DNA of 64,000 bases, taken from Bacteroidales bacterium. GTDB lineage: Bacteria; Bacteroidota; Bacteroidia; Bacteroidales; VadinHA17. Where the stretch lies: NCBI GenBank assembly GCA_020201035.1, contig JAIVHO010000031.1, forward strand, positions 294,122 through 358,121, in the 5' to 3' direction. Positions 1 to 64,000 of the stretch are shown piece by piece; positions within the stretch are counted from its first letter, which is position 1, and each line of letters starts with the position of its first letter. The position numbers and the translations under genes are program-made. Below the pieces are notes generated by a model, which saw nothing but the letters and a program-made list of their open reading frames with translations, searched no databases and was not told where the DNA came from.

Positions 1-2311
1 CATTAAAGTAGTCACTGTATCCTGCTACCCTCACAATAAGGTCGCCATACAGTTCAGGGTGAGCCTGTGCATCCCTGAGAGTATCGGCATCAACCACATT
101 AAACTGAATATGGTGTCCGTCAAGCCTGAAGTAGCTTCTGATCAGCGCCGTAAGCTTCTCGTAGCTCCCCTCCTCGTTAAAAAACTGGGGACTGAACTTC
201 TGGTTAAGCAGTGTACCACCTGTTCTCAGGTGATCAAGCTTTGATGCTGATTTGATTACGGCGGTAGGCCCGAGTCTGTCAACACCCTGGAACGGACTTA
301 TACCTTCTGACAGAGGCACATACTGTTTCCTTCCGTCAGGTGTTGCTCCTATTACGCTTCCAAAATAGACATGCGAAGTGGTAGGCAACAGGTTTATCCT
401 GTGAACACCTCCCCTTGGGGTAGATCTCCCGTTAACGGCATCGTAGAATATTTCAAATACCTGCACGGCATTTTCATCAGCATAATCATCATCATTCCCG
501 TATTTGGGTGTATTGAAAATGAACTCATACTGCATATCCTCATGACCCTCAAAGTTGGCCTTCATTGCCTCCTGCATCTGTGCCCATCCGAATTTGCGCT
601 TGTCATAGATATTATACCTGATGGAGGTAAGCATATCGGTAATGCTGCCAAGGCCCACACCCTGTATATAGGTTGTATTGTATCTTGCCCCTCCGCAATT
701 ATAGTCGCGTCCGTTGGCAATACAATCCTCCACCAGCAGCGAAAGGAAAGGCACGGGCAGGAACTTGCCAAACAGGGACTCAATAACATTATTGCCCCTC
801 ACCTTGATATCCACAAAGTAGTTGAGCTGTGTCTTAAATGCCTCCATCAGTTCCCCGAAAGTGGTGAACTCCTTTACGCAACCGGTTCTTAATCCGATAA
901 CCTCACCGGTACGTTTATCTGTACCATCATTCAGTGTCACCTCAAGCACCTTGGGCAGATTAAAATAACCTGACAGCCAGTAGCTCTCTGTCCCGAAGGC
1001 GCCTGTTTCAACGCACCCCGAAGCTCCGCCGTTCCTTGCATCGGTAATTGATTTACCCTGTCTGAGAAGCTCCTGAATGATTGCATCGGTATTAAAGCAG
1101 GAGGGCTGACCGAAGCCTGTCCTGATAATATCCAGTGCCTTGTGCACAAACCTGTCAGGATTTTTTTTGCTTATCTGAACCATTGAACTGGGCTGAAGTA
1201 TCCTCATCTCCCTGATCACATCAAGAAGCATATAGGACATCTCATTTACAGCATCTGTTCCTTCAGGTGTTACGCCACCAAGGTTAATAAGACAGAAATC
1301 GGTATATGTATTGCTCTCCAGTGCTGTTACACCGATCTTTGGAGGAGCGGGATGGTTATTGAATTTAACCCAGAAGCTTCCGAGAAACTCCCATGCCTGC
1401 TCCTTTGTAACAACTCCGTTCTTAAGGTCATTACTGTAAACCGGGAAAAGGTGCTGATCGAGCCTGCCTGGATTAAAAGAGTCCCACGGATTCAGCTCTG
1501 TCACCACACCAAGGTGAATAAACCAGTAGTGCTGAAGCATCTCATGAAATGTTTCCGGGGCACTGGCAGGCACTTTGCGGCAAACACGCGCCATCTCCTT
1601 CAGTTCACCCTTCCTGGTGTTGTCCTGGCAATCTGCTGCCAGCCTGTCAAGCTCCTCTGCATGACGCTCTGCATACATAATAATGGCATCACACGCGATA
1701 TCCATTGCCTTCAGCTCATCCCTCTTATCAGATGCTGCAGGATCACTGAAATAGTCGAGTCCCTGCAGACTCTCCTCTATCTCCCTCTTCAGATCCCTGA
1801 ATCCTGTTTTGAAAAGCTTGTATCCCAGTACCGTGTGACCCGGTGCCCTCTGCTCCTGGAACTCGGTGAACACCCCTGACTTATATGCCTTTTTCCAGGC
1901 AGGTGTCATATACTCCATTATGCGGTCACGATTGCTTTTTCCCTTCCAGAATGGTATTATCTCATCCCGGTAGATATTTCTGACCTCATCATCAACCTTG
2001 AAGAAGACTTTCTCCCTGCTGTCAAGAACATCAAGATCCTCAAGGGAATGCAGGCTGATCTCAGGATAAGTAGGTGTTGCCTTGGGTGCAGGCCCCCTCT
2101 CACCCACTATCAGTTCACCATCATTGATGCAAATCTTCTTGTGCCTCAGAATATAGTCAAAAGCCCTTGCGCGCTTTACAGGGGCACACAATTCTCTGGC
2201 CTCATCGCTGGCATAAAATTTTGTAACCAGCACTGCCCTTTCTGCTGAGATGGTCTCAACGGCATTAAGACTCTCATCTCTCAGTTTTCTTACTCTTTCA
2301 CTTAGTACCAT
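1..2311 (-). CDS. glycyl radical enzyme, PFL2 / B12-independent dehydratase / HypD-like class (C-terminal ~30 aa run off the window)
   Basis: Absent from the ORF track because it is truncated by the window edge. Hand translation of the reverse complement from ATG at 2311 gives an uninterrupted 770-codon frame (MVLSERVRKLRDESLNAVETISAERAVLVTKFY...). Cys loop is GGASGCVE (Cys codon 1013-1015, Glu 1007-1009). Glycyl-radical motif is LIVRVAGYSDYFN (nt 1-45). It has a single Cys plus Glu, not the CC pair of true PFL. Confidence 0.92.
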   Translation of the reverse strand, partial: MVLSERVRKLRDESLNAVETISAERAVLVTKFYASDEARELCAPVKRARAFDYILRHKKICINDGELIVGERGPAPKATPTYPEISLHSLEDLDVLDSREKVFFKVDDEVRNIYRDEIIPFWKGKSNRDRIMEYMTPAWKKAYKSGVFTEFQEQRAPGHTVLGYKLFKTGFRDLKREIEESLQGLDYFSDPAASDKRDELKAMDIACDAIIMYAERHAEELDRLAADCQDNTRKGELKEMARVCRKVPASAPETFHEMLQHYWFIHLGVVTELNPWDSFNPGRLDQHLFPVYSNDLKNGVVTKEQAWEFLGSFWVKFNNHPAPPKIGVTALESNTYTDFCLINLGGVTPEGTDAVNEMSYMLLDVIREMRILQPSSMVQISKKNPDRFVHKALDIIRTGFGQPSCFNTDAIIQELLRQGKSITDARNGGASGCVETGAFGTESYWLSGYFNLPKVLEVTLNDGTDKRTGEVIGLRTGCVKEFTTFGELMEAFKTQLNYFVDIKVRGNNVIESLFGKFLPVPFLSLLVEDCIANGRDYNCGGARYNTTYIQGVGLGSITDMLTSIRYNIYDKRKFGWAQMQEAMKANFEGHEDMQYEFIFNTPKYGNDDDYADENAVQVFEIFYDAVNGRSTPRGGVHRINLLPTTSHVYFGSVIGATPDGRKQYVPLSEGISPFQGVDRLGPTAVIKSASKLDHLRTGGTLLNQKFSPQFFNEEGSYEKLTALIRSYFRLDGHHIQFNVVDADTLRDAQAHPELYGDLIVRVAGYSDYFN

Positions 2312-2440
2312 ATTATTAATCTGTTAATTCCGTAATTATTAAAACCCTGATTTGCTTTTGTGACCTTCACCTGGCACAACTACTTCTCTTTGCTTTCTGA
2401 TTATTTTTTTCAGTCTGATTTTTCTTCTGTTTTTCAGGTC

Positions 2441-3247
2441 TCAGCCCCCTATTCTGACTGTTAATCCGTTCTCCCCGAAAAACTCTTTCAGCTCATGCAT
2501 CCTGCTGCCTGAAGGCTGACCAGTGCCACTCATCCTGTATTCCATATTGAATCGTTTATACTTTGAGGATCCGATATGATGGTAAGGCAGCAGATCCATT
2601 TCGGTCACAAAATCCCTGTTCATTCCACCCACAAAATCCCTTACCCGGAGAAGATGCTCACTGTCATCATTAAAACCCGGTATTACCGGAAACCTCAGGA
2701 AGATTTTCTTCTTCTCCCTTATCAGCAAATCAAGGTTCTCAAGTATCTGTTCATTGCCCACCCCTGTAAATTCAGTATGCCGGTCACTGTCAAGGTGCTT
2801 AAGGTCAAAAAGAAACAGGTCGGTAAGCGGCATCACCCTGTTCATTACACTGTTTGATGCATATCCGGAGGTATCCAGGGTAGTATGCATTCCCGCATCC
2901 TTAAACAGACTGAGTGACTCAACAAGAAAATCGGCCTGCATCAGGGGCTCACCGCCTGATAAGGTTACTCCTCCACCCGATTCCTCCATAAAAACCCTCT
3001 CCTTTTCAGCAATAGTGAGCAACTCTCCTGCCGTGTAGTATTTCCCGACCTCCTCGGTAACCCTGAACTCTCTCTCTCCTATTCTGTCAATCCTTTCCAC
3101 CCTCTGCGGCTTCGGCGAAATGCCTTCAGGGTTGTGACACCACCAACAGTTAAGAGGACAACCCTTCAGGAAGAATGTTATCCTTATACCGGGCCCGTCG
3201 TGTATTGCGTATCGCTTAATATTGAAAACCAATCCTTTCATAAACAT
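2441..3247 (-). CDS. glycyl-radical enzyme activating enzyme (radical SAM)
   Basis: YAIHDGPGIRITFFLKGCPLNCWWCHNPE (CX3CX2C), GGGVTLSGGEPL and LLPYHHIGSSKY motifs. The likely start is MFMKGLVFN at 3247 rather than the longest ORF start at 3301. It lies 129 nt upstream of the GRE on the same strand. Confidence 0.9.
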   Translation of the reverse strand: MFMKGLVFNIKRYAIHDGPGIRITFFLKGCPLNCWWCHNPEGISPKPQRVERIDRIGEREFRVTEEVGKYYTAGELLTIAEKERVFMEESGGGVTLSGGEPLMQADFLVESLSLFKDAGMHTTLDTSGYASNSVMNRVMPLTDLFLFDLKHLDSDRHTEFTGVGNEQILENLDLLIREKKKIFLRFPVIPGFNDDSEHLLRVRDFVGGMNRDFVTEMDLLPYHHIGSSKYKRFNMEYRMSGTGQPSGSRMHELKEFFGENGLTVRIGG

Positions 3248-3701
3248 TCTTATCCCTTGAAAATAAAAAACTGAGTATACCGGATGCAAAACTCCGGTCA
3301 CGGGGAACTAATGTCAGGATTGAGCATAGAACATACGGCACTCATACAACCTGCGACCCAGGCGATTTAACATAAATCTGTATCTGTATGAATTAACCAT
3401 ATATGTGTAATTTCAATGTGCAAGTTACAATATTTTTTATTTACCCAACATGAGTATGCTTTAAAAACATACACTCTGCTATCGGAAAAATTTCGGAATC
3501 CGGATGGAGCAGATTCAAGGCGGATCCCCTTTAACAAAACATTAACACCTCAATATGCAATATTAGATTATCATTTAAGTCTTTATTATACGAAAAGGAG
3601 TCTGGCAGCTGTTATCTCAGTTTTGTGAAGGCTTAAGTAAAAGCAGCCATTACGGGATGCTCATCTGGTGAAAAGAAGTTCAGGGATCGTGAGAACCCGG
3701 A

Positions 3702-3835
3702 GCAGAAGAACCCGGGGCAGAGAAAAAGTGGCAGAAGAACCCGGGGCAGAGAAAAAGTGGCAGAAGAACCCGGACCAGAGAAAAAGTGGCAGAAGAACCC
3801 GGACCAGAGAAAAAGTGGCAGAAGAACCCGGGGCG
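3702..3835. repeat. 29-bp tandem repeat, about 4.6 copies (GCAGAAGAACCCGGRRCAGAGAAAAAGTG)
   Basis: Unit starts at 3702, 3731, 3760, 3789 and 3818. The period is not a multiple of 3. It sits in the divergent intergenic region between the activase and the carboxyltransferase. Confidence 0.95.
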
Positions 3836-3859
3836 GTGAACAAGGGGCAGGTAGCTTTA

Positions 3860-3947
3860 GGCAGACAAACCTGAGGCAGGGAGTCTGAGACAGATAAGCC
3901 TGAGGCAGACAAACCTGAGGCAGGGAGTCTGAGGCAGATAAGCCTGA
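3860..3947. repeat. 44-bp tandem repeat, 2 copies plus a degenerate tail to about 3975 (GGCAGACAAACCTGAGGCAGGGAGTCTGAGRCAGATAAGCCTGA)
   Basis: Units at 3860-3903 and 3904-3947 differ at one position. Each unit is built of three sub-repeats of about 14.7 bp (CCTGAGGCAGAnAA). Confidence 0.95.
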
Positions 3948-4410
3948 ATCAGATAAACACGATGCAGATAGAAGAAAAAGAGAGAAGCCATCTGCATACC
4001 TCCGGGCCGGATAAATGAAAAAATGTTTCTTCGATAGTTAAGTTTTAGGTTTGAGTAGCAGGAGTGTCCACAGGGCACCCTGCTTTTCTTTATCCGGACC
4101 TTAAACTGCAAATAACTTCTCTGCTTACGGTAAAGGTAAAATTAAAGATTAGTTATCCCAAAAACAAATCATTGCCCGATTACTTTATCAAACTATACCA
4201 TCACAGGAAAAAAGGATAAAGGTCAGGAAACTGTTTCATCTAATTAACTATTTTTACCGGTTCAGTTTTTTATTAGTAATATGGGGTATTTTTTTCCTGC
4301 AACAGTAAATGGAGGGTCTATCTTGCGGTAGATAACAACTAATCTCTCAATAAGCCAATATTTATCACCACGCATTACAGTACTCTGAAATATGATAACT
4401 TCATAATAAA

Positions 4411-6168
4411 ATGACAAAAAGAAAAATAAGATTCAGTCTGGTATACAGGGATATGTGGCAATCTTCAGGCAAATACCAGCCACGCGTTGACCAGCTCAGA
4501 AGAGTTGCACCACATATTGTGGAGATGGGATGTTTTGACCGGATTGAGACAAACGGAGGTGCTTTTGAACAGGTTCAGCTGCTCTACGGTGAGAACCCGA
4601 ACAAGGCGGTAAGGGAGTGGACAAGGATATTCAATGAAGCAGGAATAGAGACACATATGCTTGAGAGAGCGCTCAATGGTATCAGAATGTTTCCTGTACC
4701 TGCTGATGTTCGCCGTTTAATGTTCAGGGTAAAAAAGGCACAGGGAGTAGATATAGCAAGATCTTTCTGTGGCCTTAATGATCACAGGAACCTCGAACTA
4801 TCCATTAAATATGCCCGGGAGGCCGGCATGATCTCACAGGCAACCCTCTCAATAACATACTCCCCGGTACACACCGTTAAATACTATATGGATGTTGTAG
4901 ACAGGGTTGTTGAATACGGAACAGATGAGATATGTCTGAAAGATATGGCCGGAGTAGGCCGGCCTGCAATGCTGGGAGAGCTTGTCAGATCCATCAGGAA
5001 GAAGTATCCCGATCTGGTTATTCAGTATCACGGTCATGTTGGACCGGGTCTCTCTATGGCATCTATGTACGAAGTTGCCCATGCCGGCGTTGACTACCTG
5101 GATGTTGCAATGGAGCCACTGAGCTGGGGAATGGTGCATCCTGACGTTATTGCAGTACAGGCAATGCTCAGGGATGCAGGGTTTGATGTACCCGATATCA
5201 ATATGGATGCATATATGAAAGTGAGGTCCCTGACAAAGGAGTTTATGGACGACTTCCTCGGATACTTTATTGATCCCCGCAACAGACAGATGACATCGCT
5301 CCTGATTGGCAGCGGGCTGCCGGGCGGAATGATGGGCAGCATGATGGCTGACCTGAAAGGAGTACATACAGGCATCAATAACACCCTTAAAGCAGGAAAC
5401 CAGCCTGAACTTACAGAAGATGAACTTCTTGTGAGGCTCTTTAAGGAGGTTGAGTATATATGGCCCAAAATGGGATACCCGCCCCTGGTTACACCCTTCA
5501 GTCAGTATGTTAAAAATGTGGCCATAATGAACATTATTCAGCTCACAAACGGCAAAGAGCGGTTTTCAATGATTGACAACAATACATGGGATATGTTGCT
5601 GGGCAGGGCAGGCATGCTTCCTGCCACCCCTGCCCCCGAGATACTGGAGATTGCAGAAATGGAAGGAAAGAGTCTGTATACCGGAGTACCCCAGGATAAC
5701 TTCCCCGATCAGCTCAACAAATATATAAAGGAGATGGAGGAGAATGGATGGGACAGGGGGCCTGACGACGAGGAGCTTTTTGAATTTGCAATGCATGAGA
5801 GACAGTACAGGGATTATAAATCTGGTATCGCCAGACAGAGATTTAATGAAGAGATAGAGAGTAAGGCAGATGAAGAGAGAGAGTCACGAAAACAGAAGGT
5901 GGATGATGGCGATAGAAACCCGGACATTATCTATGCGCCATATAACGGCATAATACTCTTCTCAGTTGGAAGCAGCGAATGCATACCAATGGAAACCCTC
6001 GACATAGCCAGGGGCGAGACAGTTACCAAAGGACAGAGAATCTGTTATATGGAATCAGGAACCAACTACAGTGAGATAGTCTCTGACCGCAGCGGAAAAA
6101 TCAGGAAAATGATGTGTAACCATGGTGATTTCCTGATGAAGGGAGAACCGATTATTGAGTTTGCATAG
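4411..6168 (+). CDS. HMGL-like carboxyltransferase (oxaloacetate decarboxylase alpha / pyruvate carboxylase subunit B family) with a degenerate biotinyl-like C-terminal domain
   Basis: YRDMWQS (RDxxQS-type), CLKDMAGVG (carbamyl-Lys motif xKDMAG) and YHGHVGPG (HxH metal ligands). The central PYC_OADA-like region has GLPGGMMGSM and PLVTPFSQYV. The C-terminal 80 aa align to a biotinyl domain, but EAMKM is ESGTN. Confidence 0.8.
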   Translation: MTKRKIRFSLVYRDMWQSSGKYQPRVDQLRRVAPHIVEMGCFDRIETNGGAFEQVQLLYGENPNKAVREWTRIFNEAGIETHMLERALNGIRMFPVPADVRRLMFRVKKAQGVDIARSFCGLNDHRNLELSIKYAREAGMISQATLSITYSPVHTVKYYMDVVDRVVEYGTDEICLKDMAGVGRPAMLGELVRSIRKKYPDLVIQYHGHVGPGLSMASMYEVAHAGVDYLDVAMEPLSWGMVHPDVIAVQAMLRDAGFDVPDINMDAYMKVRSLTKEFMDDFLGYFIDPRNRQMTSLLIGSGLPGGMMGSMMADLKGVHTGINNTLKAGNQPELTEDELLVRLFKEVEYIWPKMGYPPLVTPFSQYVKNVAIMNIIQLTNGKERFSMIDNNTWDMLLGRAGMLPATPAPEILEIAEMEGKSLYTGVPQDNFPDQLNKYIKEMEENGWDRGPDDEELFEFAMHERQYRDYKSGIARQRFNEEIESKADEERESRKQKVDDGDRNPDIIYAPYNGIILFSVGSSECIPMETLDIARGETVTKGQRICYMESGTNYSEIVSDRSGKIRKMMCNHGDFLMKGEPIIEFA

Positions 6169-6231
6169 GGTTTATTTAACCCTGCAGTCTGTGTTTAATT
6201 ATTTTATACATTTGCTGTAATTCAGCAATTG

Positions 6232-8301
6232 ATGCCGGAAGTGATGAATAGGGGGAAAGCTTTAATTATACTACTTGTTTTACTCGCAGCAACATCCACT
6301 GCTCAACCTATAGTAGAACACGGCATTATTAACCTCACAAACAGGGAATTAATTAACAACAAGGTAATTACCCTGAACGGAAACTGGGAATTTTTCTGGA
6401 ACCAGCATCTCACTCCTTCGGATTTCACCGGTAATAATAACATCTCTCCCGATATTTACGGATATGTCCCTGCCTACTGGACCTCTTATGCCGATACCAT
6501 CAGGGAGATTACCCCGCAGGGCTTTGCCACCTATCGCCTGAGAATTCTGCTTCCTGAATACTTCAGGAACAATATAACCTTTAAAGTTCCGGTATTTGAG
6601 TCATCCTATCGCATTTATATTGACGGTAAGATGATGGGATCCAACGGCCTGCCCGGTACCCGACACGGTGAAACAAAACCGGGATATAAGCCCGCCATCA
6701 TCGATTATTTCCCTCTTAACGACACCATAGAGATAATAATCAATGTCTCCAATTACCACCACCGGAGGGGCGGGTTCTGGCAACCCATGGCGGTAGGATT
6801 GTCAGAAGAGATGCATAATTATATTACCAGGGAAAGGGCTTTCTCATCATCAGCAATAGGTATGCTGGCGGCATTCAGCGGTTTCTTTTTTATCTTCTTT
6901 CTGATATTCCGGCGTGACCGTACAATGCTCTACTTCTCCCTGGCTACAGCAGGCATTATGATTAGGTCTCTATTCACCGGCTATTTCACAGCCATGGCCT
7001 TTATAAATATTCCATGGATATGGATAGTAAGAATGGAATACACAGGCACTTACCTGGCTCTGATATTCAGCCTTCTCTACTTTCTCAGGATGTTCGGCGA
7101 CCCTTTTATAAAATATATCAATGCAGTCCTGATCTCTCTTTTCGGATCACTGATTCTGGTTGTTAACTCCACACCGGTGACCTTTTTCTCCTATTCAATA
7201 CTTATATTCTATCCTGTCATCATTGTCACCCTGCTCTACTATAGTTTAAGGAGCCTGATGGTTCTGATCACCAAACGCAATTACGAAGGACTGATGGCAC
7301 CCGGATTTCTTATTCTGATCACCGGCACGCTTAATGATATTCTGAACGCATCTTCAGTAAGCCTGATAACAAGGGATTATATACTACCCTATGCGGTACT
7401 CATCTTTATTATGATACAGGCCGTGATACTTATTTTCAAATGGGTAAGATCATTTAACGAAGAGAAGAGGTTGCATGATGAGATTGAAAATATTAATTCC
7501 AATCTGGAAAAACTGGTTATTGAACGTACCACCGAACTTACAAATCAGAAGGGAATACTGCAGCGACAGTATGAATTGATTGATAACAGGAAGAGGGAAC
7601 TCGAAAAGAGTATCCAGATTAAAAACAGGGTTTTCTCAATTATTGCCCATGACCTTAAGACGCCTGTTCTGACACTGAAACTGATGCTCGACAACTACCT
7701 GGAAAACCCCGACAAAAAGAGATTTAACCAGATCACCGCCACCCTCCGTAGTCAGTCTGATAACGCCCTGGACCTGATCGAAAACCTTCTTCTCTGGGGT
7801 CAGGCTCAGCAGGACAGTATAGCCTATAACCCCGGGGTATACAATATGACTGATATTATCCTGAAAAGCTTTAATCTTTTTCGCAAGACTGCAGAGGAAA
7901 AGGAGATTACCCTTAGCTATTCACACCGCGGAGATCCTCGGGCTATCTGTGATATTGACCTGACCGATATTGTACTCAGAAACCTGATCTCAAACTCTAT
8001 CAAGTTTACCGGCAGAGGGGGCAATATCTCCGTTACGGTGACTGAACCTCCACTTAAAAACGGCACCATTGATATCTCCGTCAGGGATAACGGCATTGGT
8101 ATTCCTGATGACAGAGTCAAAACCCTATTCTCCCCTGACAGCTTTTTCAGCACCTTCGGGACAGAAAATGAAAAGGGTACCGGACTGGGACTCCAACTCT
8201 GCTATGAGCTTATAAGAATAAATAAAGGCTCCATCAGGGTTGAAAGTGAGGAGGGTACAGGCACAAAATTCATTATTATGCTTCCGACACCTGCAAAATA
8301 G
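6232..8301 (+). CDS. sensor histidine kinase with 7TMR-DISM extracellular and 7TM domains
   Basis: Signal peptide, an extracellular domain of about 190 aa, seven hydrophobic segments and a coiled coil. H-box FSIIAHDLKTP, N-box LRNLISNSIKFT, DNGIGI and GTGLGL. The ORF-track start at 6229 is TTG; ATG at 6232 or 6244 is more likely. No response regulator is adjacent. Confidence 0.88.
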   Translation: MPEVMNRGKALIILLVLLAATSTAQPIVEHGIINLTNRELINNKVITLNGNWEFFWNQHLTPSDFTGNNNISPDIYGYVPAYWTSYADTIREITPQGFATYRLRILLPEYFRNNITFKVPVFESSYRIYIDGKMMGSNGLPGTRHGETKPGYKPAIIDYFPLNDTIEIIINVSNYHHRRGGFWQPMAVGLSEEMHNYITRERAFSSSAIGMLAAFSGFFFIFFLIFRRDRTMLYFSLATAGIMIRSLFTGYFTAMAFINIPWIWIVRMEYTGTYLALIFSLLYFLRMFGDPFIKYINAVLISLFGSLILVVNSTPVTFFSYSILIFYPVIIVTLLYYSLRSLMVLITKRNYEGLMAPGFLILITGTLNDILNASSVSLITRDYILPYAVLIFIMIQAVILIFKWVRSFNEEKRLHDEIENINSNLEKLVIERTTELTNQKGILQRQYELIDNRKRELEKSIQIKNRVFSIIAHDLKTPVLTLKLMLDNYLENPDKKRFNQITATLRSQSDNALDLIENLLLWGQAQQDSIAYNPGVYNMTDIILKSFNLFRKTAEEKEITLSYSHRGDPRAICDIDLTDIVLRNLISNSIKFTGRGGNISVTVTEPPLKNGTIDISVRDNGIGIPDDRVKTLFSPDSFFSTFGTENEKGTGLGLQLCYELIRINKGSIRVESEEGTGTKFIIMLPTPAK

Positions 8302-8386
8302 CACGGCTGTACCAATTGTTACACTCCTCCCTCCGGGTTATTACCATCTTTGTACCATATAACCAAAAGCAATAATATGAAACGAA

Positions 8387-8440
8387 CATAATATTTTTAA
8401 GCATAAATATCACAAAAGAATATGCTTAAAAAATATTATG
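8387..8440. other. AT-rich imperfect palindrome (arms of 19-20 nt: CATAATATTTTTAAGCATA / TATGCTTAAAAAATATTATG)
   Basis: The arms are reverse complements apart from one extra A/T. The loop is 15 nt. It lies 86 nt downstream of the histidine kinase stop. Confidence 0.6.
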
Positions 8441-8479
8441 CGGGAGTGAAGCGGTTCCATTCGTTCTCAAATTATTAAT

Positions 8480-8569
8480 CCACCTTCGCGTTCCGCTTCG
8501 GCGGACGAGAGGGTGTGGTTAAATTCCCCGGGGCTTGCCCCGGAAAGAAAGGTCCAGGGCTTGCCCTGG
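8480..8569 (+). other. cluster of three GC-rich stem-loops (possible structured RNA, REP-like element or leader)
   Basis: A long hairpin at 8480-8518 (CCACCTTCGCGTTCCGC-TTCG-GCGGACGAGAGGGTGTGG) with a C(UUCG)G tetraloop. Twin hairpins CCGGGG-CTTG-CCCCGG (8528-8543) and CCAGGG-CTTG-CCCTGG (8554-8569). Confidence 0.5.
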
Positions 8570-8623
8570 GGTATAATACCATTTATTTAACTTCTTGTCA
8601 GATAATTACAAAATTTTAAACGT

Positions 8624-9469
8624 ATGAAAAGGGATATGGTCAGAATAGACGAGGAGCTCTGTAACGGATGCGGGATTTGCATTCCCAACTGCCACGAGGG
8701 AGCACTCCAGATAGTGGACGGAAAGGCTGTGCTGATAAGCGACCTGATGTGTGACGGGCTGGGTGCCTGTATAGGCCACTGTCCGGAAGGAGCCATCACA
8801 ATTGAACAGAGAGAGGCAGCACCCTATAATGAGGTACTGGTAATGGAGGAGATGGTACAGAAAAGTACCAATACCATTATAGCTCACCTGAAGCACCTTA
8901 AGGATCACGGCGAAGATGGTTACTTTAATGAAGCTGTTGATTATCTTCTGAAGCATGAAAGTGAACTGGATCATGATGTCAGAAATATTATTAAGAACAC
9001 CACACCGCATCCGGGCGGATGCCCCGGATCTGCCCAATCTGAGTTCAGGCGCACAGAAGTCGGCGGTACCGGCCCTGTATCAGAGGAGTCAGCACTGTCA
9101 CACTGGCCCGTTCAGCTGCACCTTATCAATCCCGGAGCATCTTACTTCAGCAACTGTGATCTGCTTGTTGCTGCCGACTGTACAGCCTTCTCAATGGGAG
9201 GCTTTCATCAGAAGTACATAAGTGGCCGCAAGGTAGTTATCGCCTGCCCCAAGCTTGATCACGGAACAGAAATATACGTTGAGAAATTCAGGGCACTGAT
9301 AGACAGTGCCAGGGTAAACACCATTACTCTCGTTATAATGGAGGTGCCATGCTGTGGAGGCCTGTTGTCAATGATCAGACAGGCTATGGATATGGCAACA
9401 AGAAAAGTGCCGCTGAAACTGGTTGTGGCAGGAACAGACGGCACCATTCGTCGTGATGAGTGGATATAA
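8624..9469 (+). CDS. 4Fe-4S dicluster domain protein with a conserved uncharacterised C-terminal Cys-rich domain
   Basis: CNGCGICIPNCHEGAL and CDGLGACIGHCPEGAI ferredoxin-type motifs. C-terminal HWPVQLHL..., AADCTAF, VIACPKLD and MEVPCCGGL. Confidence 0.75.
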   Translation: MKRDMVRIDEELCNGCGICIPNCHEGALQIVDGKAVLISDLMCDGLGACIGHCPEGAITIEQREAAPYNEVLVMEEMVQKSTNTIIAHLKHLKDHGEDGYFNEAVDYLLKHESELDHDVRNIIKNTTPHPGGCPGSAQSEFRRTEVGGTGPVSEESALSHWPVQLHLINPGASYFSNCDLLVAADCTAFSMGGFHQKYISGRKVVIACPKLDHGTEIYVEKFRALIDSARVNTITLVIMEVPCCGGLLSMIRQAMDMATRKVPLKLVVAGTDGTIRRDEWI

Positions 9470-9472
9470 GAT

Positions 9473-11629
9473 CTACTCAATCAGTGTCATCTCTTTAAGC
9501 AGATAGCCTGCACCTGCAAACTTATCTATTATAAAGAGTGCATACCTTATATCAAGGCTGATATTACGGCTCTGCTGTTTATTGTACATCAGATCGGAAG
9601 CAACGCCCTCCCATGCCCGGTCAAAATTAACCCCAATAAGATGACCTTCGGCGTTAACAACGGGACTACCAGAGTTTCCTCCTGTTGAGTGGTTGTTTGC
9701 AATAAAGCATACCGGTATCTCTCCATTCTGAGCATACCTGCCATAATCACGCTCACGGTACAACTCTCTCAGTCGGTCCGGAACATCATAATCATAGATA
9801 TCAGGGTTGTCCTTCTCCATGATGCCCTTCAGTGTGGTATAGTGCTGGTGGTAGACGGCATCCCTAGCCTCGTAACCGGCAACATTACCATATGCCACCC
9901 TCAGAGTGAAGTTTGCATCAGGCCACAGAACCTTATCTGTAACATATTCGAGCTGAGCCTTCATATAGAGGCGGTCAAGCAGGGATAACCTGTCAGAAAG
10001 TTCTGAATAGGGACTTACCAATTTCTCAGATATAAGGTCATTTACACTCACCGCAATCAGGTATAACGGATCTTTTTTAATCTTCTTAACACTGCTGCTG
10101 CTGAAGTTGGCAAGAAGATCCCTTACCTTTGCCTCGTCAGCAAAAAGGGTCCTTGAATATATCTTATCCACTATCCTGCTGAAATCACCCTTGCATGAAG
10201 CGCTAAGCTTTTTGTACTCCTCTGCCTGCCACTCAGGAGAGAGATTCTCACCATACAACTCCATCAAGGCAACAAAAAGCTTCTTGTCGGTAGGCTGGTT
10301 ATAATTTTTGAAGAAATCTGAAATTCTCCTTTCGATTCCCATCATGGCCCTTTCACTGTTTTCGCCATTCTCAAAAGCAGATACCAGTGACAAAAACTGT
10401 CCTGCCAGTCCGATAGCCTCAACGCCTCCCCTGCCAATGGTCTCATTGGAGTAGCTGTTTACCAGTCTTAAAACCTTGTACTTCTCATATATCTCTCTAT
10501 ACTCAGGAAGGATATCACCGTACTCCGCCTGCCTGTCACGTTCAGCGGCAACCCACTCTGTGAATCCCTTCTCGAACTCCTTCTTCTTTGCTATTGCATT
10601 CATCTTCTCAAGGCCCTGATTCTCACCTATCCATCTCTTCCATGCATTGGCGATACCCGATTTCTTCGCTGAATACTGGATACGCACACCGGGATCTGCC
10701 TCCATATCGGCAATGATAATTTCCAGCTTGCGATCCCTAAGTTCTATCATTGGAGGGTTAATATAATCCTTAAGCATCTCAATATGATACGAGGGGACAT
10801 ACTGAGCGGTGCTTCCCGGGTATCCGAAAAGCATGGTAAAATCGCCCTCCTGAACACCTTTCAGAGAGATCGGAAAATGGTAAGGTGGATTATAGGGAAC
10901 ATTGTCTTCGCTGTAATCGGCCGGATTATTATCATTGTCGGCATAGATCCTGAAAAGCGAAAAATCACCCGTATGTCTGGGCCACATCCAGTTATCCGTC
11001 TCACCACCGAATTTTCCTATTGATGAAGGAGGAGCACCAACCAGACGAACATCATTATAAGTCTCATTCACAAAAAGAAAATACTGATTGCCCATATAAA
11101 AAGGCCTTACCGAACCAGAATAGTCGGTTCCTGCAGTGGCTTTTTCAATGATAGCCCTGCTGTTTTCTGCTATTTTAGCACTCCGCTCAGATTCGGTCAT
11201 AGATTCGGTAACACCCTCCAGGGCTCTTTCTGTAACATCTTCCATCCATCTCATAAATACTACGTTAAGGCCGGGGTTTGGCAATTCCTCTTCAGGTGAC
11301 ATTGCCCAGAATCCATCGGTCAGATAATCATGTTCCAGGGAGGAATGGGACTGAATTCTACCATATCCACAGTGATGATTGGTAATCAGGAGTCCCTTTG
11401 ATGAAATCAGCTCACCGGTACATCCTCCGCCAAAAATCATTACAGCATCCTTCATGGATGCCTGATTTATGCTATAGATATCCTCGGCAGTCAGTTTGAA
11501 TCCCTTTTCCTGCATCAGTTCAATATTGAACTGTTCAATCAGAATAGGTATCCACATACCCTCATCAGCCTTCAGCGAGGCAGAGAAAAAGAGAAGGAAT
11601 GAAAAGCTTACAATTAACAGTTTCTTCAT
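9473..11629 (-). CDS. S46 family dipeptidyl-peptidase, DPP11-like
   Basis: Signal peptide followed by the mature N-terminus ADEGMW. His region ITNHHCGY and catalytic GGNSGSPV. Arg sits 18 residues after the catalytic Ser (NFDRAWEG), which is the position that separates DPP11 (Arg, acidic P1) from DPP7 (Gly). Confidence 0.88.
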   Translation of the reverse strand: MKKLLIVSFSFLLFFSASLKADEGMWIPILIEQFNIELMQEKGFKLTAEDIYSINQASMKDAVMIFGGGCTGELISSKGLLITNHHCGYGRIQSHSSLEHDYLTDGFWAMSPEEELPNPGLNVVFMRWMEDVTERALEGVTESMTESERSAKIAENSRAIIEKATAGTDYSGSVRPFYMGNQYFLFVNETYNDVRLVGAPPSSIGKFGGETDNWMWPRHTGDFSLFRIYADNDNNPADYSEDNVPYNPPYHFPISLKGVQEGDFTMLFGYPGSTAQYVPSYHIEMLKDYINPPMIELRDRKLEIIIADMEADPGVRIQYSAKKSGIANAWKRWIGENQGLEKMNAIAKKKEFEKGFTEWVAAERDRQAEYGDILPEYREIYEKYKVLRLVNSYSNETIGRGGVEAIGLAGQFLSLVSAFENGENSERAMMGIERRISDFFKNYNQPTDKKLFVALMELYGENLSPEWQAEEYKKLSASCKGDFSRIVDKIYSRTLFADEAKVRDLLANFSSSSVKKIKKDPLYLIAVSVNDLISEKLVSPYSELSDRLSLLDRLYMKAQLEYVTDKVLWPDANFTLRVAYGNVAGYEARDAVYHQHYTTLKGIMEKDNPDIYDYDVPDRLRELYRERDYGRYAQNGEIPVCFIANNHSTGGNSGSPVVNAEGHLIGVNFDRAWEGVASDLMYNKQQSRNISLDIRYALFIIDKFAGAGYLLKEMTLIE

Positions 11630-11650
11630 AATAGATATTGTTTTCTGGTT

Positions 11651-12256
11651 TTAATAATCAGTAAATTTAATCAATTCACTATAAACTTTCTGTACAGGAA
11701 GTCCCATAACATTAAAATAGGAACCGGAAATCGATTCAACAGCGATATATCCTATCCATTCCTGGATACCGTATGCCCCTGCCTTATCATACGGTGAATA
11801 GTTATCAACATAGAAAACTATCTCCTCCTGAGACAACTCACGGAAATGAACCCCGGTAACCGAGGCAAAAGAGGTGACCCGTATAATGGATCTGATTGAC
11901 ACTCCTGTTATTACTGTGTGTGTTTTTCCCGAGAGTAATGTCAGCATGGAAATGGCTTCATCCCGGCTTTCTGGCTTATTAAGCAATTTATCATCACACC
12001 ATACAATGGTATCGGCAGTAATAACAATATCACCGGGCTCAATACGCCGGGCAACCTGTTCGCTCTTGGAAACTGCCAGGTTGATTGCAACCGATTCAGG
12101 TGACTCATGACAGAGGGGTTGCTCAATAAAAGGGTGTTCCCAAATCCTGAATGGTATGCCAAGGTGCGATAACAATTCACGCCTCCTGGGTGATGCAGAT
12201 GCCAGAACCAGGTGCTGATCCATGGTCTCAAACCGCCGGGAGAGCAGATCAGCCAA
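11651..12256 (-). CDS. maf: Maf-like nucleoside triphosphate pyrophosphatase
   Basis: LVLASASPRRRELL and the C-terminal AGAYGIQE motif. An alternative start at 12223 (MDQHLVLASAS) would remove the 8-nt overlap with the upstream gene. Confidence 0.88.
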   Translation of the reverse strand: MADLLSRRFETMDQHLVLASASPRRRELLSHLGIPFRIWEHPFIEQPLCHESPESVAINLAVSKSEQVARRIEPGDIVITADTIVWCDDKLLNKPESRDEAISMLTLLSGKTHTVITGVSIRSIIRVTSFASVTGVHFRELSQEEIVFYVDNYSPYDKAGAYGIQEWIGYIAVESISGSYFNVMGLPVQKVYSELIKFTDY

Positions 12257-13232
12257 TCAACCCCCTTTCCACTATCACCCACAGAACAAGGGTATAAAGC
12301 ACTCCGGATATCATCACCGCCCTCATATAGAATGCGCTGGTTCTGAAGTTTTGAAGAGCAGCCCCTGCATTCAGATAGTATGCAGACAGCATCATCGGGA
12401 GTGATATGGCGAATATAATGTAGAGCAGAGTATAGGTATCACCAAGGAAAAGGTACCAGGCTGCTATTATCAACAGTAGAGTAGCAGCCTGCAGTATGCT
12501 TACAGTAATGCGGGATGCTTGCACCCCGGCCACTACCGGAAGCGAGTTATGGCCATAGGCACTGTCACCTTCAAAATCGCCGATATCCTTAATTATCTCA
12601 AGGGCGAGGGTAGTAAGGAAAGCAAACATGGAGAATCCACCCACCCACCAGACAAGGGGTCTTAGTGAAGGCATAGCCTTTACATCGGGAATATAATGGC
12701 TCCAGATAGCAGGAAGCTCATAGGCCAGAACAAGGAATGGCACCATTGCCGTAAGCAGTGCTACCACCAGATTCCCTACCAGCAACTGCTTTTTATAGGT
12801 GGCAGAGTAAAAATAGAGAAGCCCTGATGCCAGCATAAAGATCACCCCTATCCAGAAATAGCCTACCCTGTAAGAGATATAGAATCCGGCCGCCACTCCG
12901 GCAATATTGAGCAGATTATGCCACAGTATTGCCCTGCGCCTGGAGATATTTTTTCCAACAATCACATCTCCCCTGTTTATCCTGTCAGTACGGATATCAA
13001 AATAATCATTAATAACATAACCTCCGGCAGCGAGCATTACAGTTGCAATAACCAGCAGAATGAAATCGAACAACGGCAGTTGCAGGCTAAGTGGCACACT
13101 CTCCCCCGTAGAAATAAGAACTACTTTTGTAAGGCCGGCCAGCGGTCGTATTACAGCATACCTCACCAGTACCTGGGTCAGAATAATTATCAGCAGGTTT
13201 TGCCAGCGAATCAGTTTAAGGAAATAGTTCAT
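12249..13232 (-). CDS. UbiA family prenyltransferase
   Basis: Polytopic membrane protein with NDYFDIRTD (NDxxDxxxD) and a second Asp-rich motif, DIGDFEGD. Confidence 0.85.
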   Translation of the reverse strand: MNYFLKLIRWQNLLIIILTQVLVRYAVIRPLAGLTKVVLISTGESVPLSLQLPLFDFILLVIATVMLAAGGYVINDYFDIRTDRINRGDVIVGKNISRRRAILWHNLLNIAGVAAGFYISYRVGYFWIGVIFMLASGLLYFYSATYKKQLLVGNLVVALLTAMVPFLVLAYELPAIWSHYIPDVKAMPSLRPLVWWVGGFSMFAFLTTLALEIIKDIGDFEGDSAYGHNSLPVVAGVQASRITVSILQAATLLLIIAAWYLFLGDTYTLLYIIFAISLPMMLSAYYLNAGAALQNFRTSAFYMRAVMISGVLYTLVLWVIVERGLIG

Positions 13233-13296
13233 CAGACTGCCATATTAAATATTATAAATAGATTATACCCGGGTGACTGTTACCCCATAAAAACAG

Positions 13297-13818
13297 TCAC
13301 CAGCTGTACGCATCATGATTAAGCCAGTTGCCGTGCAGCCGCATTACCTGTTCAATAATATCCCTCACACACCCCTCTCCTCCTATCTTGTCAGATATAT
13401 ATCCGGATATCTGTTTTATCTCACTGTCGGCGTCGCCCGGACATGCTGCCACACCTGCAACGCTCATTACTTCGTAATCGGGAATATCATCTCCCATATA
13501 GAGAACCTCATCATCAGTAAGACCATGTTTCTCAAGGTACTCCCTGTATACCGGCAACTTATGCCTGACACCCAGATATACATCACTAACATTCAAGTTA
13601 TTAAGCCTCTCCCTGTACGGTTCGTTCATTGCTCCGGATATAACTGCAATCCTGTACCCTCTTTTAACTGCCAGCTGCAGTGCATAACCATCGCGTATAT
13701 TGACTGTCCGCATTGGACTGCCTGTCTGGTCAAGAGTGATTGTCTGGCGGGATAAAACACCGTCGATATCAAAAATCAATGTTCTTACCTCTTTTAATTT
13801 CTCCTTAAAATTATTCAT
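13297..13818 (-). CDS. kdsC: HAD-IIIA hydrolase, KDO 8-phosphate phosphatase
   Basis: LIFDIDGVLS, the YMGDDIPD HAD motifs and a length of about 173 aa. Confidence 0.85.
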   Translation of the reverse strand: MNNFKEKLKEVRTLIFDIDGVLSRQTITLDQTGSPMRTVNIRDGYALQLAVKRGYRIAVISGAMNEPYRERLNNLNVSDVYLGVRHKLPVYREYLEKHGLTDDEVLYMGDDIPDYEVMSVAGVAACPGDADSEIKQISGYISDKIGGEGCVRDIIEQVMRLHGNWLNHDAYSW

Positions 13819-14602
13819 TCTCTCTGTTTATCTTTCGTTCAATTATTGAGCGTGTCACAACATCATACACTTCAGACAGCATATCTCTGCCTGTGAGCAG
13901 TTCCCTGTGCTTTTTTATAGTTATGGTATCATTGCGGACGGCCGGACCGGTCTGTGACTTATCCGGACCTATACTGAAGGCCTTTTCAACTGTCTCCTTT
14001 ACCAGCGACTCAAATACAGCAACGTCTACACCGGCTTCACCGGCAATCTCCCCTGCTGCATCAAGCATATGGTTAACAAAGTTACATGCAAATACTGCTG
14101 CCAGATGGAGAGATCTCCTGCCCGGAGTATCCATCATAAAGAGGCGGCCCGACAGGCAGGTGGCAAGCTCACTGATCACACTTATACTCTTCTGATTCTC
14201 CCCTTCAGCAAAGAAAGGAACACTCTTAATATCCGGTTCCCTTACCCCGGAAAATGTCTGCATTGGATAGAGTACCCCGGCGCTGTATTTATGCTCTGCC
14301 GGAAAAACCTCCAGTCCGTAACTCCCTGCCGTATGAAGTACTACGGCATCCGCCCTGACATCAAGTGCAGCAGCCACACTCTCAAGCATCCTGTCGGGAA
14401 CTGAAATTATAACTACCGAACTTGTTTCCGGAATTATATAGCCTGTTCCGTAACCGGCTCCTGTAACGGAGGCTACTCTGCGGGCGCTTTCAACAGTTGC
14501 TGACAAAATCATATCAACAGAATAACCGTTGCGGTAAAGTGCCCCTGCCAGCGCACCGCCTACCCGCCCTGCTCCAATTATGGTAATTCCTGCAATACTC
14601 AT
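13811..14602 (-). CDS. Rossmann-fold NAD(P)-binding plus DUF2520 domain protein
   Basis: ITIIGAGRVGGALAGAL dinucleotide fold and C-terminal QTGPAVRND. It overlaps kdsC by 8 nt. Confidence 0.8.
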   Translation of the reverse strand: MSIAGITIIGAGRVGGALAGALYRNGYSVDMILSATVESARRVASVTGAGYGTGYIIPETSSVVIISVPDRMLESVAAALDVRADAVVLHTAGSYGLEVFPAEHKYSAGVLYPMQTFSGVREPDIKSVPFFAEGENQKSISVISELATCLSGRLFMMDTPGRRSLHLAAVFACNFVNHMLDAAGEIAGEAGVDVAVFESLVKETVEKAFSIGPDKSQTGPAVRNDTITIKKHRELLTGRDMLSEVYDVVTRSIIERKINRENE

Positions 14603-14787
14603 TCAACTGACAAGTTAATATTTGGCCGGTATCGAAACCCAAAAAACAGCCCCTGAAAGATACAAAAAAATCATTGCAGCCACCTGATATGGCTGGCAAA
14701 TAGAATCAGGAGACCACCGTTTAACAGCAATCTGAATCGGCACTTTGGCTGTATCGCAATAATAGGGAATGTAAACCGGAAAATAAT

Positions 14788-14975
14788 GGAAAAGGAGAAG
14801 GGCCGCCAATGGAAGGGGGAACCAGGTGGAGAACGAAAAAGAGAAAAGCCTGACAATGGAAAAGGAGAAGGGCCATCAATGGAAGGGGGTACCGGGTGGA
14901 AAACGAAAAAGAGAAAAGCCTGACAACGGAAAAGGAGAAGGGCCATCAATGGGAAGGGAGAACCGGCAAAGGAGG
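14788..14975. repeat. 70-bp tandem repeat, about 2.7 copies, purine-rich on the + strand
   Basis: Units start at 14788, 14858 and 14928 (GGAAAAGGAGAAGGGCCNNCAATGGAAGGGGGNACCNGGTGGANAACGAAAAAGAGAAAAGCCTGACAAN). The period is not a multiple of 3, and the array is intergenic. Confidence 0.93.
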
Positions 14976-15056
14976 GAAACAGCAAAGAACCCGGATCAGT
15001 GAAGTGAAATGGAGAAATGGTCTGCTGAAGAGAGAAATACGTGCCAGGGTAAATGA

Positions 15057-15449
15057 TCAGTTCCCGTAAAGATCTTCCTTTACGTCTGTCACCTCAGCCA
15101 TATATTTCTTATACATTGAGCCGTAGTAAGAGTTGCTGGCCTGGTACATATAGTTGCACTCCCAGAAAAATTCGCAGTCGATCTTCACCCTCTCGCCCCA
15201 GTCAAAGCCATCCATCTTATCCATCATATCTGACGGATTGCAAAAGTAGTATGTAGAATATGGATCATACTCCGTAATAAAATATGCGGAACTGTTCTCT
15301 ACGTCAACGTAGATGTATACAGGTGTCTCAACCAGTGTACCCAGGGCATCTCCGTCACATCCGCACTTATCCTGCTTCTTGCATGAACCAATGGTTAGTG
15401 GTATAAGGAAGACTGCAACAAGTGAAATTCTGAGAAAAGATTTTAACAT
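15057..15449 (-). CDS. small Cys-rich lipoprotein, function unknown
   Basis: An internal start gives MLKSFLRISLVAVFLIPLTIGSC, a signal peptide plus lipobox. The longest-ORF start at 15557 adds a non-signal extension. Confidence 0.6.
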   Translation of the reverse strand: MLKSFLRISLVAVFLIPLTIGSCKKQDKCGCDGDALGTLVETPVYIYVDVENSSAYFITEYDPYSTYYFCNPSDMMDKMDGFDWGERVKIDCEFFWECNYMYQASNSYYGSMYKKYMAEVTDVKEDLYGN

Positions 15450-15600
15450 ATCTGTTTTATTTTTTAAGCAATATAATCTGCTGAGTCCATTACCTGCCGA
15501 AAGTAAGAGGCTGCTCAGCCACAAAGATATAAAATCCATACAATTTCCGTTCCTCAATTAGCAGAAGGGAAATTCAACGGAAAACAGGATAAATTAGTAA

Positions 15601-15629
15601 CAAAAAGCCTGCCACACGGCAGGCTTTTA
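15601..15629 (-). terminator. intrinsic terminator after the rpoBC-DUF3467 operon (possibly bidirectional)
   Basis: AGCCTGCC-ACAC-GGCAGGCT stem-loop (15606-15625) flanked by an A5 run and a T4 run. Confidence 0.75.
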
Positions 15630-15641
15630 AATATTTAATCT

Positions 15642-15959
15642 TTATGCCTGTGTAGGTCCTCCGAAGTTCATCGGCATAACAGGTCCGGAGCCCTGAACTT
15701 CTCGTATTGGTCCGTGCACTGCCTCATACTTCCCGATATTATCGGTAAGTGCATTCAGCAGGCGCTTTGCATGTTCAGGAGTCAGTATCACCCTTGATTT
15801 CACCTGTGCCTTTGGAATACCAGGCATTATCCTGACGAAATCAATAACAAATTCAGATGCGGAGTGAGTTATCACTGCAAGGTTTGAATAGGTACCCTGT
15901 GCCACATCCTCTTTCAGTTCAATGCTTATCTGACCCGGATTTTTACTGTTCTCAGCCAT
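15642..15959 (-). CDS. DUF3467 domain protein
   Basis: The sequence YSNLAVITHSASEFVIDFV...RVILTPEHAKRLLNAL matches the small conserved protein that usually follows rpoC in Bacteroidota. Confidence 0.8.
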   Translation of the reverse strand: MAENSKNPGQISIELKEDVAQGTYSNLAVITHSASEFVIDFVRIMPGIPKAQVKSRVILTPEHAKRLLNALTDNIGKYEAVHGPIREVQGSGPVMPMNFGGPTQA

Positions 15960-15963
15960 AATA

Positions 15964-18900
15964 TTAACTTCTTTCTGTTTCTTCCTCTACGCTGGTCAAT
16001 TTTTCATCTGCAGTAACGCCAACAAGGGCATCATACTCTTCCCTTGAGCCAACCACTATACCGCCATACTCCCTGAGTCCGGTACCAGCGGGAATAAGGT
16101 GACCCACGATAACATTCTCTTTCAGTCCTTCCAGTGTATCCACCTTACCGAGGATAGCTGCTTCATTCAGCACCTTGGTTGTCTCCTGGAATGAAGCTGC
16201 CGAGAAGAAGCTGTGGGTCTGCAGTGCGGCTCTGGTTATTCCCTGGAGCACCTGGCTTGATGTAGCCGGAATTGCATCCCTGTATTCAATAACCTTCTGG
16301 TCGCGACGCTTAAGAACGGAATTCTCATCCCTCAGTTTCCTGGCGGTAATTATCTGACCGGCTTTTGCCGACGGTGAATCACCCGGCTCCACAACAACTT
16401 TTTTGTCGTAGATCCAGTCATTCTCATCCATAAACTCCAGCTTGTCAACAATTTGCTTCTCGAGGAACCTGGTATCACCCGGATCGATGATCTCAACCTT
16501 GCGCATCATCTGTCGTACAATAATTTCGAAGTGCTTGTCATTAATCTTCACACCCTGCAGACGGTATACCTCCTGCACCTCATTCACAATATACTCCTGT
16601 ACCTTTGTAGGACCTTTTATTGCAAGGATATCTGACGGGGTAATTGCTCCATCTGAAAGCGGGATTCCTGCCCTCACATAATCGTTCTCCTGCACCAGTA
16701 TCTGCTTTGACAGAGGCACAAGGTATTTTTTCGTTTCCCCGGCTTTCGACATAATGATAATCTCCCTGTTACCCCTTTTAATCTTGCCGAAACTTACCTC
16801 ACCATCGATTTCCGAAACCACGGCCGGATTGGACGGGTTACGTGCCTCGAACAGTTCGGTTACCCTTGGCAGACCACCGGTTATATCACCTGATTTACCT
16901 ACTGCACGAGGTATTTTAACCAGTATGTCTCCGGCTTTTACCTCCTTACCTTCGTCAGTAACAAGGTGAGCACCCACCGGCAGGTTGTACAGTTTGCTTA
17001 CCACACCCTTTGAGTCAAGCACCTTGATCGTCGGGTTTTTGGTTTTATCTCTGGTCTCGGTAATCACCATCTCCTTAAATCCTGTCTGCTCATCAGACTC
17101 CTCACGGAATGTAACACCTTCAATCAGATTTTCAAACGCTATCTTACCGGATATCTCTGAGATAATAACCGCATTAAACGGATCCCACTCACAAATAAGG
17201 TCACCCTTTTTAACTTTATCACCACTCCTGATATATAGTTTTGAACCATATGGCACAGTGTGGGTAGTAAGTACAATTCCTGTATTCTGATCAATTATCC
17301 TTAGCTCAGCCAGTCTTCCGATAACAATACTCACCTTACTCTTACCCTTCTGTCCAGCATCCTCTTTTTCTACAGATCTGAGCTCATCAATCTCCACAGC
17401 ACCATCATACTTGGCTGTGATATTTGATTCAGATGTAATATTTGATGCGGTACCTCCAACGTGGAATGTACGAAGCGTAAGCTGTGTTCCGGGTTCACCG
17501 ATACTCTGTGCTGCAATTACTCCTACAGCCTCACCTTTCTGAACCATCTGACCTGTTGCAAGGTTACGCCCGTAGCACTTGCTGCAGACACCCTTCTTGG
17601 ATTCGCAGGTAAGCACTGACCGTATCTCCACCTGCTCTATAGGGGATTCCTCTATTACTTTAGCCAGCTCCTCGGTAAGCTCACTACCGGTTGACACCAG
17701 CAGTTCACCTGTCAGGGGATGGTAAATATCATGCACTGTTGTACGGCCCAGAATCCTTTCATAGAGTGACTCAACAACCTCTTCATTCTTTTTTATAGCG
17801 GTGGCAATCAGCCCCCTGAGAGTACCGCAGTCCTCTTCGGTAATAATTACATCCTGCGATACATCCACAAGACGTCTCGTCAGGTAACCGGCATCCGCTG
17901 TTTTAAGGGCGGTATCGGCCAAACCCTTACGGGCACCGTGAGTTGATATAAAGTACTCCAGTACCGACAATCCCTCCTTGAAGTTTGAAAGGATGGGGTT
18001 TTCAATAATTTCAGATCCTGAAGCACCTGACTTCTGGGGCTTTGCCATAAGTCCTCTCATTCCTGAGAGCTGTCGTATCTGCTCCTTTGATCCCCTTGCA
18101 CCTGAGTCAAGCATCATATATACAGAGTTGAATCCCTGTCTGTCTGTCGACAGCTGCTTCATCAGTGTCTGGGTAAGTCGTGCATTTATATGTGTCCAGA
18201 TATCAATTATCTGATTATACCTCTCGTTGTTGGTTATGAAACCCATATTATAATTGTTGAGTACTTCCTCAACCTGAGCATAACCATCATTTACAAATTC
18301 AACCTTCTCATCCGGAACAATTACATCATCAAGGTTAAACGACAGTCCGCCCCTGAATGCCATTGTATATCCCAGGTACTTGATAGCATCCAGGAATGCG
18401 GCGGTTTTTGCCATACCGGCCCTCTTCAGAACTGTTCCGATAATGTCACGAAGCGATTTCTTGGTAAGTAACTCATTGATAAAACCTACCTCTTCCGGGA
18501 CATGCTCATTGAATATCACCCTGCCCACAGTTGTCTCAACCAGATGATTAACCTTAACACCGTTAACCATATCATCCACCTTAACCTTAATAAGGGCATG
18601 CAGATCAACTTTACCTTCATTATAGGCAATTGTTGCTTCTTCCGGCGAATAGAATTTCAGTCCTTCACCCTTTACCACATATTCAGGTACCGACTTTCTT
18701 GCCTTGGTCATATAGTAAAGGCCAAGAACCATATCCTGTGAAGGAACGGTAATCGGAGCGCCGTTTGCAGGGTTAAGAATATTGTGTGAAGCAAGCATCA
18801 GTATCTGTGCTTCCAGCACGGCAGCATTACCGAGCGGAAGATGCACAGCCATCTGGTCTCCGTCAAAGTCGGCATTAAACGCAGTACATACCAGCGGGTG

Positions 18901-20283
18901 CAGCTGGATGGCCTTTCCCTCAATCAGTTTTGGCTGAAAAGCCTGTATACCAAGCCGGTGCAGTGTAGGGGCCCTGTTAAGCATAACAGGATGTCCTTTC
19001 AGTACATTTTCCAGAATATCCCACACCACAGGATCCTTGCGGTCAACTATCTTCTTGGCCGATTTCACCGTCTTGACAATGCCTCTCTCAATAAGCTTTC
19101 TTATAATAAACGGCTTATAGAGCTCAGCGGCCATATCCTTTGGCAGTCCGCACTCATGCAGCTGCAGCTCAGGCCCCACCACAATTACCGAACGTGCTGA
19201 GTAGTCAACCCTCTTACCCAGAAGATTCTGACGAAAACGGCCCTGCTTACCTTTAAGGCTATCGCTCAACGACTTAAGAGGCCTGTTGGCATCTGTCTTT
19301 ACAGCATTTACCTTTCTGGAGTTATCAAACAGTGAGTCTACCGACTCCTGGAGCATCCTCTTCTCGTTACGGAGAATCACCTCAGGGGCCTTGATCTCAA
19401 TTAGTCTCTTGAGCCTGTTGTTACGGATAATTACCCTGCGGTAGAGATCATTAAGGTCGCTGGTGGCAAATCTGCCTCCATCCAGCGGCACCAGTGGGCG
19501 CAGCTCAGGTGGAATTACCGGAACAACCTTTATTATCATCCATTCAGGCTTGTTGATTGATTTGGAAGCCCTGAAGGCCTCCACAACCTGAAGCCTCTTA
19601 AGGGCTTCATTCTTACGCTGTTGCGAGGTTTCTGTTCCTGCCTTATGACGCAGTGTATAACTAAGGTCGTCCAGATCGAGTCTTGAAAGCAGGTGATAAA
19701 GTGCTTCAGCACCCATTCCGGCAATAAATTTATCCGGATGATCATCCTCGAGATACTGATTCTCTTTCGGCAGGGTATCCAGGATATCCAGATACTCCTC
19801 TTCGGTCAGAAAATCGAGATAATTAACTCCATCGGTAGCTTTAATACCGGGGTTAATTACAACATACCTCTCATAATAGATGATTGAATCCAGTTTCTTT
19901 GTAGGAAGACCAAGCAGGTATCCTATTTTATTGGGCAGTGACTTGAAGTACCAGATATGTGCCACGGGAACAACCAGGCCAATATGGCCCATCCTTTCGC
20001 GGCGCACCTTTTTCTCAGTCACCTCAACACCACAACGGTCACAAACAATACCCTTATAGCGGATCCTTTTATACTTACCACAGTGGCACTCATAATCCTT
20101 AACCGGACCGAAGATCCTTTCGCAGAACAGACCATCCCTCTCCGGTTTATAAGTACGGTAGTTGATAGTCTCGGGCTTCAGCACCTCACCACTAGAGCGG
20201 TCGAGTATCTCCTCGGGGGAGGCCAGTCCGATTGTGATCTTTGAATAGTTGGTTTTTGCTTTGATATCTTTCCTGAATGACAT
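15964..20283 (-). CDS. rpoC: DNA-directed RNA polymerase subunit beta'
   Basis: 1439 aa. Zn motif [20 protein letters not shown], catalytic [12 protein letters not shown] and the trigger-loop region. Confidence 0.99.
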
Positions 20284-20338
20284 ATGACGTTTTTATTAAA
20301 ATCAATAGAGCGTAAATAACTTACAAACTTCCAACGGA

Positions 20339-23300
20339 TCAGTCAAGCGTCAGGCTGAGTCCCAGTCCGCGCAATTCGTGAAGAAGTACATTCAGCGACT
20401 CCGGAATGCCCGGATGAGGCATTGGCTCGCCCTTGACGATAGCCTCATAGGCCTTGGCCCTTCCCAGCACGTCATCCGACTTGATGGTAAGTATTTCCTG
20501 GAGTATATGAGATGCTCCGAAAGCCTCAAGTGCCCACACTTCCATTTCACCAAAACGCTGTCCACCGAACTGCGCTTTACCTCCGAGAGGCTGCTGTGTG
20601 ATAAGGGAGTAGGGACCTATTGACCTGGCGTGCATCTTGTCATCAACCATATGGCCCAGTTTCAGCATATAGATAATACCCACTGTTGCCGGCTGGTCAA
20701 ATCTCTGACCGGTACCTCCGTCATACAGATATGTTTTACCATACCTGGGCACACCTGCCTTTTCGGTGTATTCAGTAATCTCATCCAGGGTAGCACCGTC
20801 AAATATGGGTGTCGAGAACTTGATACCCAAGTTTTTACCAGCCCATCCCAAAACTGTTTCATAGATCTGTCCCAGGTTCATTCTGGAGGGCACACCCAGA
20901 GGGTTAAGAACTATATCAACAGGAGTTCCGTCTTCCAGAAACGGCATATCTTCAGCCCTTACTATCTTGGCCACGATACCCTTGTTTCCGTGTCGGCCCG
21001 CCATCTTATCACCAACCTTAACCTTACGTTTCTTGGCAATATAGACCTTGGCAAGCCTTACGATTCCTGCCGGCAGTTCATCCCCTATACTGATATTATA
21101 TTTCTTACGTTTCTGGATACCGTCAATCTCCTTGTATTTGATAAGGTAGTTGTGAAGAAGCTGCTGAATTGTCTCATTTTTCTTCTTGTCGGTAGTCCAC
21201 TTGTTGGGGTTGATATTGAGGTAGTCAAGTTCCTGAAGCTGCTTGAGCGTAAACTTGGTTCCCTTGGGAATAATATCTACGTTAAGATAATCCTTCACTC
21301 CCTGTGATGTTTTACCATTCACCAGGATAAAGAGTTTATCCACCAGTCTGGTCCTAAGCTCATCGACACCCCTTTCAAAGTCAGCCTCTATCTTATCGAT
21401 AATAGGTTTCTCCACCGTCTTGGATTTACGGTCCTTTATGGCGCGGGAGAAAAGCTTCTTTTCTATCACCACACCGTTGAGTGACGGTCCGGCTTTTAGT
21501 GAAGCATCCTTTACATCACCTGCCTTGTCACCGAAGATTGCTCTCAACAGTTTCTCTTCAGGTGAGGGATCTGATTCCCCTTTAGGAGTAATCTTCCCAA
21601 TAAGTATATCACCCGGTTTTACATGGGCACCTATACGTATCAGTCCGTTCTCATCGAGATCCTTTGTAGCCTCTTCGCTTACGTTTGGAATATCCGAGGT
21701 AAGCTCCTCTATACCTCTCTTGGTATCACGTACCTCAAGCTGGTATTCATCTATATGGATTGAAGTAAAGATATCATCCTGTACCACCTTATCGGAGATA
21801 ACTATGGCATCCTCGAAGTTATAACCCTTCCATGGCATAAATGCAACCATAAGGTTACGTCCGAGGGCCAGTTCACCATCCTTGGTTCCGTAACCTTCAG
21901 TCATTATCTGTCCCTTTTTAACCTTCTCACCCTTTTTCACAATAGGGATCAGGTTAACACAGGTATTCTGGTTTGTCTTGAGGTATTTGGGAAGCTTATA
22001 TCTCCTGATATCATCATCAAAGCTTACAAACTTCTCCTCGTCGGTTCGTGAGTAGCGTATTACTATCTCATTTGCATCAACATACTCCACAACACCGTCA
22101 CCCCCGGCAACCGTTAGTATTCTTGAATCCTGAACCATCTGTCCTTCAAGGCCTGTACCTACAATCGGGGCCTCAGGTTTCATCAGCGGTACTGCCTGAC
22201 GCATCATATTGGAACCCATAAGAGCCCTGTTTGCATCATCATGTTCCAGAAACGGGATAAGAGATGCTGCGATGGATGCAATCTGGTTGGGAGCAACGTC
22301 CATAAGGTGCACCTTGCCAGCCTCTTCAAGCGGATAGTCAGCCTCATAACGGGCCTTCACCCTTGGATTCTTAAAGGTACCATCCTCAAGCAGGGGCGCA
22401 TTTGCCTGTGCTATTATCTTTGACTCCTCCTCTTCGGCGCTAAGCCATACAATACCGGTATTGGTAAGGTCAACCTTACCTGTCTCAACTGCACGATAGG
22501 GGGTTTCGATAAACCCCAGCTCATTAATCCTTGAATATACGCAGAGAGATGAGATAAGACCGATATTGGGACCTTCAGGTGTCTCAATGGGGCAAAGCCT
22601 TCCATAATGTGTGTAATGCACGTCACGAACCTCAAATCCGGCTCTCTCACGTGAGAGTCCGCCCGGGCCCAGTGCCGACATTCGTCTTTTATGGGTCATC
22701 TCAGCCAGCGGGTTGGTCTGATCCATAAACTGTGACAGCTGGTTGGTCCCAAAGAATGAGTTTATTACGGATGAGAGTGTCTTGCTGTTTATCAGGTCAA
22801 CCGGAGTAAACACCTCGTTATCCCTGACATTCATTCGCTCCCTGATAGTGCGTGCCATACGCGCAAGGCCCACACCAAACTGGTTAAAGAGCTGCTCACC
22901 AACAGTACGTACACGCCTGTTGCTCAGGTGATCGATATCATCAATATCAGTTTTCGAATTGATTAGTTCAATCAGGTATTTAATAATCTCAATAATATCC
23001 TCGCGGGTAAGCACCTTGACATCCATATCGGTATGGAGTCCCAGCTTGGTATTGATCCTGTATCTTCCCACCTCACCCAGGTCATACCTCTTGTCGGAGA
23101 AAAAGAGTTTATCAATTACATCACGTGCAGTAGCCACATCCGGAGGCTCAGCGTTTCTAAGCTGCCTGTAGATATATAGTACAGCCTCCTCTTCCGAATT
23201 ACACGGGTCTTTATGGAGTGTATTGTATATTATAGCGAAATCTGAAAGGTTTGACTCTTCCCTGTGCAGAAGGATATCCTTTGCACCTGAGTCCACAATC

Positions 23301-24148
23301 AGATCAATATGTTCATTTTCAATCACCGTCTCCCTGTCGAGTACCACCTCATTACGTTCAATGGAAACCAGTTCACCTGTATCTTCATCAACGAAATCCT
23401 CAAACCATGACTTCAGCACTCTCGCGGCAAGCTTCCTGCCCACCAGCTTCTTAAGGTTTGTTTTTGAAACCTTCTGTTCTTCTGCCAGGTTAAATATCTC
23501 CAGGATATCCTTATCGCTCTCGTAACCGATAGCTCTGAGGAGTGTTGTTACGGGGAGTTTTTTCTTACGGTCGATATAAGCATACATCACGTTGTTTATA
23601 TCGGTTGCAAACTCTATCCATGATCCTTTAAAGGGGATAATCCTTGCTGAATAGAGCTTTGTTCCGTTGGCATGCACGCTCTGCCCGAAGAATACGCCGG
23701 GTGAACGGTGTAACTGGGATACCACTACCCTTTCGGCACCGTTAATAACGAATGTGCCCCTTTCGGTCATATACGGTACAGTACCCAGGTAAACATCCTG
23801 TATTACGGTATCAAAATCCTCATGTTCAGGATCGGTACAGTAAAGTTTCAGTTTGGCCTTCAGCGGAACGCTGTAGGTCAGGCCCCTTTCGATACACTCC
23901 TCAATGGAGTATCTTGCCGGGTCCACTGAGTAATCCAGGAATTCAAGTATAAAATTATTCCGGGTATCACTTATAGGAAAGTTTTCCATAAAGACCTTGT
24001 AGAGACCCTCCGTTTTACGGTTCTCGGGTGTGGTCCCCATCTGGAAAAACTCCGTAAATGACTTTAATTGAACTTCCAGAAAATCAGGATATTCAAGCTG
24101 ATTTTTAATGGAAGCAAAACTGATTCTATCTCGATTATTTGAGGACAT
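20339..24148 (-). CDS. rpoB: DNA-directed RNA polymerase subunit beta
   Basis: 1269 aa. The rif-region sequence [28 protein letters not shown], plus GRHGNKG and MEVWALEA motifs. Confidence 0.99.
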
Positions 24149-24183
24149 CTAAAATGGAATTATTTGAACTTATTATTAAAACG

Positions 24184-24217
24184 ACAAAAAGGCTTAGTCC
24201 CGATTTGCCGGGACTAA
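24184..24217 (-). terminator. stem-loop plus T-run between rplL and rpoB (attenuator/terminator)
   Basis: TTAGTCCCG / CGGGACTAA 9-bp stem (24194-24202 and 24209-24217), followed on the minus strand by GCCTTTTTGTCGTTTT. Confidence 0.7.
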
Positions 24218-24244
24218 ACCTGGTAACCTTATATAAGGTAATAC

Positions 24245-24616
24245 TTATTTAAGTTCAACCTCAGCTCCTGCTTCTTCTAACTGTGATTTCAATGCTTCAG
24301 CCTCCTCCTTGCTTACACCTTCCTTTACAGGTGCGGGAGCTGAATCAACTACTGCCTTGGCCTCTTTGAGTCCGAGTCCTGTCAGGTCCTTAACCAGTTT
24401 TACAATCTGTAGTTTCTGTCCGCCTGCTGCCTTGAGGATCACATCAAATTCTGTCTGTTCCTCGGGCGCTGCATCAGCTGCTGCCGGTCCGGCCACTGCC
24501 ACTGCTGCTGCCGCGGGTTCTATACCATACTCATCTTTCAGGATTCCTGCAAGTTCGTTTACGTCTTTAACAGTTAAGTTAACCAGTTCTTCTGCTAACT
24601 TCTTAAGATCTGCCAT
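24245..24616 (-). CDS. rplL: 50S ribosomal protein L7/L12
   Basis: An Ala-rich hinge and the LKEAKAVVD...[12 protein letters not shown]-terminus. Confidence 0.98.
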
Positions 24617-24648
24617 TGTTATTATTTTTAATATTGGTTATACTTCGA

Positions 24649-25170
24649 TTAATTCTCTTTGTTTGAGAGTGTTTCCAGGACACCATGAATAGTGTTCTGA
24701 CCCGACTGCAGTGCAGAGACGAGGTTTTTCATAGGTGATTGCAGCAGGGCCACCAGATCGCCGAGGAGTTCATCCTTCGACTTGATTGCCACCAGTGCGT
24801 CAAGCATTTGATCACCGATATAAACAGACTCCTCTACATATGCACCCTTCAGCAGGGGCTTGTCATTTTTCTTCCGGAACTCCTTTATTAATTTTGCAGG
24901 ATCATTTCCGATATTTGAAAACATGATAGACGTTGAACCTTTGAGTGCGACAAATATCTCATCAAAGTTCTTTCCGGTTTGTTCCAGGGCTCTTTTCAGC
25001 AGAGTGTTTTTTACGACAATCATCCTGATGTCTCTTTTAAAACACTCACGTCTCAGGGCCGAGGTCTTTGCAGCATTCAGCTGTGCAGTATCAGTCAGGT
25101 AAAAGTGACTGTACTCTCCCAGTGTTTCAGCCAGGCTGTTTACTATAGCATTTTTATCTTCTCGTTTCAT
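24649..25170 (-). CDS. rplJ: 50S ribosomal protein L10
   Basis: 173 aa, positioned between rplA and rplL, with L10-like sequence. Confidence 0.95.
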   Translation of the reverse strand: MKREDKNAIVNSLAETLGEYSHFYLTDTAQLNAAKTSALRRECFKRDIRMIVVKNTLLKRALEQTGKNFDEIFVALKGSTSIMFSNIGNDPAKLIKEFRKKNDKPLLKGAYVEESVYIGDQMLDALVAIKSKDELLGDLVALLQSPMKNLVSALQSGQNTIHGVLETLSNKEN

Positions 25171-25191
25171 TATTCCTCAGGTTATCAGTTA

Positions 25192-25887
25192 TTACTCCTC
25201 TATTCCTTTCGGATCAATCTTAATCCCGGCGCTCATGGTACTTGACATGAAGATAGTCCTCATATAGGTACCTTTTGCTGATGCAGGCTTCAGTTTGATT
25301 ATAGTTGAAATAAACTCTTTTGCATTTTCAACTATTTTCTGAGGTTCAAATGAAACTTTTCCGATTGAGGCATGAACGATTCCATATTTATCTACTTTGA
25401 AATCTATCTTACCCTGCTTTACTTCTTTAACAGCCTTACCGATCTCCATGGTAACAGTACCACTCTTCGGATTAGGCATCAGTCCGCGCGGACCGAGTAT
25501 CCTACCCAGCTGACCGATCTTACCCATAACCGAAGGCATGGTGATGATCACGTCAATATCAGTCCAGCCACCCTTGATCTTCTCGACATAGTCTTCAAGA
25601 CCAACGTGGTCGGCTCCGGCCTCTCTGGCTTCCTCTTCCATATCGGGGGTACATAGGACAAGAACCCTTGTCTCCTTACCTGTTCCGTGCGGAAGTGAAA
25701 CGACGCCGCGAACCATCTGGTTTGATTTCCTTGGATCAACACCTAACCTTACATCAATATCGACTGATGCATCAAACCTGGTTTTGGTAATCTCCTTAAC
25801 CAGCCCTGCAGCCTCGGTCAATGTATAAAGCTTACCGGCTTCTAACTTCTCCTGGGTAAGCTTCTGGTTTTTAGTAAGTTTAGTCAT
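25192..25887 (-). CDS. rplA: 50S ribosomal protein L1
   Basis: [20 protein letters not shown]...LPHGTGK is typical of L1. Confidence 0.97.
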
Positions 25888-25903
25888 TTTATCCTCTTAT
25901 TTT

Positions 25904-26347
25904 TTAGTTACTTGCGGGAAATTTGCCTTTAACGGTTATTCCCATGCTTCGGGCTGTTCCAGCCACCATCCTCATTGCAGATTCAACTGTAAAACAGTTA
26001 AGGTCCTGCATCTTTTCCTCAGCTATTCCACGTACCTGGTCCCAGGTCATTGAAGCTACTTTGGCCCTGTTGGATTCAGCTGAACCCTTTTTGACCTTTG
26101 TAATTTCAAGTATCTGTACGGCTACGGGAGGAGTCTTGGTAACAAAATCAAACGATTTATCGCTGTAAACCGTAATAATTACCGGGATCACCTTCCCTGC
26201 CTTGTCCTGGGTTCTGGCATTGAATTGCTTACAGAACTCCATAATGTTAACACCCTTTGAACCCAGCGCGGGCCCAACCGGTGGAGATGGATTAGCTGCT
26301 CCGCCACGAATCTGTAACTTAATTAATCCAGCAACTTCTTTTGCCAT
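25904..26347 (-). CDS. rplK: 50S ribosomal protein L11
   Basis: [20 protein letters not shown] motif. Confidence 0.98.
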
Positions 26348-26442
26348 AATTTACGTTTTGCTTAGTTTTCGCGAGAGCTTGGTGGTGCTCAGGAAGCATT
26401 ACTATAATGTTGCATCCACCAATATCCTATTGTTAATAAATC

Positions 26443-26991
26443 CTAACTATCCTTTTCGACCTGCATAAAGCTTAGCTCCAGCGGAGTTTTACGGCCGAAA
26501 ATCTTAACCATCACCTTTAGTTTCTTTTTCTCATCATTCACCTCTTCAATAACACCGGAGAAGCTGTTGAAAGGCCCATCAATGACCTTAACCGCTTCAC
26601 CCACGAAGAAGGGTATATTCAGTTCCTCATCGCCTGCAGCAAGCTCATCCACCTTGCCAAGGATTCTGTTTATTTCAGATTTCCTGAGGGGAACGGGGTC
26701 TCCTGTTGTGGATCCCAGAAACCCTATTACATTGGGTACATTATTAATAATATGGATTATCTCTCCAACCAGGGCTGCCTCTATAAGCACATAACCCGGG
26801 AAGAAATTCCTCTCCTTGTTGATCTTTTTGCCAGCCCTTATCTGGTACACCTTTTCGGTGGGGATCAGTACCTGTGATATATGATCCTGCAGGTTAAGGC
26901 GGGAGATTTCGCTTTCAAGATACTCCTTGACTTTTTTCTCCTTTCCGCCAATTGCACGGATAACATACCACTTCTTTACATTTTCACCCAT
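26443..26991 (-). CDS. nusG: transcription termination/antitermination factor NusG
   Basis: [17 protein letters not shown] domain, a C-terminal KOW ([11 protein letters not shown]), and its position after secE. Confidence 0.97.
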
Positions 26992-27011
26992 AAAGCGCTG
27001 AAAACCTTTTA

Positions 27012-27203
27012 TTAATAGAGTAATTTATAAATCTGGCCCATAATCTCCTTAAAGCCGAAGTCCATAAGGGCCACGGTTACGGCGATTATTACCGAGGCGA
27101 TCAATACTACTGTTGTGGAGTTCTGCAGCTCCTTCCAGGTTGGCCATGTAACCTTGTGAACAAGTTCTGTGAACGACTCCTGAAAATACCTTTTTATCTT
27201 CAT
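27012..27203 (-). CDS. secE: preprotein translocase subunit SecE
   Basis: 63 aa with a single C-terminal TM helix, lying between tRNA-Trp and nusG. Confidence 0.9.
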
Positions 27204-27218
27204 TGTTTACTTATTTTG

Positions 27219-27291
27219 CACGGGAGGAGAGACTCGAACTCCCGACACCTGGTTTTGGAGACCAGTGCTCTACCAACTGAGCTACACCCGT
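27219..27291 (-). tRNA. tRNA-Trp (CCA)
   Basis: Reverse complement ACGGGTGTAGCTCAGTTGGTAGAGCACTGGTCTCCAAAACCAGGTGTCGGGAGTTCGAGTCTCTCCTCCCGTG folds as a cloverleaf. Anticodon loop is CT-CCA-AA. There is one acceptor-stem mismatch, and CCA is not encoded. Confidence 0.9.
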
Positions 27292-27302
27292 AACTGTAAG
27301 GA

Positions 27303-27321
27303 GGGGAGTTGTAAACTCCCC
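27303..27321 (-). other. 8-bp GC-rich hairpin between tuf and tRNA-Trp (processing or attenuation element?)
   Basis: GGGGAGTT-GTA-AACTCCCC, located 11 nt upstream of the tRNA 5' end on the minus strand. No strong T-run follows it. Confidence 0.35.
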
Positions 27322-27357
27322 CCTGGACAGATATCAATTTATCTCCTGGAGCTATTA

Positions 27358-28545
27358 TTACTCAAGAATCTCGGTCACCTGGCCTGCACCCACTGTTCTT
27401 CCACCCTCACGGATAGCAAAACGAAGTCCTGTATTTATAGCAACAGGTGTGATAAGCTCAACGGTAATTGTTACGTTGTCACCGGGCATAACCATCTCTG
27501 TTCCTTCAGGAAGGGTAATCTCGCCGGTTACGTCAAGTGTTCTCAGGTAGAACTGCGGACGGTACTTCTGATGGAATGGTGTATGACGTCCACCCTCTTC
27601 CTTCTTCAGCACAACAATCTCAGCCTTGAACTTGGTGTGAGGAGTGATTGATCCTGGCTTGCCAAGTACCATACCCCTTTTGATCTCCTTCTTATCAACA
27701 CCACGAAGCAGCAGACCTACGTTATCACCAGCTTCACCACGGTCAAGAATCTTGCGAAACATCTCAACACCTGTACAAACGGTTTTACGCTTGTTAGCGC
27801 CCAGTCCTATCATTTCAATTTCGTCACCTGTGTTTACAACTCCGGTCTCAATACGACCTGTTGCAACTGTACCGCGACCTGTTATTGAGAATACATCCTC
27901 AACAGGCATCAGGAAAGGTTTCTCATTGTCACGTAGCGGAATCGGAATATAGGAATCAACAGCATCCATAAGCTCCATTACCTTCTCTTCCCACTGCTCC
28001 TCGCCATTGAGTGCTCCAAGTGCCGAACCACGGATAACAGGTGCATTCTCTCCATCAAACTCGTAGAAATCAAGAAGTTCACGTACTTCCATCTCAACAA
28101 GCTCGAGAAGTTCCTCATCATCAACCATGTCAACCTTGTTCAGGAAAACCACAATCTTGGGAACGTTCACCTGACGTGCAAGCAGAATATGCTCGCGGGT
28201 CTGAGGCATAGGACCATCAGTAGCAGCAACAACAATAATTGCACCGTCCATCTGGGCAGCACCTGTAACCATGTTCTTCACATAGTCAGCGTGTCCCGGA
28301 CAGTCAACGTGCGCATAGTGGCGGTTTGCTGTCTGATATTCAACGTGAGCAGTATTAATAGTAATACCCCTCTCCTTTTCCTCAGGTGCATTGTCAATTG
28401 AGTCAAAGTCCCTGATCTCGGACAAACCCTTCTTTGCAAGTACCATGGTGATGGCAGCCGTAAGAGTGGTTTTACCATGGTCAACGTGACCGATGGTTCC
28501 AATATTTACGTGCGGTTTCGACCTGTCAAATTTTTCTTTAGCCAT
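27358..28545 (-). CDS. tuf: elongation factor Tu
   Basis: [18 protein letters not shown] and NKVD motifs; 395 aa. Confidence 0.99.
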
Positions 28546-28598
28546 AACTCCAACGTATTTTTAATATTAAAAGTGAATATTCAATCAAAAAAATTTTG

Positions 28599-28670
<72 letters not shown>

Positions 28671-28677
28671 AAAATAG

Positions 28678-28750
28678 AGCGGGAGACGGAATTCGAATCC
28701 GCGACCCTTAGCTTGGAAGGCTAATGCTCTACCAACTGAGCTACTCCCGC
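28678..28750 (-). tRNA. tRNA-Gly (TCC)
   Basis: Reverse complement GCGGGAGTAGCTCAGTTGGTAGAGCATTAGCCTTCCAAGCTAAGGGTCGCGGATTCGAATTCCGTCTCCCGCT; anticodon loop CT-TCC-AA. Confidence 0.93.
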
Positions 28751-28816
28751 TTATTTCCAACAGAGTTCAGGGTGTGCACCGACTGCAACAGTGAAACGCC
28801 TGTTTCTCTGCATAAG

Positions 28817-28899
28817 TGGGGAGAGCAGGATTCGAACCTACGAAGTCATTCGACAGCAGATTTACAGTCTGCCCCAGTTGGCCACTTTGGTATCTCCCC
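28817..28899 (-). tRNA. tRNA-Tyr (GTA), long variable arm
   Basis: Reverse complement GGGGAGATACCAAAGTGGCCAACTGGGGCAGACTGTAAATCTGCTGTCGAATGACTTCGTAGGTTCGAATCCTGCTCTCCCCA. Confidence 0.93.
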
Positions 28900-28947
28900 A
28901 TTACAGAGATGTCCGTTAAGAACATACACTTGCATTGAATTTTCAAG

Positions 28948-29021
28948 AGCCGATGAAGGGATTCGAACCCCCGACCTGCTGATTACAAATCAGCTGCTCT
29001 GACCAGCTGAGCTACATCGGC
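28948..29021 (-). tRNA. tRNA-Thr (TGT)
   Basis: Reverse complement GCCGATGTAGCTCAGCTGGTCAGAGCAGCTGATTTGTAATCAGCAGGTCGGGGGTTCGAATCCCTTCATCGGCT. Confidence 0.93.
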
Positions 29022-29071
29022 TTTTTTAAAGAACGCTCTCCGCAAGGTTATTACCCTTGAAAATCGGTTTG

Positions 29072-29103
29072 CAAATGTATTAATATATAATTTAAAGAGC
29101 AAA
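29072..29103 (-). promoter_or_regulatory. Bacteroidota sigma-A promoter for the tRNA-tuf operon
   Basis: On the minus strand: TTTG (29100-29103), a 20-nt spacer, then TACATTTG (29072-29079, matching TAnnTTTG). It lies about 50 nt upstream of tRNA-Thr(TGT). Confidence 0.65.
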
Positions 29104-29133
29104 TAATTGAGAATTATTTTTAAAAGATTGCCA

Positions 29134-29433
29134 TCACCCCTGCCTCAGCTTGCTTTTCTGTTTGGTAATCTGCTTTTTCAGGGCATCTATCACCTGGTCA
29201 GTGGACTCCTCGAAAGTTTTACTCTGCTTTTTTGCAAACAGGGGTCCGCCCGGATATTCCAGTTTAATCTCCGAAATCTTATTCTCCTTTTCCTGATCAT
29301 TTTCGAGACGCAAAAAAACCTCAGCACTTACAATATCATCGCTGAACTGTGTCAGCTTATTCACCTTCTGTGTTACAAAATCTACAAGTTTTTTGTCAGC
29401 ATCAAACTTGACCGAATGAATCTGGATATTCAT
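29134..29433 (-). CDS. hpf: ribosome hibernation promoting factor (HPF/RaiA family)
   Basis: 99 aa, MNIQIHSVKFDADKKLVDFVTQKVNKL...TFEESTDQVIDALKKQI, typical of short HPF. Confidence 0.88.
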   Translation of the reverse strand: MNIQIHSVKFDADKKLVDFVTQKVNKLTQFSDDIVSAEVFLRLENDQEKENKISEIKLEYPGGPLFAKKQSKTFEESTDQVIDALKKQITKQKSKLRQG

Positions 29434-29449
29434 AACTCTTCCTCCTATT

Positions 29450-30343
29450 TTAGTTTTTCGCCCTTGGATGGGCCTGTTTGTAAACTTCCTTCAACTTCTC
29501 AAATGTGTTGTGTGTGTATACCTGGGTGGCAGAAAGATTCGCATGACCCAGAATCTCCTTTATTGAGTTCAGGTCGGCGCCATTATTAAGCATATGAGTA
29601 GCAAATGAATGACGCAGTACATGCGGACTCTTTTTCTCAACCGTTGACACCATCTGAAGATAGCGATTTACGATATTATAAACTAATTTATCGTACAATT
29701 TGTTTCCGCCAGAAGTGAGAAAAAACCACCCTTCAGGGGAGTCAATCCCGGCATCTCTCCTAACCTCCCTGTATGTCAAAAGATCAGTGGCCAGAGATGG
29801 TAACAGGGGAATAATACGCTCCTTGTTCCTTTTACCGGTAACCCTCACCGTTCCACTTTCAATATCAATATCGGAATCACGCATACTGATCAGTTCTGAC
29901 CTTCTGATACCGGTAGAATATAACATCTCTATAAGGGTACGGTCACGTACCCCCTCAAACCCGGCACCAAAATCGTAGATATCAAGAAGGCGTTCCAGCG
30001 AACCCTCCTCAATAAACTGGGGGAGCCGCTTTCTTCTCTTTGGCAAAATTACCTTTGAAGCAGGATCAGAATCAGCTTTGCTGTTCCTCTGAAGAAAACG
30101 GTAAAATGATCTCAGGGCTGAGATCTTCCTGTGAACCGAAACCTGTGAATAGCCTTTTTCAAGCAATGTGACCATCCATGCCCTTACATCGGAGGGCGCA
30201 ACCTCCCTCACCTCATTGTGGCCGGCATGCGCCTCAATAAACAAAAAAAACTGCCGGAGATCGTTGCGGTACGATCCGACAGTATGAATAGAGTATCTCT
30301 TTTCAAATTGAAGGTAATCAAAAAACGATTCCCTGTAATCCAT
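29450..30343 (-). CDS. tyrosine recombinase, XerC/XerD-like
   Basis: An N-terminal SAM-like domain and the C-terminal catalytic residues (R...HxxR...Y: PHVLRHSFATHML, LGHANLSATQVYTH). It sits in the conserved position between rpsU and hpf. Confidence 0.85.
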   Translation of the reverse strand: MDYRESFFDYLQFEKRYSIHTVGSYRNDLRQFFLFIEAHAGHNEVREVAPSDVRAWMVTLLEKGYSQVSVHRKISALRSFYRFLQRNSKADSDPASKVILPKRRKRLPQFIEEGSLERLLDIYDFGAGFEGVRDRTLIEMLYSTGIRRSELISMRDSDIDIESGTVRVTGKRNKERIIPLLPSLATDLLTYREVRRDAGIDSPEGWFFLTSGGNKLYDKLVYNIVNRYLQMVSTVEKKSPHVLRHSFATHMLNNGADLNSIKEILGHANLSATQVYTHNTFEKLKEVYKQAHPRAKN

Positions 30344-30387
30344 AAAGGAATCCCCTCTGTTTTTGTAGAAACCCCGGGGAGTAACCC

Positions 30388-30579
30388 TTACTCTTCTCCC
30401 AGATGTAACTGCTGAACGTAAATAGCCTTCTTTAACTCATCCCTCTTACGAACGGATGGCTTAATAAAAGCCTGCCGTGATCTGAGTTCACGAATAACTC
30501 CGGTCTTCTCAAATTTACGCTTGAACTTCTTAAGTGCGCGCTCAATGTTCTCACCCTCTTTTAAAGGAACTATTATCAT
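30388..30579 (-). CDS. rpsU: 30S ribosomal protein S21
   Basis: 63 aa; NIERALKKFKRKFEKTGVIRELRSRQAFIKPS. Confidence 0.95.
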   Translation of the reverse strand: MIIVPLKEGENIERALKKFKRKFEKTGVIRELRSRQAFIKPSVRKRDELKKAIYVQQLHLGEE

Positions 30580-30609
30580 AACTGTTTTCCTGTGTTAAAA
30601 AATGAGCCG

Positions 30610-30640
30610 CAAAGATAAAAACTCAAATCCTCTTTTCAAA
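30610..30640 (-). promoter_or_regulatory. Bacteroidota sigma-A promoter upstream of rpsU
   Basis: On the minus strand: TTTG (30637-30640), a 19-nt spacer, then TATCTTTG (30610-30617). The -7 box ends 30 nt upstream of the rpsU ATG. Confidence 0.65.
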
Positions 30641-30770
30641 ACTTCTCAGAAGAAAATAGTTCAGTTTTTCCACCTTACTCCGGTTACTCTACCCTGTTTA
30701 TAATAATTATGGTAATAAAGATACAAAAAATGACCCGGTAAATCAAATAAACAGGCAACACTATTAATAA

Positions 30771-31808
30771 TTACCAGAGATGTGCGGTATCACCTCCGGC
30801 GGTGAGGTATGGAAACACCTTTTCATATCTTTCGCGATCAAAGATTCTGTTTAAGACAAGCTCTGAAACCGAACCTATTGTTCCAACCCTGTCGCGATAA
30901 CTTATAATCATGGAAGCCTCGCTCTCTGAGATATAGGGGTGTCTCAGAAAATCACCGTATCCGGCACTATTGATATTGACCTGCCTTACAAGTGATCTGT
31001 CTGCCACCAGAAGCGGTTTAAGTCTATCGGCAAGCAATGAATCTATTCCATAAACCTCTTCTATCTGATTCACTGAGATAAATCCGCCAAGGATATTCCG
31101 GTATTTAACTATCCGTACTGAGAGCACATCTCCTATTCCGGGCAGTGATTTAAGCAATAGTGAATCTGCGCTGTTAAGGTCAATAGCAGGAGGGGGACTC
31201 TCCTCTTCCCTGCTCATCTGGTCTCCTCTTTCATGATAAGACGAGGTGTAATGCAACGTTTCACCATAAGACTTTTTATCATTCGGTCTTTCAACATAAG
31301 CAGGGTCAATGCCGGGACTTCCTCCCACGGCTCTCTTCTTTTCCGCAGTGCGGGTTTGAGAAGCGTCATGCCAGTGCTCCGGAGGAGCCTCAGCAATATA
31401 AATAAATGGAATCAGCCTCTCCCGCACCGAGGAATCAATTCCATAGATCTTTCTGAAATCCTCAGGCTTCCTGAATCTGCCACCTGCCTTACGGTAATTT
31501 GAAAGTGTTGTCGCCTGCCTCTGCGTTAGTCCGAGCGAAACCAGTTCATCAATATCTGCACTGTTGGGATCAAACATAAAGGGTTGTGCGGTTGCAGGAA
31601 TGGTATCTGCATCAGCAATTCCCTCCTCTCTCTCTTCTCCCGGGCCTATAAGTCCTGAGAGTCGGGCCGTAATAACCAGCAGCAGTATTACCGAAAGGAG
31701 GTAGGTACCCTGCCTTTCACGGCGCGAATAGCCAAACCATCGCCTGATGCGATCCGATTTAATCATCCTGATGCGTTGAGACACTGCAATATAGAAAAAA
31801 ATTCTCAA
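30771..31808 (-). CDS. helix-hairpin-helix repeat protein (ComEA-like DNA-binding), membrane anchored
   Basis: One N-terminal TM helix and three HhH units (DPNSADIDELVSLGL..., DLNSADSLLLKSLPGIGDVLSVRIVKYR, NINSAGYGDFLRHPYI). An alternative start is at 31766. Confidence 0.75.
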   Translation of the reverse strand: MRIFFYIAVSQRIRMIKSDRIRRWFGYSRRERQGTYLLSVILLLVITARLSGLIGPGEEREEGIADADTIPATAQPFMFDPNSADIDELVSLGLTQRQATTLSNYRKAGGRFRKPEDFRKIYGIDSSVRERLIPFIYIAEAPPEHWHDASQTRTAEKKRAVGGSPGIDPAYVERPNDKKSYGETLHYTSSYHERGDQMSREEESPPPAIDLNSADSLLLKSLPGIGDVLSVRIVKYRNILGGFISVNQIEEVYGIDSLLADRLKPLLVADRSLVRQVNINSAGYGDFLRHPYISESEASMIISYRDRVGTIGSVSELVLNRIFDRERYEKVFPYLTAGGDTAHLW

Positions 31809-33152
31809 TCAGGCATCCGCCCCTGTCCGGTAATTGTTCATATAGCGCTTCATATCGCCGTATATTTCAGGGGCGAGAATCAACAGACCGGTAATATTGG
31901 GAAATGCAAGGGTCAGAACCATCATATCCGAGAAGGCAATAACATTTCCAAGGCTGGAGGATGCCCCAAGGATTGTAAAGCTGAGAAAGAAAAAGTAGTA
32001 TACCCATGAGATAATACGAGGATTAACACTCTCCCTGCCCTCCCTGCCTCCAAACAGGAACCTGAAACCATTAAGACCATAATAGGACCATGATATCATT
32101 GTGGAGAAGGCGAAACAGAGTATTGCTGCTACCAGCAGGTAAGGGAACCACGGGAATACGGAGGCAAAAGCTGCCGAGGTGATCTCTGTCCCCTCCAGCG
32201 ATCCTGCTCCCTGATGAAACCCGGTAAAGATTATTACCAGGGCTGTCATTGTACATATCACCACTGTATCAATAAAAGGCTCAATCATGGCCACAATGCC
32301 CTCCTTAACAGGCTCATCGGTTCGTGCAGCGGCATGGGCAACAGCAGCCGATCCCACTCCTGCCTCGTTTGAAAATGCGCCCCTCCTGAAACCGGTAATA
32401 ATAACTCCTATTATACCTCCTTTTACTGATGTGGGGTTAAATGCCTCGCTGACGATAAGCCTGAAAACCTCACCCACGCGGTCAATATTCATAAAAATTA
32501 TTACCAGGGCTGCTCCCACATAGAGAAATGCCATAAAGGGAACCAGTCTGGATGTCACCCTTGCAATACTCTTTATACCGCCTATTACCACCAGGCCAAT
32601 AAGCAGTGAGAGAGCAACTCCGAACCAGAATCCGTGGCCCTGCAGTGCAGGAAATATTGTTGCAAACTGAACATAAGACTGATTTGACTGGAGCATATTG
32701 CTGCCTCCGAATGAAGCAAGCACCATCATAACGGCGCTGAACAGAGCCAGCACCTTACCCAGTCCCTTAAGGTTGCGGGCAGCCAGTGCCGCAGAGAGGT
32801 AGTACATCGGGCCGCCCCATACCCTCCCTGTGGAGTCAATATACCTGTATTTCAGACCCAGTGTACACTCGGTAAACTTCAGCGACATGCCAAAAAATCC
32901 GGCCATTATCATCCAGAAGGTTGCACCGGGGCCTCCAACCGCTATGGCAATCGCCACACCGGTAATATTACCCAGTCCTACCGTGGCAGAGAGCGCAGTT
33001 GTAAGAGCCTGAAAATGGCTAACCTCCCCCTTTGATCCGGGTTTGTCATATTTGCCCCTGATAAGGGCAAAGGCATGTCCGAAAGCCCTTATATTGATAA
33101 ACCGCATCCTGAAAGTGAACCACACTCCGCCGAAAAGGAGCCAGAGAACCAC
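31809..33152 (-). CDS. alanine/glycine:cation symporter (AGCS family)
   Basis: ALIRGKYD..., SHFQALTTALSATVGLGNITGVA and GGPGATFWM motifs. The GTG at 33152 is only the first canonical start codon; the conserved N-terminal sequence continues in frame up to 33305 (see findings). Confidence 0.88.
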   Translation of the reverse strand: MVLWLLFGGVWFTFRMRFINIRAFGHAFALIRGKYDKPGSKGEVSHFQALTTALSATVGLGNITGVAIAIAVGGPGATFWMIMAGFFGMSLKFTECTLGLKYRYIDSTGRVWGGPMYYLSAALAARNLKGLGKVLALFSAVMMVLASFGGSNMLQSNQSYVQFATIFPALQGHGFWFGVALSLLIGLVVIGGIKSIARVTSRLVPFMAFLYVGAALVIIFMNIDRVGEVFRLIVSEAFNPTSVKGGIIGVIITGFRRGAFSNEAGVGSAAVAHAAARTDEPVKEGIVAMIEPFIDTVVICTMTALVIIFTGFHQGAGSLEGTEITSAAFASVFPWFPYLLVAAILCFAFSTMISWSYYGLNGFRFLFGGREGRESVNPRIISWVYYFFFLSFTILGASSSLGNVIAFSDMMVLTLAFPNITGLLILAPEIYGDMKRYMNNYRTGADA

Positions 33153-33314
33153 TACAGGAACATCAGCACCTATATCAATCCCGACAGCCTTTACCGGATC
33201 CCAGAAGAATACATTTTCAAGGAGTGAAACTACCGGCTTGAATGCAGAATCAATCCTGTCGCTTAGCGTAAGCGGTTCTGATATTTGACCCGGTAACCAG
33301 ATAATATTTCTCCT

Positions 33315-34676
33315 TTAGCCTATAAGTCCCAGACCGTAAATAAATACCATTGCTATTGCAAGCGGAGCCACCAATTTGATGATCCACATAAAGATATTAA
33401 GCAGGGGCAGCTTAACGGTGCCGTCATTTGACAGCTCCTCCCTGACATTTTTCTTACCAAGTACCCATCCCACAAATACTACAATAAAGATGGCGCCAAG
33501 TGGCAGCAGGATATTGGCAGAAAGAAAATCAAACCATCCGAATATGGTACGGTCAAGGATTTTAAATCCGCTTAGCGGCCCAAAGGAGAGGGTTGCAAAC
33601 AGGCCCACGAAGGTTATGGCTACCGCTGCAATTATTGTTGCCCTGTGCCTGGTCATCTTAAGCTCTTCACTGAAATATGCAACCACCACTTCCAGAACTG
33701 AAACGGTTGATGTAAGAGCTGCAATGGCAAGCAGTATGAAGAAAAGAATTCCAAAGAAGTATCCCCCTGCCATCTGTTCAAAGATATTGGGCAACACAAT
33801 AAATACAAGACCAAAACCCTCTGCAGGGTCTATGTTGAAAGCAAATACAGCAGGAAAGATCATCACACCGGCAAGGATAGCGATAATGGTATCCGTTGCA
33901 CTGACCTGCAGGGCTGTTACCGGCAGATTATTGTCTTTCTGTATATATGAACCATAGGTTATGAGGGTTCCCATACCTATACTCAATGAGAATGCCGCCT
34001 GTCCTAGTGCATCAAGTATTACAGGCCAGGTAATTTTCGAAAAATCAGGCTTAAAGAGAAAAACAAGACCCTCCTTTGCACCCGGCAGGGTAAGTGACCT
34101 TATACAGATAACAATAATCAGTAGCAACAGTACAGGCATAAGGATCTTGGTATATTTTTCGATACCGTTTTTAACACCTGAAAAGACTATATAGCCCGTG
34201 AGAAACATAAATACCACCTGCCAGACCAATGGTCTGAAGGTACCTCCCTGAAACTTCTCAAAAGAGGTTTTCAGCTCCCCGGCTGTTTTACCGTCGAAAC
34301 TGTTTGTAACGGCCTGCACAAGATACTCCAGTGTCCAGCCTGCAATGGTGCTGTAAAAGGCAAGAATCATAAATGCCGCTACTATACCCATCATACCAAC
34401 CATATACCAGGGCTTGCCGGGGGCAAGCTTACGGAATGAGCCAAGGGCATTTCTCTGTGCCCGCCGGCCGATAGTAAGTTCAGCAAGCATCACCGGAAAT
34501 CCGATGGCAAGAATAAACATCAGGTATATAAGCAGAAAGGCTCCTCCTCCGTTTTGCCCTGTTACATACGGGAACCTCCAGATATTACCCAGACCCACAG
34601 CAGACCCGGCGGCGGCTGCTATCACTCCAAGTTTACTTCCAAAACTGTCGCGCGGCATCAGATCCAAATTTCCCAT
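33315..34676 (-). CDS. sodium-dependent transporter, SNF/NSS family
   Basis: AAGSAVGLGNIWRFPY signature and about 12 TM segments. Confidence 0.92.
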   Translation of the reverse strand: MGNLDLMPRDSFGSKLGVIAAAAGSAVGLGNIWRFPYVTGQNGGGAFLLIYLMFILAIGFPVMLAELTIGRRAQRNALGSFRKLAPGKPWYMVGMMGIVAAFMILAFYSTIAGWTLEYLVQAVTNSFDGKTAGELKTSFEKFQGGTFRPLVWQVVFMFLTGYIVFSGVKNGIEKYTKILMPVLLLLIIVICIRSLTLPGAKEGLVFLFKPDFSKITWPVILDALGQAAFSLSIGMGTLITYGSYIQKDNNLPVTALQVSATDTIIAILAGVMIFPAVFAFNIDPAEGFGLVFIVLPNIFEQMAGGYFFGILFFILLAIAALTSTVSVLEVVVAYFSEELKMTRHRATIIAAVAITFVGLFATLSFGPLSGFKILDRTIFGWFDFLSANILLPLGAIFIVVFVGWVLGKKNVREELSNDGTVKLPLLNIFMWIIKLVAPLAIAMVFIYGLGLIG

Positions 34677-34872
34677 TGAAGTACTTTTTTCAGGTTAGTT
34701 AATTGAGCCGGCTAAATTGATAAGAAATCTTATTATCTCCAAGTGATTGCACCTATTTGAATTGTTGCTCTTCAACACAATTTGCAGGTCACAAGCGGGG
34801 AGGCGCTGAAAGGGAGACAAAGGGGCAGATGAAAGGGCACTCAGCTTAAGGGGTGGTGGAAGGGAGTGGCGA

Positions 34873-37242
34873 TCAGAAAGGATATCCGATGCTGAAACTA
34901 AGGGTAAAATCATCACGCCATGTCATTGGCCTGCTTCCTGGTATCCATGCCTGTGAGAGGGCTGAGCTGGGATCCCTCAGCTTTATGCCAAGATCTGTTC
35001 TGATGGTAACAAAACTGAGGTCGAACCTGAGTCCCACTCCGGACCCTACTGCAATCTCATTAATAAAAGTATTAAACTCAAATTTTGATCCCGGCCTGTC
35101 CTCATCAGTGTAAAAGGTCCAGATATTACCGACATCCAAAAAGGTAGCGCCCTCCATGATCCAGAAGAGTTTAAACCGGTACTCGGCATTTACCTCCAGC
35201 TTTATATCGGCAGTCTGGTTGTAAAAGAAATCTTCGCCGGAAGAGTAGGAACCAGGACCAAGTGAACGTACCTGCCATGCCCTTATACCGTTTGCACCTC
35301 CCCCGAAATACTGCTTCTCAAACGGGATAGCCCTTGAGTTGCCATAAGGAATACCTGCTCCCATAAAGAGCCTGTAGGCAACCGATGATGCATCATTTAT
35401 TCTGGTATTGTATCTTATATCAATATCTCCCTTCAGGTATTGTGCATAGGGTTGTCCAAACACCTCATAACTTTCGTCAACCTTATCTGACCCTGTCAGC
35501 ATATTATATCCTGCCAAAAGGTTTCCTGCAAGCTCACCATTTATTTTAACGTACCAGTAATCCCTCGATTTCTTGATATTCTGGTTGTTAAATATATAGG
35601 TGTAGTTACCTCCCACTATAAAAATATCCTTATAACTGAAAGCAAGATATGTGGATGTATCAATCCTCTGTTCAAAACCTGCCTCGATATATGGAAGATT
35701 CACGATATTTAACTGAATGGGGTTAACAGAGTGATTGGTATAGTTGCCGGCTTTCCAGCTGTAGCCGAATGTGGCATTGGCAACAGTGCGGGTATATACG
35801 GGAAGTGTCTGGTAGTTATAGGCTGCCTTCAGAACTGTTCTGGGGTTATAATTCTTAACAAATGTCTCTGACTCAAGGAATGGAAGAAGAAATTTCGGGA
35901 ATGTAAGAGTTGTTTCAAACCCGTACTCCTGTGTGCTCCGTGAGCCAGAGGCACCCTCTGAGAGGGTCTCATATGCACCCTTCAGCTTAATATTCAGCTG
36001 CTCTGCTCCCCGGAAAAGGTTCCGGTGCAGATAGATCAGGTTTACAGCTCCCCCGAGGTTACCCCCGCTGTTAGTTCCTTCAAACTCAACGGTAAAGGCC
36101 TGCTGCACCACCGGTGTCAGCTGAATAATACAATCAAGGTAACGTTCTCCCGAAGGCCCTGGAGCTGTCGGGGCCTCCCTGTATCTGACATTTACCAGGC
36201 GGTATGATTTAAGGGAGTTAAGATGCGCTTCCGATCTCTCCCTGTTGGTAACCTGGTAGAGATCACCCGGCTTAATATACAACGACTGAATAATAACATC
36301 ATATTTGAGAACCGGTTTTTCAACCCTGTCAATGAAGTTGAAACCACGATAGAGGGTTGTATCAAGCCCTGTAATATAATCCTCACCTCCGGAAAGTGAC
36401 CTTCCCGGATCAAACTCAGGCAGGATATACATATTTCTTATACGGTATCGCCTGTGAGGCACTTCGGTTATTATCCCGTTGGCTCCTATCCTCTTCTGCA
36501 GTGACACCATAAACGTAATGTCTACTCGCCGGTCCCCTGCGGCTGAATCGCCCACAAAATTGATATTATCCCTTGAAAAAGCATAAAACCCAAGGTCACG
36601 TATAAACCTCTCGACTCTGAGAATCTCTCCTTCCAGAATATCTATATCATATTTTTCACCCTTGCTAATCAAACAGTTAACCGTATCCATATAGATCAGT
36701 TTCCGTATTGTGGTATCTGCTATACGGTACTCTATATTACCGAAACGATAGGGCTTACCGGCTTCCACATCATAGGTTACACTCGTCTTCTCCTTCCTTG
36801 TTGAATAATCGGCACGTACTGTTGAGTTAAAATATCCCTTGTAAAAAAGGTAGTTTTCAATCTCACCTGCCGATTTTACCGCGGCAAAAGGATCGAAAAC
36901 AACCGGTTTCTCGCCTATATTACGAAGCCAGCCGTGCGGCCATCCCTCTTTGTCAAGATTGGAGAGATTATAGAGCCCGAGGTGAAATCTTGTCCCGAAG
37001 ATCCTCTTGTTTGGCACCTGTCTTATATAAGGTGACAGCCTGCTCTTTCTTATTGCCGGCTCATCAACCTTTATCTCGCTTTTGTCGAGCAGTGTCTCTC
37101 CCTCTGGCAGGTATTTGGCCGGATTGCACGATGCGATAATCATTCCTCCCAGCAGAAGAGCCAAGGGGATACGAAAAAAAGAATTTTTATATAAGGTAAA
37201 AAAATCCAAAATTTGCATCTGAATGATACGCAAATATATCAA
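34873..37242 (-). CDS. BamA/TamA-family outer-membrane protein (POTRA plus surface antigen D15 beta-barrel)
   Basis: 789 aa with a lipoprotein-type signal (LLLGGMIIASC), POTRA-like repeats, and a C-terminal barrel ending in an aromatic residue (...SFSIGYPF). Confidence 0.78.
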   Translation of the reverse strand: MIYLRIIQMQILDFFTLYKNSFFRIPLALLLGGMIIASCNPAKYLPEGETLLDKSEIKVDEPAIRKSRLSPYIRQVPNKRIFGTRFHLGLYNLSNLDKEGWPHGWLRNIGEKPVVFDPFAAVKSAGEIENYLFYKGYFNSTVRADYSTRKEKTSVTYDVEAGKPYRFGNIEYRIADTTIRKLIYMDTVNCLISKGEKYDIDILEGEILRVERFIRDLGFYAFSRDNINFVGDSAAGDRRVDITFMVSLQKRIGANGIITEVPHRRYRIRNMYILPEFDPGRSLSGGEDYITGLDTTLYRGFNFIDRVEKPVLKYDVIIQSLYIKPGDLYQVTNRERSEAHLNSLKSYRLVNVRYREAPTAPGPSGERYLDCIIQLTPVVQQAFTVEFEGTNSGGNLGGAVNLIYLHRNLFRGAEQLNIKLKGAYETLSEGASGSRSTQEYGFETTLTFPKFLLPFLESETFVKNYNPRTVLKAAYNYQTLPVYTRTVANATFGYSWKAGNYTNHSVNPIQLNIVNLPYIEAGFEQRIDTSTYLAFSYKDIFIVGGNYTYIFNNQNIKKSRDYWYVKINGELAGNLLAGYNMLTGSDKVDESYEVFGQPYAQYLKGDIDIRYNTRINDASSVAYRLFMGAGIPYGNSRAIPFEKQYFGGGANGIRAWQVRSLGPGSYSSGEDFFYNQTADIKLEVNAEYRFKLFWIMEGATFLDVGNIWTFYTDEDRPGSKFEFNTFINEIAVGSGVGLRFDLSFVTIRTDLGIKLRDPSSALSQAWIPGSRPMTWRDDFTLSFSIGYPF

Positions 37243-37283
37243 TTATTAGTACACGGTAAAGTTAACGTACCCACACAAAAAAT

Positions 37284-38078
37284 ATGGTAAGCAACACCAG
37301 CATCAGGCTTGTCGCATCCCTGAGGTCAGGCAAACAGAGGCAGAAATCGGATCTCTATATTGTAGAGGGAGATAAACTGGTACGTGAATATCTGGATGAA
37401 GGAAGGTGTGTAAAGTATCTGTTCGCCACTCCCCTCTTTCTCTCCTCTCTTTCAGGTCAGGATGTCGCCAGTGCCGGCAGGGTAACCGAGGTTACGGATG
37501 AAGAGCTTAAACAGATCAGTTCACTCACCACACCAAACAGTGCCCTTGCACTGGCAGAAAAAAGAGAAGGGTCATACAACAACTCCCTTTTCGCCGGCAG
37601 GTTAACACTGGTGTTGGATAATATCCGTGACCCGGGAAATATGGGTACCATACTGAGGCTGGCAGCATGGTACGGCATAGAGCAGGTTATATGCTCGCCG
37701 GGATGTGTTGATATCTATAACCCAAAGGTGGTACAGGCAACAATGGGTGCCCTGCTGCATGTAACCGTAAACTACCATCCCCTCACAGAGGTGCTCAATG
37801 ACGCTGCAGCCGGGGGAACTCCCGTGGTGGCAACCACTCTTGACGGCAAACCGGTGTACAGTGAGCAACTGCCGGCCTCAGCCCTGATATTACTGGGTAA
37901 TGAATCACGCGGATTATCCGGGGAACTGGTGCCACTGGTAACGGATATGGTTACTATTCCTATGTTTGGAAGGGGAGGTTCTGGTATTGAATCGCTGAAT
38001 GTGGCAACTGCTGCTGCCATTATTATAAGTGAATTTATGCGTGACCGGCAGCCTTCGCAACAGCACGGGCAACCCTGA
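37284..38078 (+). CDS. TrmH/SpoU family RNA 2'-O-methyltransferase
   Basis: LVLDNIRDPGNMGTILRLA, LLGNESRGL and SLNVATAAAI motifs. Confidence 0.88.
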   Translation: MVSNTSIRLVASLRSGKQRQKSDLYIVEGDKLVREYLDEGRCVKYLFATPLFLSSLSGQDVASAGRVTEVTDEELKQISSLTTPNSALALAEKREGSYNNSLFAGRLTLVLDNIRDPGNMGTILRLAAWYGIEQVICSPGCVDIYNPKVVQATMGALLHVTVNYHPLTEVLNDAAAGGTPVVATTLDGKPVYSEQLPASALILLGNESRGLSGELVPLVTDMVTIPMFGRGGSGIESLNVATAAAIIISEFMRDRQPSQQHGQP

Positions 38079-39600
38079 TTCCATCAACGGCCGAAGAGAG
38101 AATACCACCGGCATAGCCTGATCCCTCACCTGCCGGATAGAGTCCCTTCACACCTGTATGCTCAAGTGTCTCCGGATCCCTTGGAATACGAACGGGCGAT
38201 GATGATCTCGACTCCACACCAGTGATCAGAGCCTCTGATGTAATAAATCCCCGCATCTTTTTGTCAAACTGCAGAAACCCCTCCTTAAGCCTGTTGGCAA
38301 TAAAGGGAGGCAGCCAGCTGTGAAGGGGCGATGAAACCACACCAGGGAAATATGATACCGCGGGCAGTGATACTGACTCACTCCCCCTGATAAAATCTGT
38401 CAGTCGTTGCGCGGGCGCCGACTGCCGCTCACCCCCTTGCCTAAAAGCCTCCTGCTCAAGCAACTCCTGATAATACATTCCACTCAGCTCCCCGTGTTTT
38501 GCAAACGCGGCAGGAATATCCTCTACCCTTGTCTCCACAATAATCCCTGCATTAGCCCATTTTGAGTTCCGGTGCGAGGGCGACATACCGTTCACCACCA
38601 CTTCACCGGGAGAGGTGGCGGCCGGAACAATAAAGCCCCCCGGACACATACAGAAAGAGTAAACACCCCTGTCGCCGCACTGTGTGGCCAGGGTATAGGA
38701 GGCTGACGGCAGCCACTCTCCCTTCTGCTGACCGTGATACTGTATCCTGTCAATAAGCTGCTGCGGGTGCTCTACCCTCACTCCCATTGCAAATGGCTTG
38801 GCCTCCACAGCTATCCCTGACTCATCAAGCATGGAATAGATATCTCTGGCTGAATGCCCGGTGGCAAGGATCACCCGGGGCGACATAAATATTTCACCAC
38901 CTTCAGTTTCCACTCCCTTAACCCTTTCTCCATCCCTCATAATCCTTACCACCTTCCTGTTAAACAGAAAGAGGGCACCTGAATCCACCAGCCGCTGACG
39001 TATTGCTGTTATTATCCCCGGAAGCCGGTCTGTACCAATATGCGGATGAGCCTCATATAGTATCTCCTCACCTGCCCCGTGAAGTGAGAGCATCTCCAGC
39101 ACCCTGCTGTTATCACCCCTCTTTTTTGAACGGGTATAGAGCTTGCCGTCAGAAAATGTACCAGCCCCTCCTGCTCCAAAACAGTAGTTTGAATCAGGAT
39201 TTACTGTATGCTCCCGGCTTATTCTGGCAACATCAATCTTCCGCTCACTGATATCCTTTCCCCTTTCCAGTATCACAGGACGCAGTCCGATCGTGACCAG
39301 TTCGAGTGCTGCAAAGAGTCCGGCCGGACCGCTGCCCACTACTATCACCTCCATGGCACCGGAAACATCCTTCCATCCAAAATCAGGAATCAGTGGAACA
39401 GGGTTATGATCACTGCTCCAGACTGCCACTCTGAGGTTAATTGAAATTCTTCCGCGACGCGCATCCACTGACCGGCGCAGAAACCTCATCCCACCGAAAT
39501 CATCATTACGCATACCGGCATTCCGTACCGCCATAGCTTTTACGATCCCCTTATCAGCGGCCTGAGCGGGAGTAAGCGAAAGGTTAACTTCGTGAATCAT
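38035..39600 (-). CDS. FAD-dependent oxidoreductase (COG2509-like)
   Basis: VIVVGSGPAGLFAALEL dinucleotide fold, a C-terminal GLYPAGEGSGYAGGI motif, and 521 aa. Its 3' end overlaps trmH by 44 nt (convergent). Confidence 0.8.
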   Translation of the reverse strand: MIHEVNLSLTPAQAADKGIVKAMAVRNAGMRNDDFGGMRFLRRSVDARRGRISINLRVAVWSSDHNPVPLIPDFGWKDVSGAMEVIVVGSGPAGLFAALELVTIGLRPVILERGKDISERKIDVARISREHTVNPDSNYCFGAGGAGTFSDGKLYTRSKKRGDNSRVLEMLSLHGAGEEILYEAHPHIGTDRLPGIITAIRQRLVDSGALFLFNRKVVRIMRDGERVKGVETEGGEIFMSPRVILATGHSARDIYSMLDESGIAVEAKPFAMGVRVEHPQQLIDRIQYHGQQKGEWLPSASYTLATQCGDRGVYSFCMCPGGFIVPAATSPGEVVVNGMSPSHRNSKWANAGIIVETRVEDIPAAFAKHGELSGMYYQELLEQEAFRQGGERQSAPAQRLTDFIRGSESVSLPAVSYFPGVVSSPLHSWLPPFIANRLKEGFLQFDKKMRGFITSEALITGVESRSSSPVRIPRDPETLEHTGVKGLYPAGEGSGYAGGILSSAVDGIRVARAVAKAAGHA

Positions 39601-39602
39601 AG

Positions 39603-40319
39603 CTATTCAAAATGGAAGGAGAGAACCCAAATCTGTGATTTCATCTTCTCAATTGCAGACACATACTGCGGGTATCCGGGAGCGGGTTCATGCACCAGAA
39701 TATCACGTATCCCGTTTGACATCTTCAGTTCTATGGATAGCTTAAAATATGGCAGGTAGAAGTCGAGCCCGGCACCGGCCTCCCAGTAGAGATCACTGCG
39801 ATGAAGCCTCAGATATATCGGCTCCTCCTCATCAAACTCCTTTCGTCCGGCAAGATCAAGACGGTAGTTGAGACCTCCTATCAGGTATGGTCGTACATTG
39901 TTCAGTCGCGCCCCTTTATGCTTGACCAGCAACGGAAACTCAAGAAATGAGGACTCTATCGACTGCCGGTCATCAAAAACCGCCTGGTTTTGATAGAAGA
40001 TAATATTTCTCTGCCCGAAGGATACTCCCGGCAGGAACCTTATATCCCAGTATGTTGCAGGTCTGTAGTCTATTACTATCTGGATGTTTATCCCGGGTGA
40101 AAGCATTGCAACCTCAGGATAGAGAGAGTCGGAAAAATAACTGTTATAATCCGGCGTGATCTTAAAGTCCATGGTATTAAACCCCAGGGAGAACCCGAAA
40201 TGGAGGGGTTTGTCATCATACCACGATTTGTTCATGGGCTTCTCCCTCTGCCCTTTTATCTGGATAAACGGAAGAAGAAAAACAATAAGTAGAAATGGTA
40301 AAAATCTCCTGCCAGTCAC
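39603..40319 (-). CDS. porT: PorT/SprT-like outer-membrane beta-barrel protein (T9SS-associated family)
   Basis: A signal peptide, a beta-strand-rich protein of about 238 aa (HFGFSLGFNTMDFKI...), and its position downstream of ubiE, as I recall from other Bacteroidota. The family assignment is from memory only. Confidence 0.55.
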   Translation of the reverse strand: MTGRRFLPFLLIVFLLPFIQIKGQREKPMNKSWYDDKPLHFGFSLGFNTMDFKITPDYNSYFSDSLYPEVAMLSPGINIQIVIDYRPATYWDIRFLPGVSFGQRNIIFYQNQAVFDDRQSIESSFLEFPLLVKHKGARLNNVRPYLIGGLNYRLDLAGRKEFDEEEPIYLRLHRSDLYWEAGAGLDFYLPYFKLSIELKMSNGIRDILVHEPAPGYPQYVSAIEKMKSQIWVLSFHFE

Positions 40320-40491
40320 AGACCGCTATTTTATTTATTTATAAGACACTATTCTGAAGCCCTTCAACAATTATGCATCAACCCGCACAGCTCCCTGATT
40401 TGTTTTCCGCCCCGCGTCACCCAGGAATAAAAAATCAGGATCCGTTAAATATACAAAACTATATTTTTTATTCTTTATTGTTTTGAGAATC

Positions 40492-41187
40492 TTATTTTCT
40501 GCCGGTATATATTGATGCAACACCACCGGTAAGCAGCCGCCTTTTTACATCTTTGAAGCCCGCATTTCCAATTATCTCCATAAACTCCTCTCCTTCGGGG
40601 AAACTGCTTACCGATTCAGGCAGGTAATCATACGCTGCAGGATCTTTTGAGAAGAGCCTTCCAAAAAAAGGAAGTACATAATGAAAATAGAAACGGTAAA
40701 CAGCACTGAAGGGGAATCTCCCGGGGTGAGAAAACTCCAGTATCATTACAACACCATCCTCCCTTATCACCCTGTACATCTCAGCAATACCCACTGCCGG
40801 ATTCTCAAAATTTCTGACACCGAAGGCTACCATAGCAGCATCAAAATGGTTATCACCAAAGGGCAGCTCCTCAGAATCACCCAGAATCAGTTCAATACGC
40901 TCCGACAAGCCCTTGCGGAAAACCTTTTTCCTCCCCTCCTCAAGCATTCTCTGGCTTATATCAACACCTGTAACCTTTTGCGGATTCAGCTTAAGGGATG
41001 CTATAGCGAGATCGCATGTTCCTGTTGCAACATCCAGTATATTGCCCGGGGATATCATCCTGCCCATCTCCCTCACTGCCTTCCTGCGCCATGCATAGTC
41101 AGTACCGATAGAGAGAAAATGGTTCAGAAAATCGTACCGCCAGGCGATACTGTCAAACATGCTTCTTACATCCTCTTTGCGTGCCAT
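40492..41187 (-). CDS. ubiE: demethylmenaquinone/ubiquinone methyltransferase
   Basis: MFDSIAWRYDFLNHFLS and the SAM motif ILDVATGTCDLA. The start was chosen at MARKEDV (41187). Confidence 0.9.
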   Translation of the reverse strand: MARKEDVRSMFDSIAWRYDFLNHFLSIGTDYAWRRKAVREMGRMISPGNILDVATGTCDLAIASLKLNPQKVTGVDISQRMLEEGRKKVFRKGLSERIELILGDSEELPFGDNHFDAAMVAFGVRNFENPAVGIAEMYRVIREDGVVMILEFSHPGRFPFSAVYRFYFHYVLPFFGRLFSKDPAAYDYLPESVSSFPEGEEFMEIIGNAGFKDVKRRLLTGGVASIYTGRK

Positions 41188-41346
41188 ATAAAAAATTTCA
41201 AAAGAGTGCAAATATAACATATTTAAATATGTCACTCATAAAGCCGCTTATAACCTGAGAAATATCACTATTTTACAGTGAAATAAAATTCTTCATCCGG
41301 CCCAAAGTTACTAATTTTAGGGTCTTAACATGACTTATCAATCCCT

Positions 41347-42105
41347 ATGAAAAAAACAGTACTTATCACAGGCGCAACTTCCGGAATAGGTGAGAGCTGC
41401 GCAAGAAAATTTGCTGCCGGCGGCTTTAATCTAATTATTACAGGCCGCCGGAAAGAGCGACTTGAGACCCTGGCAGAAGAGCTTGGATCAGATTCGGGAG
41501 TTGACATACTCCCCCTGGTATTTGATGTGCGCAGCCTGAGCGAGGTTAAGTCATCACTCGAAAATATGCCCTCCGGCTGGGATAAGATTGATATACTGAT
41601 CAATAATGCCGGTCTGGCCGTGGGCCTCAGTCATCTTCAGGATGGAGATACTGAGGACTGGGAGAGAATGATAGACACCAATATCAAGGGGCTTCTCTGG
41701 GTTACACGTACTGTATCTCCCGGTATGGCAGCACGCGGCTCAGGTCATATAATAAATGTAGCCTCCATTGCAGGAAAGGAGATATATGAATACGGTAATG
41801 TCTACTGTGCCACCAAGCATGCAGTGGATGCCCTCTCCAGATCAATGCGCATTGACCTGCTGAAGACCGGTGTCAAGGTTACCAATGTAGCGCCCGGACT
41901 GGTTGATACAGAGTTCTCCCTGGTTCGTTTCAAGGGGGACAGTAAGAAAGCCGATATCCCCTACAAGGGTCTGGATCCTCTCACCGGGGATGATGTTGCC
42001 GATGTAATATACTTCTGCGCCACTACACCCGCCCATGTCAACATAAACGATATAGTGGTAATGCCTGCTGCCCAGGGTAGTGCAAATCATTATCACCGAA
42101 TTTAA
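41347..42105 (+). CDS. SDR family NAD(P)-dependent oxidoreductase (YdfG-like)
   Basis: TGATSGIGES, NNAG and YCATKHA (YxxxK). Confidence 0.88.
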   Translation: MKKTVLITGATSGIGESCARKFAAGGFNLIITGRRKERLETLAEELGSDSGVDILPLVFDVRSLSEVKSSLENMPSGWDKIDILINNAGLAVGLSHLQDGDTEDWERMIDTNIKGLLWVTRTVSPGMAARGSGHIINVASIAGKEIYEYGNVYCATKHAVDALSRSMRIDLLKTGVKVTNVAPGLVDTEFSLVRFKGDSKKADIPYKGLDPLTGDDVADVIYFCATTPAHVNINDIVVMPAAQGSANHYHRI

Positions 42106-42124
42106 TCATTTATACAACCTGCTT

Positions 42125-43210
42125 ATGTACAGCTATAACTACCTCTTTGACCTTACCCGGAAAATCTTTTCCGGCATGGGCTGCAGCGATGAACACAGCA
42201 CAACCATTGCTGAAATACTGCTGAAAGCAGAAATCCGTAATATCTCATCACACGGAATGTTGAGAATATCTGATTATTTCCAGTTGTGGAAAGAGGGAAG
42301 GATCAGCGCCACCCCTGATATCAGGGTAGTTCATGAGAGCCTCAGCACCGCGGTGGTGGATGGCGACAAGGCATTTGGTATGATCCCGGCAAAGTTTTCC
42401 ATGGAGCTGGCAATAGATAAGGCCAGACATGCAGGAACAGGTTGGGTGGCCACAAGAAACTCCAACCACTTCGGTATTGCCGGCTACTACGCCATGATGG
42501 CCCTTGAACATGATATGATTGGAATATGTGTTACAAATGCCAATCCAACCGTTGCCCCCACCTTCTCGGTAGAGAAGATGCTTGGCACTAATCCTGTTGC
42601 CATGGCGGTTCCCGCACTTAATCAGCCCCCTTTTGTTGCTGACTTTGCAACCACTCCTATCCCAAGGGGGAAGGTAGCCATAGCCGAGAAGAAAGGAGAG
42701 CAGCTTGCAACCGGACTGATTCAGGACAGTGAAGGAGTTACCACAACAGATCCATCGGCACTGAGAAGGGGAGGAGCCATACTGCCACTGGGAAGCGATT
42801 ATATTCACGGAAGCCACAAGGGTTACTGCATGGGCTCTATCGTTGATATACTTTCAGGAGTGGTAAGCGGGGCCAACTTCGGACCATTTGTGCCGCCGGG
42901 AGTGGCATACCTTCCAAGAAAGGACCGGGAGACCGGACTGGGAACAGGTCATTTTTTCGGAGCAATGAAAATTGACGCCTTTATGCCTGCAGAGGAATTC
43001 AGGGCCAGGATGGACGAATGGATAGTATCACTCCGGGCTGCAAAACCTGCCGCCGGCCATGAGAAGGTTCTTATTCCGGGGGACCCCGAGAGAGAGTGGG
43101 AAGAGAAGATTATGAAGGAGGGCATTAATGTTGTGCCCAAAGTAATTGAAGATATGAAGCTGGTGACAACTGAACTGGGAATTGAATTCAATCCCGGTGC
43201 TGATATGTAA
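42125..43210 (+). CDS. Ldh_2 family (malate/L-lactate/ureidoglycolate-type) dehydrogenase
   Basis: SHGMLRISDY, NSNHFGIAGYY and GSHKGYCMG motifs. ATG at 42125 is preferred over the longest ORF. Confidence 0.82.
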   Translation: MYSYNYLFDLTRKIFSGMGCSDEHSTTIAEILLKAEIRNISSHGMLRISDYFQLWKEGRISATPDIRVVHESLSTAVVDGDKAFGMIPAKFSMELAIDKARHAGTGWVATRNSNHFGIAGYYAMMALEHDMIGICVTNANPTVAPTFSVEKMLGTNPVAMAVPALNQPPFVADFATTPIPRGKVAIAEKKGEQLATGLIQDSEGVTTTDPSALRRGGAILPLGSDYIHGSHKGYCMGSIVDILSGVVSGANFGPFVPPGVAYLPRKDRETGLGTGHFFGAMKIDAFMPAEEFRARMDEWIVSLRAAKPAAGHEKVLIPGDPEREWEEKIMKEGINVVPKVIEDMKLVTTELGIEFNPGADM

Positions 43211-43257
43211 CCCGGGCCGGTTAACTTTGTAAAAAATTTATAAAACAAATTATTATT

Positions 43258-44001
43258 ATGACAGAACTGCTGCAACAACGGCGGACGATACGCAAATACA
43301 GTGACCAGGATATAAGCAACGTACTTCTTGATGAGATACTCCAGTGCGGAACAAGGGCGAGCACCACGGGCAATATGCAGCTTTACAGCATCATTGTAAC
43401 AAGGGACAAGGATATGAAAGAGAAGATGGCTCCGCTCCATTTCAACCAGCCAATGGTCAGGAGTGCTCCCGTCACACTCACCTTCTGTGCCGATTTCAAC
43501 AGGTTCAACATGTGGTGCAGGCAGCGTAATGCTGAACCCGGTTATGACAACTTCCTGTCCTTTATGACAGCAGCAATTGATGCTCTTCTGGTGGCACAAA
43601 CCGTATGCGTGGCTGCAGAATCAAAAGGGCTGGGTATCTGTTACCTGGGAACGGTAATATATACTGCCGACAGGATTATTGAACTGCTTGATCTTCCTGC
43701 CGGTGTGGTACCCGTTGCCACCGTAACCCTCGGGTGGCCGGCAGAGGAGCCTGAACAGGTTGACCGTCTGTCACTCAAGGCAGTGGTACACGATGAGAGA
43801 TATCACAACTACAGTGAGAATGATATTGACACTTTTTATGCAGAAAAGGAGGCCCGCGCTGATTCGGCACAGTTCATTAAAGAGAACAATAAGGAAACCC
43901 TGGCGCAGGTCTTTACCGATGTAAGGTATAAAAAGGGTGACAACGAGACTTTCTCGGCTATCCTGCTTGAGGTACTGCGTAAACAGGGATTCCTGAAATA
44001 G
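43258..44001 (+). CDS. nitroreductase family protein (NfsA-like)
   Basis: RRTIRKYSDQDIS and a length of about 247 aa. This is a recall-level call. Confidence 0.8.
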   Translation: MTELLQQRRTIRKYSDQDISNVLLDEILQCGTRASTTGNMQLYSIIVTRDKDMKEKMAPLHFNQPMVRSAPVTLTFCADFNRFNMWCRQRNAEPGYDNFLSFMTAAIDALLVAQTVCVAAESKGLGICYLGTVIYTADRIIELLDLPAGVVPVATVTLGWPAEEPEQVDRLSLKAVVHDERYHNYSENDIDTFYAEKEARADSAQFIKENNKETLAQVFTDVRYKKGDNETFSAILLEVLRKQGFLK

Positions 44002-44120
44002 ATTGTTTACCTGAAAAGGAGACCCCCGGATCAACACCTGAAGAAGAGGCCTACATGCCTATGGAGCAGAATCCCGGAAAAGATTCCCCGGGATTAGAGC
44101 AACTACAGACAGGGGTGATC

Positions 44121-45086
44121 TCAGAACCGGCTGGTATAGGCGTGGCAATATGGCATTTTGCCGTTGTTGAAGTAGTAGTCCTGGTGGTAATCCTCAGCCT
44201 CATAAAATTCTGTAGCCTTTGTAACCTTTGTCGCAACCTTGTAGCCCTTTTCTTTCAGCTGACCCAGCAGATCCCCTGCCACCTCCTTTTGTTTCTCAGA
44301 AAGGTAGAATATCTCTGATCTGTACTGATTGCCGATGTCGGGCCCCTGCCTGTCCACCTCGGTAGGATCATGTATCTCAAGAAACATTTTCACAACCTCT
44401 TCATAACTTACCTTTTCAGGATCAAAGACAACCTTTACTGTTTCAGCATGACCGGTTCTGCCGGTTGTCACCTCCCTGTATGAGGGATTTTTCACCTTGC
44501 CTCCTGTAAACCCGGATACAACCGATTCTACGCCGTCCATCTTCTGCAGGTAATACTCAACTCCCCAGAAGCATCCTCCTGCCAGCAAGGCGGTCTCATA
44601 TCTCCCTCTCTCCAGCTCTGCTTCAGCAAAATCGAGTGACACAGAATTTACACAATGCCTGATGTTTTTGGAAGTAAAACCCTCCCCTTCAAAGACATGT
44701 CCAAGGTGTCCGCCACAATTGGAGCAGACTATCTCGGTACGCATACCGTCAGCATCGGGAATCCTTTTTACTGCTCCCGGCAGAGCATCATCAAAGCTCG
44801 GCCATCCGCAATTGCTGTCAAACTTATCACCGGACCGGTAGAGTGCTTCACCACACTGCTTGCACAGGTATGTTCCGTTCCCTTTGTGATCGGTAAATTT
44901 ACCTGTCCATGCTCTTTCAGTCCCCTTATTGAGGATAACCCCGCTCTCCTCAACGGTAAGTATTCTGTAGAGGCCGCTGTTCTGGCCATTTATGCTGCCT
45001 GTCATAATAATTATATTAAGTATTAATAGATATATTTTTGCCCGTTTCATTCGCTTAAATTTTAATTTTTCCCGTTTCATCATCAA
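44121..45086 (-). CDS. msrAB: secreted bifunctional methionine sulfoxide reductase MsrB-MsrA
   Basis: MsrB part: CKQCGEAL...CGWPSF...CSNCGGHLGHVF...RHCVNS. MsrA part: GGCFWGVE...GHAETV. An N-terminal signal peptide is present; the start may be 45050. Confidence 0.9.
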   Translation of the reverse strand: MMMKREKLKFKRMKRAKIYLLILNIIIMTGSINGQNSGLYRILTVEESGVILNKGTERAWTGKFTDHKGNGTYLCKQCGEALYRSGDKFDSNCGWPSFDDALPGAVKRIPDADGMRTEIVCSNCGGHLGHVFEGEGFTSKNIRHCVNSVSLDFAEAELERGRYETALLAGGCFWGVEYYLQKMDGVESVVSGFTGGKVKNPSYREVTTGRTGHAETVKVVFDPEKVSYEEVVKMFLEIHDPTEVDRQGPDIGNQYRSEIFYLSEKQKEVAGDLLGQLKEKGYKVATKVTKATEFYEAEDYHQDYYFNNGKMPYCHAYTSRF

Positions 45087-45310
45087 TCATTATATCATCA
45101 CTCAGTGTAATATAATAGTACATCATATATATTGTACATCTTCACCAGTTTTTATATGTAACAAACCGCCATGCTCTCCTGTTCAAAAACGCTCTGATAT
45201 TTTTATTTATCCCCCGCCTGTTTTTTAACAACCTCTGTTGCTAACAGAGATTAATGAGAATGTTGTAGTTTTACGGTATAGTGAAAAATTAATTCAAACC
45301 GATAAAAATC

Positions 45311-48300
45311 ATGAAAAAGAGTTACAAACTTACAGTAGTGCTGCTTCTGTTGATTGCCATCATGGCAGGTTCAACAATAACGGCATCTGCACAACGGCGC
45401 AGAAGCGGCTCAGACCAGGAGACGGAGAAATACTCCCCTGAAAGCTCAATGTTCAGCGCACTGAAATTCAGGCTTCTGGGACCGGCATCCTACTCCGGCC
45501 GCATAGCTGATTTTGCCGTCAATCCTGATAACCCGTCTGAATATTATGTTGGCGTGGCTGCGGGCGGACTCTGGAAAACAGAAAACAAGGGAACCACCTT
45601 TGATCCCATTTTTGACAGCCAGCCGGTATTCTCCATTGGAGCCCTTGCAATTGATCACCATAACCCGAATGTTCTCTGGGTTGGAACAGGTGAAAACAAT
45701 ACACAGCGCAACCTGGCTTACGGAGATGGTGTGTATAAAACCACTGACGGAGGCCGCACATTTAAGAATATGGGACTGAAGAAATCGGAACATATTGGCA
45801 AAATCATGATTGATCCGCGCAACAGCAATGTAGTATATGTTGCAGCACAGGGTCCTGCCTGGGGCCCGGGCGGTGACCGCGGTCTTTATAAAACCACCGA
45901 TGGCGGAGTTACCTGGGACCAGATACTTTATATAGGTGAATATACCGGTATAACAGATATGGAAATTGATCCCGGAAATCCGGATATTATCTATGCTGCA
46001 GCCCACCAGAGAGAGAGAAGAGTCTATTCAAAGATTAACGGCGGACCGGAATCTGCACTCTATAAATCAGAGGATGCAGGAAAGAGCTGGAAAAAGCTGA
46101 CCACCGGTTTTCCGGGAGGAGATGTGGGAAGAATAGGTATAGCGCTTTCACCGGCCAATCCTGATATTGTCTATGCCATTGTGGAGCTTCCTGAAGGAAA
46201 AGGAGGATTCTACCGTTCGTTAAACCTTGGTGAGAGCTGGTCACGAATGAGCGATATGGTAGCCGGAAGTCCACAGTATTACAATGAGATCTATGCTGAT
46301 CCTGTTGATCCCGACAGGGTGATATCCATGGATGTACGCAATATGGTTACCGATGACGGAGGAGCTACCTGGAGAGTCCTTGGTGAAAAAAACAAACATG
46401 TTGACAACCATGCGCTATGGATTGATCCTGATAATACCAACTACTATCTTATGGGTTGTGACGGAGGTATCTACGAAAGCTGGGACCGCGGTGCCAACTG
46501 GGTCTTCAAGAGCAACTTCCCTGTAACCCAGTATTACCATGTAAGGGTAGACAATGATCTGCCGTTCTATAATGTATACGGTGGCACACAGGACAACGGA
46601 TCATGGTTTGGTCCGTCACGGACACTCAGAAGAAATCTGGTAAATGCCGACTGGACCTACACTATTGGCGGCGACGGATACCTTTCCATCCCGGATCCTG
46701 ATGTTCCTGATATTCACTATGCCGAGTCGCAGTACTGCGGATTACGCCGCTATGACAGAAGAACCGGCAACTCCGTATCTATCAAGCCCCAGCCCGTTGA
46801 AGATGAAATTTACAGGTTTAACTGGAACACCCCCTATTTTATCTCCCCTCACAACAGTAAAACGCTTTATGTAGCTGCCAACAAGGTTTTGAAGAGTACT
46901 GACCGGGGCGACTCATGGACCGAGATAAGTCCTGATCTCACAAGACAGATAAGCATGGATGCACTACCTATGATGGGTAAGATATGGCCACCTGAGGCAG
47001 TAGCCAAAAACCTCTCCACATCACCCTTCGGTAATATCTTTGCGCTTGCGGAATCACCACTCAGCCAGGGAATGATCTATGCCGGAACCGATGACGGACT
47101 GATATGGATAACAGAGGATGACGGGGGCAACTGGACAAAATACAGCAGCTTCCCCGGAGTACCTGATATGACCTTTGTAAATTATGTTCTCCCTTCAATG
47201 CATGATAAGGGTACTGTATATGCCTGTTTTGACGGTCGTAAAAACAGCAGCGACTTTACTCCCTACCTTATAGCAAGCAGCGATAATGGAAAAACGTGGA
47301 GATCAATTGCCTCCAACCTGCCTGAAGGAACTGTATATGCGATCCAGGAAGATCATCTGAATCCGGATATCCTCTTTATTGGTACGGAGTGGGGAGTATG
47401 GGTTACCCTGAACGGTGGTGAGAAATGGACTCAGCTGAAGAATGGTCTCCCAACCATCCAGGTAAAAGACCTGACAATCCAGAGAAGAGAGAATGACCTT
47501 GTTGTTGCAACATTCGGAAGGGGATTCTATGTACTCGAGGACTACTCCTACCTGAGGCAGCTCAGCAATGAAACAGAAGCCTCTCCAGCCACTATATTTG
47601 ATATAAAGGACGGTCTTCTCTACTACCCGGCTACCAATCAGAACTATCAGGGAGAGGTGCACTTCAGTGTTCCAAACCCCACTCCGGCAGTAACGATAAG
47701 ATACTGGGTAAAGGATGGCTACACAACACTATTGCAGAAGAGGCAGCAGGCACAGAAAGAGGCTGAAAAGGCAGGAAGGGAGATCGATTTCCCCACCAGG
47801 GAGGAACTGATCGCTGAAGCAGAAGAGGAGAGCGCTCTTCTATTGTTTACATTAAGTGATGAGGGAGGCAATATTATGCGTAAAATTGAAACTCCTCTTC
47901 GCAGGGGAGTAGGAAGCATATCGTGGGACATGAGCTATCTTGACAGGCGGGGACCGGCAGTACCGCCCGGTATCTATTCAGTTAAGATGGAGAAATATGT
48001 AAACGGTAAGTTTGAGACACTGGCAGAGAATAAGGAGTTCAGGGTCAACACCCTTAACAACAATGCTCTGGGCACACCAGACTACAGGGCAAAGTTCGAA
48101 TTTATGAAGAAAGCCATTGACCTTAGTGAGGTGATCTCTGAAACAGCCAGATATGCATCTGATCTGAAACAAAAAATCGGAACCATCAAGAGTGATCTTA
48201 TGGCAACCCCGGCAGTGACTCATGAACTGCTCCTTATGGCAAAGGAGACAGAAAAATCTATTGATGAGTTTATCGCGGTGGTAAGTGGCATAAGAAGCTC

Positions 48301-48547
48301 TGCAAGAGTGGATGCTGAAGTTCCAACCATAGCATCAAGAGCACGATTTGCCGTCTCTGCCGTTTCATCCGCTGAAGATAATATAATGGGATCACAGATA
48401 GAGCAGTATGAAATTGCACGGGAAAAGTTCAGTGCAGAATATGATAAGCTTAAGGAGATAGTGGAAAATGACTTCCCTGGCCTGAAGCAGGAACTGCGCA
48501 ATGTGGGAATTTTGTGGACCCCGGGGGAATTTCCTGAATTCAGGTAA
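45311..48547 (+). CDS. large secreted BNR/Asp-box (sortilin-VPS10-like) beta-propeller protein
   Basis: A signal peptide and repeated S/TxDxGxTW Asp-boxes (TDGGRTF, TDGGVTW, SEDAGKSW, DDGGATW, WDRGANW, TDRGDSW, DDGGNWT, SDNGKTW, NGGEKWT). Confidence 0.8.
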   Translation: MKKSYKLTVVLLLLIAIMAGSTITASAQRRRSGSDQETEKYSPESSMFSALKFRLLGPASYSGRIADFAVNPDNPSEYYVGVAAGGLWKTENKGTTFDPIFDSQPVFSIGALAIDHHNPNVLWVGTGENNTQRNLAYGDGVYKTTDGGRTFKNMGLKKSEHIGKIMIDPRNSNVVYVAAQGPAWGPGGDRGLYKTTDGGVTWDQILYIGEYTGITDMEIDPGNPDIIYAAAHQRERRVYSKINGGPESALYKSEDAGKSWKKLTTGFPGGDVGRIGIALSPANPDIVYAIVELPEGKGGFYRSLNLGESWSRMSDMVAGSPQYYNEIYADPVDPDRVISMDVRNMVTDDGGATWRVLGEKNKHVDNHALWIDPDNTNYYLMGCDGGIYESWDRGANWVFKSNFPVTQYYHVRVDNDLPFYNVYGGTQDNGSWFGPSRTLRRNLVNADWTYTIGGDGYLSIPDPDVPDIHYAESQYCGLRRYDRRTGNSVSIKPQPVEDEIYRFNWNTPYFISPHNSKTLYVAANKVLKSTDRGDSWTEISPDLTRQISMDALPMMGKIWPPEAVAKNLSTSPFGNIFALAESPLSQGMIYAGTDDGLIWITEDDGGNWTKYSSFPGVPDMTFVNYVLPSMHDKGTVYACFDGRKNSSDFTPYLIASSDNGKTWRSIASNLPEGTVYAIQEDHLNPDILFIGTEWGVWVTLNGGEKWTQLKNGLPTIQVKDLTIQRRENDLVVATFGRGFYVLEDYSYLRQLSNETEASPATIFDIKDGLLYYPATNQNYQGEVHFSVPNPTPAVTIRYWVKDGYTTLLQKRQQAQKEAEKAGREIDFPTREELIAEAEEESALLLFTLSDEGGNIMRKIETPLRRGVGSISWDMSYLDRRGPAVPPGIYSVKMEKYVNGKFETLAENKEFRVNTLNNNALGTPDYRAKFEFMKKAIDLSEVISETARYASDLKQKIGTIKSDLMATPAVTHELLLMAKETEKSIDEFIAVVSGIRSSARVDAEVPTIASRARFAVSAVSSAEDNIMGSQIEQYEIAREKFSAEYDKLKEIVENDFPGLKQELRNVGILWTPGEFPEFR

Positions 48548-48600
48548 CCCCCCGAACAAAGTAATCAGTCACCCTGTTTTAAAGGGGCGACCAGGTGCCA

Positions 48601-48640
48601 GCGGCCCGGTTAAAGATGGTTTTCCGGGCCGCTCTTATTT
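48601..48640 (+). terminator. intrinsic terminator after the BNR gene
   Basis: GCGGCCCGG (48601-48609) pairs with CCGGGCCGC (48624-48632), followed by TCTTATTT. Confidence 0.65.
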
Positions 48641-48832
48641 GTAAACAGTTTTAATAAATGATATTTTCGGCATAAAAGTTGTATTTTTACAGAAAAGATT
48701 ATTTTTGTGAAGATTAAGATTCCTCCAAATTGATTGCTGAGGATCAGTTTTGTACCGGCCTGGGAACGGGAATAAATAATTATCCGCCGGGTAGCGAAAA
48801 TAGACATTAGGGAATCTGTTAAATTTTAAGAT

Positions 48833-48955
48833 ATGAAAAAGTTTGCGCTTCTGACAATTCTGGCCTTTGCTTTCGTCATGATAATGAGTGCCTGTAACAG
48901 GGAAGTCTGTCCGGCCTACACCATGGCAGACAGCGGCACAGAATTTGTGGGATAA
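48833..48955 (+). CDS. 40-aa putative lipoprotein (below the ORF-track length cut-off)
   Basis: ATG at 48833 gives MKKFALLTILAFAFVMIMSACNREVCPAYTMADSGTEFVG*. It has a signal peptide and lipobox (MSAC), sits 34 nt upstream of the next gene, and is on the same strand. Confidence 0.45.
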   Translation: MKKFALLTILAFAFVMIMSACNREVCPAYTMADSGTEFVG

Positions 48956-48989
48956 ATCCCGTGCATATACCAATAAAATTCAGCAGAAG

Positions 48990-49778
48990 ATGAATAAACT
49001 GCTGACAATTTCTCTATTACTGCTTATTTTACCTGCTTCTCTACTGGCTCAGGGAGAGATAGATGAGCAACAACGTATATTTTACCGTAATGAACGTACG
49101 GTAGGACTGTTGTTCAACAGCAACGGTTACGGCATAAGCTACCGTGAGGGGAAAAGACTCAACCTGCTGAACAAAAGGCTTATAGATATTGACCTCAACC
49201 TGATCAAGCATCCAAAGGAGATAAAACTGGTTAATCCCTATGTTATATCAGGAAGCTCGTTCGTTTACGGAAAGCTTAATCATACTGTAACTATAAGAGG
49301 TATGATAGGTCACCAGCAGGAACTGTTCAGAAAAATTGACCTTGGTGGAGTTGCAGTACGCTATTTCTATTCAGGCGGTCCCACGCTGGCAGTTACCAAG
49401 CCCATCTATTACAACATTCTCTACCCGGGTGCCGGCGGATCATGGGAGATAAGGGCAGAAAAATTTGTTGAGGGAACCCAGCCTACAGATATTTACAATA
49501 AGGCATCCTTTTTCAAGGGTTTCCGAGAACTGGGTTTTATCCCGGGCGTTGCAGCAAAAGGAGGATTCAATTTCGAATATAGTAAAGAGGATAAGGTGAT
49601 ACATACCGTTGAGATAGGAGTATCCCTTGAAGCATATTTAAAAAGACTGCCTGTAATGGCATCTGATGATAATCAGGCTCTCTTCCTCACACCCTTTATC
49701 AGTTACCGCCTGGGAGTGGTAATTGACCCCCTCCATCCTGAATCGGTAAAGATCCCCACTCTCTTTTTCAGAAAATAA
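48990..49778 (+). CDS. conserved hypothetical secreted / outer-membrane protein
   Basis: An internal start gives the signal peptide MNKLLTISLLLLILPASLLAQGE. The sequence is beta-strand rich. No family was recognised. Confidence 0.6.
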   Translation: MNKLLTISLLLLILPASLLAQGEIDEQQRIFYRNERTVGLLFNSNGYGISYREGKRLNLLNKRLIDIDLNLIKHPKEIKLVNPYVISGSSFVYGKLNHTVTIRGMIGHQQELFRKIDLGGVAVRYFYSGGPTLAVTKPIYYNILYPGAGGSWEIRAEKFVEGTQPTDIYNKASFFKGFRELGFIPGVAAKGGFNFEYSKEDKVIHTVEIGVSLEAYLKRLPVMASDDNQALFLTPFISYRLGVVIDPLHPESVKIPTLFFRK

Positions 49779-49790
49779 AGAGGCTCTTTT

Positions 49791-49821
49791 TTTGACCTCT
49801 CAGCCAAAATTACTATTTTTG
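49791..49821 (+). promoter_or_regulatory. Bacteroidota sigma-A promoter upstream of gap
   Basis: TTTG (49791-49794), a 19-nt spacer, then TATTTTTG (49814-49821). The -7 box ends 34 nt before the gap ATG. Confidence 0.65.
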
Positions 49822-49855
49822 CAAATCATAGTTTTCACTTAATAATTTTTATAAT

Positions 49856-50860
49856 ATGTCAAAAATTAAACTTGCTATTAATGGATTTGGCAGGATTGGC
49901 AGAAATGTCTTTAAGATCGCTATCGCCAGACCTGAATTTGAAATTGTTGGAATAAATGATCTTACCGACACTAAAACACTTGCACACCTTCTCAAATATG
50001 ACTCAACACAGGGTCAGTTTCCCGGTGTCTCCTTTGATGATGAAAATATAATAGTAAACGGAACAAAAATAAGGGTTTCCTCTGAGAGAAACCCGGCAAG
50101 CATTCCATGGTCAGCTGCCCCGGATGTGGTTGTTGAGTCAACAGGTGTTTTCAGGGCAAAGGAATCCTCCAAGGGAGGGTATGGTGACCACCTGAAAAAC
50201 GGAGCAAAGAAGGTTATACTTACTGTTCCTTCAAAGGACAAGATTGATGCCACAATTGTACTGGGAGTGAACGATGATGATCTCAAGCCAGAGCATGAAT
50301 GTGTATCCAACGCATCATGCACAACAAACTGCCTTGCTCCGGTTGCCAAGGTTCTGAATGACAGCTTTGGTATTGAGCAGGGTTTTATGACCACCATTCA
50401 CAGCTACACCAATGATCAGGTTATCCTTGATCTTCCCCATTCAGACCTCAGAAGGGCAAGATCAGCTGCCGTTTCACAGATACCCACAACCACAGGGGCA
50501 GCAAAGGCAGTTGGCCTTGTAATTCCGGAACTTACAGGCAAAATAGACGGAATGGCTATAAGGGTACCCACACCAACCGGATCACTGGTTGACCTGGTAT
50601 GCGTTCTTAAAAAGGAAGCAACCATTGAAGAGATTAATGCAGCAATGAAAAAAGCTGCGGAAGGCCCTATGAAAGGCATCCTGGAATATACCGAAGACCC
50701 AATAGTCTCAGTGGATGTAATTCATAATCCAAGCTCAGCCGTTTTTGATGCACTAAGCACAATGACCAATGGAAAGATGATAAAGGTACTGGCATGGTAT
50801 GATAATGAGTGGGGCTACTCAGAAAGGGTTGTGGACCTTGCAGAAAAACTGATGGTTTAA
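49856..50860 (+). CDS. gap: type I glyceraldehyde-3-phosphate dehydrogenase
   Basis: [11 protein letters not shown], the active site [12 protein letters not shown], and WYDNEWGYS. Confidence 0.98.
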
Positions 50861-50930
50861 TTGCTGCTGAAGGCATAATGGCCTAAAACAGCCGGTATCA
50901 GTATTATCTGGTATCACGATTATATTTAGG

Positions 50931-50966
50931 GATGGAGAGACAGAATGATCTCTCCATCTTTTTTTT
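50931..50966 (+). terminator. strong intrinsic terminator after gap
   Basis: A 10-bp perfect stem, GATGGAGAGA-CAGAATGA-TCTCTCCATC, followed by T8. It abuts the 3' end of the convergent DUF1987 gene. Confidence 0.85.
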
Positions 50967-51351
50967 ATGGTATTATCATCTCAATATCTACGGGAATCCC
51001 TGATGCATCCCTGTAATACTCTCCCAGCTCAAGGATAGACTCATCATCCTCCTCATAAAACCAGGTAATGGATAGTTCACGCCCTTTCTCCCGGTACTCC
51101 TTTAACTGTCTCAGTACTTCAAGGAGGTGCTTTGAAGAACCGCTGTTAATATACTCAAGTATAATCTCCACCTTAAGGGCTCCGTCACCCTTAAAGTATT
51201 CATCTACCCAGTTATACAAGGGCATGTAAACCGATTCGGGATTTTCAGGAATAGACCTCCCTCCTATCCTCAGCAATGATTTCCCCGGATTAAATGATAT
51301 CCCCGGTGATCGCTTTGACTGTGCCTGAATAATTTCAACTTCCATAAGCAA
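50965..51351 (-). CDS. DUF1987 (SiaC-like) domain protein
   Basis: ISFNPGKSLLRIGGRSIPENPESVYMPLYNWVDEYF...LEYINSGSSKHLLEVL...ITWFYEEDDE is typical of DUF1987. Confidence 0.75.
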   Translation of the reverse strand: MLMEVEIIQAQSKRSPGISFNPGKSLLRIGGRSIPENPESVYMPLYNWVDEYFKGDGALKVEIILEYINSGSSKHLLEVLRQLKEYREKGRELSITWFYEEDDESILELGEYYRDASGIPVDIEMIIP

Positions 51352-51356
51352 AAATA

Positions 51357-52601
51357 TTACTCATACCTCAATGCCTCAATAGGATCAACCCTGGCAGCCC
51401 TTACTGCCGGGAAGTAACCCGAGACTACTCCCACTCCAAAACAGAGTGCTACACCACCCAGAACCCATTTCCAGGGGATGAAAAAACTGGTACCAAGTGC
51501 TGATGCAATAATATTTCCTATCAGTATACCAAGTATTATTCCCATTATGCCCCCTAACTGCCCTATCATAACCGACTCAAAAAGAAACTGTTGCCTTATA
51601 GTGCCGGTTTTGGCACCCAGGGCCTTTCGGACACCTATCTCCCTTGTCCGCTCGGTAACCGAGACAAGCATGATATTCATCAGCCCCACCGCAGCCCCAA
51701 AGAGGGTAATCAATCCAATAATGGTGGCGGCCAGCGTAACAAATTTTATATTTTCAAGCAGAAGTCTGGCAATCTGGTCGCTCTTAGAGATATTGAAATC
51801 CGACTGATCCTTCGGGTCAAGCCCGCGTATTACCCTGAACAGACCCTCCGCTTCTCCTGCCATGACATCAATATTAATCCCTGAATATGGCAAAACATTT
51901 ATTGTGAATCGCTGTCCCGCACGTGAGAAATAGTTCCTGGCAGTTGTAATTGGCATAAGCGCAATATTGTCACCGGCAATAATGCTTGCTCCCTTCTGCT
52001 CAAGAACACCCACAACCCTTAACCTGACTCCTGCTATCGTCACAATCCTGTCAACAGGATCTATATCCCCCTTAAAAATTGCTTTGGAAACATCATTACC
52101 AATAAGTACAATATTCCGGTTATTCTCAATCTCCTCAGGGGTAAAATTACGACCCCTGGCAACCCGGTAGCCTGCAACAGCCAGATAATTCTCATCCACT
52201 CCGCTTACCTGTACAATCGGATTTGTCTCATTTTCCCTGTATGATACCCGTACCATAGAACCTATCCCCGTTGAAACCGAAACCATGGCAGGCTTTGTAA
52301 AACGCTCCCTGAACTCAGTTGCTTCCCGGTATGATATGTAAGGCTGGTTTCTGACTCTGGTCCTGGAATTACCTATCACAACATTCATACCCTGACTGGT
52401 AATTGCAAAACTGTTTGCTCCCATTGTCGCAAACTGACTTGTAAGTGAACCTTTTATCGCATCAATGGCCGTCAATATACCTACAAGTGCCATTATTCCG
52501 AATGCAATAATAGCCATTGTAAGTACAGCCCTTACCCTGTTCGATCTGATAGCCCTTACCGAGATCCTGAGATTCTCACTATAAACCCTTAAAGATGACA
52601 T
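51357..52601 (-). CDS. ABC transporter permease, MacB/FtsX family
   Basis: An N-terminal TM helix, a MacB-like periplasmic domain, and a C-terminal FtsX 3-TM module ([15 protein letters not shown]). Confidence 0.88.
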
Positions 52602-53230
52602 AGACAGTTATTGTAATCTAATCTATAAAACTACAAACAAATTTCAAAAATATCATCATTCAGTAAAAGATTTAACCTTGTACAAATAATTGTATTCCTT
52701 ATGATTTGCCTGCTAATAAGTATATTATCCACCTCCAAATCAATCATATCCTTTCTCCGAAAGACCATGCAGTGGCCCGATTAACCCGAGCTCCTGACTT
52801 CCATCCCGGAATTACCGGGCAACAAAAGATCTCAAATGAATATCCCTCGTATGTCTCTATTAAACAGCGTCTATTATATTTATTTTAATTTTTTTATTAA
52901 ATAATTAACTTTTTAGTTGTATAACTAATAGTTTCGTTATAACTTTACATCAACAAATCTTAAATCTGCCCCTGAAAGAACAGGAAGTTCCAATACCATA
53001 AGAAGAATAACAATAACATCACCATAAGAAAAAGAAGACGAGCAATACCTAATACCGTAAGATGAATAACATTTTCAATAAAAACAGCAACTTATAGTAA
53101 TCACAGATATTAGCCGGTTACAGTGAAACTTCACCTCTTCCTGAGGTTAAACATACAGACAACAGATTTGAGTTACCAGATAATATAACAGCAGATAAGT
53201 TTAAGAACTTGCAGTAACAAATTAAAAACG

Positions 53231-53620
53231 ATGAAAATACGGGAACTAACAAAGGCGGAAGAGCAGGTTATGCACATACTCTGGGAGATCAGGGAAGGAT
53301 TTGTAAAGGATATCCTGGCCCGGTTTGATGAGCCCAGACCTGCCTATAACACCGTCAGCACAATTATCAGAATACTTCAGGAGAAGGGTTTTGTAAGCCA
53401 CAGGGCATATGGCCGTACTCACCAGTACTACCCTCTTGTTTCAAAGGAGGAGTACAGGGGTGAACATCTTTCAGGCTTTGTGCGCGACTATTTTTCCAAT
53501 TCATTTGAGAAGATGGTAAGCTCCTTTGCCCGTGACAGAAAGATCTCCACAAAAGAGATGGAGGAGATTATGAAAATAATGGAAAGTGAAATCAGGAAAC
53601 AGAAAGGGACAGAAAGATGA
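53231..53620 (+). CDS. BlaI/MecI/CopY family transcriptional repressor
   Basis: LTKAEEQVMHILW...PAYNTVSTIIRILQEKGFV winged helix. It overlaps the downstream M56 gene by 4 nt (ATGA). Confidence 0.88.
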   Translation: MKIRELTKAEEQVMHILWEIREGFVKDILARFDEPRPAYNTVSTIIRILQEKGFVSHRAYGRTHQYYPLVSKEEYRGEHLSGFVRDYFSNSFEKMVSSFARDRKISTKEMEEIMKIMESEIRKQKGTER

Positions 53621-54930
53621 AAGAATTTATTGATTACAATGTGGCATCGCTCTCCTATATGCTGCTATTTTACCTCTTCTACCAGATTATCCTGAGCAGC
53701 GATACAGAGTACAGACGCAACAGGTTCTATCTGCTCGCTACACTGCTGCTTTCACTGGTGCTCCCACTGGTGACCGTAAGGATCAATTCACCATTCCCTC
53801 TGGTGGATGCAGGAAATCGCATTCAGGAGATTATCTCCCTAGGTGAGGTGACCATTGTTCCGGGCAGCGAAACGGTAGGTTCAGACTCGCCGGTATCCAT
53901 ATTGCTAATGCTCTACCTTTCAGGTGCAGCTATTTCGGCATCCCTGCTGGCAATTGTGTTTATAAGACTGATGGCTATTAAAAGAAAAGGAACGCCTGCC
54001 GGGCCGGGCATCTATTCTGTCCCGTTGCGATCTTCGTCTGGATTCTCGGCGATGGGCCTGATCTTTATTGACAGCAGCCTCGATAAGGAAGCAAGGGAGA
54101 AGATTATTGAACATGAAAAGAAACATGTAAACCATAACCATTTCAATGATCTGCTGCTGGTAAGAATTATAGCAGTTATCTTCTGGTTCAACCCGATAGT
54201 CTATCTCTTCCTGCATGCCCTTAAATCGATTCATGAATTCCAGGTAGATGCCGAAGTGATTGAAAACGGCGAGGATATTACCAGTTACCGCCGGCTGATA
54301 TTGAACCAGGTATTTAATACTGAACTATTTACAATCCAAAGCGCCTTTTCAGGCCATACACCAATTAAAAAACGATTTATCATGATGACAAAAGAAAAAA
54401 GCGGAAAACTGTCAGGACTGAAGTTCCTGGCTCTGTTACCTGCATTTGCAGCACTCTTTATGCTCTTCTCATGCACAAATGATGTGATGGATGAAGAGAT
54501 GAATTCCGGTCCTGACGGCACACCGGCAGATGTTGAACTCACAGAAATTCCCAACACTGATGTAAAGCCTGTATCAACACCACCCAAATCGGGATTTGTC
54601 CCTGAAGGGGAGGTGATATTTGTTGTGGTTGAGGAGATGCCCACCTTTCAGGGAGGTGATGTTAAAAGGTTCAGGGAATGGGTTCAGACAAATGTAACCT
54701 ATCCGGAAATTGCGGCTGAGAATGGGATTCAGGGTAGTGTCTATGTATCCTTTGTGGTTAACACAGAAGGCAAGGTAGGCGATATCTGGATTATGAGAGG
54801 AGTGGATCCGTCGCTTGATAATGAAGTTATCCGAACCATTGAGCAATCTCCTGACTGGATACCAGGCAAACAGAGAGGAGCCGAGGTCAACGTCCGCTTC
54901 TCGATCGCTGTTAATTTTCAACTCGAGTAA
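53617..54930 (+). CDS. BlaR1-like M56 metallopeptidase sensor fused to a TonB C-terminal domain
   Basis: Four or more TM segments, HEKKH (HExxH), and a C-terminal FVVVEEMPTFQGGD...YPEIAAENGIQGSVYVSFVV...G TonB-C fold. Confidence 0.85.
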   Translation: MKEFIDYNVASLSYMLLFYLFYQIILSSDTEYRRNRFYLLATLLLSLVLPLVTVRINSPFPLVDAGNRIQEIISLGEVTIVPGSETVGSDSPVSILLMLYLSGAAISASLLAIVFIRLMAIKRKGTPAGPGIYSVPLRSSSGFSAMGLIFIDSSLDKEAREKIIEHEKKHVNHNHFNDLLLVRIIAVIFWFNPIVYLFLHALKSIHEFQVDAEVIENGEDITSYRRLILNQVFNTELFTIQSAFSGHTPIKKRFIMMTKEKSGKLSGLKFLALLPAFAALFMLFSCTNDVMDEEMNSGPDGTPADVELTEIPNTDVKPVSTPPKSGFVPEGEVIFVVVEEMPTFQGGDVKRFREWVQTNVTYPEIAAENGIQGSVYVSFVVNTEGKVGDIWIMRGVDPSLDNEVIRTIEQSPDWIPGKQRGAEVNVRFSIAVNFQLE

Positions 54931-55094
54931 CAGTAAAGCTGTCGCCGGAAAGTCATTGACCCGACACCAGTCACAATATGGCTGCCCCGTTGAGTCATCA
55001 ACCGGCAGACGCTGCCACATGTCTGTCATCCGGGAAATGTTACCGGCTGTACAATGACCAGCAAGCAGCACCACCTGCCTCGGAGAAAACATCA

Positions 55095-55127
55095 GAGCCA
55101 GCCTTAAGGCAGGCTCTTTTCTTTTTT
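55095..55127 (+). terminator. intrinsic terminator downstream of the blaI-blaR1 pair
   Basis: GAGCCAGCC-TTAA-GGCAGGCTC (one mismatch) followed by TTTTCTTTTTT. Confidence 0.6.
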
Positions 55128-55139
55128 CACCCCTTTGGG

Positions 55140-55147
55140 TATCTTTG
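55140..55147 (+). promoter_or_regulatory. candidate -7 box (TATCTTTG) for the luxC-like gene
   Basis: A perfect TAnnTTTG match 173 nt upstream of the ATG. No clean -33 TTTG sits at the expected spacing (a T-rich stretch is there instead). Confidence 0.4.
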
Positions 55148-55220
55148 CCATAAATTGCAGAAGCAGGAGCAAAAAGAAAATACATTACACAATACAACTC
55201 AACAGGAAAAAACATAGAAT

Positions 55221-55320
55221 AGCAGAACCAATTGCAGAATAGCAGAACCAATTGCAGAATAGCAGAACCAATTGCAGAAAAGCAGAACCAATTACAGATA
55301 AGCAGAACCAATTACAGATA
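55221..55320 (+). repeat. 20-bp tandem repeat, 5 copies, ending exactly at the luxC-like start codon
   Basis: AGCAGAACCAATTGCAGAAT x3, then AGCAGAACCAATTACAGATA x2. Unit starts are 55221, 55241, 55261, 55281 and 55301, and the ATG is at 55321. Confidence 0.95.
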
Positions 55321-56349
55321 ATGAAACTGGTTGAACGGATAGAACCCTTTATCATACTGGGTGAGATAATGGCAGAAGCAGCATCGGCCGAACCATCCTC
55401 AGCAAGAGCTGTAGATTTGAGGAAGAAAATGGACTCAATGGTACAGTACAACAGGTGGTTCACTCCTGAAAATGTCAAAATAGCTGTTGAGGCAATATCG
55501 GGCGTGCTTACATCAGAAAAAATAACCCGGTGGCTTGAGCCTTATGACCTCAGCGGAGAGCATAAACCGCTCACGGTAGGAGTAATTATGGCAGGCAATA
55601 TCCCGCTGGTGGGGTTTCATGACCTTATCACGGTACTGCTGTCCGGCAATATGATAAAGGCAAGGATCAGCTCACGGGATCCTGAGCTGATGGAGAGTAT
55701 TATTAAAATACTTATAGAAGAAGAGCCGCGTTTTAAGCCTATAATTGAAATAACAGGAGAAAATCCTGTTGGTACGGAGGCTGTTATCGCAACAGGGAGC
55801 GATAATACCTCAAGGTATTTTGAATATCATTTCGGCAAAAGTCCTCACCTTTTCAGAAAAAACCGCTCCTCATTAGCTGTCCTGGATAGTGATACCACCA
55901 GGGATGAATTAACTCTTCTCGGGAATGATATATTCAGTTTCTTCGGGCTCGGATGCAGGAATGTATCCAGTCTATTGATTCCTGCCAACTTCGACAAATC
56001 ACTGCTCACAGAAGCATGGGAGAGTCACGGCAATCTGGCAGATCATCACGGCTGGCAAAACAATTACATATATGAAAAGGCACTCTCAACGGCAGCAGGG
56101 AAGAGATTCACAGACGGAGGATTCTTTATCCTGAGGGAGTCACCTGTGGTAACATCGCCACTTGCAGTAATCCATTATAATAGCTACCAGCACCCTGACT
56201 CTGTAAGGCAGATCATTGACCACGACCGTGATAAAATCCAAACCATTGTCGGGAAAGGACTTACACCGTTCGGCAGGGCTCAGTTTCCCGAACTATGGGA
56301 TTATGCTGATAATATTGACACAATGCGGTTTTTATTGAACATTAAATAA
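55321..56349 (+). CDS. LuxC-like acyl-CoA reductase family protein
   Basis: 342 aa from MKLVERIEPFIILG. GVIMAGNIPLVGFHD is typical of the Bacteroidota acyl-CoA reductase (LuxC) family as I recall it. The longest ORF (55252) would translate the repeat array. Confidence 0.65.
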   Translation: MKLVERIEPFIILGEIMAEAASAEPSSARAVDLRKKMDSMVQYNRWFTPENVKIAVEAISGVLTSEKITRWLEPYDLSGEHKPLTVGVIMAGNIPLVGFHDLITVLLSGNMIKARISSRDPELMESIIKILIEEEPRFKPIIEITGENPVGTEAVIATGSDNTSRYFEYHFGKSPHLFRKNRSSLAVLDSDTTRDELTLLGNDIFSFFGLGCRNVSSLLIPANFDKSLLTEAWESHGNLADHHGWQNNYIYEKALSTAAGKRFTDGGFFILRESPVVTSPLAVIHYNSYQHPDSVRQIIDHDRDKIQTIVGKGLTPFGRAQFPELWDYADNIDTMRFLLNIK

Positions 56350-56442
56350 ATTTTTACAGTCAGTAAATAATACCGGTTGCCTTACCGTTTTTTATAAAAA
56401 TTAATTACTTTTCGCCGCCGTAAAACAGAAGGAATACCACTT

Positions 56443-56964
56443 ATGATCTACAGATTTGTAGCAATTTCAGACGAAGAAGATTCGTTTATCAGGGAGTTTG
56501 AACTTAAAGAAACAGATAACCTGCTTGATTTTCACAATGCACTACAGGAGGAGCTGGAATATGACATGAGTCAGATGGCCTCTTTTTTCACGGCTTCAAA
56601 AAAATGGGAGAAAGAGGAAGAATTCACCCTTTTCGAAATGGGCCCCGGAACCTCCCTGATGGAGGCTGTTACCATTGATGATATTGTTATTGACAAAAAC
56701 CAGAAACTACTCTATATATTTGATCAGTTTAACGAGAGGGCACTTTTTCTTGAAGCCACAGGAACAACAGACGAGATAGATGGAAGAGAGTATCCCTCAT
56801 GCACCCGCTCGCAGGGGAAACCACCAAAGCAGGTGCAGTTTGCCAATTTTATAGACCCTGTGATCAAAATTGACGCAGGCTTTGAAGATGAAGACGATAA
56901 TGATCTTGCTGATGATCCTGACCTTTCCGATCTCGAGGGACTGGAAGAGGAAGATGAGATTTAA
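56443..56964 (+). CDS. hypothetical protein with an extremely acidic C-terminal tail
   Basis: A 173-aa ORF with the tail FEDEDDNDLADDPDLSDLEGLEEEDEI. No confident family assignment. Confidence 0.55.
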   Translation: MIYRFVAISDEEDSFIREFELKETDNLLDFHNALQEELEYDMSQMASFFTASKKWEKEEEFTLFEMGPGTSLMEAVTIDDIVIDKNQKLLYIFDQFNERALFLEATGTTDEIDGREYPSCTRSQGKPPKQVQFANFIDPVIKIDAGFEDEDDNDLADDPDLSDLEGLEEEDEI

Positions 56965-56983
56965 CAGATCCTTCCTGACATAA

Positions 56984-57886
56984 ATGCAACATAACCTGAT
57001 TGTTATAACTGGCGCTACCGGTACCGGCAAAACCGGTATAGCGGCGGATGTAGTGCGCGCAATGCCAACAGAGATTATCTCGTGTGATTCCAGGCAGTTT
57101 TACCGTGAGATGAAAACAGGCACTGCCATGCCATCCACCCAACTGCTGCGTGAGATACCCCACCATTTTGTAGGGCATCTCTCTGTTACCGACAACTACA
57201 GTTCAAACCTGTTTGAAAAGGATGTGCTCAACCTTCTGCCCTCCCTCTTTAAAAAGTACGGCTTTGCTGTTATGACAGGGGGATCAGGACTCTATATTGA
57301 CGCGGTAACAAAAGGAATTGACAATATACCTGATACAGACCCCGAAATCCGCAAACATTTTCAGAAGAGATATGAGAGAGAGGGAATAGAATCGCTCCGC
57401 AATGAACTCAAAAAAGCAGACCCTGTTCACTTCGCCCGTGTCGACCTGCAGAATTACAAAAGAATAATACGTGCTCTGGAGGTAACCGCCTCAGCAGGTC
57501 GTCCCTACTCCTCCTTCCTTGGTCAGAAGAGGGCAGGCCGTGACTTCCGTGTTATTATGACCGGAATACGCCGTACTCGTGATGATCTCTATGAAAGGAT
57601 TAACCGCAGGGTAGATGAGATGGTAGCGGCAAACCTTGAGGAAGAAGCAAGATCACTGCTGCCGTACAGGGAGTTTAACGCACTTAAAACAGTTGGCTAC
57701 AGGGAATTCTTCAGTTTTTTTGACGGTGATATTACCAGGGAGAAAGCAATTGAACTGATTAAAAGGAACAGCAGGCATTATGCCCGGCGGCAGGAGACAT
57801 GGTTTAAAAAATATGATGACATGAAATGGTTTACTCCCGAAGAAAAGGAGAGTCTGATAAGTTATATTTCTGAAAATATCAGGTAA
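56984..57886 (+). CDS. miaA: tRNA dimethylallyltransferase
   Basis: A P-loop (GATGTGKTG), DSRQFYREMKTGTA and a conserved length. Confidence 0.9.
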   Translation: MQHNLIVITGATGTGKTGIAADVVRAMPTEIISCDSRQFYREMKTGTAMPSTQLLREIPHHFVGHLSVTDNYSSNLFEKDVLNLLPSLFKKYGFAVMTGGSGLYIDAVTKGIDNIPDTDPEIRKHFQKRYEREGIESLRNELKKADPVHFARVDLQNYKRIIRALEVTASAGRPYSSFLGQKRAGRDFRVIMTGIRRTRDDLYERINRRVDEMVAANLEEEARSLLPYREFNALKTVGYREFFSFFDGDITREKAIELIKRNSRHYARRQETWFKKYDDMKWFTPEEKESLISYISENIR

Positions 57887-58532
57887 TATTCTTGAGTGAT
57901 TTTATCTTCTCCTCCACATTACCGGATTTGAAAACATAGCTCCCGGCAACCAGTACATCAACGCCTGCTTTAATTAGCTTACCGGCATTTGTCTTCTCCA
58001 CCCCCCCGTCTACCTGTATAAGGAAATCGTGTCCTCCGGCATCCCGCATCTCCTTAAGCTCCTTTATCCTGCTGTAGCTGTTACCTATAAATGTCTGACC
58101 GCCATAACCCGGATTAACGGTCATCAGAAGAACCATATCAACATACTCAAGTATATACTCAAGGGATTTTACAGGTGTATGAGGATTCAGTGAAACACCG
58201 GCCTTCATACCCCTCTCCCTGATATGATTTACCACCCTGTTCAGGTGTGTGCACGCTTCATAATGGACTGTCAGTATTGATGCTCCCGCATCAGCAAACC
58301 GGTCAATCCACCGTTCCGGCTCAATAATCATCAGGTGAACATCAAGAGGCTTTTCCGAAATCTTGCGAACAGCCTCAACAACAGAAAACCCAAAAGAGAT
58401 ATTGGGCACAAAAACCCCATCCATAATATCCAGATGCAGCCAGTCGGCATAACTCCGGTTTACACTCATAATATCCCTCTCCAGATTGCCGAAATCAGCC
58501 GCCAGAAGTGACGGCGAAACAAGATGACTCAT
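57879..58532 (-). CDS. rpe: ribulose-phosphate 3-epimerase
   Basis: SPSLLAADFGNLERDI, LHLDIMDG and VNPGYGGQ motifs. Confidence 0.95.
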   Translation of the reverse strand: MSHLVSPSLLAADFGNLERDIMSVNRSYADWLHLDIMDGVFVPNISFGFSVVEAVRKISEKPLDVHLMIIEPERWIDRFADAGASILTVHYEACTHLNRVVNHIRERGMKAGVSLNPHTPVKSLEYILEYVDMVLLMTVNPGYGGQTFIGNSYSRIKELKEMRDAGGHDFLIQVDGGVEKTNAGKLIKAGVDVLVAGSYVFKSGNVEEKIKSLKNIT

Positions 58533-58564
58533 TGTGTTGTGATCTATTGTTTTTTGATTCTATA

Positions 58565-59428
58565 TCACCCAAGGTAGGTCTTCAGAATTTTACTACGGGT
58601 AGTATACTGTATTCTCTTCAATGCCTTCTCCTTTATCTGCCTTACCCTCTCCCTGGTAAGGACAAGCTCCTCTCCTATCTCCTCCAGTGTCAGGGGATGC
58701 TTCATCCCTATCCCGAAGTAGAGTTTGATAACCTTTGCCTCCCGTGGCGACAGTGTACTTAATGCCCTCTCTATCTCATATGTCAGTGATTCATTCATAA
58801 GGTGCTTGTCGGGAGAGGGACTCTCATCAGCCTGAAGCACATCATACATATCATTATCCTCTTCATTGCTGATGGGAGCATCCATGCTTATAGTGCGGCC
58901 ATTTGACTTAATGACATCCTTTACCTCCTCCGGAGCCATATCCAGCACATCAGCGATCTCATTGGCTGAGGGCTCCCTTTCAAACTCCTGTTCCAGTTTG
59001 GCAAAAACCCTGTTGATCCTGTTAATTGATCCTATCTTGTTTACCGGAAGTCGCACAATCCTCGCCTGCTCGGCCAGTGCCTGCAGTATAGCCTGTCTTA
59101 TCCACCAAACCGCATATGAGATAAACTTAAACCCCCGTGTCTCGTCAAACCGCTGAGCAGCCTTTATAAGGCCAAGATTACCCTCATTGATAAGGTCGGG
59201 CAGACTCATACCCTGATTCTGGTACTGTTTTGCAACTGACACAACAAAGCGGAGATTTGCATTTACCAAAAGAGACAGCGCATCTCTGTCGCCACCCTTA
59301 ATACGCTTTGCCAGACTGACCTCCTCTTCAGGAGTTATCAGGTCTACCTTTCCTATCTCCTGGAGATACTTGTCCAGTGACGGTGTGTCCCTGTTGGTTA
59401 CCTGCTTTGTGATCTTTAACTGACGCAT
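58565..59428 (-). CDS. rpoD: RNA polymerase primary sigma factor (Bacteroidota sigma-A)
   Basis: A 287-aa form starting at [10 protein letters not shown], with regions 2-4 ([35 protein letters not shown]). The longest ORF adds 40 implausible residues. Confidence 0.93.
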
Positions 59429-59774
59429 ATTATCAGAACATAAAGCCGGGAGGTAGCCCGGCACTTCGTACAATGTTAATAAAAAAAAATGTTTAACAAC
59501 AATATGTGGATTAATTATATTGATTTTAAACAAGGCTATTATTATCATTAATTGAGGCTTTTAGATAAAATGCTACCCGAAAGTAATTTATGTTGCTTAA
59601 AATTTCCATCCATAACCTTGTAATATAGTGAGGTTTTATGTAATATTGCAACGGTTTTTGCAGCATAGATGTATTTATCGTTGCTACCCTGTTCTCAAGT
59701 CTGAAACAGGTTTTTTCAAATAAAAAGTAAGAATCAGGATTAATTCTAATTCAATTCCACCAAGTATTTAATTT

Positions 59775-61777
59775 ATGTATGACATTCTTGAGTTAAACAA
59801 AAAGCTGCTTCCCGATCTTAGGGAAATAGCCAAAGAGCTTAAGATCAAAAGAGTAGAATCGTACCGTAAACAGGATCTGATCTATCTCATTCTTGATCAG
59901 CAGGCTATAGAGGGCGCTGCCGGTTCAAAAAGCGGTGACAATAAAAAAAATCAGCCAGCTAAGGATAATAGTAGTAGCGAGTCTGATTTTGGTAAAGGGC
60001 GCCGACCCAGAACAAAATCTGACAGTTACGTTAAAATATCAAAGGATAAGTCGGCCCGCAAAAGTGATGAGCCGGGAAATACCGGCCACCAGAAGCCTGA
60101 ACAGGAAGCTGACAACAAGCCTTCTCCAAAAGAGGAGATCCGCCGCAATGACAACCGTCAGCCCGTGGCCGGGGGTGACAGCAGGCAACATCCTAAGGAA
60201 AATCGTAATGCCCCGGACCGTGACAGGCAGCCAAGGCGTGAACGACCATCCGTCAAATCTGACCAGAGAGATGATTCTCAGGGAGATCAGAGTAAAGAGA
60301 ACAGGCGGTCAGACCAGCGGCCAGACCAGCGGCCAGATCAGCGGTCAGATCAAGAAGAGATCAACATAAGAGCGACCAGCCGGTACAGCAGCAAAGGCAA
60401 CAGCACAGGCAGGAGCAGCAGCCACAGCAACAGCAGGAGCAGCAGCCACAGCAACAGCAGGAGCAACAGCCTCAGCAACAGCCTCAGCAACAGCCTCAGC
60501 AACAGCCTCAGCAACAGTCTCAGCAACAGTCTCAGCAACAGCCTGTCCAGCAGAGACAGCAACATCAAAGACAGCAGCAAAGTGATAACAGACCTTCGCC
60601 GGTTCAGGAAAAGAGAGAGCCAAAACAATCTGAACCTGCAGAAAAGCAGTATGAGTTTGAAGGTATTGTTGCCAATACAGGTGTACTGGAAATAATGCCC
60701 GACGGCTATGGTTTCCTCAGGTCTGCCGATTACAACTATCTCAACTCTCCGGACGATATTTATGTATCACAATCACAGATCAAACTATTTGGTCTCAAGA
60801 CAGGTGATACCGTAAAGGGGACCATCAGGCCGCCCAAAGAGGGTGAGAAATATTTCCCGCTTATTAAGGTGGAAGAGATAAACGGCCGCTCACCCGACTT
60901 TATCCGTGACCGTGTACCCTTTGATTACCTGACGCCTCTCTTCCCTGATGAGAAATTCACTCTATGCACACCGGGAGAGGGTAATACATCGGTAAGGGTT
61001 GTGGATATGTTTTCACCCATTGGCAAGGGACAGAGAGGGCTTATCGTAGCCCAGCCAAAGACAGGAAAAACGGTACTGCTCCAGGATATAGCCAACGCTA
61101 TAGCCAAGCATCACCCGGAGGTTTACCTTATGATTCTGCTTATTGATGAAAGACCTGAAGAGGTTACCGATATGGCAAGGAACGTAAATGCCGAGGTAAT
61201 AGCTTCTACTTTTGATGAACCGGCAGAAAGGCATGTAAGGGTTGCCAATATTGTGCTTGAAAAGGCAAAAAGAATGGTTGAATGTGGTCATGATGTAGTT
61301 ATACTGCTCGACTCCATTACCAGGCTGGCACGTGCCTTTAATACCATATCACCTGCTTCAGGCAAGGTACTCTCAGGTGGTGTTGACTCCAATGCTCTGC
61401 ATAAACCCAAAAGGTTTTTTGGCGCTGCCCGTAATATCGAACACGGCGGATCACTGACCATCCTTGCAACGGCACTCACAGAGACCGGTTCAAAGATGGA
61501 TGATGTGATTTTCGAGGAGTTTAAGGGAACAGGGAACATGGAGCTTCAGCTCGACCGTAAGCTTTCTAACAGAAGGATATTCCCTGCCATCGATATTCCC
61601 GCCTCAAGCACCAGAAGGGAAGATCTGCTTCTTGATAAGCACGCCCTGAATAAAATCTGGATACTCCGCAACTATCTTACCGATATGAATTCGGTTGAAG
61701 CGATGGAATTTCTGCGTGACAGAATAAACAAGACCCGCTCAAACGAGGAGTTCCTTGTATCAATGAACGGAGAATAG
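59775..61777 (+). CDS. rho: transcription termination factor Rho with a long low-complexity N-terminal insertion; the reading frame changes within 60296-60692 (apparent frameshift or assembly indel)
   Basis: Frame 0 encodes the N-terminal helix bundle plus an RD/Q-rich insertion. Frame 2 encodes [25 protein letters not shown], Walker [26 protein letters not shown] and the remaining Rho body through to the stop at 61777. Confidence 0.88.
60310..60547 (+). repeat. in-frame coding tandem repeats inside the rho insertion
   Basis: CAGACCAGCGGC x about 3 (60310-60345), a 24-bp unit x2 (60411-60458), and CAACAGCCTCAG x7 (60464-60547). All periods are multiples of 3. Confidence 0.9.
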
Positions 61778-61784
61778 ATAGTCA

Positions 61785-61810
61785 AATCTCCGGATTCTAA
61801 TCCGGAGATT
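61785..61810 (+). terminator. stem-loop after rho
   Basis: A 10-bp perfect stem, AATCTCCGGA-TTCTAA-TCCGGAGATT. The downstream T-run is weak. Confidence 0.5.
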
Positions 61811-61843
61811 GATCTATTGCTATGTCAAAAATATTATTGTTAA

Positions 61844-64000
<2,157 letters not shown>

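Follow-up and report, generated by a model that had tools for sequence, protein, structure and literature searches.

A single missing A in the repeat-rich linker divides the rho gene of a Bacteroidales MAG between two reading frames

The window, i.e., the whole stretch of 64,000 nucleotides of contig JAIVHO010000031.1 that was analysed, carries a rho gene whose coding sequence is distributed over two reading frames of the plus strand. According to the ORF listing and the translation, the first of these (frame 0) runs from the ATG at 59775 to the TAA at 60693-60695 and encodes 306 amino acids, of which residues 6-47 match the Pfam profile Rho_N (PF07498, E = 6.6e-13). The second frame (-1/+2) opens past a TAA at 60293-60295 and ends with the stop at 61777; it carries the Walker A motif and the remaining Rho, with Pfam matches to PF07497 (Rho_RNA_bind, OB/CSD-like) and PF00006 (RecA-type ATPase), and in the PDB alignment its product covers residues 51-416 of E. 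coli Rho (E = 1.6e-149). Between residue 47 and the YEFEG motif lies a low-complexity insertion of about 240 aa. All domains of a Type 2 Rho are present in the window, but the single continuous frame is interrupted at 60352-60353. The features of the locus are the following, where P0001 denotes the intact Rho of a second MAG of the same species and L081 its locus:

59775-60353, plus strand: 5' part of rho in the original frame (codons 1-193), comprising the Rho_N helix bundle (Pfam) and ~146 aa at the start of the disordered insertion; it matches residues 1-193 of P0001 with 100% identity

60305-60349, plus strand: 12-nt tandem repeat GCGGCCAGACCA in 3.8 copies (TRF), coding for SDQRPDQR units and ending 2 nt short of the deletion site

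60352-60353, plus strand: frame-break site, AA in place of the AAA of the intact allele (TCAAAGAAG to TCAAGAAG), the missing base falling between Gln193 (CAA) and Arg194 (AGA) in the DNA alignment with L081

60353-61777, plus strand: 3' part of rho in the -1 frame, with the remaining Gln/Pro-rich insertion, the Rho_RNA_bind OB fold, the ATPase domain and the stop codon (translation; identical to P0001 over residues 254-651)

60354-60695, plus strand: tail of the frame-0 ORF, translated out of frame (...SNSLSNSL...VYWK*)

60386-60544, plus strand: 24/12-nt tandem array coding for (QQQP/QQQE)n (TRF), 48 nt longer in the window than in the other MAG according to the alignments (two units, 16 aa, in frame)

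60693-60697, plus strand: TAATG, in which the frame-0 stop overlaps the only start codon of the downstream frame

60695-61777, plus strand: 360-aa ORF from an internal ATG, corresponding to residues 58-419 of E. coli Rho (Pfam; PDB alignment)

The original prediction, made from the letters of the window, placed Rho_N in an upstream frame and the conserved body in a downstream one, and the ORFs, the translation and the Pfam matches reproduce exactly this layout. The overlap of about 400 nt that it described amounts to 397 nt (60296-60692). Furthermore, the -1 frame contains no ATG, GTG or TTG from 60296 onward until the ATG at 60695, where the ORF listing begins it, as had been stated. The conclusion that the downstream frame is unable to initiate on its own holds only in part: no start codon precedes 60695, but the ATG at this position could in principle serve. 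The long stretch open in both frames is unremarkable in itself, since it is largely a by-product of the CAG/CAA/CCT array at 60386-60544, which is stop-free in all six frames and also yields 92-aa ORFs on the minus strand. Passage through this array is also the main reason why the tail of the frame-0 ORF contains no stop.

In its architecture, the gene conforms to the known type of Bacteroidota Rho that carries a disordered insertion. In Bacteroides thetaiotaomicron, this insertion comprises KE-rich plus Q/N-rich prion-like subdomains; Rho is reported to be essential in this species, and a mutant without the disordered region grows normally in the laboratory (PMC13269538). The window gene shows the same order, with Rho_N followed by the insertion, whose first part is charged (K/R/D/E/S-rich) and whose second part is Gln-rich, and then by Rho_RNA_bind and the ATPase domain. 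It differs from the B. thetaiotaomicron protein in two respects: the Gln-rich part is Q/P-rich and derives from 12/24-nt tandem repeats, the copy number of which differs between the two known genomes, and the gene is interrupted by a 1-nt deletion.

The protein databases were searched with the hand-joined Rho sequence. The top match, P0001 (97% identity, 100% coverage), is a protein of 651 aa annotated as Rho of a Bacteroidales MAG; its source is contig JBHEOK010000096.1 of GCA_046260785.1, the second MAG of the same Bacteroidales species. This sister contig, compared with the window as loci L081, L088, L089 and L091, is ~99.9% identical to it over 62.8 kb. Within the DNA coding for the rho linker, the window and L081 differ at only two points, namely one A and 48 nt in the repeat array. 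Where L081 reads TCAAAGAAG, the window reads TCAAGAAG, so that the AAA run is short by one A and only AA is left at 60352-60353. In tblastn, residues 1-193 of P0001 match the window with 100% identity up to 60353, and residues 254-651 match with 100% identity in the other frame. Consequently, a -1 step at 60353 restores the intact protein exactly, save for 16 extra in-frame Gln/Pro-rich residues, and the repaired Rho of the window has a length of 651 + 16 = 667 aa.

These comparisons bear directly on several of the earlier expectations. The switch of frame at 60353 falls within the interval of 60350-60362 where the junction had been placed, the repaired length agrees with the predicted full-length product of about 667 aa, and the proposed 1-nt indel is corroborated by the 99.9%-identical genome, in which the extra A is present and rho forms one intact ORF. 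Judged from the aligned sequences, the split of rho is an ordinary one-base deletion with respect to a near-identical genome. The additional proposal that the indel was introduced during assembly fares less well: the indel itself is there, but its assembly origin is not established, as neither a second 1-nt indel nor another broken gene occurs in the 62.8 kb.

This last point emerges from the comparison of window regions 1-34148 and 35311-64000 with the sister contig, which together make up the 62.8 kb. The two assemblies differ by about 40 substitutions, by five multi-nucleotide length differences and by exactly one single-base indel, the one in rho. Every one of the five length differences lies in a tandem-repeat array (3702-3850, two in 14785-14966, 55216-55318 and 60386-60544), and the copy number differs between the assemblies in all four tandem-repeat regions found in the window. 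Of the 38 sister-contig genes, 37 are full-length and colinear on the window, the exception being an 81-aa hypothetical ORF inside a repeat array, and rho is the sole broken gene among those compared. The single 1-nt indel, together with the full-length state of nearly all genes, indicates that the assembly is not generally indel-prone. The deletion site itself is flanked by repeats, since it follows the 12-nt tandem repeat by 2 nt and precedes the 24-nt array by 33 nt.

The three arrays other than that of rho have units of 29 nt (3702-3850), 70 nt (14785-14966) and 20 nt (55216-55318) and lie clear of the long ORFs and of the genes that were mapped from the sister contig; all the remaining length differences between the two assemblies (58, 22, 46 and 20 nt) fall in them. 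The 70-nt array overlaps only the 81-aa hypothetical ORF, and the 20-nt array is situated just upstream of a 342-aa gene of unknown function. The Q/P-rich array of rho is longer in the window, by two 24-nt units (16 aa), than the corresponding segment of L081 (5610-5720). The length of the Q-rich Rho segment would therefore be polymorphic within the species, unless the array has collapsed in one of the assemblies. The region coding for the insertion also contains a run of eight A (59943-59950, ...DNKKNQ...), which plays no part in the break because the two genomes share it unchanged and the second frame opens only downstream of it.

Beyond the sister MAG, the next relative is P0002 (83% identity, 635 aa), an intact protein encoded by 19 contigs of the JGI, ENA and Logan collections. 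The survey of relatives comprised 80 rho loci from species-representative genomes of related Bacteroidota, of which four were not scorable. Rho_N and the RNA-binding domain share one stop-free frame in 73 of the 76 scored loci, with linkers of 89-264 aa. The gene is broken in the other three (L011, L013 and L015), each time within the linker, at unrelated sites and with differing directions of shift. Several frame changes are needed in L011 (3289-4001), whose contig bears a name in the style that we take to be associated with long-read assemblies. A single shift suffices in L013 (3387-4019), on a contig with a coverage of 5.x, and a run of N extends across the linker of L015 (3253-4001). None of the 80 relative loci has a break in the 375-aa Rho core.

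When the window is included, all four breaks fall in the linker, which accounts for roughly a third of the gene. Selection cannot explain this bias, since a frameshift in the linker ruins the downstream core as much as a frameshift in the core does. It can be explained by errors or mutations that are locally more frequent in repetitive DNA of low complexity. In practical terms, rho breaks in Bacteroidales MAGs favour the repeat-rich linker, and calls of a "split rho" merit suspicion.

Further witnesses of either allele were sought in sequence collections, where the species was found only as the two NCBI MAGs. Exact look-ups of the products of the 306-aa and 360-aa ORFs returned no record, hence there is no independent assembly with the same split among these records. 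Two junction scans of JGI metagenome contigs, accepting AA or AAA, gave 0 matches. A contig with identical RpoB and sigma factor was considered as a possible third genome and set aside: it carries the window-specific Ser217 variant of the 342-aa protein (55321-56349; MCA1756693.1, locus tag LC649_04480) and is the window's own source rather than an independent witness.

The arrangement of the two frames resembles that of genes with a programmed frameshift, such as dnaX (-1), prfB (+1) and the IS3-family transposases, in which two frames overlap and no start in the downstream one precedes the conserved domain. Programmed -1 ribosomal frameshifting or transcriptional slippage, as a designed feature of rho expression in this lineage, would make use of precisely the 397-nt overlap and of a downstream frame devoid of its own start before the conserved domain. 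Unlike these genes, however, the window rho lacks a slippery sequence, shows a break that is not conserved among relatives and has a sister allele that reads through in one frame. The region 60293-60695 is devoid of X XXY YYZ heptamers in all frames, and the longest homopolymer in the overlap is A4, in agreement with what had been noted from the letters; the region 59000-62200 gives no Rfam match. Programmed transcriptional slippage typically involves an A or T homopolymer of nine or more at the shift site, far longer than the A4 run observed. The 99.9%-identical genome and the next lineage (P0001 and P0002) both have rho in a single frame, and the broken rho genes of the other relatives differ in site and direction. 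The doubt expressed at the outset about recoding was justified by this conservation check, and programmed recoding, being extremely improbable, was rejected.

Taking into account the whole of these data, we consider a consensus error of the MAG, adjoining tandem repeats, as the most likely origin of the missing A, with a probability of about 0.6. The window rho would then be an ordinary Bacteroidales rho, in whose product a long disordered insertion separates the N-terminal helix bundle from the RNA-binding domain; the absence of one A from the AAA run in the insertion-coding linker would shift the remaining gene to the -1 frame, and the organism would make one Rho of ~667 aa, with no recoding mechanism. 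We infer a technical rather than a biological cause since rho is essential in the sole species of the order tested, no decay is seen in the gene, the site borders on tandem repeats that differ in length between the assemblies, and all other broken relatives break in the linker, two of the three being visibly weak assemblies (coverage of 5.x; run of N). The lack of decay is seen downstream of the break, where 398 aa are 100% identical to P0001, although this has little power at a genome identity of 99.9%.

Some observations speak against an error. There is no other 1-nt indel in the 62.8 kb and 37 of the 38 neighbouring genes are full-length; with the remainder of the window so clean, a generally error-prone consensus is not the explanation. 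A change from AAA to AA affects only a short homopolymer, and such runs are not among the classic error hotspots. As a GATC immediately precedes the deletion, an error of long-read basecalling next to a Dam-type GATC was considered as its cause, which would be speculation.

The deletion may also be real. In that case a frameshift of very recent date would have left rho inactive or much weakened, as a nascent pseudogene or hypomorph that yields the 306-aa N-terminal fragment and at most traces of functional Rho. We regard this as possible, though distinctly less probable than an error. Real single-base indels do occur between strains at such divergence, and a sole 1-nt indel in an otherwise clean 62.8 kb fits a polymorphism as well as an error. 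Moreover, the approximately 40 substitutions and five repeat-length differences characterize the two MAGs as genuinely different strains. According to two reports, some bacteria can do without Rho, and adaptation repeatedly targets Rho variants (PMC12258240, PMC7446863). On the other hand, Rho is essential in the one Bacteroidales species tested, B. thetaiotaomicron (PMC13269538), which makes a fixed knockout unlikely a priori; nothing downstream of the break has decayed, the scorable relatives are intact in 73 of 76 cases, and tblastn with P0001 reveals no second rho copy within the window. Were the deletion real, a factor considered essential in the order would have been lost or severely impaired in nature, and nothing here argues for this. 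If the missing A is a consensus error, it matters for annotation only, and the organism almost certainly has a normal Rho of ~667 aa. On the sequence evidence, the split is not supported as a biological feature.

A variant of the real deletion would be one that the cell tolerates, either by restarting at the ATG at 60695 after the TAA, giving a 360-aa core, or by rare spontaneous -1 slips within the 397-nt dual-open stretch, giving full-length Rho. The overlap of stop and start in TAATG is suggestive of the former. The bases at 60693-60697 nevertheless belong to ATA-ATG, the codons of the conserved Ile-Met pair in ...LEIMPDG..., when these are read in another frame. The same TAATG is present in the intact L081, whereas L082, of the P0002 lineage, has ATT-ATG and hence no TAA. 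As the bases already exist in the intact allele, TAATG was rejected as an adapted signal for translational coupling and represents a coincidence rather than an adaptation.

The product of such a restart would lack the Rho_N helix bundle. Natural Rho forms of this kind exist as Type 4, which is defined by the absence of the N-terminal domain only (PMC11347177), and the 360-aa ORF resembles them in being without Rho_N. In contrast to Type 4, with its complete N-terminal RNA-binding domain, the ORF begins at L58 of E. coli Rho and at position 8 of the 73 of the Rho_RNA_bind profile (covering 8-73, vs 2-73 in P0001), so that the first 7 profile positions (E. coli residues 51-57) are missing as well. 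Based on the E. coli structure, the product would probably also lose the first strand of the OB fold. Regarding the slips, the dual-open stretch lies in the region whose sequence B. thetaiotaomicron does not need for growth, its delta-IDR mutant being viable (PMC13269538), but it offers no slippery site. A tolerated deletion is, in our view, very unlikely. Cells actually living on a real AA allele by rare -1 slips or by the TAATG restart, possibly aided by derepression of rho at low Rho activity, would be very unlikely indeed; if they did, the disordered linker would act as a frameshift-tolerant buffer in an essential gene.

In the annotation of the source MAG, the stretch leading up to rho is occupied by MCA1756694-97 (a 173-aa protein, MiaA, Rpe and the sigma factor), and no Rho protein close to P0001 has an entry for this MAG (LC649_, MCA17566xx). 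The missing entry would fit a pseudogene flag set by the annotator. A one-base indel relative to an intact ortholog, an otherwise identical sequence and a source genome without the protein entry are features shared with annotation-flagged frameshift pseudogenes and assembly indels. Nothing distinguishes the window rho from these, and its only unusual point is that the gene is normally essential. Elsewhere in the window, a 585-aa biotin/lipoyl protein (pyruvate carboxylase subunit B-like, 4411-6168) is identical to MFN2380273.1 of the sister MAG, and no MCA accession from the source genome holds its sequence, which suggests a different start call or an omission in the annotation.

The primary sigma-factor ORF on the minus strand (58565-59548) is open for 327 aa from its first ATG and is annotated with 287 aa in both MAGs. 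Since the sigma factor lies on the opposite strand, the 226-nt gap to rho holds two divergent promoter regions. The promoter and terminator scan returned generic consensus matches only, and, presumably for want of a T-run, it omitted a perfect inverted repeat, TCTCCGGATT-cta-ATCCGGAGA, at 61786-61812. This repeat, located 10 nt past the rho stop, is likely a terminator hairpin.
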